NCBI GenBank assembly: GCA_964362915.1
Contig: CAYIGH010000005.1
Span: 1 to 47,455, forward strand
From: Candidatus Woesearchaeota archaeon
GTDB taxonomy: Archaea > Nanobdellota > Nanobdellia > Pacearchaeales > GW2011-AR1
DNA length: 47,455 bases
Direction: 5' to 3'
In this document: positions 1 through 47,455 of the stretch, piece after piece
Position numbering within the stretch: position 1 is the stretch's first letter
Layout: each line of letters opens with the position of its first letter
Program-made: the position numbers and the translations under genes
The notes under the pieces: generated by a model
Seen by the model: the letters and a program-made list of their open reading frames with translations, nothing else
Databases searched by the model: none
What the model was told of the DNA's origin: nothing

Positions 1-187
1 TAAGACGAATGTAACTTCTCGCTCCTTTCTTGCTGTTAATTGCAACGTTTAAGCCTAATTCCATGTCTTCCATATACTTTGAAATTAAATCAGAATTAGC
101 TTTTGAAATATCTGGAATTCTATTTTTAACTCTCTTCTTCCAATCAAAATACCTCTTTTTGTGATTATACGGATCTTGCTTTATCAT
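1..187 (-). CDS. Partial (N-terminal 62 aa) probable tyrosine recombinase/integrase, running off the left edge
   Basis: Manual translation MIKQDPYNHKKRYFDWKKRVKNRIPDISKANSDLISKYMEDMELGLNVAINSKKGARSYIRL, not in the ORF track. Resembles the N-terminus of tRNA-associated integrases of Pacearchaeota and lies 78 bp downstream of tRNA-Ser(CGA). Catalytic residues would be outside the window. Confidence 0.55.
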   Translation of the reverse strand, partial: MIKQDPYNHKKRYFDWKKRVKNRIPDISKANSDLISKYMEDMELGLNVAINSKKGARSYIRL

Positions 188-265
188 CTCTTTTTTAGGC
201 AAGAGATTATTATATCTGCTCTGTGTCAATTACATACATCTCATAAAAATGCCAAGAAGGTAAAG

Positions 266-347
266 CGCCCGGACCAGGAATCGAACCTGGAAATCCTTGC
301 GGAAAGCAGTTCTCGAGACTGCCGCAGTACCATTGTGCCATCCGGGC
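266..347 (-). tRNA. tRNA-Ser(CGA)
   Basis: Cloverleaf GCCCGGA...TCCGGGC-G, anticodon arm GCAGT-CTCGAGA-ACTGC, long variable arm, T-loop TTCGATT; CCA not encoded. Confidence 0.95.
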
Positions 348-399
348 ACAAAAACAAAAGCAGGTTAGCTTTAAACTTTTCTATTAGCCAAGAAACTTA

Positions 400-1278
400 T
401 TACATCTCGCCCTTGCGTAGCTTTTCTAATTCTTTTCTATCTTCTTCTAGTCTCATCTCAGTAGCTTTTATTCTTTCTTGATTTTTTAGCATTCTGATCT
501 CTCTTTGCGCTTCTTCCAGCTTCTTTTCTAATCTGGTAATCTCTGTTTCTTTTGGTATATTGTCCGTAATCTCTCTGCTACTTACGAATGTTTTCTTATT
601 TGCGCCAGGGGGGGATCTAGGGGCACTTGGCGTTTTTTTAGAAAAATTTCCAGGAGGAGCTTTTGAGGGAATGCTAATAATATTGCCAGTACTCGATAAT
701 TTCCATATTAATAAAATAACTAATATAACTATAAACAGCCCCCCGATAATAATATAAAAGACCCAAGAAAATGCGCCTTTATCTCCAGAATTAGAGATAA
801 CTTCTCCTGTTGTAGAGGGTTGATTTGAAGCAGCAGATTCATTTTCTGTTACTACTTCTTCTGTCTTATTTATCTCTTCTGTTGTTCCTTCATTGTTCGA
901 AGAATTATTTGCGCTTTCATTGCTTTTAGTTTCGCTATATTGTCCGTTAATTTCTTCATAATCCATTCTAATATAAACAGGAGTTCCAGTTTTATAACCA
1001 TTAAATTTTTCTGAGAATATTTTCTTGCCGTCTTTACTTACTTTTACAAGAACATCTATTTCATTTTTTTGACCTGAATAAATAACAGAAACAAGACCAT
1101 TGCTATCTGAATCTTTGTGGAAACTTTCTAATGAATTAAATACCTGATTCGGTTCTAATATAAAAATACTAACTCTATGATTTGACAGGGTTTTAACTTT
1201 AATTTCTGTATCTATAGCATTAACTAAAGGAAAAATAAAAAATAAAATAACCAAGCCGTAGAGTATCTTTTTTGCCAT
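400..1278 (-). CDS. Membrane-anchored hypothetical protein (signal peptide, extracellular domain, TM helix, cytoplasmic coiled-coil tail)
   Basis: 292-aa ORF; hydrophobic N-terminus, TM WVFYIIIGGLFIVILVILLIW, C-terminal heptad-rich segment. Confidence 0.7.
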   Translation of the reverse strand: MAKKILYGLVILFFIFPLVNAIDTEIKVKTLSNHRVSIFILEPNQVFNSLESFHKDSDSNGLVSVIYSGQKNEIDVLVKVSKDGKKIFSEKFNGYKTGTPVYIRMDYEEINGQYSETKSNESANNSSNNEGTTEEINKTEEVVTENESAASNQPSTTGEVISNSGDKGAFSWVFYIIIGGLFIVILVILLIWKLSSTGNIISIPSKAPPGNFSKKTPSAPRSPPGANKKTFVSSREITDNIPKETEITRLEKKLEEAQREIRMLKNQERIKATEMRLEEDRKELEKLRKGEM

Positions 1279-1347
1279 CTTAATAAATTTATAAAAGATA
1301 TATTACTTTACTATTTATAAAATTTTGCATTTTCTTAAGAACAGAAA

Positions 1348-1372
1348 AAGTAGGAGCAGAAAGCCCCTACTT
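1348..1372 (-). terminator. Terminator-like hairpin in a divergent intergenic region
   Basis: Minus strand AAGTAGGGGC-TTTCT-GCTCCTACTT (10 bp, one G-U) followed by further Ts. Confidence 0.35.
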
Positions 1373-1539
1373 ATCTAAGAGATTTTCATTTCAAATTAAT
1401 TTTAGTCAATTTGTCATCAGGCATTTATTAAAATAGACTAATAAAAGCATTTATTAAACCATTATTAAAAGAAGATTAAGAAAGAGAATAAGGAACAATC
1501 GTTCACAAAATTTAAAAAGAAAGAGTCGTCTTATTTTTT

Positions 1540-2247
1540 ATGACATATTTCTATCTTGTTCCTCAATATTTTTTAAAATTTAGTATAGTGATGCAAGTTA
1601 TTTTTGCGTTAATTGCCCTTTCAGTATCTTATTTCTCATTTAAGATATATAAAATTTCAAGACAAAGAGAGATAAAGCTCTTTGGTATATCATTTCTTTT
1701 AATTTCTTTCTCTTATATCCTGTGGGCAATGATAAATTCAGCGGTGGCTTATCCAACTTTAATAAAGGTCGCCCAATTATTAACAGAAAACATCTCGCGT
1801 TTGGGAGGAGCAGGAATTTTAACCCATTTCATATTATTAATAAGCGGCCTTGTAACTCTTGCGTATACAACATTAAAAACAAAAAGTGGAAAAGTCTATT
1901 ACTTAATTCTTGGTTTGGGAATAATGGTCATTATAGCTCCATTATTCGTAGTTTTAGTCTTATTCGAGCCAATTAATTCAAGTTTTCTGCAAACACTAAT
2001 AATCTCCTCTAGACTTCTTTCTGTATTTTTACTGACTTTTATAATTTACAATTATTTTGAGGAATACTCCTGGAAAAAGAATAAAAAGACTCTTTTAGTA
2101 GGGATAGCATTCTCTTTATTATTGATGAGCAATGCAGACTTTATATTCTCACAAACCTATTATCAAGCATATATTATAGGACATATACTAGAATTCATAG
2201 CATATCTTTTTATTCTCTTAAGTCTAGTTCTAACTATAAGAAAATGA
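1540..2247 (+). CDS. Polytopic (about 7 TM) membrane protein, possible sensor
   Basis: 235 aa, almost entirely hydrophobic helices; ATGA overlap with the downstream wHTH gene. Confidence 0.65.
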   Translation: MTYFYLVPQYFLKFSIVMQVIFALIALSVSYFSFKIYKISRQREIKLFGISFLLISFSYILWAMINSAVAYPTLIKVAQLLTENISRLGGAGILTHFILLISGLVTLAYTTLKTKSGKVYYLILGLGIMVIIAPLFVVLVLFEPINSSFLQTLIISSRLLSVFLLTFIIYNYFEEYSWKKNKKTLLVGIAFSLLLMSNADFIFSQTYYQAYIIGHILEFIAYLFILLSLVLTIRK

Positions 2248-2519
2248 ACAAAAAAAGAAGCCGTCTTGAAATAATCAGAGACATATTAGAAGTAATAAAA
2301 AATAGAAACGGGAAGATAAAACCCACACATATACTATATAAATCAAATCTTTCATATGGAATGATGGAAGAATATTTAGATGAATTAATAAAAAAGGAAT
2401 TTGTAATAGAAAATAAAAACCAAAATAATAAAACTTATTCTATAACAGAAAAGGGCGTTAATTATCTAAGCCAATATAAACTTATAGCAGAATTTACAGA
2501 TTCTTTCGGTTTAAGTTAA
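2244..2519 (+). CDS. Winged helix-turn-helix transcriptional regulator (HTH_45/ArnR1-like)
   Basis: KRSRLEIIRDIL...PTHILYKSNLSY...YLDEL...YSITEKG pattern. Confidence 0.85.
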   Translation: MNKKRSRLEIIRDILEVIKNRNGKIKPTHILYKSNLSYGMMEEYLDELIKKEFVIENKNQNNKTYSITEKGVNYLSQYKLIAEFTDSFGLS

Positions 2520-2617
2520 ATTAATATTCTATAATACCATAATATAAAATCTAGGAATGCAATCTCTATAATATAATAACTATTTCCCACAATAAGATAA
2601 TTTATAAAATAAAGACT

Positions 2618-3913
2618 ATGAGAAAGCTTATTATGAAAAGAGCCGAAATAAAAAAGATGTTCAGTCTAATAGTGGTTTTGATACTAATAGTCGCAATATT
2701 CCTGTTCTTATCTCCTAATGTCTTGGCCTTGGGTACAAAACTTCTATGTCTCGAGAAAGGCGAGACAGTGAGATTCTCGCTGTGCAATAAAGCTATGAGA
2801 GATAAAGTATGCCAAACTACAAATTGCCAAATCTGCGTAAATGAAATAAGGAGAAATGTATTCTGTCCAATAAATATAAATGAATGTGATACTGCATGTA
2901 CAAATATAGATGAAGAATCAAACAATGAAGAAACAAATAATCAAGGGAATACTACAGCACCTGGCCAGCAAATCACGCTAATTAGCCCAGAGTCAGGCTA
3001 TACTAAAGAAGAGCCCTCTCAAATAAGTTTTCTATTTCAGATAACACAAAGCTATACAATAAGCTCCTGTTCGCTTGTAATTGATGATAGCGAGGTTGCT
3101 TTAACACAATCAAGAATACAAAGCAAAACTAATAAGATAAATTATATTTTATCAGAAGGTTTACACGAATGGGGAATAAAATGTAAGACACGCGATGGAA
3201 AGCAGACTATTAAATCAGCAACAAGAGAGATAACAATAGGATCAAATATTTCTCTTTTGTCAGAAGAGGTAGTATTAATCAACCCCGAAGACAATTTTAC
3301 TACAACAGGAACACAAGCTATAACTTTTGTATATAATTTATCAGAAGGTTTATTAGTTTCAAATATAAAACAATGCAGTCTAATAGTGGACAATAATACA
3401 TCAACTGCGATAAACAATACAGACCCAATATCATGGACCTTTCAGCCAGCAGTGTATCAATGGCAAATCAATTGCCTTTTTTTAGATAACAAAAACATTT
3501 CTTCTAATACCAGAACACTTTTAATCAATACACCTCAAACACCGCCACAATCTTCAGATAGCGGAGGCGGTGGTGGAGGAAGCGGAGGGCCTATCTTTTC
3601 GAAAGAAGATATGACCCAAAATAAAAAAAATAAGATAGAACAATTAGCACAATCAAATGATACAGTCTCAGAAGCAGAAACCTCTTCTGAAAATAGACCT
3701 GAAGAAAATATGGAAATCTCTGATACAACAAGGCCTGCCGGCATTACAGGTGCAGTTATAGGAGCAACAGAAGCAATAAAGAATAATAAACTAATAGCAA
3801 TATCATTTGTGATAATAGTTATAGCAGGCATATTTATTATTGCAGCATTAAGAAAAAAACAAGAGAATAAAGCAATAAAAACTATGCTGAAAACTCTAAC
3901 TATTCTCCCATAA
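2618..3913 (+). CDS. Secreted, C-terminally anchored surface protein with Cys-rich N-domain and two Ig-like repeats
   Basis: Signal peptide, duplicated LISP/LINP...CSL...W.I.C modules, poly-Gly linker, GITGAVIG motif before the C-terminal TM; true start may be a downstream Met. Confidence 0.7.
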   Translation: MRKLIMKRAEIKKMFSLIVVLILIVAIFLFLSPNVLALGTKLLCLEKGETVRFSLCNKAMRDKVCQTTNCQICVNEIRRNVFCPININECDTACTNIDEESNNEETNNQGNTTAPGQQITLISPESGYTKEEPSQISFLFQITQSYTISSCSLVIDDSEVALTQSRIQSKTNKINYILSEGLHEWGIKCKTRDGKQTIKSATREITIGSNISLLSEEVVLINPEDNFTTTGTQAITFVYNLSEGLLVSNIKQCSLIVDNNTSTAINNTDPISWTFQPAVYQWQINCLFLDNKNISSNTRTLLINTPQTPPQSSDSGGGGGGSGGPIFSKEDMTQNKKNKIEQLAQSNDTVSEAETSSENRPEENMEISDTTRPAGITGAVIGATEAIKNNKLIAISFVIIVIAGIFIIAALRKKQENKAIKTMLKTLTILP

Positions 3914-3967
3914 AAATATAAATAAGCATAATGTTTCTTCTCTGCTTACAAAAAAGAGGAAAAGAAA

Positions 3968-5542
3968 TTGATAGCACTTACTATTTTTGCGATAATGCCA
4001 TTTCTTTTGCTAATTATATTAATTATATTTCTAAAATTACCAACAATTAAAGTAATGCCATTAGTCTGGCTAATAACTTTATTAATAGTCCTGTCAATCT
4101 GGCATTTAAATCCCCTCTTAATAAGTGCATCTTTTGTTAAAGGCGCTCTAATAGCAATAGAGATAATGCTTATCATTTTTAGTGCTATATGGTTGATTGC
4201 TATACTCCAAGAAAAACAGAAAATAAAGACTCTCCATACACTTTTAGTATCAATATCGCCAGATGCAAGAATACAAGCAATAATTATTGCTTGGTTATTT
4301 GGCAGTTTAATTGAAGGTATAGCTGGTTTCGGCACACCTGCAGCTCTTGCAGCCCCGCTTCTAGTATCACTTGGCTTTAATCCCATCCTGGCAGTTATAA
4401 CTTCACTAGTAGCAAATTCTACTGCAGTTAGCTTTGGCGCAGCAGGCACACCAATCCTGTTTGGGCTAGGAAAGTTAGGTTTTGAAAATGATCTGTTAAA
4501 ACAAGTCTATCAAACTACAGCAATCTTCCATTTTATAGGAAGTATAATAATACCAATATTAATCGCTTATTTTGTCGTATCATTTAAAGAAAAGAATGAA
4601 AAAATAAAAAGAATTTTAGAAATAGTGCCATTTGCAATCCTTGCTTGGCTCTCGTTTTCAGTACCTTATATTTTTATAGCATTATTTATAGGCCCTGAGC
4701 TGCCTTCAATAATTGGTGGCTTAGTTGGACTTATAATTACGTCAACAGCAGCACATTATAGAATATTGGTGCCAAAAAAAATCCTTTCATTTGACAAAAA
4801 AATAAAAGAACAGAAACCAAAATTTAAATCTGTCATAACTGCAGTTTTTCCTTATTTCACAATAATCTTTCTGCTCTTAATTTCAAGAACAATACCGCAA
4901 ATAAAAGAAATTCTTTCAAATATAACGCTCGAATGGAAAAATATATTAAGTACAGAAATTAACTATCAATTCCTTCCCCTATATACACCATCTTTTTATA
5001 TTATTATTGCATCAATAATCTGTATTTTATTATTTAATGTTAAATCATCTGAAATAAAAATAACTCTTGCAAAAACAATCAACAAGATAAAAAAACCATT
5101 ATTAACATTAGTATTTGCTTTAGCTCTGGTTCAATTAATTTTAGTTTCTTCTAATAATACATTAAATATGCCAGGCATTCCAATAGTAATTGCAGAATCT
5201 TTAGCCAATATCTTTAAAAATTCTTACATCTTCATTGCTCCCTTAATAGGAATTTTTGGAGCATTTTTGGCAGGCAGCAATACTCTATCTAATTTTCTTT
5301 TCGGAACAGTTCAGTCTCAAACAGCTGATTCTTTGAATTTGCCTAAAACTATAATCTTGGCATTACAGGTAGTTGGGGGAGCGATAGGCAACATGATTGC
5401 TGTACATAATATATTGGCAGCAAATGCAACAGTCGGCCTTGTAAACAAGGAAGGAGTTATAATAAGAAGAATAATTCTCGTTGCTTTAATTTATGCATTA
5501 ATAGTCTCTCTTTCGGCTTTTTTTATAATACATTTTTCTTAA
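3968..5542 (+). CDS. lctP: L-lactate permease family transporter
   Basis: 524 aa polytopic; motifs D.RIQ.IIIAW.FG..IEG.AGFGTP, FGA.GTP, GSNT.SN..F, Q.VGGA.GNMI. Confidence 0.9.
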   Translation: MIALTIFAIMPFLLLIILIIFLKLPTIKVMPLVWLITLLIVLSIWHLNPLLISASFVKGALIAIEIMLIIFSAIWLIAILQEKQKIKTLHTLLVSISPDARIQAIIIAWLFGSLIEGIAGFGTPAALAAPLLVSLGFNPILAVITSLVANSTAVSFGAAGTPILFGLGKLGFENDLLKQVYQTTAIFHFIGSIIIPILIAYFVVSFKEKNEKIKRILEIVPFAILAWLSFSVPYIFIALFIGPELPSIIGGLVGLIITSTAAHYRILVPKKILSFDKKIKEQKPKFKSVITAVFPYFTIIFLLLISRTIPQIKEILSNITLEWKNILSTEINYQFLPLYTPSFYIIIASIICILLFNVKSSEIKITLAKTINKIKKPLLTLVFALALVQLILVSSNNTLNMPGIPIVIAESLANIFKNSYIFIAPLIGIFGAFLAGSNTLSNFLFGTVQSQTADSLNLPKTIILALQVVGGAIGNMIAVHNILAANATVGLVNKEGVIIRRIILVALIYALIVSLSAFFIIHFS

Positions 5543-5627
5543 TATATAGTAACTAAATTAAGTATTTCCTCAATTTATCAGTTATTATCTACCTATGAAA
5601 ATTCTCTCGCTATAATTGAAATTCAAG

Positions 5628-5709
5628 CGCCCGGACCCAGAATCGAACTGGGAGATCCTTGCGGAAATCGGTTCTCAAGACCGACGCAGTACCATTGTGC
5701 CATCCGGGC
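5628..5709 (-). tRNA. tRNA-Ser(TGA)
   Basis: Cloverleaf with anticodon arm TCGGT-CTTGAGA-ACCGA, long variable arm, T-arm CCCAG-TTCGATT-CTGGG. Confidence 0.95.
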
Positions 5710-5804
5710 ATAGTTATGGCTATGTTTATAGGCTTATAAATTTTTAGAATTTTCTAAATAAGCTATAGGACAATATTAATATAGTAGTTTAATCTTAATT
5801 TTAT

Positions 5805-6176
5805 ATGGAGGCTTTATTGGATACAAATTTTATTATGTCATGCATTGTCAAGAAAATAGATTTTTTGTCACAATTAGAAGAAAAGGGGTTTAAAGTGGTT
5901 GTTCCCAGAGAGGTTTTGCAGGAATTTAAGGATTTAAAAAAGGAGTCTAAGATCTCGCATGAAGAAAGAACAGCCATAGATATAGCTTTGCAGATGCTTT
6001 CGTCCAAAGATATTAAAAAAATAACAATTGGCCAGGGGAAAGTTGATGATTTATTGATCAAAAAAGGGCAGGAAGGCGTTTATATTGCCACTTTAGATAA
6101 TGGAATAAAGAGGAAAGTGCCTAATAAGATTGTTATCTTTAGTTCTAAGAAGGAAGTTGGTGTTGAAAGGGGTTAA
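5805..6176 (+). CDS. PIN-domain nuclease, Fcf1/Utp23-like
   Basis: LLDTNF, V..E, VDD.L, IATLD motifs. Confidence 0.8.
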   Translation: MEALLDTNFIMSCIVKKIDFLSQLEEKGFKVVVPREVLQEFKDLKKESKISHEERTAIDIALQMLSSKDIKKITIGQGKVDDLLIKKGQEGVYIATLDNGIKRKVPNKIVIFSSKKEVGVERG

Positions 6177-6245
6177 TTTCCTTTTGAAAAGCACGCTTTT
6201 TCACAAAACAGAAATGAATTTAAAGCTCCTAAAACAAAAGAAAAG

Positions 6246-8207
6246 ATGGGCAGAATGGGGTTTAATAGTTTGGGGCAATTGATTAGTGTCGATAGCGAAA
6301 ATATTGATATTAGGAAGAATAATGTTGTTCCTGAAAGTATAGAAAAAAATAACGACAGCGAATACTGGAGTTTATACAAAAATGGCAGGAGACTAGAGCC
6401 GCTAAAGTTTTCTAATGGAAAGACTCAAGAAGATATTGTTAAAGAAATTATTGAATTAATTAAGCAAGGAAATAAGATTGTTTTTTTACGTGGCCAATGT
6501 GGGACAGGAAAAAGTGCAGTTGCATTAAACATAGCAAGGGTCCTAGGAAAAAGTGCAATTATTGTACCAATAAAGAATTTGCAGAGGCAGTATGAAGAAG
6601 ATTATATGGGAAATATGAATGTCTATAAATCAAATGGACAAAGGTTAAAGATAGCCATGATAACTGGTAGAGAAAATCATGATTCTGTTTTTATGCCCGG
6701 GATTTCTTGCGCTTATCCTTTTTTGCCAGATACTATCCAGATTAATGAAAAAAACTTTTCCAAGCTTAAGGAATATTATGAAATGAATCCTTTAATTAAA
6801 AATAAAATCATAGATAATTTTAAAGAACTTAGAAGAATGTCTATAGCTCCTTCTAATCCCTATTGGAGCCCAATAATTCCCGCAGAATACGAGGTTCAAT
6901 TGCGAGATGCAGCTAAAAAGAGATATCTAGGGCTAAACAATAGAGAATTTGTTTTTTATCATAGAAAAAGAGGATGTTCATATTATGATCAATATCAATC
7001 TTATATAGATGCTGATGTTATTATTTTTAATTCTGCAAAATATAAGATAGAAGTAGCTTTAGATAGAAAACCTTCTACAGAAATAGATATAATTGATGAA
7101 GCTGATGAATTTTTAGATAGCTTTTCTAATCAGATTGAATTAAATCTTACCAGATTGGCAAATTCCCTAAATCGTCTTGTTCTTGAGAATGAATACGCAA
7201 GAGAAGCTGTTAGTAAAATTATTGAATTAATAAAACTAGAGGAAAAAAACAAAAGTGCTTTGGGAATTAATGAGAAACAAATATTTAATTTAAAAGAAAC
7301 AAATATCGACAAAATCTTATCTTTATTTTTAAAAAATCCAGAGCTTGAATTTGAGATTATAGCAGATGAATTGAATTATGCAAATAAAGCTATTGAAGCA
7401 GCAAAGCATTTCGCTGATTTCCTAAGCGATACATATCTTACTTACAGTAAAAAAGATGAAAATTTGTATGCTCATTTAGTTACTATTAATTTATCAAAAA
7501 GTATAAATGAGATAATCAGTAAAAATAAGGCCTTTGTTTTTATGTCCGGAACTTTGCATTCTGAAAATGTATTAAAAAATATTTTTGGCATTAAAGATTA
7601 TAAAGTAGTTGAAGCAGAAACAATGTATCAGGGAGAGATAGATATCATAAGAACTGGCAGGGAATTTGATTGCAGTTATAAGAATCTTATTACTAACAGC
7701 TTTAGCAGAAGTGATTATTTAAAAGCATTATCAGCATGTGTAAAAAATGCGGATAGACCAATGTTGGTTCATGTAAATGCATTTGAGGATCTGCCAACTC
7801 TCATTGAGATTTCACAATACGAAATTAATAACATAATGTCGAGAGAAGAATTAATTGCAATCCAGAATAAAGACAAAAAAGGAGAGATTATCTCTTTATT
7901 TAAAAAAAAGCAGTTAGATGGACTTTATAGCACTAAATGCAATAGAGGGGTAGACTTTCCAGGAGATATTTGTAAGTCTATCATTTTTACAAAATATCCA
8001 AATCCTAATATACAAGGAACCTTTTGGAAGATATTAGAAAGAATTTATCCAAATTATTTTTGGGAATTTTATAAAGACAAGGCAGGAAGAGAATTCTCAC
8101 AGCGCCTTTTTAGAGCTTTGCGGTCTAAAGATGATCATGTTTTTGTGCTATCTCCTGATTTAAGAGTTTTGGAAGCAATAAGGGTTCTTCAAATAAAACA
8201 ATATTAA
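6246..8207 (+). CDS. SF2 helicase, DinG/XPD/Rad3-like
   Basis: Walker A GTGKS, motif II IIDEAD, motif III MSGT, GVDFPG, KYPNP, Q...RALRS.DD. Confidence 0.8.
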   Translation: MGRMGFNSLGQLISVDSENIDIRKNNVVPESIEKNNDSEYWSLYKNGRRLEPLKFSNGKTQEDIVKEIIELIKQGNKIVFLRGQCGTGKSAVALNIARVLGKSAIIVPIKNLQRQYEEDYMGNMNVYKSNGQRLKIAMITGRENHDSVFMPGISCAYPFLPDTIQINEKNFSKLKEYYEMNPLIKNKIIDNFKELRRMSIAPSNPYWSPIIPAEYEVQLRDAAKKRYLGLNNREFVFYHRKRGCSYYDQYQSYIDADVIIFNSAKYKIEVALDRKPSTEIDIIDEADEFLDSFSNQIELNLTRLANSLNRLVLENEYAREAVSKIIELIKLEEKNKSALGINEKQIFNLKETNIDKILSLFLKNPELEFEIIADELNYANKAIEAAKHFADFLSDTYLTYSKKDENLYAHLVTINLSKSINEIISKNKAFVFMSGTLHSENVLKNIFGIKDYKVVEAETMYQGEIDIIRTGREFDCSYKNLITNSFSRSDYLKALSACVKNADRPMLVHVNAFEDLPTLIEISQYEINNIMSREELIAIQNKDKKGEIISLFKKKQLDGLYSTKCNRGVDFPGDICKSIIFTKYPNPNIQGTFWKILERIYPNYFWEFYKDKAGREFSQRLFRALRSKDDHVFVLSPDLRVLEAIRVLQIKQY

Positions 8208-8317
8208 ATAAATTAGAAGAAACAAGAAAAATAAAAATGACCATTTCAATAATAATCAATGAATAATATACTAATGAACTCACAAATCCTTTTAAACTGA
8301 TTTAGTTTTTTAGAATC

Positions 8318-9445
8318 ATGAATTATAAAAAAAGAGGCGTTATAATTATACTAATATTATCTCTGCTTGTAACTACAGTTATAGCTTCTGAGCATATAGA
8401 TAACATAATAAATACTAACGGAAGAAATAATCATCATAATCTTCATAATGAAGACGATTCTAACGAAACAAATGACACAAATTCCAGATTTTGTACTAAA
8501 GAATGTAATATGCAATTTATACATTCATTGCATCAATGTAATGGAAATTTCAGGAATTCTATACAAGAATGCAATGAAATAAGAAAAGAGGCAATTATGC
8601 AGTGTGAAGGTTTAAGAGGTGATGAAAAAAGAGATTGTGTAAGAATAGTTAATAATGCAACTAGGCAATGCAAAAATTCTGCTCTTCAAATAAAAAATCA
8701 ATGTAAAGAAAATGCACGTAGTGAAAGAAAAGAATGCGTTATGGCCTGTAGGCAGCTAGAAGACTCTGATAATGACGGAGTAAAAAATGAAAGAGATAAT
8801 TGCCAAAATATATTTAATCCAGAACAAGAAGACTCAAATAGAAATAGAATAGGGGACGTATGCGAAGAATTCCAATGTTGTATTGATAGAGAATGTTTCC
8901 AAGCAACAATAGAACAATGCATATCGCAAGGTGGTGCAGTTATGGAATGCAAACTTCCTGAAAGGAAAATAGGCAGAGATATCCAACCAACAGAAAGAAA
9001 GAACTTTACCCTTACTACATTCAATACTTCTGACCCTTTACTAGTTAATTTAACAAATGCTGTAATCTCAACTGGAGTCAATAATACAAATTATAGTCTA
9101 GGAAATTATGATTGCAGAAATTTTGCAGAAAGCCTTGAAAAAAATCTGACATCTCTAGGCTATAATGCTACATGGACAGCATATTGGTGTTATGGAGGTA
9201 TAGGAAACCCTCCTCCAACTGCACATGCAGTTACAGATGTTCATCTCCCAGATGGAAGAACAGTCTTTATAGAGCCCCAAAATAATAGAATTGTAAATTT
9301 AGATTTTGACGGCGACGGAGTTGTGGAAGTTAACAACAATGGATATACCCCAGGTCAAAATACAGGCCAAACTGATGATAACTGTAAGATTTCAGTATTT
9401 GAGAATAGAGCAGCAGCAAGAGCTTCGGGAGTGCCTGGAGCATAA
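8318..9445 (+). CDS. Secreted protein with Cys-rich helical region, thrombospondin type-3 repeat and C-terminal transglutaminase/papain-like domain
   Basis: Signal peptide; DSDNDGV.N..DNC..I.NP.QEDS..N.IGDVC; YDCRNFA / AHAV / IEPQ putative Cys-His-Glu triad. Confidence 0.65.
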   Translation: MNYKKRGVIIILILSLLVTTVIASEHIDNIINTNGRNNHHNLHNEDDSNETNDTNSRFCTKECNMQFIHSLHQCNGNFRNSIQECNEIRKEAIMQCEGLRGDEKRDCVRIVNNATRQCKNSALQIKNQCKENARSERKECVMACRQLEDSDNDGVKNERDNCQNIFNPEQEDSNRNRIGDVCEEFQCCIDRECFQATIEQCISQGGAVMECKLPERKIGRDIQPTERKNFTLTTFNTSDPLLVNLTNAVISTGVNNTNYSLGNYDCRNFAESLEKNLTSLGYNATWTAYWCYGGIGNPPPTAHAVTDVHLPDGRTVFIEPQNNRIVNLDFDGDGVVEVNNNGYTPGQNTGQTDDNCKISVFENRAAARASGVPGA

Positions 9446-9483
9446 AATCAAAAGAATAAATATAAATAAGTAACTCTCTACAA

Positions 9484-9669
9484 ATGTTAATGAAAGAAGA
9501 ATCCAACTTTGAAGAAGTAGAAAATCTAATAAGCGATTACATATCAGAAGCTGTAGAAGAAAGAGAAGATAGAATAAAAGAATTTGAGTGCTCTTTAAAC
9601 AAGCCATATAATAGATATCAACGCAAATTATCAAATTTGCATCCACAATTAGAAAGCAAAATAATATAA
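9484..9669 (+). CDS. Small hypothetical protein
   Basis: 61-aa ORF filling the gap between co-oriented genes. Confidence 0.35.
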   Translation: MLMKEESNFEEVENLISDYISEAVEEREDRIKEFECSLNKPYNRYQRKLSNLHPQLESKII

Positions 9670-9691
9670 ACTAATATTTCTATTTTTCCTT

Positions 9692-10033
9692 ATGAAAAAA
9701 TACACTGAAAATCGCCCTTGGGGGAAATTTGAGCAATTTACTCATAACGAAATATCCACAGTAAAAATAATAACAGTAAAACCAAAACAAAAATTATCCT
9801 TGCAATACCATAAAAAAAGAAAAGAATTCTGGCGCTTTCTAGACAATCCTGCAAAAGTCACAATAGGAAAGAAAACAATTAAAGTTAAAAAAGATCAAGA
9901 AGTAATTATACCCAAACGCGCATTACATACAGTTGAAGCATTAAATAAACCAGTGAGATTCCTTGAAATTGCATTCGGTAATTTCGATGAAAACGATATT
10001 GTTAGAATAAAAGATAGATATGGAAGGGTCTAG
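9692..10033 (+). CDS. Cupin, type II mannose-6-phosphate isomerase C-terminal-like
   Basis: RPWG.F, LSLQYH..R.E.W, EIAFG.FDENDIVR..D.YGR. Confidence 0.85.
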   Translation: MKKYTENRPWGKFEQFTHNEISTVKIITVKPKQKLSLQYHKKRKEFWRFLDNPAKVTIGKKTIKVKKDQEVIIPKRALHTVEALNKPVRFLEIAFGNFDENDIVRIKDRYGRV

Positions 10034-11395
10034 TCATCTTTTCACAATTCCCAAAACCTCTTTCAATTTCTCTTTCATAATCTTCTTATTTACAGCTTCT
10101 AAATTTACCCTCAATAACGGCTCAGTATTGCTCTTCCTGACACTAAACCAATAATCATTAAATTCTATCCATAAGCCGTCAAAATGGTCAATTTTCTTTG
10201 GCTTTTTAGCTCTGTAATATTTCTCAATCCTGCTCAATACATCCTCATTGTCATTTAGAACAATACTTACTTCATCTGCCTGAGAATAAACATTAAACTC
10301 TTTAATTAGATCAGAAAATTTCATTTCTATTTTTTTAGCTTCAGAGTAGATATCCAAAATTATCAAAGAAGTTATTAATCCAGAATCAGCATGATAATTA
10401 TCCTTATAATAATAATGCCCTGAATGCTCCATCCCGAACAAAGCATTTGTCTTCCTCATTCTCCTTTTAATGTATGCATGTCCGACTTTCTCTCTTAACG
10501 ATATTCCGCCATACTTTGATATAACCTCTTTTATTATTCTGCTTGTTGCAGAACTGTAAATTATTGGAGATTTACCCTTTTCTCTGGACTTCTTTAAGAA
10601 ATATTTTGTTAAAAGTGCGCCAAGATGCGAGGTATTAACAAATCTTCCTCTTTCATCGACAAAAGTTACTCTATCCATGTCACCATCAAATGCCATACCA
10701 AAATCTGCTCTTTTGTTCCTGACATTTTTTTGTAATGTTCCGATATTCTTTTTTATTATTGGATTTGGAACATGATTGGGAAATCTTCCATCCAACCTAA
10801 AATATAAAGGAATAATCTTTAAATCTAACCCTCTGTAAATAAATGGAATAATCTTTCCAGCCATTCCATTGCCTGCGTCTATAACAACTTTAACGTTCAT
10901 TATTTTTCTTGAATCAGCAAAAGACAAGACATATTTTTTATATTCCTTAAATATATCTTTCTTAATAATAACTCCACTTTTATAAGATTTAAAGAAATTT
11001 TCTTTCTCAATTATTTTTTCAATCTCATCAAATCCATTTTGGCTGTCAACAGGTTTTGCTCCAGAATCCAATATCTTGATTCCATTATATTCTGCTGGAT
11101 TGTGAGATGCAGTAATCATAATGCCCGGCTTTTTATAGCGGCCTGTCATAAAATATAAAGATGGCGTATCTATCATGCCAATATCAATAACATCTGCTCC
11201 AGATTCAATTACGCCCCTTGCTAAAGAGCTAAATAATCTTGGAGATGATAGTCTCATATCTCTTCCCACGAAAATATTTTTGCATTTTAGAAATTTAACA
11301 ACAGCTTTCCCTACTTTAAAAGCCAAGTTATCGTCAAGAATCTCTCCATAAATACCTCTGATATCGTTTGCCTTGAAAACCTCTTTTAGATCCAT
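10034..11395 (-). CDS. manB: Phosphomannomutase/phosphoglucomutase
   Basis: F.A.DIRG, TASHNP, FDGDMDR, E.SGH, R.SNTEP motifs; start set at MDLKEV (11395). Confidence 0.92.
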   Translation of the reverse strand: MDLKEVFKANDIRGIYGEILDDNLAFKVGKAVVKFLKCKNIFVGRDMRLSSPRLFSSLARGVIESGADVIDIGMIDTPSLYFMTGRYKKPGIMITASHNPAEYNGIKILDSGAKPVDSQNGFDEIEKIIEKENFFKSYKSGVIIKKDIFKEYKKYVLSFADSRKIMNVKVVIDAGNGMAGKIIPFIYRGLDLKIIPLYFRLDGRFPNHVPNPIIKKNIGTLQKNVRNKRADFGMAFDGDMDRVTFVDERGRFVNTSHLGALLTKYFLKKSREKGKSPIIYSSATSRIIKEVISKYGGISLREKVGHAYIKRRMRKTNALFGMEHSGHYYYKDNYHADSGLITSLIILDIYSEAKKIEMKFSDLIKEFNVYSQADEVSIVLNDNEDVLSRIEKYYRAKKPKKIDHFDGLWIEFNDYWFSVRKSNTEPLLRVNLEAVNKKIMKEKLKEVLGIVKR

Positions 11396-11598
11396 TCTAT
11401 ATTTAATCTTTCTCAATATAAAAGCTTAACCTAACAAATATAAAGAACAATAAATCTGTTAAATCAGAATAATTATTTTCATTTTATACAGATAAAATAA
11501 CTTTTGGCTAAGAAATCTCACCATCATCAAAAACAGAAACGTTTTAAAACTCTAAAGTCTTGTCTAGACTGATAAAAAGAGGTTTATAGCTGACAAAA

Positions 11599-13797
11599 AT
11601 GCAAAAAGAGGCGGATCCTTACATACTCTATATGGCTACATATCCCCCAAGGGAATGTGGAATTGCTACATTTACAAAAGATATCAGTGAAGCAATAGAC
11701 AAAAGATTTTTCCCGACGTTAAAATCCAGAGTTATTGCAATGAACAATAACGGCACGAATATCTATAACTATCCAAAAAAGGTAATTCTTCAGATAAGCG
11801 ACACTGAGATAACAGATTATCTAGAAATGGCAAAGAGAATAAATCATAAATCAGATGTAAAATTAATTAATATCCAGCACGAATTCGGCATTTTTGGCGG
11901 CGAGCACGGTGAATACTTAATTCCTTTCCTAGAGGTTCTTAGAAAACCAGTCGTCATCACATTCCATAGCATTCTCCCATCTCCAAATGAAAAACTGAAA
12001 AAAATAGTAAATGAAATAGCAAAAAGAGTTGATGCAATAATTGTAATGACAAAAAAAGGAGTTGAGATTTTACGTGAATATTATCAAATAAAAACAAAAA
12101 TATATGTTATTCCTCATGGTATTCCGAATGTTTCATTTGAATCGCAAAAAAAAGAAAAGAAAAATATAGGGTTGCAAAACAAAATTGTTCTTTCGTCTTT
12201 CGGAATGATAGGCCTAGGAAAAGGTTATGAATACGTTATAGAAGCACTTCCAGAAGTTGTAAAAATTTATCCTAATTTGATTTATATTATAGTAGGAGAA
12301 ACTCACCCAATGGTGAGAAAAAAAGAGGGGGAAAAGTACAGAAATATACTTGAGGCAAGAATAAAAGAGTTAAAATTGCAAAAATATGTTAAGTTCTATA
12401 ATAAATACGTCACACTATCTGAGATAATCCAATACTTAAAAGCAAGTGATCTCTATCTATCAACATCTGATAATCCAAATCAAATAACATCTGGGACATT
12501 ATCTTATGCAATGGGATGCGGGAGGGCTGTTATCTCAACCCCATTTTTACATGCGCAGGATATAGTAACTGAATCCAGAGGCAGATTAGTAGAATTCAAG
12601 AATCCAGAATCTTTCAAGAAAGCGATTTTAGAGTTATTGTCAAATGATAAATTAAGAAGGGAAATGGAAAAAAATGCTTATCACTATACAAGACATATGA
12701 CCTGGCAGAATGTTGCGGCTTCTTATGGGAGGGTTTTTAAGGGAATACTGAGAAATAAAGGAATAGAAATCAAAGATCTGCCTCAAATTAACATAAAACA
12801 TTTAGTCAAACTTACAGACGACTTTGGAATAATTCAGTTTGCCGATCAATCAAAACCTAATATAAAATCAGGTTATACATTGGATGATAATGCCCGCGCC
12901 CTGTTGACATCTACTATGCATTATGAAAAATTTAAGGAATATAAGCAATTAAAGATGATAAAGACATACCTTGAATACATAAACTATGTAAAAGGCAAGG
13001 ACGGAAGATTATATAATTTCGTAAATGGGGAGGGAAAACTTGATGAAACAAAATGGAGCGAAGATGCACACGGAAGAGCATTATGGGCACTAGGCTACAT
13101 TTATTCTTTATCAGACATGCCCATGGATTTTAGACAAAAAGCAGAAAAACTATTTCTTGAAGCATTTCCAGCAACGTCCATAATTACTTCACCAAGGGCA
13201 ATAGCATTCACAATAGCAGGCCTTTATTTCTATAATAAAGAGAAAAATTCAGGAACAATAATAACAAATATAAATAAACTGGCAGATGGTTTAATGGCGC
13301 TGTATGAACATAATAGCACAAAAGAATGGAAGTGGTTTGAACCTTATTTAACATATTCTAACAGCAAACTTTCAGAAGCATTATTCTATGCTTACCTTAC
13401 AACAAACAATACAAAATATCTAAGGATAGCAGAAGAAAGTCTTAATTTCCTAATTGAACAAACATTTAATGAAGACATTTTTATTCCTATAGGCCAAAAA
13501 GGATGGTATAAAAAAGACGGAGAAAGAGCTTATTTCGATCAGCAGCCTATCGAAGCGGGCTACACTGTACAAACTCTAATAGCTGCCCATAATATAACTA
13601 AAAAAGAAAAATATAAAAAATACGCCTCAGACGCATTTGAGTGGTTTTTAGGGAAGAATATGCTTAATCAAACAATCTATAATGATTCAACAGGCGGCTG
13701 CCATGACGGCCTCGGAGAGCAATCAATAAATCTCAACCAAGGCGCAGAAGCCACAATCTCTTATTTAATGGCTAGATTATCCTTGATGGATGTCTAA
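11599..13797 (+). CDS. GT4 (mannosyltransferase-like) glycosyltransferase fused to a C-terminal (alpha/alpha)6 glycosidase-like domain
   Basis: N-half TYPPRECGIATF, QHEFGIFG, KG.E, SGTL; C-half GY..DDNARAL, EDAHGR, FDQQP.EA, NQGAE. Confidence 0.85.
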   Translation: MQKEADPYILYMATYPPRECGIATFTKDISEAIDKRFFPTLKSRVIAMNNNGTNIYNYPKKVILQISDTEITDYLEMAKRINHKSDVKLINIQHEFGIFGGEHGEYLIPFLEVLRKPVVITFHSILPSPNEKLKKIVNEIAKRVDAIIVMTKKGVEILREYYQIKTKIYVIPHGIPNVSFESQKKEKKNIGLQNKIVLSSFGMIGLGKGYEYVIEALPEVVKIYPNLIYIIVGETHPMVRKKEGEKYRNILEARIKELKLQKYVKFYNKYVTLSEIIQYLKASDLYLSTSDNPNQITSGTLSYAMGCGRAVISTPFLHAQDIVTESRGRLVEFKNPESFKKAILELLSNDKLRREMEKNAYHYTRHMTWQNVAASYGRVFKGILRNKGIEIKDLPQINIKHLVKLTDDFGIIQFADQSKPNIKSGYTLDDNARALLTSTMHYEKFKEYKQLKMIKTYLEYINYVKGKDGRLYNFVNGEGKLDETKWSEDAHGRALWALGYIYSLSDMPMDFRQKAEKLFLEAFPATSIITSPRAIAFTIAGLYFYNKEKNSGTIITNINKLADGLMALYEHNSTKEWKWFEPYLTYSNSKLSEALFYAYLTTNNTKYLRIAEESLNFLIEQTFNEDIFIPIGQKGWYKKDGERAYFDQQPIEAGYTVQTLIAAHNITKKEKYKKYASDAFEWFLGKNMLNQTIYNDSTGGCHDGLGEQSINLNQGAEATISYLMARLSLMDV

Positions 13798-13800
13798 ACT

Positions 13801-13886
13801 ATAGTCAAGGACGCTGAAATTTGACCGTTTGCGCCTTGACTATCAAGGGAAAGACGCACTATATTGGTAGAAAACTTGCGTCTTTC
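13801..13886. repeat. Two tandem perfect 10-bp inverted repeats between convergent genes
   Basis: ATAGTCAAGG (13801-10)/CCTTGACTAT (13834-43) and GAAAGACGCA (13849-58)/TGCGTCTTTC (13877-86). Confidence 0.8.
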
Positions 13887-13983
13887 ACTATATCTTTAAA
13901 CTTGACCGTTCTAATAAGCATAAAGTCTAATAGATAGAATATTCGATACTTGAAATGGTTTCTCGATTAATTCTTTATATTGA

Positions 13984-14991
13984 CTAACTCTTCGGCAAAA
14001 ATTCCTTTAATGCCCTTGCATCTATCCTATAAGCCCTAACAAAAGAATCATCAACATGCGCATATAAAATTCCCTCATTCTTATCTTTCATTAAAAAATC
14101 ACTTGCAAAAGTTATTGTTTTCGCTCCAGGATCTTCAAATAATGGTTCTTCTGAAATCCAAGGTATTTCTCCAGTCTTATAATCATAGAGTATCAATCCA
14201 GGCCTAAACTTTCTGTAAATAGTTTTATTTCCTCTTCTCAGACTTTTCTCTCTTCCGTTAACAATTCCTACTAATAAATCATTCCCATAATCTATAAATT
14301 CTTTTGGTAAAAATGTGCAAGGAGATAAATGTTCAGCACACCATCCGTATCCTGTATCTACTGGATGCAATGCAACTCCTAAATATTCCCAATCTCTTCC
14401 CATATTATCTGCCCTAACAACCGTAATTATAGAATTATCTCCTGCTCCGGCTTCTGCCAAATTAATTCTGCTCCTTCGATATTCTAAAGGAGAAATAGCG
14501 ACCTCTTTAAATCCAGATATTCCATTCCCAAATTCAGGTTTCAAAACAGGATCAGTTGCAGTCAAATGTTCTAAATCTTTTCCAGAAGCGTGTCCTAAAT
14601 ATAACCCATATCCAATAAAAGGCATTGTAAAATAAACATGCTTATTTCTATTTTTATCAGTCCAGATATCAGGATCTTCTAATCCAATAAAGTCAGATCC
14701 TTCTTTCTTACATTTATTAACTATCTTATCAATTCCTTTTATCTCTAATCTCCCTGATTGCTCCCATTTTAACCCGTCATTGCTCTTTACATAATAAAGC
14801 TGGCTTCTATCAATAAATCCTGCAACCTTAACATCTCCCTCTCTTTTAACAATAACACGAGCTAAACCATTTAATCTTCTTCTTGAAGATTTATCAACAG
14901 CTAAAGCCATAACATGCTCCTGATTTTCAGTTCTTTCTAAAGCCGGCTCTTTATACATTGTTACTGCACTATTTAGTTTTTTAGTTGTCAT
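13984..14991 (-). CDS. Divergent five-bladed beta-propeller glycosidase/phosphorylase (GH130/GH43-like)
   Basis: GLEDPDIW, KE, PLFEDP..ITFASDF, LYAHVDD; start moved to MTTKK (14991) to avoid overlap with the upstream ORF. Confidence 0.6.
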   Translation of the reverse strand: MTTKKLNSAVTMYKEPALERTENQEHVMALAVDKSSRRRLNGLARVIVKREGDVKVAGFIDRSQLYYVKSNDGLKWEQSGRLEIKGIDKIVNKCKKEGSDFIGLEDPDIWTDKNRNKHVYFTMPFIGYGLYLGHASGKDLEHLTATDPVLKPEFGNGISGFKEVAISPLEYRRSRINLAEAGAGDNSIITVVRADNMGRDWEYLGVALHPVDTGYGWCAEHLSPCTFLPKEFIDYGNDLLVGIVNGREKSLRRGNKTIYRKFRPGLILYDYKTGEIPWISEEPLFEDPGAKTITFASDFLMKDKNEGILYAHVDDSFVRAYRIDARALKEFLPKS

Positions 14992-14992
14992 T

Positions 14993-15289
14993 TCAATTAT
15001 CTTTCTTACTTGGAATAACAACTGGTTGCCGTTCTGAATCATATTTTAATTCGTATAATTTATCATCAATTTTTAAATAAGTTTCTCTAAGTCCCTCGCC
15101 ATCTGATTTATCAAGATCCCTCAATATAATATTATTGGGATTAATATAATTAGATTGAACATTATCTCTATGTGTTCTAATTACAATATAGCTACTAATC
15201 ATTGCCCCAATGCTCGCAGCTAAAACCATACTGCTAAAGCTAGCATGTCTTGTATCAACATTTTGTTCTTTTGCAGGTTGTCTATTCAT
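14993..15289 (-). CDS. Hypothetical protein with one TM helix
   Basis: 98-aa ORF abutting the downstream gene start. Confidence 0.55.
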   Translation of the reverse strand: MNRQPAKEQNVDTRHASFSSMVLAASIGAMISSYIVIRTHRDNVQSNYINPNNIILRDLDKSDGEGLRETYLKIDDKLYELKYDSERQPVVIPSKKDN

Positions 15290-15389
15290 AAAAATTATAT
15301 ATTATACAACATTTTTAAACATTTCTAGTTAATAATTAAATAGTAGTTACAATAAGAAGATTTAAATAATCTCCCAATATAAAATTATT

Positions 15390-15890
15390 ATGAGAACCGC
15401 ATATGTTTCAGGAAAGAAATTTTTATTTGATGATAAGTTAAGATTAGTAAGAAGGGTGAAAGATTTTTCAGATAAGGTGGAAAAATATAGTGTTACTTAT
15501 ATAACAAATACACCTGTTATTAATTTAGTTGGTCGCATTCGTAATAGATTGCAAGGAAATAATTTAAATGAATATGATTCTACTATACTCTTGGAAGCAC
15601 AAACATTTTATAAGATTACCTATGGAAAGGAAGAAATATCAGCAGAGTTAAGATCTGTTCTTCATCCTAATTCAGGCCCTTTAATATCAACATTCCACAT
15701 AGAAAATAATGAAAGAATTACTTTTTATGAAACAAATGGTTTTGGAATTGATACAGGAAAAGAAATGGAAAAATATCCAAATTTATTAGAAGCATTTGCT
15801 AGAAAATTCAGGAGAGTTTTTAAAGAAGATTCGGAATTGCAAAAAAGAATCTCCTCCCATTTTAAACCCTTAGAGCCTTACTTAAAATAG
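15390..15890 (+). CDS. Hypothetical protein
   Basis: 166-aa ORF preceded by TATA-like TTTAAATA about 25 nt upstream. Confidence 0.6.
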   Translation: MRTAYVSGKKFLFDDKLRLVRRVKDFSDKVEKYSVTYITNTPVINLVGRIRNRLQGNNLNEYDSTILLEAQTFYKITYGKEEISAELRSVLHPNSGPLISTFHIENNERITFYETNGFGIDTGKEMEKYPNLLEAFARKFRRVFKEDSELQKRISSHFKPLEPYLK

Positions 15891-15945
15891 ATGATAAAAT
15901 TTCAATTAAGACAATATTTTTATACTATTTTATCCAATTAAAATA

Positions 15946-17082
15946 ATGATCCCAACAAAAAAAGAGATGGTTTTAATAAAGCCCTCTAATTTCAAAACAT
16001 CATCAAAAGAACTTGAAATAATTGGAACAATAAACCCCGGAGCAATAAGATTGCCAAATAATGATATAGTTCTATATATAAGGGTAATTGAAAAATTAAT
16101 AAAAGATCAAGATGAAAATTATTATTATTCTCCTAGAATGGAAGGCGAAGAGACTTACAAATTAATCTTAGACAAATTTGATAAAAAATTAGTGAAATAT
16201 AAAAATCCTTTAGATATTGTTTTCAAAGATGACACAAAAAGATTAACTTTTATATCTCATTTTAGAAGAATTATCTTAGACAAAGATGGTTTTAAAATAA
16301 AATCAATAGATAAAAAACCTTCATTTTATGGTTTATCTTGGGATGGAGAATTAGGAGTTGAAGACCCTAGAATAGTTAAAATCAACAATCTGTATATTAT
16401 GACATATGTCGCACTATCTCGAGAAGCAAATATATCAACATGTATTGCAATTTCAAATGATTGTAAGAAATGGTATAGAAGAGGTATTATATTTGAAGAA
16501 CAGAATAAAGATGTCGTAATATTTCCAGAGCTCTTTAATAAAAATTATATGGCTTTTAATCGCCCAGAAGGAAGTTTTGAATTTACACAGCCACATTTAT
16601 GGAATTCGTATTCAAAAAATCTAGAAGATTGGGGCAGATCTAAACCATTTATCTTATCCGAAAAGGGTTGGGATTCTGGGCGAGTTGGCGCAGGACCTCC
16701 TCCAATTAAAACAAAAGAAGGATGGTTATTGATTTATCACGGTGTGAAAGAGAGAAGCGCAATAGATAATTCTATAATAGGAAGAATAAAAAGACTATTA
16801 GGAATAAAAAATAAAAGACTTGTTTACAATGCGGGAGCAGTTTTGCTTGATTTGCAAAATCCTTCAAAAATATTAGCAAAAACAAAAAACCCTATAATAT
16901 CCCCCAATAAAAAATATGAAAGGGGCACTTTTGAAAAGAAAGATGTCTTTTTCCCAACAGGCCTAGTCTTAGACCAAAATGAGAAAGATATCTTGCTTTA
17001 CTCTGGAGGGGGAGATATTGTAACAACTGTAAGAAAAATCAACATTAATCAAATATTAAATAATCTAGAAATCATAACTTAA
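15946..17082 (+). CDS. GH130 family beta-mannoside phosphorylase/glycosidase
   Basis: NPGA, GVEDPRI, NKD.VIFP, G.GPPP, LIYHGV, V.FPTG, YSGG.D motifs. Confidence 0.85.
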   Translation: MIPTKKEMVLIKPSNFKTSSKELEIIGTINPGAIRLPNNDIVLYIRVIEKLIKDQDENYYYSPRMEGEETYKLILDKFDKKLVKYKNPLDIVFKDDTKRLTFISHFRRIILDKDGFKIKSIDKKPSFYGLSWDGELGVEDPRIVKINNLYIMTYVALSREANISTCIAISNDCKKWYRRGIIFEEQNKDVVIFPELFNKNYMAFNRPEGSFEFTQPHLWNSYSKNLEDWGRSKPFILSEKGWDSGRVGAGPPPIKTKEGWLLIYHGVKERSAIDNSIIGRIKRLLGIKNKRLVYNAGAVLLDLQNPSKILAKTKNPIISPNKKYERGTFEKKDVFFPTGLVLDQNEKDILLYSGGGDIVTTVRKININQILNNLEIIT

Positions 17083-17205
17083 CTAATCAACAACCCTGCC
17101 CCTAACAATCCCGGCTCTTCCAATTTGCTCCACATAGTATCGTACTTCTTAGGCAGAAGGATATATTTTCAACCTTCGCACGAACAATATTCAAAAAGCC
17201 CTCTT
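17079..17205 (-). pseudogene. Frameshifted C-terminal remnant of a ROK-family sugar kinase
   Basis: Manual translation GFLNIVRAKVE[frameshift]YILLPKKYDTMWSKLEEPGLLGAGLLIS*, matching the ROK C-terminal S.L...G.LGA motif; no start or N-terminus. Confidence 0.55.
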
Positions 17206-17212
17206 CTTTATT

Positions 17213-17488
17213 TCAATCTTCACTGTCATTTAGCATATCCATTATTCTTTCTATATTCAATAAATCTCTGGAAAATTGGGTATCATCTACCTGTATTATA
17301 ACAGCAGGATTCTTTAAATCTGCTCTAACATACAATCTGGAATCCAGCACAAAATTATCATAGTCAGAATCAACAATCCTCTCATCTGAAATAGCAACAA
17401 ACATTCCCAAATAACTTTTTTTTATATTTTCATAATTATCTCTAAAATATTTATGCTGTTTTTTAAAATAATTGTCATGAAAACTCAT
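17213..17488 (-). CDS. Small protein, DUF5678-like
   Basis: YF..NY..I...Y.G.FVAI....IVDSD pattern. Confidence 0.55.
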   Translation of the reverse strand: MSFHDNYFKKQHKYFRDNYENIKKSYLGMFVAISDERIVDSDYDNFVLDSRLYVRADLKNPAVIIQVDDTQFSRDLLNIERIMDMLNDSED

Positions 17489-17489
17489 T

Positions 17490-17915
17490 TTACTGCCAAG
17501 AAGCCAGAATTCCTGCCATTATTAGTAAAGATACAAGATGATATAAAACATTAATTAAATAAAATTTGATTGGTTTGCTCTCCCATAAAACGCTTCCTAT
17601 TAATATTGGCACAATAAAACCTATCCAAATCCAAAATCCTGCCTGCATTCCTTCTATGAATGTGCTTGCACTTAAATATTGAACAAAATGAGCAAGAACA
17701 AAAGCCATTAATAATGTCCCTATAAATCCTGTCAAATATAATTTGCCCATTCCTTTTTTCTTAGCCGCTTCAATATCCTTTTGATTAAAGCCACCAAATT
17801 TCATCCAGGCATTTCCAAAAAGAATTGGAGAATACCATAAACCGCCTATTATAAAAGATATGACTGCAGAAATCAGAACTGTAAGATAATTTATTGTGAC
17901 ATCTGGAACAGCCAT
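17490..17915 (-). CDS. DUF1761 family membrane protein
   Basis: INY..V....FIIGGLWYSP.LFG.AW, W.GF, WE.KP...LIN; start set at MAVPDV. Confidence 0.85.
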   Translation of the reverse strand: MAVPDVTINYLTVLISAVISFIIGGLWYSPILFGNAWMKFGGFNQKDIEAAKKKGMGKLYLTGFIGTLLMAFVLAHFVQYLSASTFIEGMQAGFWIWIGFIVPILIGSVLWESKPIKFYLINVLYHLVSLLIMAGILASWQ

Positions 17916-17999
17916 TTTTAATCTTTTTATATAAAATATCCCATATTTAAATATCTTTGGAAAAGCAAAATAGTTAAATTTCATTTGCGATGATAAATA

Positions 18000-18350
18000 A
18001 TGGCAACTTACAGAATAGTTGATGAATATGGCAAGAAAGGAGTTGAAGTTAGAGAAGAAAATAAAATAATCAGATTTTATGCTTATTCACAAATAGCCCT
18101 GAATTCAAGAATAAAAATTCCTGCCAATCTCAAAAAAGAGGATATTCCAGAATACGAAAGAGATGAGCACTATAGAATTTCTCAGCTTTATTATATTTAT
18201 GAAAGATTAAAATTTTTATCTAATAAAAAAAGAGAGTTAATAGAAGAAGTGGAGAAAGAACTGCCAATCGAAACAGCGTTGCAATGGGAAAAGAATTTTA
18301 GATATGTTTACTACTCTCAATATATAGATGAAAAAAATAAAATCAGTTAA
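18000..18350 (+). CDS. Hypothetical protein
   Basis: 116-aa ORF. Confidence 0.5.
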   Translation: MATYRIVDEYGKKGVEVREENKIIRFYAYSQIALNSRIKIPANLKKEDIPEYERDEHYRISQLYYIYERLKFLSNKKRELIEEVEKELPIETALQWEKNFRYVYYSQYIDEKNKIS

Positions 18351-19119
18351 TCTTTTCTTTATCTAACCTATCTTTAACTCTATTTTCCAATTGTTCAGAT
18401 ATCTGGTCATAAAAGAAATTATTCCACCTCTGCTTTTTCAGGTAATCGTAAAGACTCATTGAATCAAAATCACATCCTTTTAATTCCATATCTCTGCAAC
18501 AAAGATAATCCAGCAAAACTCTGTAATCTTTAGATGCTTTTCTATTTTCTAAAATAATATCTTTGAATTTATTATTATATTTTTTGTTGAATGTTTGAAG
18601 TTGTGCAAAAAATTCATCTTCTTTTAAACCTCTAAACTCTTCTAATTCCCTTTCCAGTTGTGCCAATCTTTTTAGAGAAGTTTTAAATTCTCTTAAATCT
18701 TCATCAGTATAATGTTGAGAAGAGGAAGTATAAGATATCAAATCTTTAAAAAATTGGGTTCTCATTTTAACATAATCTGCTCTAATTTCTTTTGGCACTA
18801 AGGAAATTTCTCTCTCAAGTGCTTTTGCACATCTTCCTATTTGATTAATGCCAATTTCAGAAAATTCAATAACTTCATGGGCAACAGCATATCTTCTAAA
18901 ATCTTCTTTTATAGAATTGGAAACCCCATAAATAGCTCCATCCTGCCTATCTTTGCCTGTCATTCTAAAAACAAAATTAGACAAACCGGAATTAAGTTCT
19001 TTGGGAATTACAAAATAGCTGAATTTTAAATCGCCTATTTCAGCATCTATTTCTTTAAACCCTTGTTCTTTGAAAAATATTCTTCTCGCATCAATTTCTT
19101 CCTTTGAATAAGTTTGCAT
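18343..19119 (-). CDS. Hypothetical protein with HExxE motif
   Basis: 258-aa ORF, AVAHEVIE. Confidence 0.55.
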   Translation of the reverse strand: MQTYSKEEIDARRIFFKEQGFKEIDAEIGDLKFSYFVIPKELNSGLSNFVFRMTGKDRQDGAIYGVSNSIKEDFRRYAVAHEVIEFSEIGINQIGRCAKALEREISLVPKEIRADYVKMRTQFFKDLISYTSSSQHYTDEDLREFKTSLKRLAQLERELEEFRGLKEDEFFAQLQTFNKKYNNKFKDIILENRKASKDYRVLLDYLCCRDMELKGCDFDSMSLYDYLKKQRWNNFFYDQISEQLENRVKDRLDKEKIN

Positions 19120-19171
19120 TTCACTTATTCAAAACATAGATTTATTAATATATTTATCTAAAATTAGCAAT

Positions 19172-21181
19172 ATGAGAAAAAGAGTTGATTTATTTTTTTA
19201 CTTCATAATACTTTTTTTATTTTTAGTTCCGCCAAGTATAGCAGTAAAACTCGAACCTTGCCACGATTCTTATTTAAGAGGAAATGTTAATGAAGACCAA
19301 TATACTCCCGAGTATAAGACTGATTTAACTGATGCGATTTATTTATTGAATTATCTTTTTAAAGGAGGACCCTCTCCAAGATGTTTAGAAGTTGCAGATG
19401 CAAATAATGATGGAAACGTTGATTTGAGTGATGTTGTTTACTTATTGAGACATTTGTTTCTGGGAGGAGTAGCCCCAGAGCCAAAAATTGGAGAAGGTAT
19501 TGATGATCCTGTAAAAATTGGCTTCTTATTTCCCTGGGATGAACAAGATTATATAGATAAACAAGGCAGTATAGAGGGATTAATAGAAATAGAAGCACAA
19601 TTGCCAACTATCCTGCCTGTTAGTGATTTAAGCGGAGAATCAGATATTCAAGAATGCGTGGCAAAGGCAACCCCTATTGATTTGGAAAATAATCCAACTG
19701 GAGAAGCGGTAATATTCTTCCAAAGCAAATGGCATGAAGATCCTGAATTTGAAGGCAATGATATCTCTCTGGAGCCCTTAGAATTGTTAATTGATAGAGC
19801 AGAAATGCCTTCAGATAGATTCAAGATTAAAGTAACTTGCAAGGACAAAAATACAGAAAGTGTTGCTGAGATAATTATGCGTTCTTTTAAAGAGCCCCAA
19901 CAAGAAGAACTTGATTATAAAAAAGATAATAATAAATATGTTGAGTTGCAATCTCCTCCTGATGTGCCGCCGCAACAAATTCCTTCTACTGGTCCTAAAG
20001 GGTGTTGTGAAGTAACTTGTATAAACTCTGAAAATCAAGACGTAAAAACATGTGAACAAACAACAAGCGAAGATTGTGATAGTATGGATGAAGACTGGAG
20101 AGGTAAATATGATTATGATAGTCCTACTGATCTTTGTAAACAAGTCTTTCCAGAATCCATTTTATCTAATGTTCCAGTGTGGCGTTCTGATAAAGCATGC
20201 AACAAAGAAACTAATCCTCCTTCTTGCGGAGAGCCTTGTAAAGTTGAGAAAATGACAATTCTAAAAACAGGAGATACTGTGCCGTCAGAGTTTAAAGTTG
20301 CTCCTCTCTTTATTAAGTATACAATGGGTAATCCAAGAGCATTAGGACATATAGAAGGCTGGACTACCGAGTCTGTATTGGCAAAAAATAAAGAAGGCAA
20401 AGAGATAACAGTTACTCTCCCTGCTTATTCTGGCAGATATGTTTTTATGGTTTATGCTCTTGTTTCTGGAGATCCGGATATATGCCCTGAGGCACAGTTT
20501 GTGAAAGGAAGCTATTATAAGGGTAAATTAACATATGACCCAACTACAGGACATCTTGATTCTCTGGTTAGATATTCCAAAACGTCTCCTTATATATTTA
20601 GCAGAAATGATATTGTGAATGTAAAAAAACTGCTTGATCTAAAACTCCCGAATCATGAAGTGGCTATTAACTCACAAAAAAATATAGAGGGAGTGATTGG
20701 ATGTCATAAAGATAGTTTTTTATTATGTGCTGATGGATATACAAATGAAGTTGGTGGTCCGGGGAATAATAAAGATACGTGGGTAGCTTATATTAAAAAG
20801 CACTTTGATAGCAGCGGTTCTGGAAAAATAATGTGGATAGATTTTACTGGTGTGATATCGCCAGCGGCGTATATTGAAGGAGCAGCTAATAGCAGAACCC
20901 CTTGGACAATAGAATCAGGAGCAATTGATATTAGAGATGTTAATCAATTTTACTTCGACGCAATAGATATCATAGAAAATAGTGCAGAAACACAGCGTTT
21001 TGTGTGCTTTCTAGAAGATTTGGTAATAAAAAATCGTGGAAGCGAGGCAACAAATACTCAAAAGCATGATGTTGTAGAGCCCTATTGTTATTGCATAGAA
21101 CAGAAAAGGGCAAGCGGAAAATGGGAAATTATTCAAGGAAAAGATAATCTGCCTTGTGGTTTGGCAGGGATAAGGGCTTAA
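19172..21181 (+). CDS. Secreted dockerin-domain protein with Cys-rich linker and unknown C-terminal domain
   Basis: Signal peptide; duplicated Ca-binding loop-helix RG.VN.D...D.TDAIYLLNYLF.GG...C...DANNDGNVDLSDVVYLL..LF. Confidence 0.75.
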   Translation: MRKRVDLFFYFIILFLFLVPPSIAVKLEPCHDSYLRGNVNEDQYTPEYKTDLTDAIYLLNYLFKGGPSPRCLEVADANNDGNVDLSDVVYLLRHLFLGGVAPEPKIGEGIDDPVKIGFLFPWDEQDYIDKQGSIEGLIEIEAQLPTILPVSDLSGESDIQECVAKATPIDLENNPTGEAVIFFQSKWHEDPEFEGNDISLEPLELLIDRAEMPSDRFKIKVTCKDKNTESVAEIIMRSFKEPQQEELDYKKDNNKYVELQSPPDVPPQQIPSTGPKGCCEVTCINSENQDVKTCEQTTSEDCDSMDEDWRGKYDYDSPTDLCKQVFPESILSNVPVWRSDKACNKETNPPSCGEPCKVEKMTILKTGDTVPSEFKVAPLFIKYTMGNPRALGHIEGWTTESVLAKNKEGKEITVTLPAYSGRYVFMVYALVSGDPDICPEAQFVKGSYYKGKLTYDPTTGHLDSLVRYSKTSPYIFSRNDIVNVKKLLDLKLPNHEVAINSQKNIEGVIGCHKDSFLLCADGYTNEVGGPGNNKDTWVAYIKKHFDSSGSGKIMWIDFTGVISPAAYIEGAANSRTPWTIESGAIDIRDVNQFYFDAIDIIENSAETQRFVCFLEDLVIKNRGSEATNTQKHDVVEPYCYCIEQKRASGKWEIIQGKDNLPCGLAGIRA

Positions 21182-21190
21182 GATTACTTC

Positions 21191-21514
21191 TCATTTTCTC
21201 GAACTATGAAAAGAATGAATTCTTTGTGTTCCGTCTTCTTTTACCTCTAAAATTCCATCTTCATATGTGCTTTTTGTTAACAGGTCTTTATCTTCTAATT
21301 CTCTCATTATATCTTCTCCCGTATTATACTCCCCTTCTAGTCTGATTATAGGGATAACATAAATTCCTGGTTCAATTCTCGATAACCTTTCTTCTGCCTC
21401 TTTTTTCCATTTATTATAAAATAGCATGGAGGAATGTAAGATAACACCTAGACTAATTGCTCCTAATGTCCAAGTTGTATAGTTCCTAAATTTCATGGAC
21501 TCACTGATTCTCAC
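21191..21514 (-). CDS. Hypothetical membrane-anchored protein
   Basis: 107-aa ORF with one TM; alternative ATG at 21496 just after the EF-2 stop. Confidence 0.5.
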   Translation of the reverse strand: MRISESMKFRNYTTWTLGAISLGVILHSSMLFYNKWKKEAEERLSRIEPGIYVIPIIRLEGEYNTGEDIMRELEDKDLLTKSTYEDGILEVKEDGTQRIHSFHSSRK

Positions 21515-24266
21515 TCAACCCCTTTCTTTCTCGGATTTTTCTGATAACATTGTCCTGCAATTCTCTTGGAAGTTTCTGGAAATGCTGGTCTGCAAGGGAA
21601 GAAACTCCCCTGCCTTCTGTGGCAGATCTTAAATCATTGCTCCAGCCAATCATTTCAGCCACAGGTATTTTGGCCATGATTATAACTTCTCCGCCTTCCT
21701 GCTCAACATTAATTAAAACGCCTCTCTTGCTTCCTATTAAAGAAGTTACTGCCCCCATAAATTCAACAGGCACTTCAATTCTGTGTGTTTGTATTGGCTC
21801 AACTAATCCTGCCCCTCCGCCGCCCATGCACTCAAACATCCCTTTTCTTACAGCAGGATAAATTTGAGCAGGGCCCCTGTGCATGTGGTCTACATGCAAT
21901 TTAGCATCATGCAAAATCAGTTTGGTTTTCATTAAGGGCTCCCTTGCCAATGGGCCTGCGTCAATAACTAATCTCCAGCCATCCATTATAGAATCAATTA
22001 CTTCACCAAGCAAAACTATTCCTCTTGTCCTATCCTGGAATACATTTCCCTTATAGATTTCTTTATACTGTCTTGCTTCCTCATTGCTTAATCCTAATTC
22101 AGATAATTTTTTCCACGTTTGCTCTGCTCTTTTCTTCAATCTTTCCTCTGGAATCTCGCCTTTCTCTATAGAACTATAAATCTCATCTTCTAAAGGCTCC
22201 ATGCTGAAGAAAAATATATTGTGGCTATTTGGTGTTCTCATCTCTATTTTATGGCTTGGCTTTGCAACAGTCTCTCTGTAAACAACAATCGGATGGCCTG
22301 TTTTCACTTCCAATCCTTTTTCATTTTTAATTCTGCCCTCTATAATTTCTAAGTGCAGTTCACCCATCCCCGAAATTAGATTTTCTCCTGTTTCTTCGTT
22401 GATTTCTACTTTTATACTTGGATCCTCTTTTGCAACTTTTCTCAATACCTCGATAAGCTTTGGCAAATCTGAGGATCTAATAACTTCAATAGATTTTGTA
22501 ATAACTGGCTGGAAAATATGTCTTATTTCTTCAAATGGCATTTCTTGTTTTAATGTAATAGTCTCTCCAACATCTACATTCAATCCTGAAATTGCTAATA
22601 CATTTCCAGCCGGAACTTTTTCAACTTGTTCTGGTTTTATCCCATTATAAACAAAGACTTGCTGTATTCTTCCGGTTTTTTTGGCATTATTTGCATATAC
22701 CTCCATTCCATTGATAATTGTTCCAGAATACAATCTCCCTGCAGCAACTTCTTTTCCTGATCTAGGATCTATTACAATTCTTGTAATCACAAATGCCAGT
22801 TCACCATTTTTATTGCATTTTGAAAGATCTTGTCCAAACTTGCTTTCTGCATCTCCCCTCCATATCTTTGGAATTCTATATTTTTGTGCTTCTAGTGGAT
22901 TTGGCAGATGTTTTACTGCCATATCTAAAACAACATCATGCAAAGGAGCATTTTCCCATACCCACTTCTTTCTATCGGCCTCTTCCATTTCATAAAGTCT
23001 AATAATGTCTTTAAAACTAACTTTTTTCTTTTTCATGAATGGCAGAGATAATGCCCAATTATCTCTAGCAGAGCCAAAAGCAACGCTTCCATCCTGAACA
23101 TTAACTTTCCATTTTTCTTTATATTCTGGCTCTGCAATTTGCATTATCAGGCTATTAAACTGCTCTATAATTCTCATTAATCTCTCTTGCATTTGCTCAG
23201 GAGTTAATTTTAGTTCTTTAATTAATCTATCAACTTTATTCAAGAAAAGAACTGGCTTTACTCTTTCTCTCAATGCTTGTTTCAAAACTGTTTCTGTTTG
23301 CGGCATAATTCCTTCAGAAGCACACACCAAAACAAATGTTCCGTCAATAGCCCTCATTGCTCTAGTAACGTTCCCTCCAAAGTCAACATGTCCAGGTGTA
23401 TCAATCAAATTAATAAGATACTCTTCATCATGATAAGTATGCACCATTGAAACATTTGCTGCATCTACTGTCATTAATCTTTCTTGTTCATCTGCATGCT
23501 GCCAAGTGGCCATGCCCTCCTCTAAATCTCCAGCAGATTTTACAGCCATCATTCCTGCTGCAGCTAAAAGATTGTCTGTGAACGCCGTATTATGTATAAC
23601 AATTCCCTCAGAGATGAAGTTATGATTGTCTGGAATAGTAAAATCATAAACTATTTCTTCAAATGAATTAGCAGTTTCAACAATATCAACAAAAGCTAAA
23701 TCAGAATATGAATTTTTTAATAATTGTACCATCTGTCTATTTACAATTTCTATATATTCATAATCTTCTTTATTTACATTCTTCTCTTTCCAAAAAAAAT
23801 CAGCATTTTTCATACACACAACCATATCTCCAATTCTTAAATCTTTAGCTTCTACATCAACAAATCCATCTCTATAAACAATATACTTATGTTCTGGTGT
23901 TGTTATAATTTCAAAACCGTTTCTTAATTTTACTTTTATAGTATTTCCACCTTTTAATCTCCAAACATATTGAATATTTTTCTTCTCTATTTTTCCTTCG
24001 GATTTATTAAGTGAAAATATCTCTATGTTTTCTCTAGGAGCATAAACAGTATGGTCTTCATTCTCTTCATAAATATCTCCATTTTTAGCAACTTCCTCAA
24101 AAATATCTTTGGCAGTTTTAATACCTCCATCTGTTAAAATTAATCTGGAGTTCCCACTAATACACTTTCCATGGTGTATATGTGCAGACGTAGCTACATT
24201 TCTGATGTTCTTCTGATTTGAAATCAGTTTTTTAATTTTCTGCAAGTTTGTTTCTTTCTCCACCAT
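21501..24266 (-). CDS. fusA: Translation elongation factor aEF-2, intein-containing
   Basis: AHIHHGK/T P-loop, DTPGHVDF, NKVD, GMGELHLEI, HRGPAQ diphthamide loop; start set at MVEKET. Confidence 0.97.
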   Translation of the reverse strand: MVEKETNLQKIKKLISNQKNIRNVATSAHIHHGKCISGNSRLILTDGGIKTAKDIFEEVAKNGDIYEENEDHTVYAPRENIEIFSLNKSEGKIEKKNIQYVWRLKGGNTIKVKLRNGFEIITTPEHKYIVYRDGFVDVEAKDLRIGDMVVCMKNADFFWKEKNVNKEDYEYIEIVNRQMVQLLKNSYSDLAFVDIVETANSFEEIVYDFTIPDNHNFISEGIVIHNTAFTDNLLAAAGMMAVKSAGDLEEGMATWQHADEQERLMTVDAANVSMVHTYHDEEYLINLIDTPGHVDFGGNVTRAMRAIDGTFVLVCASEGIMPQTETVLKQALRERVKPVLFLNKVDRLIKELKLTPEQMQERLMRIIEQFNSLIMQIAEPEYKEKWKVNVQDGSVAFGSARDNWALSLPFMKKKKVSFKDIIRLYEMEEADRKKWVWENAPLHDVVLDMAVKHLPNPLEAQKYRIPKIWRGDAESKFGQDLSKCNKNGELAFVITRIVIDPRSGKEVAAGRLYSGTIINGMEVYANNAKKTGRIQQVFVYNGIKPEQVEKVPAGNVLAISGLNVDVGETITLKQEMPFEEIRHIFQPVITKSIEVIRSSDLPKLIEVLRKVAKEDPSIKVEINEETGENLISGMGELHLEIIEGRIKNEKGLEVKTGHPIVVYRETVAKPSHKIEMRTPNSHNIFFFSMEPLEDEIYSSIEKGEIPEERLKKRAEQTWKKLSELGLSNEEARQYKEIYKGNVFQDRTRGIVLLGEVIDSIMDGWRLVIDAGPLAREPLMKTKLILHDAKLHVDHMHRGPAQIYPAVRKGMFECMGGGGAGLVEPIQTHRIEVPVEFMGAVTSLIGSKRGVLINVEQEGGEVIIMAKIPVAEMIGWSNDLRSATEGRGVSSLADQHFQKLPRELQDNVIRKIRERKGLSENQ
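23589..24164 (-). mobile_element. Mini-intein (192 aa, no homing endonuclease) in the EF-2 P-loop
   Basis: GK|CISGNS...TPEH...VYDFTIPDNHNF...HN|TAF: blocks A, B, F and G present. Confidence 0.95.
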
Positions 24267-24387
24267 ATTGATATTGGAAATTTTATTTAGTTGTAATTTG
24301 TGATAAGAAAGAGGGTTTTTAAAACTTGGCTTTAAATACTTAGAATGCAATAAGCAAGTTTATTAATAATTCAATTCTCTAAAAAAG

Positions 24388-25161
24388 ATGAATATAAGAT
24401 TCGGACCTGCTGGATTAGGGCCTGTTAAAAATGCTGAGGAAACTTTAAAAGAATATCATAAATTAGGATTAAGAGCTTGTGAAATCGCCTTCACTTATGG
24501 AGTGTATATAAAGAAAGAAGAAGATGCCAAAAGAATTGGAAAAAAAGCTAAAGAATTAGATATTAAATTAAGCATCCACGCGCCCTATTATGTGAATTTA
24601 AATTCTGAAGAAAAAGCGAAAAGAGAAGCTACTAAAAAAAGGATTTTGGACTGCTGCGAAATCGGAGAATTTGCCGGGGCAGAAATAGTTGTGTTCCACC
24701 CAGGATACTATGGGGAAGATAGGAATAAAAGTTATGAAGTAATAAAAGAAGGCATTATAGATATCATGGAAGAAATAAAGAAAAATGGATGGAAGATAAA
24801 GATAGGAGTAGAAACAATGGGAAAGGTAAATGTATTTGGAAGTGTGGAAGAGATTGCTAGTCTAGTTAAGGAAACTGGTTGTTCTTTTTGCATTGATTTT
24901 GCACATATTTTAGCTAGGGATAAAGCGGTTGATTATGAAAAGGTCAAAGAATTATTTCCTCAAAAGAAATGGCATGCGCACTTTTCCGGCATTGTTTATG
25001 GAGAAAAAGGAGAAAAACATCATAAAAATACAGAGAAAGAAGAGTGGAAAACGCTTCTAAAAAACTTGCCAGAAGAAAAAGAGATAACAATAATAAATGA
25101 ATCTCCTTCTATGACAGAGGACAGTGTTGAAGGATTGAAATTAGCTAAGCAGATGGTTTAG
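24388..25161 (+). CDS. nfo: Endonuclease IV-like TIM-barrel nuclease
   Basis: HAPYYVNL, FHPG, ETMGK, DFAH, H.HFSG, E..H, ESP. Confidence 0.85.
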   Translation: MNIRFGPAGLGPVKNAEETLKEYHKLGLRACEIAFTYGVYIKKEEDAKRIGKKAKELDIKLSIHAPYYVNLNSEEKAKREATKKRILDCCEIGEFAGAEIVVFHPGYYGEDRNKSYEVIKEGIIDIMEEIKKNGWKIKIGVETMGKVNVFGSVEEIASLVKETGCSFCIDFAHILARDKAVDYEKVKELFPQKKWHAHFSGIVYGEKGEKHHKNTEKEEWKTLLKNLPEEKEITIINESPSMTEDSVEGLKLAKQMV

Positions 25162-25363
25162 ACTTTTCATTAAGACCATGACTAATCTTGTCAATTTCTA
25201 AAAGTTTTTCCCTTGCTTTTATAGGATTAATTCTGCAAGTATTAAGAATCTCTAATATATATTCTATGGCTTCGTTATAACTCTGTCTTTTATGATACTT
25301 GAGTCTATCTAATCTTAATTTTGTTTTCTTGCTTATTTTAATAGTTGTATTTTCATCTTTCAT
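25145..25363 (-). CDS. Small ribbon-helix-helix-like DNA-binding protein
   Basis: TTIKISKKTK.RLD.LK....SY.E.I. Confidence 0.7.
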   Translation of the reverse strand: MKDENTTIKISKKTKLRLDRLKYHKRQSYNEAIEYILEILNTCRINPIKAREKLLEIDKISHGLNEKSKPSA

Positions 25364-25378
25364 TTTATTGGCTATAAG

Positions 25379-25403
25379 TATACCATGTTATACTATTTTA
25401 TAC
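25379..25403. promoter_or_regulatory. Three phased TATAC boxes (10-bp period), candidate RHH operator
   Basis: TATAC at 25379, 25389 and 25399, immediately upstream of the RHH gene. Confidence 0.45.
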
Positions 25404-25533
25404 TTCTTAAATTTTTTGGTTAAAATGTTACTACTCTATTTTGTAACTTTTTAATAGTGCTTATTTTGTTATTACCGCAAAGTTTATAAAAGCAGATTTA
25501 GTTATATTTCTAACTAAATTTAACAAAACAAAT

Positions 25534-26778
25534 ATGACATCCAAAAAATTTTGGGTTTCGCTTGCCGCGATATTCGCATTGGTAGTTTTATCAGTTGTGA
25601 ATGTCAGCGCTAGTTTCGGAAACATTGTTGGTATAGAAGTGGATGAAGTTGATGTCTTCAGTGCACAGCCTGTAGCTATTGAAGCAGGACAGACTGTTGC
25701 TGTAAGACTCTTTTTTCGCGCTGACCAAACTGTTGAGGATGTCAGAGTGAGAGCCTGGATTGCTGGCGACAAAGAAATCGCATCAGTTACAAAGGAATTT
25801 GCTGTCCTTGATGGCAGAACTTACAGCTGGCTTCTTTTGATAAAGATGCCTGCAAGTTTAGATGAAGAAGAACTAGATGAAGATCTAGATCTTCATGTGA
25901 CTGTTGAGAGCAGAGATCTTGGTGTCACTGATTCTTTCGGAGTTGACCTTACTGTACAAAGAGAATCCAATGCACTTGAGATTCTTGATGTAGATTTGGA
26001 CAATGTAGTCAACGCAGGAGATGTTTTATCTCTTGACGTTGTTGTAAAGAACAGAGGCAGACAGACTTCTGAAGATACATTCGTCGTTGCCAGAATACCT
26101 GTATTGAAGCTTGAAGACAAAGCTTACTTTGGAGACCTCTATAACATGGCTGACCCTGTTGTAAATGGCAGACAGCTAGACAATAGAGAAGACTCTTATG
26201 AAAGAAGATTGTCTTTAAGAATTCCTTCAAATACACCTGCTGGTGTTTACGTTGTAGAAATTGAAGCATCAAATGAAGACGCTATAACTACAATGACTAA
26301 AAAGATTGTTGTAACAGGCGCAGAAGGAAAGACACAAGTTGTCTCACCTGTGCACAGCAGATCCTTAGATGTTGGAGAAACAGCTGAATACAGCTTGGTT
26401 CTAGTTAACTCTGGAACTCAAGTTGGATTGTTTGAACTGGTTATTGAGGCACCAAGCGACTTAGATGTTGAAGTGTCTGAGCCGGTTGTTGCTGTACCCG
26501 CAGGCAGTAGCAAGACTGTAACATTAAAAACCATGTCTGATAAGGCTGGAAATTACAATTTTGCAGTAAATGTCCACTCTGGCGGAGAGCTAGTAACAAG
26601 AGAAGAGTTTACAGCAAAGGTTGAAGGCAGATCAACAGCAGATATAACAAGAACAAATCCAACTGTATTATTGACAGTTGTTCTTGCAGTTATCTTCGTT
26701 GTGCTTTTGATAGTGCTGATTGTTCTCTTGACAAGGAAACCTGAAAAGTCTGAAGAATTCGGAGAAAGTTATTACTAA
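25534..26778 (+). CDS. Membrane-anchored Ig-like/CARDB-type surface (S-layer-associated) protein
   Basis: Signal peptide, acidic Val-rich beta-sandwich repeats (VKNRG, LVNSG), C-terminal TM and EEFGESYY tail; long T-tract downstream. Confidence 0.75.
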   Translation: MTSKKFWVSLAAIFALVVLSVVNVSASFGNIVGIEVDEVDVFSAQPVAIEAGQTVAVRLFFRADQTVEDVRVRAWIAGDKEIASVTKEFAVLDGRTYSWLLLIKMPASLDEEELDEDLDLHVTVESRDLGVTDSFGVDLTVQRESNALEILDVDLDNVVNAGDVLSLDVVVKNRGRQTSEDTFVVARIPVLKLEDKAYFGDLYNMADPVVNGRQLDNREDSYERRLSLRIPSNTPAGVYVVEIEASNEDAITTMTKKIVVTGAEGKTQVVSPVHSRSLDVGETAEYSLVLVNSGTQVGLFELVIEAPSDLDVEVSEPVVAVPAGSSKTVTLKTMSDKAGNYNFAVNVHSGGELVTREEFTAKVEGRSTADITRTNPTVLLTVVLAVIFVVLLIVLIVLLTRKPEKSEEFGESYY

Positions 26779-26791
26779 ACTTTCTTGACAT

Positions 26792-26832
26792 TATTTTTTT
26801 ATTTTTTTAATCTTTTTCTTTTTTTATTTTTT
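26792..26832 (+). terminator. Oligo-T archaeal terminator
   Basis: Multiple T5-T8 runs right after the surface-protein stop codon. Confidence 0.6.
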
Positions 26833-26941
26833 ATATAATAAGAGTAAAGAATACAGCAAAGCAGTGATAACATATCTTTAAATATTACTTTATTTTAATC
26901 TAGACTTCAAGAATTAGGAAAAACTGAAAGGGGGTGTAAAA

Positions 26942-28357
26942 ATGAAAAAAGTTTTGCTTTTAACGCTGATGTTATTTGTTAGCTCTGCAGTTGTTTCAGC
27001 AGCAGTCGGTGACTTGGTCGGAACTGTGAACTTCAGTGTTCCATGTTCTTCAGGTATTGGTGTTGGCATCGCATATGATGGAATGAATCTTTGGTATTCT
27101 TGCTATAACTCTGCAACTGATCTCTATAGGGCAGATCCTCAAACTGGTTTAGTAACTGCAAGTTATACTATTACAGGAAGTTTAGGAGCTCTAGCTTATG
27201 ACGCCTCAAGGAATGCGCTTTGGGCTGGCTGGGGAGATTTTTCTGGAAACGTGAGATTATTGCAGCTCAATGCGTCAAAGGATATTATCAATACAACAAC
27301 AGTTTTCACTGCAGGTGATGCAGTCATTGTTGGCCTTGATGATGGGCTTGCCTATGACGCTCAAGATGACACACTCTACTTTAGTGATGATGTCTCGACA
27401 ACGATTCATCATTATACAGTGAATGGCACTCATCTTGTAGACTTTTCTTGGGCAGGAAGTGGTTGTTATAATAGCGGATTAGCTCTTGGAGGAGATTTGC
27501 TGTATCAAGGATCTAATGGATGTAATCAGGTCTGGGTCGTGAATAAATCAAATACAGGAGTTATAGTATTTAATTTCTCAACAGCAGTTGGCGCAGATCC
27601 CGGATTCAGAGATGAAGATCTTGAATGTGATACAAATACTTTCTCTGGGCAGGGCAAGCATGTGATGTGGTCTGTAGAAGCGTATGATCCAAATTCAGGA
27701 TTAACTATTTTACCACGAAGAGCCATGGCTTTCGAGATACCACTTAATAGCTGTGGTATAGGAGGAGCACAAGCAGCCTGCGGTGATCAAGTTGTAGACG
27801 CAGGAGAACAATGTGATGACGGGAACAATGTCAACGGAGATGGTTGTTCTGCTACATGCATGATTGAAGTGGCTCCAGTTTGTGGGAACAGTATTTTAGA
27901 AGCTGGAGAACAATGTGATGATGGAAATAATGATAATGGTGATGGTTGTTCCTCAACATGCCAAATAGAAGTACAATGTCCTGATAATGATGGAGATGGC
28001 GTAAATGACTGTGATGATTTATGTTTGAATAGTCAGCCTGATAACATTGCTCTAAATCCAAATCAATATGCTCAAAACATTGATTTTGGTGCATTTGAGT
28101 CAGGTCCTGGGAATGATCAAAGCATTGTCTATGACATGCAAACCACAGGTGGATGCACATGCAAACAGATTGCAGCACAATTAGGAGTAGGAGCTGGTCA
28201 TATCAAGAAAGGATGCAGTCCATCAGTAATGGAAGCTTGGACAGGAATCAATGCAGAACCAGATAGACAAGCAGGAATTGGAAGAAATATCCTTCTTATT
28301 GGAGGACTCTTAATTGCAGGAGCAGGGTCAGCAGTTATTAGAAGATTCCTGAAATAA
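26942..28357 (+). CDS. Secreted beta-propeller protein with two Myxococcus-type Cys-rich (DUF4215-like) repeats, TSP3-like motif and C-terminal anchor
   Basis: G.AYD blade motifs; CG......GEQCDDGN..NGDGCS.TC x2 at 27779 and 27881 (102-bp period); DNDGDGV.D..D.C; GGGGGTG RBS upstream. Confidence 0.8.
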   Translation: MKKVLLLTLMLFVSSAVVSAAVGDLVGTVNFSVPCSSGIGVGIAYDGMNLWYSCYNSATDLYRADPQTGLVTASYTITGSLGALAYDASRNALWAGWGDFSGNVRLLQLNASKDIINTTTVFTAGDAVIVGLDDGLAYDAQDDTLYFSDDVSTTIHHYTVNGTHLVDFSWAGSGCYNSGLALGGDLLYQGSNGCNQVWVVNKSNTGVIVFNFSTAVGADPGFRDEDLECDTNTFSGQGKHVMWSVEAYDPNSGLTILPRRAMAFEIPLNSCGIGGAQAACGDQVVDAGEQCDDGNNVNGDGCSATCMIEVAPVCGNSILEAGEQCDDGNNDNGDGCSSTCQIEVQCPDNDGDGVNDCDDLCLNSQPDNIALNPNQYAQNIDFGAFESGPGNDQSIVYDMQTTGGCTCKQIAAQLGVGAGHIKKGCSPSVMEAWTGINAEPDRQAGIGRNILLIGGLLIAGAGSAVIRRFLK

Positions 28358-28495
28358 ATCTTCTGAAATAAATTTTATTTTTTTATTTGCTTTTTCTTTT
28401 TTAATTAATATACAATTCAGGGCATTTTATTCAACAGAATAGATAGTATACACAACTAGCTGAAGTTTTAAATATTCTCTTAAATAGAAAGATTT

Positions 28496-31420
28496 ATGGT
28501 TTATGTAAAAAAGATGGTTATACAGGGATTTAAGAGCTTTGCAAAGAGGACAGAAATTCCTTTTGACAAAGGGATTAATATTTTTATAGGCCCAAATGGG
28601 AGCGGAAAAACTAATGTTGCAGACAGTATATTATTCGCTCTTGGAAGGCTGTCAATAAAATCTATGAGGGCTGCAAAAGCAAGGAATTTAATTTTTATGG
28701 GATCAAAATATGTTAAGCCTGCTAAAGAGGCATTTGTTGAGCTCATTTTTGATAATTCTGATCGCGCTTTTTCTTTAAATAGTAATGAAGTGCATCTTAA
28801 AAGAATCGTTAGAGTTAATGGCCAGAGCGCATATAAAATAAATGGAGAAACGAAAACTAGAAATGAGGTTATTGAGATGCTTGCACAGGCAGGAATTGAT
28901 CCTTATGGATTTAATTTGATATTACAGGGTCAGATTCAGAGCCTTGTAAAAATGCACCCTGAAGACAGAAGAAAAATTATAGAGGAAGTTGCAGGCATAT
29001 CTATTTATGAGTCTAGGAAAGAGAAATCCTTGCACGAGTTGGAAAAAACAGATGAAAGATTGAAAGAGATTAGTACAATTTTGCGCGAAAGAACAGCTTA
29101 TCTAAGGAACCTTGAAAAAGAAAAAGAGCAGGCCGAGAAATATAAGAATGCACAATTGATAGTAAAAAGAGCAAGGTCATCTATTATACATAAAAAGATA
29201 GAAGAAAAGAAGAGAGAATTAAATGCTATTTTAAAATCAATCGAAGAGAAAGAAAATATCAAGGCTAAAATAAGAAGGGTTATCGAAAAATATCAGAAAG
29301 AGATTGAAACATTGTCTTTAAGAATAAATGATATTAGCAAGCACATACAACAGGCCACTGGAATGGAGCAAGAAGAATTACATAATGAAATTGCTGATTT
29401 AAGGGCAGAGATAGAAGGGTTAAAAGTAAGGAAGGAAAGTTATGAAAATAGAAGAGATGAAATTGAAAGAAGAATAGAACAGATGTCTAAGTCAATTCCA
29501 GATTTAGAAGAAGAGATTATTGGATTGAGAAAGCAATCCCCAATTATTGCGAAGAAGTCTGTTGAACTTAAGAAAAAGAAGGATGATTTGAGCCAAATAG
29601 AAAATGAGCGAAAGAAACTACTAACATTAAAAATAGAATTACAGGCCTTTAAAGATAGGATAAAAGACAAGGAGAAAACTTTATCACGAATACAGGCTGA
29701 ATCTGAGTCCATAGTAAAAAGACTTGAAGAATATTCTGGAGAATTGAATTACGAGAATGGGAGCTTATGCTTAAAGGCCATAACAGCTCTAAAAAAAGAT
29801 ATAGAAATTAAAGAGCATCAAATAAAAGAATTAAATAAAAGAGAGATGGAGAATGAGAAAATACTGTCTGTTGCAGATGCTTCTATTGTAAATGCAGAAA
29901 AAATTAAGTCTGATGTTGAAAGACTAGAATTCTGCCCTTTATGCCAGAGTAAAATAACCGGAGAGCATAAACAGCATGTGCATAAAGATTCAGAGGAGAA
30001 AATATTTAAAGCTCAGGAAGGTAAAGAAAAAGCATTGGGAGAATTAGAATCTATAAAGAAAGAAAAAGAAATAATTTTTAAATATATCTCTAAGTCTGAA
30101 ACTAAATTATCTAAAGACGAGGCGGAGTTGATAAACCATAAGAATATTGCTGAAAAAAAAGAACAATTGAAAAAAATTGTTGAGGAAGAAAAAGTTCTAA
30201 AATTTGAAATTTCTGATTTTGAAGATAAAAGAAAGAAGCTAGAAGCGAAGTCTAATGACTTGGATAGAATAGAAGATCAATATCAAAATAAAATTCTAGA
30301 GATAGAAGAAATTTCCTCCAGAACAGAAGAAGATGTGGATACGACTCTTCTATATAAAGAAAGAGAACTTGAGAATATTCAAAATATTATAAAGAGAAGT
30401 AAAAAAGATTTAGGAGATATAGACAATGATATTGAAGAAATTAGTGAAAAGCTGGAGATGAAGATTAGCTCTCTTGAAGAAAAAGAAGAAAAAGAAAGGA
30501 ACTTGCAGGTTCAATTTAAGAAAATGTTTGAAGAAAGAGATTCAGTACAAAAAACTATGCAGGAAAAGAACTTTTCTTTATCAGAAACCCAGCAAGAACT
30601 AAGGCAGATAGAAGACCAAGTTAATTATTTAAAAATCGGAAAGGCCAAACTTGATGCGGAAAGAGAGGCCTTGGAGATTGAATTTTCTGAATACATTGGT
30701 ATTGAACTGCTGCAGGGCAGCATTCCTTCGATAGAAGATAGACTTAGAAAAGCACAAGAAATATTGCAAAATATAGGGTCAATTAATATGAGAGCATTAG
30801 AAGTTTATAAAGATGTTAAAAAAGAATATGATGCTGTACAGGAGCGAGTCAATATTTTACAGAAAGAAAAAGAAGAGATATTAAAGATAATTGAGGAAAT
30901 AGACAAGAAAAAAACCAGGACGTTTATGAAAACATTTAAGGCATTAAATGGGCTCTTCTCAGATAATTTTTCAAAACTTTCCGCCAAGGGCATAGCTTAT
31001 ATGGATCTTGAAAATAGAGAAGATATTTTTGCAGGAGGAGTTACTATTGTTGTAAAATTAGCCAAAGGCAAGTACTTTGATGTAACATCTCTATCTGGTG
31101 GCGAGCAGACGCTGGTTGCTTTGTCTTTATTGTTTGCAATCCAGGAATACAAACCTTATCATTTTTATGTTTTTGATGAAATTGATGCAGCTTTAGATAA
31201 AAGAAATTCTGAAAGATTGGCTGCTTTGTTGAGTCAATATATGAAGTCTGGACAATATATTGTTATTACCCATAATGATGCGATTATAATTAATTCAGAT
31301 GTTTTATATGGGGTAAGCATGCATGAAGGCATAAGTAAAATTTTGAGTCTGAAACTAAGTGAGAGCATGCCAAAGAGCGATAATGTTTCAGAAAGTCAGA
31401 AAGCATCTAAAGAGGCCTGA
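28496..31420 (+). CDS. smc: Smc (condensin-type ATPase head) with central CXXC zinc hook and no recognisable hinge
   Basis: GFKSF, GPNGSGKTN, QG Q-loop, IEEVAGI, GSINMRA, LSGGEQ, FDEIDAALD, ITH; CPLC at residues 480-483. Confidence 0.9.
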   Translation: MVYVKKMVIQGFKSFAKRTEIPFDKGINIFIGPNGSGKTNVADSILFALGRLSIKSMRAAKARNLIFMGSKYVKPAKEAFVELIFDNSDRAFSLNSNEVHLKRIVRVNGQSAYKINGETKTRNEVIEMLAQAGIDPYGFNLILQGQIQSLVKMHPEDRRKIIEEVAGISIYESRKEKSLHELEKTDERLKEISTILRERTAYLRNLEKEKEQAEKYKNAQLIVKRARSSIIHKKIEEKKRELNAILKSIEEKENIKAKIRRVIEKYQKEIETLSLRINDISKHIQQATGMEQEELHNEIADLRAEIEGLKVRKESYENRRDEIERRIEQMSKSIPDLEEEIIGLRKQSPIIAKKSVELKKKKDDLSQIENERKKLLTLKIELQAFKDRIKDKEKTLSRIQAESESIVKRLEEYSGELNYENGSLCLKAITALKKDIEIKEHQIKELNKREMENEKILSVADASIVNAEKIKSDVERLEFCPLCQSKITGEHKQHVHKDSEEKIFKAQEGKEKALGELESIKKEKEIIFKYISKSETKLSKDEAELINHKNIAEKKEQLKKIVEEEKVLKFEISDFEDKRKKLEAKSNDLDRIEDQYQNKILEIEEISSRTEEDVDTTLLYKERELENIQNIIKRSKKDLGDIDNDIEEISEKLEMKISSLEEKEEKERNLQVQFKKMFEERDSVQKTMQEKNFSLSETQQELRQIEDQVNYLKIGKAKLDAEREALEIEFSEYIGIELLQGSIPSIEDRLRKAQEILQNIGSINMRALEVYKDVKKEYDAVQERVNILQKEKEEILKIIEEIDKKKTRTFMKTFKALNGLFSDNFSKLSAKGIAYMDLENREDIFAGGVTIVVKLAKGKYFDVTSLSGGEQTLVALSLLFAIQEYKPYHFYVFDEIDAALDKRNSERLAALLSQYMKSGQYIVITHNDAIIINSDVLYGVSMHEGISKILSLKLSESMPKSDNVSESQKASKEA

Positions 31421-32064
31421 TCTTTTTCTGGAAAAAGTTCCTTCCACGTCTGCCAACTTTTCCTAAATAGTCCTGAATTTTTCCATTTTTTTCCTCGTGT
31501 TTTTAGAAAATCCTGCGTTAAAGGATCTGAAGGATATCCTGATCCAAAGTCGCCATATTTTTCTTTTAATCTTTCAATTTCTTCTTCTCTCGCAACTTTG
31601 GCTAGAATTGAGGCAGCAGATACGGAAAGGTAATTGACGTCTGCTTTATGCTCGCAGATTATGGTTAAATTTTCCATATCTTCTATAAAATTCAGCAAAG
31701 TCTTTTTCCATGCATTTGTATTAACAGAAGGGCAGTCCACTATAACTTTTATTTTTTCCTTTTTATTGTTAAGATTATTGATAATTTCTGCCGTTTTAAT
31801 TGCCTCTAATGTATTTAAATTAATCTTGGAATTTATTGCAGAATCAATTTGTTCAGGAATGGCTTTGACAATATAATAGTTTAATGCAGATTCTTTTATT
31901 ATCTTTGAAAGTTCTATTCTTTTTGAATGCCTGAGTTGTTTTGAATCTTTTATATTGTATTTTTTTAGGGAAGTTTCTATATTCTTATCCAAAAGAACAC
32001 CTGCAAGTATCATTGGCCCTATTAATGGGCCTCTTCCTGCATCGTCAATACCCAAAGTTAACAT
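31396..32064 (-). CDS. rnhB: Ribonuclease HII
   Basis: GIDDAGRGP, DSK, KAD...VSAASILAK, GSGYPSDP. Confidence 0.95.
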   Translation of the reverse strand: MLTLGIDDAGRGPLIGPMILAGVLLDKNIETSLKKYNIKDSKQLRHSKRIELSKIIKESALNYYIVKAIPEQIDSAINSKINLNTLEAIKTAEIINNLNNKKEKIKVIVDCPSVNTNAWKKTLLNFIEDMENLTIICEHKADVNYLSVSAASILAKVAREEEIERLKEKYGDFGSGYPSDPLTQDFLKTRGKKWKNSGLFRKSWQTWKELFPEKDQASLDAF

Positions 32065-32142
32065 GCTATGATAAAATAAGATTTGTATAAAAAGATACCT
32101 ATTTCATTAATTTGCTTTTTCAGTTTCTCCATGAAATTCAAA

Positions 32143-32252
32143 TAGCGGTGATTGGATTTGAACCAATGTTCTCAAGGTATCCCACTTTGCGAGAGAATGC
32201 TTCGCATTCTTGATATGGGCCTTGCGAGGACTCCAGGCTCCTCTACACCGCT
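32143..32252 (-). tRNA. Initiator tRNA-Met(CAT) with 35-nt intron at 37/38
   Basis: A1-U72 acceptor AGCGGTG/CACCGCT, A11-U24 pair, anticodon stem CAAGG/CCTTG, T-arm ATTGG-TTCAAAT-CCAAT; mature length 75 nt. Confidence 0.9.
32179..32213 (-). other. tRNA intron with relaxed bulge-helix-bulge
   Basis: Central helix CCCA/TGGG, 3-nt bulge ATA, internal hairpin AGAATGC-GAA-GCATTCT. Confidence 0.85.
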
Positions 32253-32305
32253 ATAATAATATTGCTGATAGTAGGACTTTTAAACCTTGTTGTTTATTGA
32301 ATATT

Positions 32306-32896
32306 ATGAAGCATAAAAGAGAAAAATCTGTTGAAAATGTGATTACTGTTCCTACATTGTTAAACATCTCTAGAATTATACTAACTTTTGTTGTGGTTTA
32401 TATGATAATAACAGACAGTAATGTTATCTGGACAGTGGTTATTTTTTCCATTGCTGCAATTACTGACTGGTTTGATGGTAGAATTGCAAGAAGATACAAT
32501 CTTGTCAATGAATTTGGGAGAAAGGCAGATATGGCTGCAGATAGATTTTTATGGATAGGAACCGCCCTTGCATTTGTTGTTGTTTTTGGAATTCGAGGAA
32601 GATTAGAGATAATTCACGGTGTTCAGATATTACTGATTATGCTCAGAGAAATTATATCCGCCCCATCTGCAATTGTTGCATTCTTTTCAGGGAGAGGTTT
32701 CCCGCATGCCAGATATGTTGCAAAGATTACTACTTTTACACAAGGATTTGCTATTCCTTCTTTGCTTTTAAGTATTTATTATCCATCTTGGATTTATTTA
32801 TCATTGCCACTTTCCATATTTATAGGCATAGTTGGAACAATTTCAGGATTTTATTATATTATTGATGTGCAGAATATTCAAGAGAGGAAAAAATGA
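32306..32896 (+). CDS. pgsA: CDP-alcohol phosphatidyltransferase (PgsA-like)
   Basis: TDWFDGRIAR......FG...D..AD motif; start moved to ATG 32306 because the longer ORF overlaps the tRNA. Confidence 0.85.
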   Translation: MKHKREKSVENVITVPTLLNISRIILTFVVVYMIITDSNVIWTVVIFSIAAITDWFDGRIARRYNLVNEFGRKADMAADRFLWIGTALAFVVVFGIRGRLEIIHGVQILLIMLREIISAPSAIVAFFSGRGFPHARYVAKITTFTQGFAIPSLLLSIYYPSWIYLSLPLSIFIGIVGTISGFYYIIDVQNIQERKK

Positions 32897-33123
32897 GCGG
32901 CCCAGCAGAAGGAAAAATAAAAATAGGGAAAGCCGATGTGTATATTCATATAAAGGGAAAGTCTAGGGCCAGTGTTACTCATCTAGATATTGAACTTGAT
33001 AAGTTAAATGAGATTATCAAGCCAGGAGAGAATAGTTATGTTGGCGGTAAAGTTGGCGGGGTTTTTATTGGATTGAAGAAAAATATGATAGAAAGAATTG
33101 AAAAGAAAGAAGGTAAGAAGTAA
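32893..33123 (+). CDS. Small hypothetical protein
   Basis: 76 aa, ATGA-coupled to the upstream gene. Confidence 0.7.
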   Translation: MSGPAEGKIKIGKADVYIHIKGKSRASVTHLDIELDKLNEIIKPGENSYVGGKVGGVFIGLKKNMIERIEKKEGKK

Positions 33124-33124
33124 T

Positions 33125-33739
33125 ATGTTTAAATTGAAAATAGGCGAGTGGTTCATAGTTATATTTAATCTTCTTTATATAATTCCATTTACTATTTATT
33201 ATCTAAGTACAGGAAATTATGAATTCCTAATTTATATTGCTGTTTTGGTTATTATTGGTTTAGTATTGCTTCTAACTTTGAGAAAGAGCAAGCTAGACTA
33301 TCTGGCTTTGTATGGACTATCAATTTGGGGATTGCTGCATATGGCTGGAGGAGGAATTAGAATAAATGGTAAAACTCTCTATTCTCTGCATTTAATTAAT
33401 ATTGTTGATAAAGGCGGGCAATTTTTTATTTTGAAGATGGATCAGGCAGTTCATTTTTATGGTTTTATGGTTGCTGCAATTGTTATTTTTCAGTTATTGT
33501 CAAATAATTTAAAAAATGTTGATAAATCCAAGCTTGCGATATTTTTGGCTTGGATTGGAAGCATGGGATTGGGCGCTTTAAATGAAGTTGTAGAATTTAT
33601 TGCCTTTATTTCTTTGGATAAGACAGGAGTCGGAGATTTATATAATACTGGATTAGATCTTGTGTTTAATATGCTTGGAGCTTTAGCAGGAGCATTTTTT
33701 GCTTTTTATTACCTTAAAAAGAGAAATATAAAACTTTAA
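33125..33739 (+). CDS. DUF2238-like membrane protein
   Basis: NYEF, LH..GG, DQ.VH..GF, G..NE..EF, Y.NT..DL..N..GA. Confidence 0.75.
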   Translation: MFKLKIGEWFIVIFNLLYIIPFTIYYLSTGNYEFLIYIAVLVIIGLVLLLTLRKSKLDYLALYGLSIWGLLHMAGGGIRINGKTLYSLHLINIVDKGGQFFILKMDQAVHFYGFMVAAIVIFQLLSNNLKNVDKSKLAIFLAWIGSMGLGALNEVVEFIAFISLDKTGVGDLYNTGLDLVFNMLGALAGAFFAFYYLKKRNIKL

Positions 33740-33765
33740 AAGTCTTTAATTATAACTAGCTTCAT

Positions 33766-33847
33766 GCCCGGATGGCACAATGGTACTGCGGCAGATTGCT
33801 AATCTGCTTTCCGCAAGGATTTCCAGGTTCGATTCCTGGTCCGGGCG
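33766..33847 (+). tRNA. tRNA-Ser(GCT)
   Basis: Anticodon arm GCAGA-TTGCTAA-TCTGC, long variable arm; TATA-like TTTAAAA upstream. Confidence 0.95.
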
Positions 33848-33893
33848 TTCATAAAATATTTAAAAAGTCGTTGCTTGTAAAAAATAAAGAAAA

Positions 33894-33909
33894 TGCCTCC
33901 GAGGAGGCA
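33894..33909 (-). terminator. Hairpin plus T-tract terminator
   Basis: Minus strand TGCCTC-CTCG-GAGGCA followed by TTTTCTTTATTTTTT. Confidence 0.55.
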
Positions 33910-33915
33910 AAAAGA

Positions 33916-34017
33916 CTATTCTTTTGTTGATTCTAATCCTTCGAAAAGCTCATCATGGTCAAAAACCTCTTCCACTTCTTCGAATGGATCTTTTTTTTCT
34001 ACCTCTTTTTGATTCAT
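33916..34017 (-). CDS. 33-aa acidic small protein (not in ORF track)
   Basis: MNQKEVEKKDPFEEVEEVFDHDELFEGLESTKE; TTTATATA box about 30 nt upstream and a terminator directly downstream. Confidence 0.5.
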   Translation of the reverse strand: MNQKEVEKKDPFEEVEEVFDHDELFEGLESTKE

Positions 34018-34236
34018 TTTTTCTCTTCTACTTTAATTAATCTAATATATAAATCTTATTGTCTTTAAAAAGCAAAGGGGCAAAGTTTTAAATAGCGTTA
34101 TTTCTTTAAGCTAATGTACCAATAGGAAGAAGGAAGCGAAATATTATTATTTACCTTCATATTCACGTCTATGTTTGACAAATTAACTTCTTTCTGTTGA
34201 ACAGGGAAAGCATCAAAAAAGATGCTTTTATATAAA

Positions 34237-35406
34237 ATGGCAAAAATAAGCCCAGTATCAATAAAATATATGATTCATGCTTCGTTTAAAGCAGAAGGAC
34301 CATTAGAAAGGCCAGATGTAATTGGAGCCATATTTGGGCAGACAGAAGGGCTTTTAGGAACAGAATTAGAGATGCGCGAATTGCAAAAAGAAGGAAGAAT
34401 AGGTAGGATAGAGGTAGAGTTGGAAATTGTAGATGGGAAGAGTATAGGCGAGATTAAAGTGCCTACAGCTTTGGACAAATCAGAAACAACATTAATTGCA
34501 GCAGCTTTAGAAACAATTGACAGAATAGGCCCCACAGAGGCAGGGATTAAAATAATTCAAATAGAAGACGTAAGGGGCAGCAAAAGAGACTACATAATTG
34601 ACAGAGCAAAACAGCTTCTCGAAAATCTAGAAAGCGGAGACAATCTAGGAGAGATGTCTAAAACACTTAAAGAAGAAACAAGGGCCGCTAAAATACAAGA
34701 GTATGGAAGCGAAAAATTGCCTGCAGGAGATCTTTCTGGCAATGAGATTATTGTTGTTGAAGGCAGGGCAGACGTCGTAAATCTTTTGAAAAATAGGGTA
34801 AATAATGTTATAGGTATGAACGGAACTAAATTGCCTGCAGAAATAGCAAAATTAGGGCAGGAAAAGGAATTAACATTATTTATTGATGGCGACAGAGGAG
34901 GCAAGCTAATTGCAAAGAACGTTATAAACAATGCGAAAATCGCCTATATTGCTGTTGCTCCTGACGGCAAAGAAGTGGAAGAATTAACAGGAAAAGAAAT
35001 ATTAATTGCTCTAAGAAGGAAAATGCCAATAGACGAATTTTTGAGGAAGATTAATAATAGTACAATCTTTAATAGCAATTCTACTGGAGAAGAAGTCAAA
35101 GAGGTTGCAGAGAAGAGCATAGATGACGATACAGCAAGGAAAAAGATTCGCTCTTTATATGAAGAAATAGAAGGAACAAAGTCCTCTTTACTGCTTGATA
35201 CAAACTTTGATATTATAAGAAAAGTTGGGGCTCGTGAAGTGTCAAAGAATATTGAAATTTCTAAGAGAAAAACATTAGCAGTAATCCTAGATGGCACTGT
35301 AACCTCTACTCTAGTTAAAACTTGTGAAGATTTCGGTATTGTTTATCTAGCAGCTACAAATTTCGGGACAGTTAAAGATACAAAATTAAAATTAATTAGT
35401 CTGTAA
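34237..35406 (+). CDS. dnaG: Archaeal DnaG (TOPRIM; primase-like, exosome-associated)
   Basis: DVIGAIFGQTEGLLG, VVEGRADV, DGDRGG, KEVEEL. Confidence 0.95.
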   Translation: MAKISPVSIKYMIHASFKAEGPLERPDVIGAIFGQTEGLLGTELEMRELQKEGRIGRIEVELEIVDGKSIGEIKVPTALDKSETTLIAAALETIDRIGPTEAGIKIIQIEDVRGSKRDYIIDRAKQLLENLESGDNLGEMSKTLKEETRAAKIQEYGSEKLPAGDLSGNEIIVVEGRADVVNLLKNRVNNVIGMNGTKLPAEIAKLGQEKELTLFIDGDRGGKLIAKNVINNAKIAYIAVAPDGKEVEELTGKEILIALRRKMPIDEFLRKINNSTIFNSNSTGEEVKEVAEKSIDDDTARKKIRSLYEEIEGTKSSLLLDTNFDIIRKVGAREVSKNIEISKRKTLAVILDGTVTSTLVKTCEDFGIVYLAATNFGTVKDTKLKLISL

Positions 35407-35411
35407 TATAA

Positions 35412-36167
35412 TTAATTCCCATATAACTTTCTTAAGCCAGTAATATCAGGAGTTTCTAATGTTCTCTTTGCAGTTTCTCCATAATCAGAATATCCATACA
35501 TTGTCACGCTGGAGCATGAGGAACTATAAATATCTCCCAATCCATCAACATGGCCTATTTCATGAACCCCAATGTTTTCCAAATCCATAACATTTGGATT
35601 TAATGTAGCATCTCCCCATGTAAAGACATTATTAAACTGAATATCTGCTTCAACTATCTGGCCAGTGAATGTCATCCATACAGATGTTACAGCGATAACA
35701 TTATTATTAGGATAGAAAGTGAATCCGAATGTATTCTTTCCGTCTCTTATTCCTGGTTGCGCGCTGTAATTTATCTGATAAGCATTATTGAATAGTTCTC
35801 TTGATGTTGCGCTATCCCATGTTTCTACAGATTTTGACAATGTGGAAACCACAAAAGACTCTGATAAAAATTGAGGATTAGAAGGGTTAATTACATAATT
35901 TACAGGTAATGTAGGCCATTTAGCTCCTATGAAATTATAGCATTTATTTCTTCCATTGCCATTCACTGCAGCATTACGAGCATAATGCAAGAAGTCTATT
36001 CTATTTATATTCCAGTCATCATCTATAGCCGCGGAATGTTCTGGGGCCTTAGCATTCTCTTTTGCATTCTCATTTGCAGGAATAATCATGGCATTTCCAC
36101 TAAATGACATAAGTAAAACTATCATTAATATAAAAGAAATTGTTTTTGTTATAGTGTTTTCCCTCAT
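35412..36167 (-). CDS. Secreted matrixin-like metzincin metalloprotease
   Basis: Signal peptide, EADI.FN, HEIGHVDGLGD, Met-turn TMYG, DI.GL..LYG. Confidence 0.85.
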   Translation of the reverse strand: MRENTITKTISFILMIVLLMSFSGNAMIIPANENAKENAKAPEHSAAIDDDWNINRIDFLHYARNAAVNGNGRNKCYNFIGAKWPTLPVNYVINPSNPQFLSESFVVSTLSKSVETWDSATSRELFNNAYQINYSAQPGIRDGKNTFGFTFYPNNNVIAVTSVWMTFTGQIVEADIQFNNVFTWGDATLNPNVMDLENIGVHEIGHVDGLGDIYSSSCSSVTMYGYSDYGETAKRTLETPDITGLRKLYGN

Positions 36168-36231
36168 ATAATCTTATAATAGGCTATATTTATAAATCTT
36201 TCTATTGTGTTACTATTAATAAATTATAAAA

Positions 36232-36858
36232 CTATCTTGCGGAGTCTGCCTGTTTTTCAGCCTCATTTTTCTTGCCAACAGCATAACTTTCCATATTCCC
36301 TTGAGAAGCCTTAATAATTTCTTCAGCTAAAGACTCAGCCATCTTTTTTTTCTTCCCAAAGCATCTCTGATAGGACCCTTGTACCATCCATCTAATGGCC
36401 AAATCAACTCTTCTTAATGGAGAAGTATCAACTGCCTGAGGATATCTCGCTCCAGCTTGCTCAATAACAGTTATCTCATCCCGCGGCGAGCCGTTTGCAA
36501 TAGCATCAACTAAAACCTGAACGGGATTTTTCTTTGTTTTTTCAGCAACAATGTCCAATGCTCTAAGAACAGTAGCCATATTCTTGTTATATTTCCCAGA
36601 ACTCCACGAAGTAATTATTTTATGTTTCTTGCCAGAGTGCCCAGGAACAGCAATTCGATTAGCAACTCTTTCAATAATATTAACTTTGATTTTGCCAAAT
36701 TTTTCTAAATTCCTTCCTTGTGACTTTAGCAATAATCTAGGATCAAGATTAATATAGGGCTTTAAAGCAGAATCTTTTATTTCAATATTATAAGCCTCAT
36801 ATTTATCAAAGAATTTCATTCCTGATTCTTGTTTTATTTCTTGAATTTGCTCTGTCAT
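36232..36858 (-). CDS. rps7: 30S ribosomal protein uS7
   Basis: NPVQVLVDAI.N..PR, AVD.SP.RRVDLA, KKNE.E..A.SAR. Confidence 0.97.
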   Translation of the reverse strand: MTEQIQEIKQESGMKFFDKYEAYNIEIKDSALKPYINLDPRLLLKSQGRNLEKFGKIKVNIIERVANRIAVPGHSGKKHKIITSWSSGKYNKNMATVLRALDIVAEKTKKNPVQVLVDAIANGSPRDEITVIEQAGARYPQAVDTSPLRRVDLAIRWMVQGSYQRCFGKKKKMAESLAEEIIKASQGNMESYAVGKKNEAEKQADSAR

Positions 36859-36860
36859 TT

Positions 36861-37226
36861 TTAACTATTTTCTTCCTCAAATTTTATATTCTCAACATTT
36901 AAATAATTTTTAACTTTTTCCGCAACACTTCGTTTAGTATCAGGATTAGTAGAGGCCACATATACACCCAAAGAAGAATTATGAGCGTTACCTTTCATAT
37001 CTTCATTAAAATCGATTCCTGCATAATCAAAAAGTAGAAAATAATCTTCAGACTGTCTTAAAAATGAAGAGTTTTTTCCCTCTATAAGCCTTACATTACT
37101 CAGGTCATCACAACCTAAAGTAGATAATTCAAATGTAGTCTTTCCATTATCAATTATTATCTTTTCTAATTCCATTAATTTACTAGGGTCTGTTTCAAAT
37201 CTAAATTTATGTATATACCAAACCAT
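36861..37226 (-). CDS. Hypothetical protein inserted between rps12 and rps7
   Basis: 121-aa ORF, 1 nt after the rps12 stop and 2 nt before the rps7 start. Confidence 0.7.
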   Translation of the reverse strand: MVWYIHKFRFETDPSKLMELEKIIIDNGKTTFELSTLGCDDLSNVRLIEGKNSSFLRQSEDYFLLFDYAGIDFNEDMKGNAHNSSLGVYVASTNPDTKRSVAEKVKNYLNVENIKFEEENS

Positions 37227-37227
37227 T

Positions 37228-37653
37228 CTACCTCCTCCCCTTCTCTATTTCCCCCTTCCATAATCTTCTCAGAGGCTGGTCATTTACTTTTATAACTTGA
37301 AATCTAATCCCAGGAATATCACCTTTAGAGCGCCCCATTTTGCCGCCTATTCTCTCAATAATAACCTCATCATGCTCGTCAATAAATTTCTGGGCTAAGT
37401 TTCCTGGAATAAATGCGCCAACCTGCACACCGTTCTTAATTAGTTGAACCTTGCAGCATTTTCTCATGGCAGAATTTGGCTGTTTTGCTTCTTTTTGAAT
37501 TTTTTCTATTACTATTCCCTTTGCCTGCCATGCTCTTCCTCCAAGAGGGTCAGACTTCTGTCTTAATTTTTTAACTCTCACTCTATAATCATAAGAGGCC
37601 CATCTATCTTTTCTCCTGTTCTTTTTCAGCTTTCTAGCATTCATTAATCCCAT
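37228..37653 (-). CDS. rps12: 30S ribosomal protein uS12
   Basis: [25 protein letters not shown]. Confidence 0.97.
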
Positions 37654-37703
37654 ATTAATCTCTAATAAAAAGGGTTTTTAAATCTTCACTTTAAAAAGGA
37701 ACT

Positions 37704-38120
37704 TTACGCAATTCTCAAATCAATTCCATAAATATCATGAATAATTTTTTCCAATTCCTCAAGTCGTCTTTTATTCCTTCCAATCAAGATAGCTTTATTC
37801 TGGTTGTTTCCCGCAGTTATTACAATAGAATTATCTTTAATCTCTAAAGACTTAAACTTATTCGGGCCTACTAAATCATGTATAAATCTCTGGGCATCTC
37901 TTAGCCCCAAAGGCTCTTGTATGATCCTAACCCTTTTTCCAAGATTTTCCTGCAATTTTCTTACATTAAGTGCAGAAGGCCCAATAGCTTTAGAAACAAG
38001 TTCCCCAGGTACTGCGAAGAAAATCGTATTGTTGTATATAAAACACTGTTTTGTCTTAACTCTTGAAGCCCTGTCTAGTAGATTAATATATCTCATTGTT
38101 TGCATATTTATAGTCGCCAT
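37704..38120 (-). CDS. nusA: Archaeal NusA (two KH domains)
   Basis: KAIG...NVR.L...LGK.V.I and IG.N..R motifs; canonical position before rps12. Confidence 0.9.
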   Translation of the reverse strand: MATINMQTMRYINLLDRASRVKTKQCFIYNNTIFFAVPGELVSKAIGPSALNVRKLQENLGKRVRIIQEPLGLRDAQRFIHDLVGPNKFKSLEIKDNSIVITAGNNQNKAILIGRNKRRLEELEKIIHDIYGIDLRIA

Positions 38121-38199
38121 TTTACAAATTTCTTCAGAATATTCTCCTATCTATCTTCTTGCATTTGACTATATAAATTTATCTTTTGTCAAGAGGGTT

Positions 38200-38949
38200 T
38201 CAACCAGTTCGGGTTAATTTTTTAGGGATTTTCTTCAAATCTCTTAAAAATTTATAAACATGTTTCATAATTTTATTAAGCTTAATCTTATATTCATCCA
38301 CATTTTCTGGCTGTAAATTTCCTAAAGACATGGCTCTTTCCAATACATTGTTATAATTATTTCTAACTTTATCAATTTCATCATAATGAATATAAACTCC
38401 AGCACAATCAAACTTTCCATCTTCTAGGTCCCTTTCAGGAACAACAAGCATATTGCCAAATTTATAAGGTCTAATAGCAATCATTGCCTTATCCACAAAA
38501 TATGAATATTTCTGATTAGCAGCAACCTCCAAACTAGTATCATCAAATTGATGATTTGGAGATGCATATAATTCAACTTTCTTTTCAAATATCGATTCTA
38601 ACCTAGATTTACCTCTACTCATTAAATCATTTTGTTCTGCATAACTTAATTCTTTTCCATATAAACAATAATTTTCATGCCATGGATCAACAAATCTATG
38701 CTTATATCGGCATTTATGGCTTAATCCTTGCTGTCCCAAAACGCTATTCTCTCTATTAACCGCAACTTTGAACAACTCAAAAAGTTCAGGATTCTGGTCT
38801 TTCCAAATTGGTTCTTGCCATGGGGAAAAAGAAAGAGCAATAGGAATATTTTTTTCAAGAATTTCTTCAATTATCTTTTTTTTATTTCCTTCTTCAAAAT
38901 CTTTTTCTTTGAGGTTTTCAACGTGAATGTCCAATGCTATGCCTGCCAT
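38200..38949 (-). CDS. DUF2334/polysaccharide-deacetylase-like protein
   Basis: Q.G.SH, E..YAEQ, SPNH.FD, .IH motifs of the NodB-like fold, with atypical metal ligands. Confidence 0.55.
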   Translation of the reverse strand: MAGIALDIHVENLKEKDFEEGNKKKIIEEILEKNIPIALSFSPWQEPIWKDQNPELFELFKVAVNRENSVLGQQGLSHKCRYKHRFVDPWHENYCLYGKELSYAEQNDLMSRGKSRLESIFEKKVELYASPNHQFDDTSLEVAANQKYSYFVDKAMIAIRPYKFGNMLVVPERDLEDGKFDCAGVYIHYDEIDKVRNNYNNVLERAMSLGNLQPENVDEYKIKLNKIMKHVYKFLRDLKKIPKKLTRTG

Positions 38950-39320
38950 GTTTCAACACTTCCTCTTTCAGCATCTATAGAATCCCAAAAATTAATAAGC
39001 CCTATTCCAGTATATTTTTCTAATAGTTTAGATTCAATATCCTTTCTCTCGCTTTCAGGAATTACTCTAATTTTTTTTCTAAAAAATCTTTTTTCCTCAT
39101 ATCCACAAACATGGAGTCTAGAGCTAAATCCCTTTACAGCTTCAATAATATAAACTGCTTTTTTATCTTCAGAAACTTGCTGGCAATAAGGCCCTTCCAA
39201 AGCAAATCCTCTTTGATCCAAGCTGCAATAATAATAGCTCATATCATTCATAAATAAATGATTTACATAAGGCCATTTATACAATTTTTCCCCTGCCATA
39301 AAAACCCAATTAAGAATCAA
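38937..39320 (-). CDS. Hypothetical protein
   Basis: 127-aa ORF directly after rpoA. Confidence 0.55.
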   Translation of the reverse strand: MILNWVFMAGEKLYKWPYVNHLFMNDMSYYYCSLDQRGFALEGPYCQQVSEDKKAVYIIEAVKGFSSRLHVCGYEEKRFFRKKIRVIPESERKDIESKLLEKYTGIGLINFWDSIDAERGSVETWQA

Positions 39321-39330
39321 TATTTAAACT

Positions 39331-42300
39331 TTACTCATCCTTTTTAGCGCGTTTCTTCGCTTCTTTATCGCCTTCTCTTACTAAAGGCCCGGTAATTTTA
39401 ACAAGCAATCCTGGCAGGCCAGTTCCAACCGGAATTGGTTGATTCAATAGAATATTCTCAATTACCGAGTTCAATTCTTCCTTAGCCCCTTTTAATGTTG
39501 CACCAATAAACTGTTTATCAGGAGTCTCGAATGTCGCCCTAGCTAAAATACTTGCTTTATCAGAAATAATTCCCATTCTTGTAACTCCCTTGACGCTTCC
39601 CCCAACAGTCATTGCATCAGCGATTAATTTAATATGCCTTATATTTATGTCCAATCCTTGTGTTTCTATGACTTTCTTTATTTCATTTATTATAGTTTGT
39701 CTTGCCGCCTCTATACCAAAAACATTCATAACATCATGAATATCATTAGAAGTAACTCTTTCCGAGTCAATTTCTTTTAGCTTAATTATATCTTTTAAAT
39801 TAGATCCGGCTGTTCGAATAATATACTCTCTTCCAGAGTGCGCTACCAAAACCTGGGCAATGCCTTTAACACCAGAAATAATTGTCTTCTTCAATTTTTC
39901 CTTTAATTTATATATTGCCTTAAAATCAATATCAGATGCATCAACGCCAATCTTTAATTCCCCCACTCTAACTTTAAATTCTTTCTCTTTCAATTTCTCT
40001 GCAATTGTCTGCACACCAACATGAAAATTCTTTAATGCTTTTGAATCCAGCAAAATGTCTATTTTCTTATTTGCGAAATCTATCTTTATTTCAGATAAGA
40101 CCTCTTGCAGTTTAACTTCCTTTATCTTCTCAGCAACTGTTTTTGCATCCTTTTCATTATTATAATCTTTTTTCAGATAAATTTCCATTAAAGGTGTAGA
40201 GGGCTGTTTTCTTGCATCTATAATCTCGATTAAACGGGGAAGACCCTGTGTAACTTGCATCTGAGCAACTCCTGCATGGTGGAAAACATTCAGCACCATC
40301 TGGGTAGAAGCTTCTCCAAATGATTGCGCTGTTACTACCCCAACAGCCTCTCCTGGAGAGACTTTGTTATCATGAAGATGCAGCTTAGCAACATCCTTGC
40401 CGTCATCTCCATACTGGAATTGTATAATATGCTCTGAAGCATCTCTTACTGTTCCGTCATATTCAACTTTCAAATCCTGCAATGCATAAATCAATCTTCT
40501 ATAAAGGTATCCGGATTTAGGCGTTCTTAATGCAGTATCCATTAAACTATCTCTTCCAGTAATTGCTCCAAAGAAGAATTCGCTTGGCTGCAATCCCTTG
40601 AAATAAGATGATTTAATGAAACCTCTTGCCTCTGGTCCAAGATCTCCTCTTTTAAAGAAAGACAAAGTTCTGTTATTATATCCAAAACTTATTCTTTTTC
40701 CAGCAAGTGCCTGCTGCCCAACACAGCATCCGATTTGACCTATGTTTAGTAAACTTCCCTTTGCCCCAGGAGCAATCATCTTATAAACCTCGCTTTCTAT
40801 CGGGAAATGCTCTTTTAGAATATTTCCTATTTCTGTTCTAACCTCATTTAAAATTTGAAGTATCTGAATTTCCCTGGATTCTTCCAGTGTTTTTCCAGGC
40901 ATGGCTTTAATTTTCCCGCTGCCATAATCTTCAATAACTTCTTTAGCCTTTACTTCAGCTTTAGAAATAATATTGGCTGTTATTTCTCTTATTTTATCAG
41001 AGACATTTAAGTCATCCAGCGACATGGTGTATCCTCTCTGCGTTAAATATTGCGTGCCTAATTTGAATGCCTTGTTTATGCAGTCAATAGTCACATCTCT
41101 CCCAAATTCTTTGTCCAAAATCTTAACCATGGCGCCTTCCTCTGCACCAAAGCTATTCTCGCTTGTTATAACGTTTGGAACATTTATGCTGGATCCTTTT
41201 GGAATTATCTGAGCATAAATTTCTTTTCCAGAAATCTTTTTCTTTTTAACAGAATTTACTATGTCCGCCGCGAATAATAGCTGATCAGCGAAATTTTTAT
41301 CAAATTCTTCCTTTGATAAAATGTAAGCTCCTGTAATGGCATCTGTTATTGTACCTACAAGATTCATATTATTTTTCGAAGAAATAATGTTATTGCTAAT
41401 ATTCAAAAGAACTTTAGCTTCAGATTGAGCTTCCTCTGTCTGCGGACTATGAATATTCATCTCATCTCCATCGAAGTCCGCATTATAGGGCGCAGCCGCA
41501 GCAGGATGCAATTTAAATGTTCTATCAGGCAACACTTTAACGCGATGGGCCATTAAACCCTGTTTATGTAATGTAGGGTGTCTGTTAAATAAAACTATGT
41601 CTCCATCTCTCAAATGCCTTTCAACCTTATAACCAGGTTGTAGTTCAGCACATATTTCTTCTTTCAAGTCTTCAGTGACTCTTTTCCTCCTGCCATCTAT
41701 TCTTATTATGTAATTAGCTCCAGGATATATATCTCCTCTTTTTATAATATCCTTTATATACTCTATATTATTGCTGGTGACAGACTCAGCAACAGTAATA
41801 ACCTTAGCAATTTCCAAAGGCACGCCAATTTCATCAATTTTTAAATAAGGATCAGGGGAAATAACAGTTCTAGCAGAATAATTGACTCTTTTACCAGCTA
41901 AATTAGCCCTAATTCTTCCTTCCTTCCCTTTTATTCTCTCTGTAATAGTTTTCAAAGGCTGTCCAGACCTATGTCTTGCAGGAGGTATTCTTGATATATT
42001 ATTATCAAAGAAAGTAGTTATATGATATTGCAATAAATCCCATAAATCTTCTATTATAACTTCAGGTGCTCCCGCATTCAGATTCTCCCATAGTCTTTGA
42101 TTTGCTCTTATAATATCAGATAATTTGTGTGTAATATCATCTTCACTTCTCGTGCCTTCTTCAAGCGTGATACTTGGCCTTACAGTTACAGAAGGAACTA
42201 ATAATAAAGATATAACTGCCCATTCAGGCCTAGCAGTCTTTGGATTTATCCCTGTTTTTTTTAATTCCTCATCGGAAATCTTAACAATCCTATCCCTAAC

Positions 42301-42786
42301 TTCAATAGGGCTTATTCTTCTTTTTCCTATCATAAATGTAGTTGGTTTCTCAAGTTTTACTCTTTCTATTGCCTCATTGCAATGAGGGCATCTTTTTGCA
42401 TCCCTGGCTTTTTTAGCCCGTTCACTAGGAGTATAGTTTAGTTGTTTCTCTTCAGTCAAAGTTAATTTGCCGCAACTAGGGCAATAACTTCTTAGGCAGT
42501 GCTCAATTAATTGAATATACTTTATATGAAATATAGGCCTCGCTAATTCGATACTTCCAGGATGTCCAGGGCATTCTTTCACTCTTTTTCCACAAGTCCT
42601 GCATCTTACTCCAGGATCAATAGCACCAAGTCTCAGATCCATTAATCCTCCATCAACAGGGAATCCATCTATGTCATATAATTCTGGCGTTACTATCTTG
42701 GCAGAACTTAATTTCTTGATTTGTTCAGGGCTAAGTAAGCTGAATCCCAAAGATTTTACCTGCTTTCTAAAATTTTCCATTTTCAT
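39331..42786 (-). CDS. rpoA1: RNA polymerase largest subunit, fused A'+A'' (Rpo1N+Rpo1C)
   Basis: C..C...CPGH, NADFDGD, bridge helix TP.SGY..RRL, then in frame GEAVG...GE..TQM and RA.FET...GTG. Confidence 0.97.
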   Translation of the reverse strand: MKMENFRKQVKSLGFSLLSPEQIKKLSSAKIVTPELYDIDGFPVDGGLMDLRLGAIDPGVRCRTCGKRVKECPGHPGSIELARPIFHIKYIQLIEHCLRSYCPSCGKLTLTEEKQLNYTPSERAKKARDAKRCPHCNEAIERVKLEKPTTFMIGKRRISPIEVRDRIVKISDEELKKTGINPKTARPEWAVISLLLVPSVTVRPSITLEEGTRSEDDITHKLSDIIRANQRLWENLNAGAPEVIIEDLWDLLQYHITTFFDNNISRIPPARHRSGQPLKTITERIKGKEGRIRANLAGKRVNYSARTVISPDPYLKIDEIGVPLEIAKVITVAESVTSNNIEYIKDIIKRGDIYPGANYIIRIDGRRKRVTEDLKEEICAELQPGYKVERHLRDGDIVLFNRHPTLHKQGLMAHRVKVLPDRTFKLHPAAAAPYNADFDGDEMNIHSPQTEEAQSEAKVLLNISNNIISSKNNMNLVGTITDAITGAYILSKEEFDKNFADQLLFAADIVNSVKKKKISGKEIYAQIIPKGSSINVPNVITSENSFGAEEGAMVKILDKEFGRDVTIDCINKAFKLGTQYLTQRGYTMSLDDLNVSDKIREITANIISKAEVKAKEVIEDYGSGKIKAMPGKTLEESREIQILQILNEVRTEIGNILKEHFPIESEVYKMIAPGAKGSLLNIGQIGCCVGQQALAGKRISFGYNNRTLSFFKRGDLGPEARGFIKSSYFKGLQPSEFFFGAITGRDSLMDTALRTPKSGYLYRRLIYALQDLKVEYDGTVRDASEHIIQFQYGDDGKDVAKLHLHDNKVSPGEAVGVVTAQSFGEASTQMVLNVFHHAGVAQMQVTQGLPRLIEIIDARKQPSTPLMEIYLKKDYNNEKDAKTVAEKIKEVKLQEVLSEIKIDFANKKIDILLDSKALKNFHVGVQTIAEKLKEKEFKVRVGELKIGVDASDIDFKAIYKLKEKLKKTIISGVKGIAQVLVAHSGREYIIRTAGSNLKDIIKLKEIDSERVTSNDIHDVMNVFGIEAARQTIINEIKKVIETQGLDINIRHIKLIADAMTVGGSVKGVTRMGIISDKASILARATFETPDKQFIGATLKGAKEELNSVIENILLNQPIPVGTGLPGLLVKITGPLVREGDKEAKKRAKKDE

Positions 42787-42959
42787 TTTATGCTCCTCTG
42801 ATAAGTAATATACAAATCTTGATAATTATAATATAACTCCATCATACCATTTTTAGATTTAGCAACTTCTCTTTCCTGCCCCCTATCAATATTTCTTCTT
42901 TCCTGCCCCCTATCAATATTTCTTCTTTCTTCCATTAATTTATTATTATATCTTTTCAT
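42783..42959 (-). CDS. 58-aa small ORF between rpoB and rpoA (not in ORF track)
   Basis: MKRYNNKLMEERRNIDRGQERRNIDRGQEREVAKSKNGMMELYYNYQDLYITYQRSIK; ATG 1 nt after the rpoB stop, TGA overlapping the rpoA ATG. Confidence 0.55.
   Translation of the reverse strand: MKRYNNKLMEERRNIDRGQERRNIDRGQEREVAKSKNGMMELYYNYQDLYITYQRSIK
42871..42924. repeat. Perfect 27-bp tandem duplication
   Basis: CTTTCCTGCCCCCTATCAATATTTCTT x2. Confidence 0.95.
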
Positions 42960-42960
42960 T

Positions 42961-45900
42961 TTATCGCTCGTATTTATTCTTCAAGCTGAATTTAGTTAAT
43001 ATACCAAGCCCTAACAACTCATCAACTAGTAACTTGAATGCATATGAAATCTCAACTGGATCTGATTCATTGCCGCCGCATAATTGACAAGGAGTTTTAT
43101 TTCTTATAATATCTTCATAAGTCATATTCCCGCAATCTTTGCAAATATAAATTACTGTTTTATCAGAACTATATCTTTCCTTCAAAAGCAATGATGCCCC
43201 ATGTCCAGCAAGCGCCTGTTGCTCCATTTCTCCCAATCTTAAACCTCCCCCCTTTGCTCTTCCTTCAATTGGTTGTCTTGTTAATAATGTAACTTTTCCA
43301 GAAGCCCTTGCGTGTAATAAATTCTTTACCATTCTTACTAACTTCAAATAGTACATATTCCCAATATAAATTTGCGCCTTCATCTTTTTCCCGCTAACAC
43401 CATCATATAGCACTTCTTTTCCATTAGGCCTGAATCCCATTTCCTTAAGTTGAGTCTTTAGCTCATCGACACCCTGTCCGCTGAATGGAGTACCATCAAT
43501 AATCCTTCCACTTGCACCTGCTGTTTTGCCTGCTAATAACTCTATCAAATATCCAACAGACATTCTGCTTGGAATTCCGTGCGGATTAAACATTAGGTCC
43601 GGCTTTACCCCTCTTCTCGTAAATGGAATATCCCGCGAATCAGCAATTAGTCCAACAACTCCTTTTTGTCCATGGGGTGCAGAATATTTGTCTCCAGGCT
43701 CAGGCAATCTTTCATCTCGTGTTCTTATTTGAATTACTCTATCTCCTTCCCCATTTATAGTTATAAAAACAGCATCAACAATGCCCTGCTCTTCTTGCCT
43801 TATTGCCACACTGGCCTCTTTTTTCGCCTGTATACTAATATCTCTTGCCTCACTCAAAAATTTAGGAGGCGTTACTTTACCTATAACAACATCCCCTGAC
43901 TTCATATAAGCTTCTGGATATACTATTCCATCGTCTTCTAAAAATCTATAAGATTGTTCAGTTCTATATCCAGAAACATCTTTATCAGGAATACTAATCT
44001 GATCACTCAAACATCCAGGATATTGTAATTCAGTTGCGACATAAGGCCTGAAAAATGTACTTCTTCCCATTCCTCTATCAACACTGTCTTTACTAAGCAC
44101 GATAGCATCTTCCATATTATATCCTTCATAAGGCATAATTGCAACTATGATATTTTGGCCTGAAGGATATATTTCAAGTGTGTCATAAATAAAGCTCCTT
44201 ACAAGAGGCTTTTGCGGATAGTGTAATATGGAGACGTTGCTATCTAATCTTAGTAGATAATTAGCAGCATAAATTCCCAAACTCTGCTTGAGTGTTTTAC
44301 TTCCCTTATTAAGTCTCGAGCTCTGATCATGATTGGCATAGGGTACGAGACTGGTTATCAATCCAAACAAATCTACAGGATGTATCTTTAAATGCGTATG
44401 TTCCGCGGTAATATCCTCAACTCTGTTAGCAATAAGAGCATTATCTTCCTCTGCAGCATCTATATACTCAATAATACCTTGTCCAATCAAATCTTTCCAT
44501 GTAATCTTTCCTTCATTTAATTCAATCAAGTGCTCATCTCTCAGTTTACTGGCACCATCTTCTACAACAAGCAATGGCCTCAAGACTCTCCCGACCTCAG
44601 TTGAGATAGTAACTTGATCAAGAATTTCATCATATCTCACACTTAATTCCTCTGGCAATTCATTTCTTCGTCTCATAACTCTGACTACTTTGGCAAAGTC
44701 ATAAGGATTTGCCACAAAACCTATAAATCTTCCATTAAAGAATACATCCTTCCCTTTTTCTTCCATTAAACCAATATTTCTAAGGTTTTTTAATATCATC
44801 TTCTCATCAAAACTTACCTCAGTAGAAACCTTGGCAAGCAAAGCCAGATTCTTCCTTAATCCAATTTCTATGCCTTCAGGAGTTTCTGTTGGACAGAATC
44901 TGCCATAGTGAGTAGGATGCAATGTCCTGGCAGCGAAATTTTCTTGTTCTCCAGGCAACAGACTAGTAACCCTTTGCAACTGAGATAAAGCAGCAAGATA
45001 ATTATTCTTCTCCATATTTTGAGTAACACCAGATTTCTCCCCGATCCAGCTTCCAGTTGCAATTGCGCTCTCAATTCTATGCGAGAACAAAGTAGATTTT
45101 GATATGGTCTTTAAAGAGTAGAACTTCTTTCGTTTAGAAACTTTTTGCAAAGAATATTGTATGTCTCTAATAAGTATTCCAAAATTAACCCTAAATAGAT
45201 CAGCCATTAAATCACCAGAAAGCTTAACCCTTTTATTGGCATAATGGTCTTTATCAGTCCTTATTCTCTTGTCATCTTTCGCTCTCAGATATAGTCTTAT
45301 GAACCTGCATAATGAGATGGCTTTTTCATTTCTAGAACTCTTGTCCATTCCTATATGAGTAAGAAAAAATGAGTCTATCCTTTGTTTAACTCTATCAAGA
45401 ATTTCCTTCTTTGTTCCCTGTATACCTGATTTTTCAGCTATATATAACATAGCATCATCAAAACTCTGAATATTAGTAAATTCATATAAATTAACAATTA
45501 AGCAATCATTCTCATAATCGATATTTTTTGCTATATCAGATTCTTTAATTATACCAAGTGCTTTTAATAAAACTACTGCAGGAATATTTCTCAATCTGCT
45601 AAAAGTTAATTCTAATATTCCCTCATTTGTTTCAGATATAGTTGTTGGTATCCTGTAAGAGCCCCTTTGAGAAAATATTCTCAATGTTAGCCCTTGTCTG
45701 CCTTCTTCTATAAATGGCTGATTCGGTGCCAAATCTTCAGACATAACAATGACTCTCTCGTTGCCATTAATAATGAAATATCCCCCAGGATCAAGAGGAT
45801 CCATTAAATTCTCCTTTAATTCTTCCCTGTTCATTCCTCTTGTGGTGCAAGCAGAACTTCTTACCATTATAGGTATTCTTCCAATTTCGACCTCTGCATC

Positions 45901-46209
45901 ATCTGTTTGATCGCCATATTTTACACCTAAATCAATAAAAACAGGGGCAGAATAAGTTAGATTCCTTATTTTAGCAACCATTGGCGTAAGAACAGATGAA
46001 CTGCCATCAGCTTCGATTATATTGGGCCCTCCAATCTTTACTTTTCCTATTTTTATCTCAATGTCTTCATGAGTTAGAGAGTCATTGATTTCACTTACTA
46101 TATTTTGTAATTTATTCTCAAGAAAATTATTAAAGGATAAGATATTAGACTCTACAAGAGAGTGCTGTTTCAGATATTTCTCAACTAAAATATTTTCTTT
46201 TCTCCCCAT
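42961..46209 (-). CDS. rpoB: RNA polymerase subunit B, unsplit (Rpo2)
   Basis: GGYFIING.ER, ETPEG, YNMEDA, GDK...HGQKG, NPHGIPSRM, GG.RLGEME, C..C...C..C. Confidence 0.97.
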   Translation of the reverse strand: MGRKENILVEKYLKQHSLVESNILSFNNFLENKLQNIVSEINDSLTHEDIEIKIGKVKIGGPNIIEADGSSSVLTPMVAKIRNLTYSAPVFIDLGVKYGDQTDDAEVEIGRIPIMVRSSACTTRGMNREELKENLMDPLDPGGYFIINGNERVIVMSEDLAPNQPFIEEGRQGLTLRIFSQRGSYRIPTTISETNEGILELTFSRLRNIPAVVLLKALGIIKESDIAKNIDYENDCLIVNLYEFTNIQSFDDAMLYIAEKSGIQGTKKEILDRVKQRIDSFFLTHIGMDKSSRNEKAISLCRFIRLYLRAKDDKRIRTDKDHYANKRVKLSGDLMADLFRVNFGILIRDIQYSLQKVSKRKKFYSLKTISKSTLFSHRIESAIATGSWIGEKSGVTQNMEKNNYLAALSQLQRVTSLLPGEQENFAARTLHPTHYGRFCPTETPEGIEIGLRKNLALLAKVSTEVSFDEKMILKNLRNIGLMEEKGKDVFFNGRFIGFVANPYDFAKVVRVMRRRNELPEELSVRYDEILDQVTISTEVGRVLRPLLVVEDGASKLRDEHLIELNEGKITWKDLIGQGIIEYIDAAEEDNALIANRVEDITAEHTHLKIHPVDLFGLITSLVPYANHDQSSRLNKGSKTLKQSLGIYAANYLLRLDSNVSILHYPQKPLVRSFIYDTLEIYPSGQNIIVAIMPYEGYNMEDAIVLSKDSVDRGMGRSTFFRPYVATELQYPGCLSDQISIPDKDVSGYRTEQSYRFLEDDGIVYPEAYMKSGDVVIGKVTPPKFLSEARDISIQAKKEASVAIRQEEQGIVDAVFITINGEGDRVIQIRTRDERLPEPGDKYSAPHGQKGVVGLIADSRDIPFTRRGVKPDLMFNPHGIPSRMSVGYLIELLAGKTAGASGRIIDGTPFSGQGVDELKTQLKEMGFRPNGKEVLYDGVSGKKMKAQIYIGNMYYLKLVRMVKNLLHARASGKVTLLTRQPIEGRAKGGGLRLGEMEQQALAGHGASLLLKERYSSDKTVIYICKDCGNMTYEDIIRNKTPCQLCGGNESDPVEISYAFKLLVDELLGLGILTKFSLKNKYER

Positions 46210-46415
46210 TATACAACAACTCTAAAATATAAGTTAATTTTATCTTCCTCCTTTCTCTCTATTTTAATGACATCTCCCTTTGAACATCCTTCTGGAAGAG
46301 CAAGGTCACCAAGTTTTATAATAGGCAGTTGCGAAACAGAAATATTATATCTAACTAATAATTTTTTTACTTCTTCTGGTTTCAACTTAGTATGTTTTGG
46401 CTGTAGGACGTGCAT
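46209..46415 (-). CDS. rpoH: RNA polymerase subunit H (Rpo5)
   Basis: H.L.PKH..L, QLP.I...D, GDVIKIER, YFRVV. Confidence 0.95.
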   Translation of the reverse strand: MHVLQPKHTKLKPEEVKKLLVRYNISVSQLPIIKLGDLALPEGCSKGDVIKIERKEEDKINLYFRVVV

Positions 46416-46550
46416 AGGGCTATATCTGCAGACTCTGAAAATTTAGTTTTCTACTACAAGATAATAAAAGATGAGTGTAAAACTGGCTTTTTAAATCTTT
46501 CCTTGGTTTTCTATTTAACCAAAGTATTAATAAAAATGAAGAATAATAAA

Positions 46551-46601
46551 AAATGGCACCGACGGGAGGGCATCATGAGTGATATACTTCCCATTAATCT
46601 G
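46551..46601. repeat. Structured direct repeat, copy 1
   Basis: 41/51 ungapped identity to 47310-47360; overlaps the toxin stop codon. Confidence 0.85.
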
Positions 46602-47013
46602 AATTTCTTATTGTTTTGATGATATCCTCTGTTTTCCAAATTTTAATTTTCTTTTGTTGTTGAAAATGCTTGTCATCACTCCAAATTGAGCAACCATATG
46701 CTAACGCCGTTGCAATAACTGGAACATCATCTTTGTCTATCTTGCCTATTATTTCTTCAGCTTCGCTCAAAAAAGGCAAAATCCTATTTGATTTGACAAT
46801 GCTAAAATAACTGCTTAATTTAGAAATCAAGGTTTCGAATTCCTCTTCAGATAATCCAGATTTTTCAAGCAATTCTTCTTTATGCTCTTCTATTTCTTGG
46901 AAATGAACTTCTGGAACAAGAAGCTTGTAGGGGCTATTTACTAGGAGTTCCCTCATCTTACTATCTCTTAACAAAGCTGCAATAAGAATATTAGCATCAA
47001 TAACGATGTTCAT
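46594..47013 (-). CDS. vapC: PIN-domain toxin (VapC/PIN_3-like)
   Basis: VIDANIL, E, D.DD.P..A.A, IWS.DKHF. Confidence 0.85.
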   Translation of the reverse strand: MNIVIDANILIAALLRDSKMRELLVNSPYKLLVPEVHFQEIEEHKEELLEKSGLSEEEFETLISKLSSYFSIVKSNRILPFLSEAEEIIGKIDKDDVPVIATALAYGCSIWSDDKHFQQQKKIKIWKTEDIIKTIRNSD

Positions 47014-47227
47014 GCAGCCTTTTGGCTGCAGATGCTTTTATACTTTTACTTATCGCTTCCACATCTTTTTCTGTAAGCTTGCTCTTTGAGACGATTCTAT
47101 TCATAATCTCGAGGTCATTTACTCTTTTCTCTATTGCCTGCCTTGCTACTTCACTCCAGCGTATCTCTGAAAATGCCTTCATTTTCTTTGCCAGTTCATC
47201 TGGTATGGCCAATGTCATATTTGTCAT
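46997..47227 (-). CDS. vapB: RHH-type antitoxin
   Basis: NMTLAIPDEL...M......WSEVAR.AI; overlaps the toxin start. Confidence 0.8.
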   Translation of the reverse strand: MTNMTLAIPDELAKKMKAFSEIRWSEVARQAIEKRVNDLEIMNRIVSKSKLTEKDVEAISKSIKASAAKRLHEHRY

Positions 47228-47230
47228 ACA

Positions 47231-47254
47231 TAAATATGTGATAACACATATTTA
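47231..47254. promoter_or_regulatory. Palindromic operator of the TA operon overlapping its TATA box
   Basis: TAAATATGTG-ATAA-CACATATTTA, 10-bp perfect arms 3 nt upstream of the antitoxin ATG. Confidence 0.75.
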
Positions 47255-47309
47255 AAGTTTTTGGTTTTTAACCTTACCCTTTACATTTTATTATTAAGTT
47301 GTAAAGGGC

Positions 47310-47360
47310 AAATGGTCCCGACGGGAGGGTATCAAATGTGATACACTCCCCATGAAACTG
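47310..47360. repeat. Structured direct repeat, copy 2
   Basis: AAATGGTCCCGACGGGAGGGTATCAAATGTGATACACTCCCCATGAAACTG. Confidence 0.85.
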
Positions 47361-47386
47361 GAATAAGAAGATATCGTCTTAACGAT

Positions 47387-47455
47387 TTAATTTAATAAAT
47401 CATATAATGCTACTTGAGCACTTGATTTTAGATATGGATAATCTTGCGCCCATTT
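47387..47455 (-). CDS. Possible C-terminal end of an ORF entering from the right edge
   Basis: Open frame KWAQDYPYLKSSAQVALYDLLN*; too short to identify. Confidence 0.35.
   Translation of the reverse strand, partial: KWAQDYPYLKSSAQVALYDLLN

What the first reader, a model, noticed from the sequence alone, without database searches (positions are those of the whole stretch)
28496..31420. Condensin-type Smc whose hinge appears replaced by a Rad50-like zinc hook
Seen: both head halves carry Smc-family rather than Rad50 signatures (GFKSF, SIKSMRA, RRKIIEEVAGI, GSINMRA, LSGGEQT, LFAIQ...P..FY.FDEIDAALD). The protein is only 974 aa, and I find no globular hinge or GX6GX3GG motif. A CPLC (EFCPLCQSKITGEHK) sits at residues 480-483 (nt 29933-29944), at the coiled-coil apex. 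Known: canonical prokaryotic Smc (about 1150-1200 aa) dimerises through a hinge, Rad50/SbcC through a CXXC hook, and engineered hook-for-hinge Bacillus Smc chimeras can function. Inference: a natural Smc-head/zinc-hook chimera, i.e. a hinge-less condensin. No scpA, scpB or mre11 gene is adjacent in this window. I cannot confirm whether this architecture is already reported for this lineage.
Basis: partly seen in the sequence, partly recalled or inferred. Interest (0 to 1): 0.85.

Follow-up and report, generated by a model that had tools for sequence, protein, structure and literature searches.

The report
Archaeal Smc with zinc hook, no hinge
A small groundwater archaeon, like most sampled genomes of its order, has a chromosome-organising Smc protein in which the usual hinge is replaced by a zinc hook of the kind found in the DNA-repair protein Rad50, a swap so far made only by engineering.

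Summary
ORF 28496-31420 (+) encodes a 974-aa protein with Smc-type ATPase heads (SMC_prok_A 514 bits, against Rad50 109 and ASRP 115). It has no SMC_hinge, and no hinge match occurs anywhere in its 94.7%-complete genome. A CPLC sits at residues 480-483, at the tip of a predicted antiparallel coiled coil.

C-P-x-C is present in 121 of 121 close homologues and invariant in a 54-sequence alignment reaching 38% identity. In a head tree the hook-bearing proteins form one clade (SH-aLRT 100) nested among hinge-bearing Smc. The hinge was found in 278 of 301 sampled genomes of the phylum, but in 0 of 14 from the window's family.

A profile of the hook module finds solved Rad50 zinc hooks first in the PDB (E 1e-10). 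It finds the lineage's own Rad50 hooks at 57-66 bits. A dimer model with Zn brings the four cysteines together (0.61, best control 0.00).

The genome also holds ScpA, ScpB and a separate Mre11-Rad50 pair. My eight literature searches found no report of a natural Smc with a zinc hook. Zinc binding and dimerisation remain untested.

The parts
28496..31420 (+). smc gene, 974 aa (P0001), the only Smc-type gene found in the genome
   Evidence: ORF list and translation. SMC_N 5e-50. SMC_prok_A 514 bits. The genome-wide SMC_N search finds this gene, a Rad50 on contig 34 and one weak 300-aa hit.
28496..29005 (+). N-terminal half of the ATPase head (about residues 1-170), with Walker A GPNGSGKT at residues 32-39 (nt 28589-28612) and the Q-loop Q144
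   Evidence: phmmer to Pyrococcus and Bacillus Smc heads, 1e-103 to 1e-60. K38 and Q144 are invariant in A1. The AF2 model shows strands and helices over 4-166.
29000..29923 (+). Ascending coiled-coil strand of the arm (about residues 169-476), with helix breaks at 209-216, 288-291, 331-334, 345-351 and 414-422
   Evidence: AF2 full-length model, mean pLDDT 79. It aligns to the N arm of hinge-bearing Smc up to about residue 462-466.
29753..30142 (+). Hook module (residues 420-549): two helices and the apical loop, homologous to the Rad50 zinc-hook module
   Evidence: A2 profile against the PDB: Rad50 hooks 6zff 9.7e-11, 1l8d 2.1e-10, 5gox 1.3e-4. AF2 pLDDT 95.3. Foldseek top hit 1l8d_B, TMt 0.83, E 0.011. 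hhalign to the lineage's Rad50 hooks scores 68.6, against a maximum of 19.1 in 100 shuffles.
29924..29959 (+). Apical loop (residues 477-488) holding C480-P-L-C483 (nt 29933-29944), the proposed zinc ligands
   Evidence: C480, P481 and C483 are invariant in 54 sequences. The motif is present in 121 of 121 sequences. In the dimer model C480 and C483 of both copies touch. Pfam Rad50_zn_hook is the top hit on the segment, at 16.5 bits and below its cut-off of 24.3.
29960..30979 (+). Descending coiled-coil strand of the arm (about residues 489-828), with breaks at 586-589, 607-614, 733-743 and 760-767
   Evidence: AF2 model. It aligns to the C arm of hinge-bearing Smc from about residue 488-495.
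30980..31360 (+). C-terminal half of the ATPase head (about residues 829-955), with the signature LSGGE at 866-870 (nt 31091-31105), Walker B FYVFDE at 890-895 (nt 31163-31180), the D-loop D897 and the H-loop H926
   Evidence: S867, G868, G869, D894, E895, D897 and H926 are invariant in A1. phmmer to Smc C-terminal head chains 3kta_B and 1xew_Y, about 1e-38.

Best explanation
This is the organism's Smc, the ATPase of a condensin-type Smc-ScpAB complex. The organism is a DPANN archaeon whose close homologues carry the source labels Pacearchaeota or Nanoarchaeota. The globular hinge of about 150 residues has been replaced by a short apical loop of about 28 residues carrying C-P-x-C, set in a module homologous to the Rad50 zinc hook. 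Proposed mechanism: two chains are held together permanently at the arm tips by one Zn2+ bound by four cysteines (C480 and C483 of each chain), with the two arms lying side by side as a rod. The Smc-type heads then engage and hydrolyse ATP and bind the ScpA kleisin and ScpB as in ordinary Smc-ScpAB. Shown here: the architecture, the conservation of the motif, the place of the heads in the Smc tree, the distribution across genomes, the partner genes, and the sequence and fold likeness to Rad50 hooks. Inferred: zinc binding, hook-mediated dimerisation, function with ScpAB, and capture of the module from a rad50 gene. The trait is derived. It arose once from a hinge-bearing Smc at or near the base of this order.
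For: Smc identity: SMC_prok_A 7.7e-154 against Rad50 1.3e-31 and ASRP 2.8e-33. Solved Smc heads score 1e-103, Rad50 5e-15. The catalytic residues are invariant.

No hinge. In a profile alignment to hinge-bearing relatives both arms align and only the hinge is missing.

Hook conservation: the motif is in 121 of 121 close homologues and is invariant in 54 of 54 sequences down to 38% identity. Hook-bearing representatives reach down to about 39% identity.

Derived and single origin: in the head tree, 19 hook rows plus 4 short hook-less rows form one clade with SH-aLRT 100, nested among 55 hinge rows.

Distribution: SMC_hinge is in 278 of 301 genomes of the phylum sample, but in 0 of 13 genomes of the window's family (0 of 14 counting the window's own genome) and 0 of 1 of family f2. 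A homologue is in 148 of 151 genomes of the order, mostly as colinear frames of 952-1024 aa.

Rad50-hook homology: PDB profile search 9.7e-11 and 2.1e-10 to P. furiosus Rad50 hooks, with the first unrelated chain at 0.0019. The same profile hits Rad50-sized frames (683-722 aa) in the order's genomes at 57-66 bits. hhalign scores 68.6, against a shuffled maximum of 19.1. Foldseek's top hit is 1l8d.

Dimer: the model of two copies of residues 405-560 with Zn scored 0.61, 0.60 and 0.62, best of 3 controls 0.00. The runs agree in at least 93% of contacts and the partner's pLDDT is at least 86. The mark was reached by 20 of 30 proteins solved as pairs and by 1 of 23 solved as single chains. C480 and C483 of both copies touch. 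Because Rad50 hook dimers are solved, this pass may come from memory and shows likeness, not binding.

Partners: ScpA scores Pfam 33.9 bits (cut-off 24.6) and PDB ScpA 1e-11. ScpB scores 122 bits and is found in 144 of 151 genomes of the order. A separate Mre11-like gene lies directly upstream of a 697-aa Rad50 that has its own CPTC.

Constrained arms: the distance from EEVAG to the first Cys is 317 residues in 108 of 121 sequences, and from the first Cys to SGGE it is 387 in 109 of 121.

Precedent: an engineered B. subtilis Smc carrying the P. furiosus Rad50 hook supported normal growth on rich medium (PMC5344682, section 12, passages read).

Not an assembly error: contigs of three runs from two studies bridge the hook codons without indels.
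Against: No experiment shows zinc binding or dimerisation.

The single sequence misses Pfam's cut-off for Rad50_zn_hook (16.5 against 24.3 bits), and the full protein gave no such hit at all.

Foldseek found no match at E<=0.001. Helical hairpins such as colicin receptor-binding domains rank just behind the Rad50 hooks.

The full-length protein scores below the curated cut-offs of both Smc equivalog models (514 against 729.4, and 492 against 567).

The flanking coiled coils alone do not tell a Rad50 origin from an Smc-arm origin: flank-only scores of 10-22 include the cross-controls. The lineage's shared AT-rich amino-acid make-up may also inflate the 57-66 bits.

Relatives of about 780-824 aa in the same clade have neither hinge nor CXXC, so the hook is not indispensable in this lineage.

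The tree is a quick search with SH-aLRT support only, and 67 of 150 rows were left out by length and motif filters.

The ScpA match covers mainly the N-terminal domain.
Confidence: 0.8

Rival explanations
1. The hook is real and works as a zinc-mediated dimerisation point, but it arose de novo by convergence in the Smc arm after the hinge was lost. It was not captured from a rad50 gene.
For: The invariant part is only C-P-x-C. Flank-only profile comparisons are no better than the cross-controls. P0149, a hook-less and hinge-less form, branches as sister to the rest of the clade, which would fit a bare-tip intermediate. The profile alignment to hinge-bearing Smc runs with confidence close up to the loop on both sides.
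Against: The module profile finds Rad50 hooks over about 105-117 positions at 1e-10, in register. It finds the lineage's own Rad50 hooks at 57-66 bits over model positions of about 3-129. The core consensus is shared well beyond the cysteines: 'KIDiCPLC...I..EH' in Smc and 'KIDICPTC...V.E.H' in Rad50. The hhalign score stays at 36.6 with the 21-residue core masked, against a maximum of 19.1 in 100 shuffles.
Confidence: 0.15
2. The two cysteines do not bridge two chains. Instead they bind a metal within one chain, for example together with H491 and H494, or they merely shape the turn. Dimerisation would then rest on arm-arm and head contacts.
For: The window protein and its close relatives carry C-x2-C-x7-H-x2-H. 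H491 is at least 90% conserved. Hook-less relatives exist.
Against: The second histidine is not kept in more distant hook-bearing members, which read for example EHLKEI, EHRKKI or EERKVI, and the first is replaced in several. Only C, P and C are invariant. Solved Rad50 hooks, to which the module is homologous, use four cysteines from two chains, as I recall the 1L8D paper, which was not read here. The dimer model puts C480 and C483 of both copies in contact.
Confidence: 0.07
3. The protein is not the condensin Smc. It would be a Rad50 or SbcC paralogue, or an archaea-specific SMC-related protein (ASRP, ClsN or Sph), families that are already known to carry zinc hooks.
For: It has a zinc hook, lacks a hinge and is shorter than canonical Smc. 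ASRPs are reported to carry a zinc hook in most members (PMC9389158, passages read). The ASRP and Rad50 models give weak hits.
Against: SMC_prok_A scores 514 bits, against ASRP 115 (cut-off 300) and Rad50 109 (cut-off 700). The head tree places it inside hinge-bearing Smc. Both arms align with the arms of hinge-bearing Smc. No other Smc exists in the genome, yet ScpA and ScpB are kept. Mre11 sits next to the other SMC-like gene.
Confidence: 0.03
4. The hinge-less gene is an assembly or binning artefact, or a decaying pseudogene.
For: The genome is a fragmented assembly of 71 contigs.
Against: The frame is open over 974 codons. Colinear homologues lie in 148 of 151 genomes of the order, some of them single-contig genomes. 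Contigs from three runs of two studies cross the hook without indels. The catalytic residues are invariant.
Confidence: 0.01

Closest known systems
Canonical prokaryotic Smc of Smc-ScpAB (TIGR02169/TIGR02168; solved Pyrococcus and B. subtilis heads, e.g. 5xei, 4i99, 3zgx)
   Same: The ATPase head halves, catalytic motifs, long antiparallel arm with breaks, and ScpA and ScpB in the genome. The heads branch among hinge-bearing Smc.
   Different: There is no hinge domain. About 150 residues are replaced by about 28, and each arm strand is about 30 residues shorter than in the nearest hinge-bearing relatives. The protein scores below the curated full-length cut-offs.
Rad50 zinc hook (P. furiosus 1L8D and 6ZFF, human 5GOX; Pfam PF04423)
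   Same: C-P-x-C at the apex of an antiparallel coiled coil. There is profile-level sequence homology, the top fold match is 1l8d, and the predicted homodimer has its cysteines in contact.
   Different: The hook is attached to Smc heads, not Rad50 heads. There is no adjacent Mre11. The genome has its own separate Mre11-Rad50 with a CPTC hook. The single sequence is below Pfam's cut-off.
Engineered B. subtilis Smc(Zh), in which the hinge was replaced by the P. furiosus Rad50 hook (Burmann et al. 2017, PMC5344682)
   Same: It has the same architecture: Smc heads and arms with a Rad50-type hook in place of the hinge. The engineered form supported normal growth on rich medium and still needed the right arm length (passages of sections 12 and 18). 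Here the arm lengths are almost fixed.
   Different: This one is natural and old (its members have diverged to 38% identity). It is spread over most of an archaeal order and belongs to an archaeon rather than a bacterium.
Archaea-specific SMC-related proteins (ASRP: ClsN, Sph1, Sph2; Yoshinaga et al. 2022, PMC9389158)
   Same: Archaeal SMC-superfamily proteins with a zinc hook in place of a hinge (passages read).
   Different: They are a different family. The ASRP model scores 115 bits, against a cut-off of 300 and against 514 bits for Smc. As I recall, ASRPs are not known to act with ScpAB. The Sulfolobus member, ClsN, is described as a small protein of 68 kDa.
'Hinge-less' SMC of marine Actinobacteria-like organisms (Sussfeld et al. 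2025, PMC12153180)
   Same: Natural Smc relatives that lack the hinge (passages read).
   Different: Those are bacterial and are reported to lack the CXXC motif. In that respect they resemble the hook-less forms of about 800 aa noticed here more than they resemble this protein.

Membership tests
Smc (chromosome segregation protein SMC, TIGR02169 / TIGR02168) | N- and C-terminal ABC-ATPase head halves with Walker A, Q-loop, signature motif, Walker B, D-loop and H-loop | tested here: met
   SMC_N 5e-50. Solved Smc heads score 1e-103. K38, Q144, S867-G869, D894, E895, D897 and H926 are invariant.
Smc (chromosome segregation protein SMC, TIGR02169 / TIGR02168) | Whole-protein score above the curated equivalog cut-off | tested here: not met
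   514 bits against 729.4, and 491.8 against 567.35, each matched in two stretches that skip the hinge.
Smc (chromosome segregation protein SMC, TIGR02169 / TIGR02168) | Central SMC hinge dimerisation domain (PF06470, GX6GX3GG) | tested here: not met
   There is no hit in the protein at E<=10 and none in the genome. The motif is absent, while three relatives used as positive controls have it.
Smc (chromosome segregation protein SMC, TIGR02169 / TIGR02168) | Heads branch within Smc rather than with Rad50 or other SMC-like families | tested here: met
   Quick IQ-TREE of 83 rows: the clade is nested among 55 hinge-bearing Smc, with the genome's own Rad50 as a long outgroup. ASRP, MukB and RecN references were not in the tree. 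Against those families only HMM scores were compared.
Smc (chromosome segregation protein SMC, TIGR02169 / TIGR02168) | Kleisin ScpA and kite ScpB encoded in the genome | tested here: met
   ScpA. ScpB: and 144 of 151 genomes of the order. Physical binding was not tested.
Rad50 / SbcC | Rad50-type ATPase head (NF003034 and related models) | tested here: not met
   109 bits against a cut-off of 700. Solved Rad50 heads reach only 5e-15, against 1e-103 for Smc.
Rad50 / SbcC | Mre11 or SbcD nuclease partner, usually adjacent | tested here: not met
   The neighbours are a DUF4215 protein and RNase HII. The Mre11-like gene lies beside the other SMC-like gene on contig 34.
Rad50 zinc hook (PF04423) | CXXC at the apex of an antiparallel coiled coil, with sequence likeness to known hooks | tested here: met
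   The profile of 15 modules scores 9.7e-11 and 2.1e-10 to solved P. furiosus hooks, in register. With the single sequence it is only 16.5 bits, against Pfam's cut-off of 24.3.
Rad50 zinc hook (PF04423) | Hook fold | tested here: inconclusive
   The AF2 module has pLDDT 95.3. Foldseek ranks 1l8d_B first (TMt 0.83, rmsd 2.3 A), but at E 0.011 and with no match at E<=0.001.
Rad50 zinc hook (PF04423) | One Zn2+ bound by four cysteines of two chains; zinc-dependent dimer | not testable with these tools
   There is only a model: score 0.61 against a best control of 0.00. It may reflect memory of solved hooks.
ASRP (archaea-specific SMC-related protein, NF045487) | Whole-protein score above the curated cut-off | tested here: not met
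   115.4 bits against a cut-off of 300, and the match covers the C-terminal head only.

The most novel reading that the evidence does not exclude
An entire archaeal order runs Smc-ScpAB without a hinge. The hinge was swapped once for a hook module captured from the lineage's own rad50. In some sister families even the hook and the distal arm were later dropped, leaving forms of about 810 aa. This gives a natural series of hinge, then hook, then bare tip. If these proteins are all functional, neither hinge opening nor hinge-DNA contacts can be essential to Smc action. A further possibility, left open by the shared hook sequence, is that the Smc and Rad50 hooks cross-dimerise.
Probability: 0.55. 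Interest if true: 0.85.

Novelty: new variant of a known kind. Interest (0 to 1): 0.75.

Why it matters
The role of the SMC hinge is a long-standing question: it has been proposed as a DNA gate, a DNA-binding site, or merely a dimerisation point. The only evidence I read for its replaceability comes from laboratory chimeras. These are B. subtilis Smc with a Rad50 hook (PMC5344682) and fission-yeast Rad50 with a MukB or B. subtilis SMC hinge (PMC6969161).

This finding shows that evolution made the same swap. The swapped form has been kept across a lineage whose members have diverged to 38% identity, alongside the ScpA and ScpB genes and with almost fixed arm lengths. That argues that a constitutive dimer link is what the arm tip must provide, and that arm geometry is the constrained feature.

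It also supplies natural sequences for testing hinge-free Smc complexes in vitro. Finally, it points to a blind spot in surveys that collect Smc by its hinge: the method of PMC5344682 used hinge alignments as queries.

Tried and rejected
Flank-only profile comparisons were meant to decide whether the coiled coil next to the loop comes from Rad50 or from the old Smc arm. They gave scores of 10-22 for true pairs and cross-controls alike, so I draw nothing from them.

Foldseek against the PDB gave no match at E<=0.001. I use only the ranking.

No RNA holder was listed for the gene, so nothing can be said about expression. Parts of the gene without contig cover in runs X3, X5 and X9 are not interpreted.

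Five hinge-less genomes outside the order (G016, G059, G186, G248, G253) were checked with P0001. G016 has only a C-terminal fragment at a contig end, G059 has a weak 793-aa match, and three gave no match. No hook-bearing Smc was found in them with this query. Three further hinge-less genomes were not listed and were not examined.

I considered Rad50, ASRP and artefact readings and rejected them (see the rivals).

Literature: I made eight full-text searches. None returned a paper describing a natural Smc with a zinc hook. I read passages only of PMC5344682, PMC9389158, PMC12153180, PMC8665677, PMC9764264, PMC6969161 and PMC7752040. All other papers were seen only as search listings. Supplements were not opened, and the sequence tables of PMC8665677 or PMC9389158 might include members of this clade without comment. 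Papers in subscription journals are not in the library.

The full MAFFT alignment of 83 long sequences did not return. I replaced it by separate alignments of the first 195 and last 215 residues.

Full report
THE OBSERVATION

The ORF at 28496-31420 (+) is open and encodes 974 residues. The protein has three cysteines in all, at 425, 480 and 483.

Pfam finds SMC_N across residues 3-947 (5e-50). It finds neither SMC_hinge nor, on the full protein, Rad50_zn_hook, even at E<=10. The hinge signature GX6GX3GG is absent, while the same pattern finds it in three hinge-bearing relatives.

The window is AT-rich, at 30-40% G+C. The gene's neighbours are housekeeping genes: aEF-2 with an intein, an AP endonuclease, RNase HII, a CDP-alcohol phosphatidyltransferase and a Toprim protein. 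This is not a defence island or a mobile element.

WHAT KIND OF SMC-LIKE PROTEIN IT IS

NCBIfam scores the protein at 514 bits for archaeal-type SMC_prok_A and 492 for SMC_prok_B, each in two stretches that skip the middle. It scores 115 for ASRP and 109 for Rad50. The best solved relatives are Pyrococcus and Bacillus Smc heads (3.9e-103 to 2.4e-60). Rad50 heads reach only 5e-15.

The catalytic residues K38, Q144, S867-G869, D894, E895, D897 and H926 are invariant in an alignment of 54 homologues.

An AlphaFold2 model of the whole chain has mean pLDDT 79 and pTM 0.42. It shows a split head and one long antiparallel coiled coil with several breaks. The turn lies at residues 477-488, between helices 422-476 and 489-586.

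THE REST OF THE GENOME

The window lies in a 1.09-Mb assembly of 71 contigs, 94.7% complete. A six-frame search finds no SMC_hinge anywhere in it, while 10 of 14 control genomes ring. The only other clear SMC_N gene is a 697-aa Rad50 on contig 34, with its own hook (ICPTCLQDVPEAHKH). It lies directly downstream of a Mre11-like metallophosphatase and next to genes that look, by my reading of the translations and not by a family search, like a proteasome beta subunit and an aCPSF1-type nuclease. Those neighbours mark the organism as an archaeon.

ScpB is present at 122 bits. So is a 322-aa ScpA, at Pfam 33.9 bits against a cut-off of 24.6, with its best solved relative a ScpA at 1e-11. This gene is therefore the genome's only Smc, its kleisin and kite partners are kept, and DNA-repair Rad50 is a separate gene.

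CONSERVATION AND SPREAD

The 120 best database hits are 60-100% identical. They are 946-1082 aa long, or about 1480-1570 aa with an intein. None carries SMC_hinge in its precomputed Pfam list. Where named, they are called SMC of 'Nanoarchaeota' or 'Candidatus Pacearchaeota'. All 121 sequences, query included, have C-P-x-C at the same spot: 119 CPLC, one CPVC and one CPMC.

Among 50%-identity representatives, hook-bearing full-length proteins of 946-1023 aa continue down to about 39% identity. After them come hinge-bearing proteins of about 1100-1200 aa without CXXC. C480, P481 and C483 are invariant in 54 sequences down to 38% identity, and H491 is kept in at least 90%.

Arm lengths are almost fixed. 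The distance from EEVAG to the first Cys is 317 residues in 108 of 121 sequences, and from that Cys to SGGE it is 387 in 109 of 121. That sample is dominated by close relatives.

Genome searches gave the following counts.
- SMC_hinge is found in 278 of 301 genomes sampled from the phylum, all of the same class. It is found in 0 of 13 genomes of the window's family (0 of 14 with the window's genome) and 0 of 1 of the second family of the order in that sample. Two of the 278 are unpublished genomes.
- In 151 genomes sampled from the order, 148 hold a homologue of this protein. Most are colinear frames of 952-1024 aa, or about 1490-1523 aa where an intein follows Walker A.
- A profile of the hook module hits 150 of the 151 genomes. 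By my count of the table, 128 have two matches, 22 have one and 1 has none. In the listed rows the two matches lie in an Smc-sized frame and in a Rad50-sized frame of 683-722 aa.
- Adding four one-match genomes whose match lies in an Smc-sized frame (G249, G351, G394, G346), about 132 of 151 genomes carry a hook-bearing Smc. This figure is my inference, because 128 match rows were not listed.
- ScpB is found in 144 of the 151 genomes.

DIRECTION OF CHANGE

I built a tree from the head halves only, using 83 rows: 55 hinge-bearing, 19 hook-bearing, 8 with neither, and the genome's own Rad50 as outgroup. Of the 150 candidate rows, 67 were left out because they were fragments, carried inteins or failed a motif filter. 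The tree puts all 19 hook rows, plus four short rows with neither feature, in one clade with SH-aLRT 100. That clade is nested among hinge-bearing Smc, and Rad50 sits on a branch of length about 10. This was a quick search without bootstraps.

Together with the genome counts, it indicates that a hinge-bearing ancestor lost the hinge once.

A profile-profile alignment of the hook clade with its hinge-bearing relatives shows both arms aligned. The N arm aligns up to about residue 462-466 and the C arm from about 488-495. So about 150 residues of hinge are replaced by about 28, and each arm strand is about 30 residues shorter.

IS IT A RAD50-TYPE HOOK?

On the isolated segment, Rad50_zn_hook is the top Pfam hit but falls below its cut-off (16.5 against 24.3 bits, E 0.007).

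A profile of 15 diverse hook modules of 130 residues (alignment A2) was searched against all PDB sequences. It finds the P. furiosus Rad50 hook first (6zff 9.7e-11, 1l8d 2.1e-10), then human RAD50 (5gox 1.3e-4). The alignments are in register over about 105-117 positions, and the first unrelated chain comes at 0.0019.

The lineage's own Rad50 hooks are closer still, at 57-66 bits in Rad50-sized frames. The core consensus is shared beyond the cysteines: 'KIDiCPLCQSKITeEH' in Smc against 'KIDICPTCLQDVPEaH' in Rad50.

hhalign of the two 94-residue modules scores 68.6 (probability 98%). One hundred column shuffles reach at most 19.1, and other windows of the Rad50 arm reach 13-16. With the 21-residue core masked the score is still 36.6. 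Comparing the flanks one at a time is uninformative, and the shared AT-rich composition may inflate same-lineage scores.

The module alone folds with pLDDT 95.3 as two long helices joined by a 12-residue loop. Foldseek ranks 1l8d_B first in the PDB (TMt 0.83, rmsd 2.3 A), and other Rad50 hooks (7zqy, 5gox, 6zff) appear among the first dozen. No match reaches E<=0.001, and other helical hairpins follow closely.

A dimer model of residues 405-560 with zinc scored 0.61, 0.60 and 0.62, against 0.00 for the best of three controls. The runs agreed in at least 93% of their contacts, and the partner's pLDDT was at least 86. In the tool's calibration the mark was reached by 20 of 30 proteins solved as pairs and by 1 of 23 solved as single chains. 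C480 and C483 of both copies touch, and the arms lie side by side. Because Rad50 hook dimers are solved, this pass may come from memory. It shows likeness, not binding.

IS THE GENE REAL?

Contigs from three sequencing runs of two groundwater studies cross the hook codons with 0-1 differences and no indels. One of these runs may be the source of the assembly. No RNA run was listed, so nothing can be said about expression.

MECHANISM

The best-supported reading is an Smc-ScpAB complex whose two Smc chains are joined at the arm tips by a Cys4 zinc hook instead of a hinge. The heads, arms and partners work as usual. This is the architecture that Burmann et al. built in B. subtilis, where it supported normal growth on rich medium and still required the right arm length (PMC5344682, passages of sections 12 and 18). 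The reverse swap worked in fission yeast, where Rad50 carrying a MukB or B. subtilis SMC hinge still repaired DNA damage (PMC6969161, passages).

Zinc binding, dimerisation and ScpAB binding are inferred.

An intramolecular Cys2His2 site is unlikely, because only C-P-x-C is invariant. Convergent origin of the hook is not excluded, and I give it about 15%.

COMPARISON WITH WHAT IS KNOWN, AND NOVELTY

Zinc hooks are known in Rad50 and in ASRP (ClsN, Sph) proteins (PMC9389158 and PMC9764264, passages). Hinge-less SMC without CXXC has been reported from marine bacteria (PMC12153180, passages).

Eight full-text searches returned no paper describing a natural Smc proper with a zinc hook. Supplements and subscription journals were not searched.

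I rate this a new variant of a known kind. It is of real interest to the SMC field because it is a natural, old, order-wide confirmation that the hinge can be replaced, and it provides a source of hinge-free complexes to study.

Noticed in passing
Related proteins P0139, P0141, P0143, P0149; genomes G332 (single contig), G319, G328, G330, G334, G340, G342, G305, G354: Some members of the same clade are only about 780-824 aa long and have neither hinge nor CXXC. In P0139 the distal arm with the hook (residues 342-626 of its hook-bearing sister P0138) is replaced by 111 cysteine-free residues. These genomes give only the Rad50 match with the hook profile. How such Smc chains dimerise is unexplained.
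   Followed up: partly
Related proteins P0013, P0015, P0035, P0057, P0095, P0106, P0126; about a dozen genomes of the order such as G399, G391, G404, G422: Some orthologues are about 1480-1570 aa long because an intein (PF14528, PF14890) of about 525 residues sits just after the Walker A motif, so matches to the window protein start at residue 36-38.
   Followed up: no
window 21501-24350 (-): The elongation factor 2 gene of the window carries an intein: Intein_splicing at residues 71-254, interrupting the GTP-binding domain.
   Followed up: no
Related proteins P0202, P0209, P0227, P0230, P0231 (810-838 aa) and P0159, P0163, P0215 (943-963 aa): Other relatives keep a hinge but have much shortened arms. 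Arm length therefore varies widely among these Smc proteins, while it is almost fixed within the hook clade.
   Followed up: no
window 25534-26778 (+) and 26942-28357 (+): The two ORFs upstream of smc are unexplained. The 414-aa protein has no Pfam match, and the 471-aa protein matches only DUF4215.
   Followed up: no
window 31142-31239: In two metagenome runs the summed contig depth jumps about tenfold (53-56 against about 5) over the Walker B region. This is most likely because contigs of other organisms' ABC-type ATPases align to this conserved stretch.
   Followed up: no
window residue C425 (nt 29768-29770): A third cysteine, about 55 residues before the hook, is kept in the closer relatives (ENGSLC, ETETSC, ATESEC and similar) but not in the distant ones. 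Its role is unknown.
   Followed up: no
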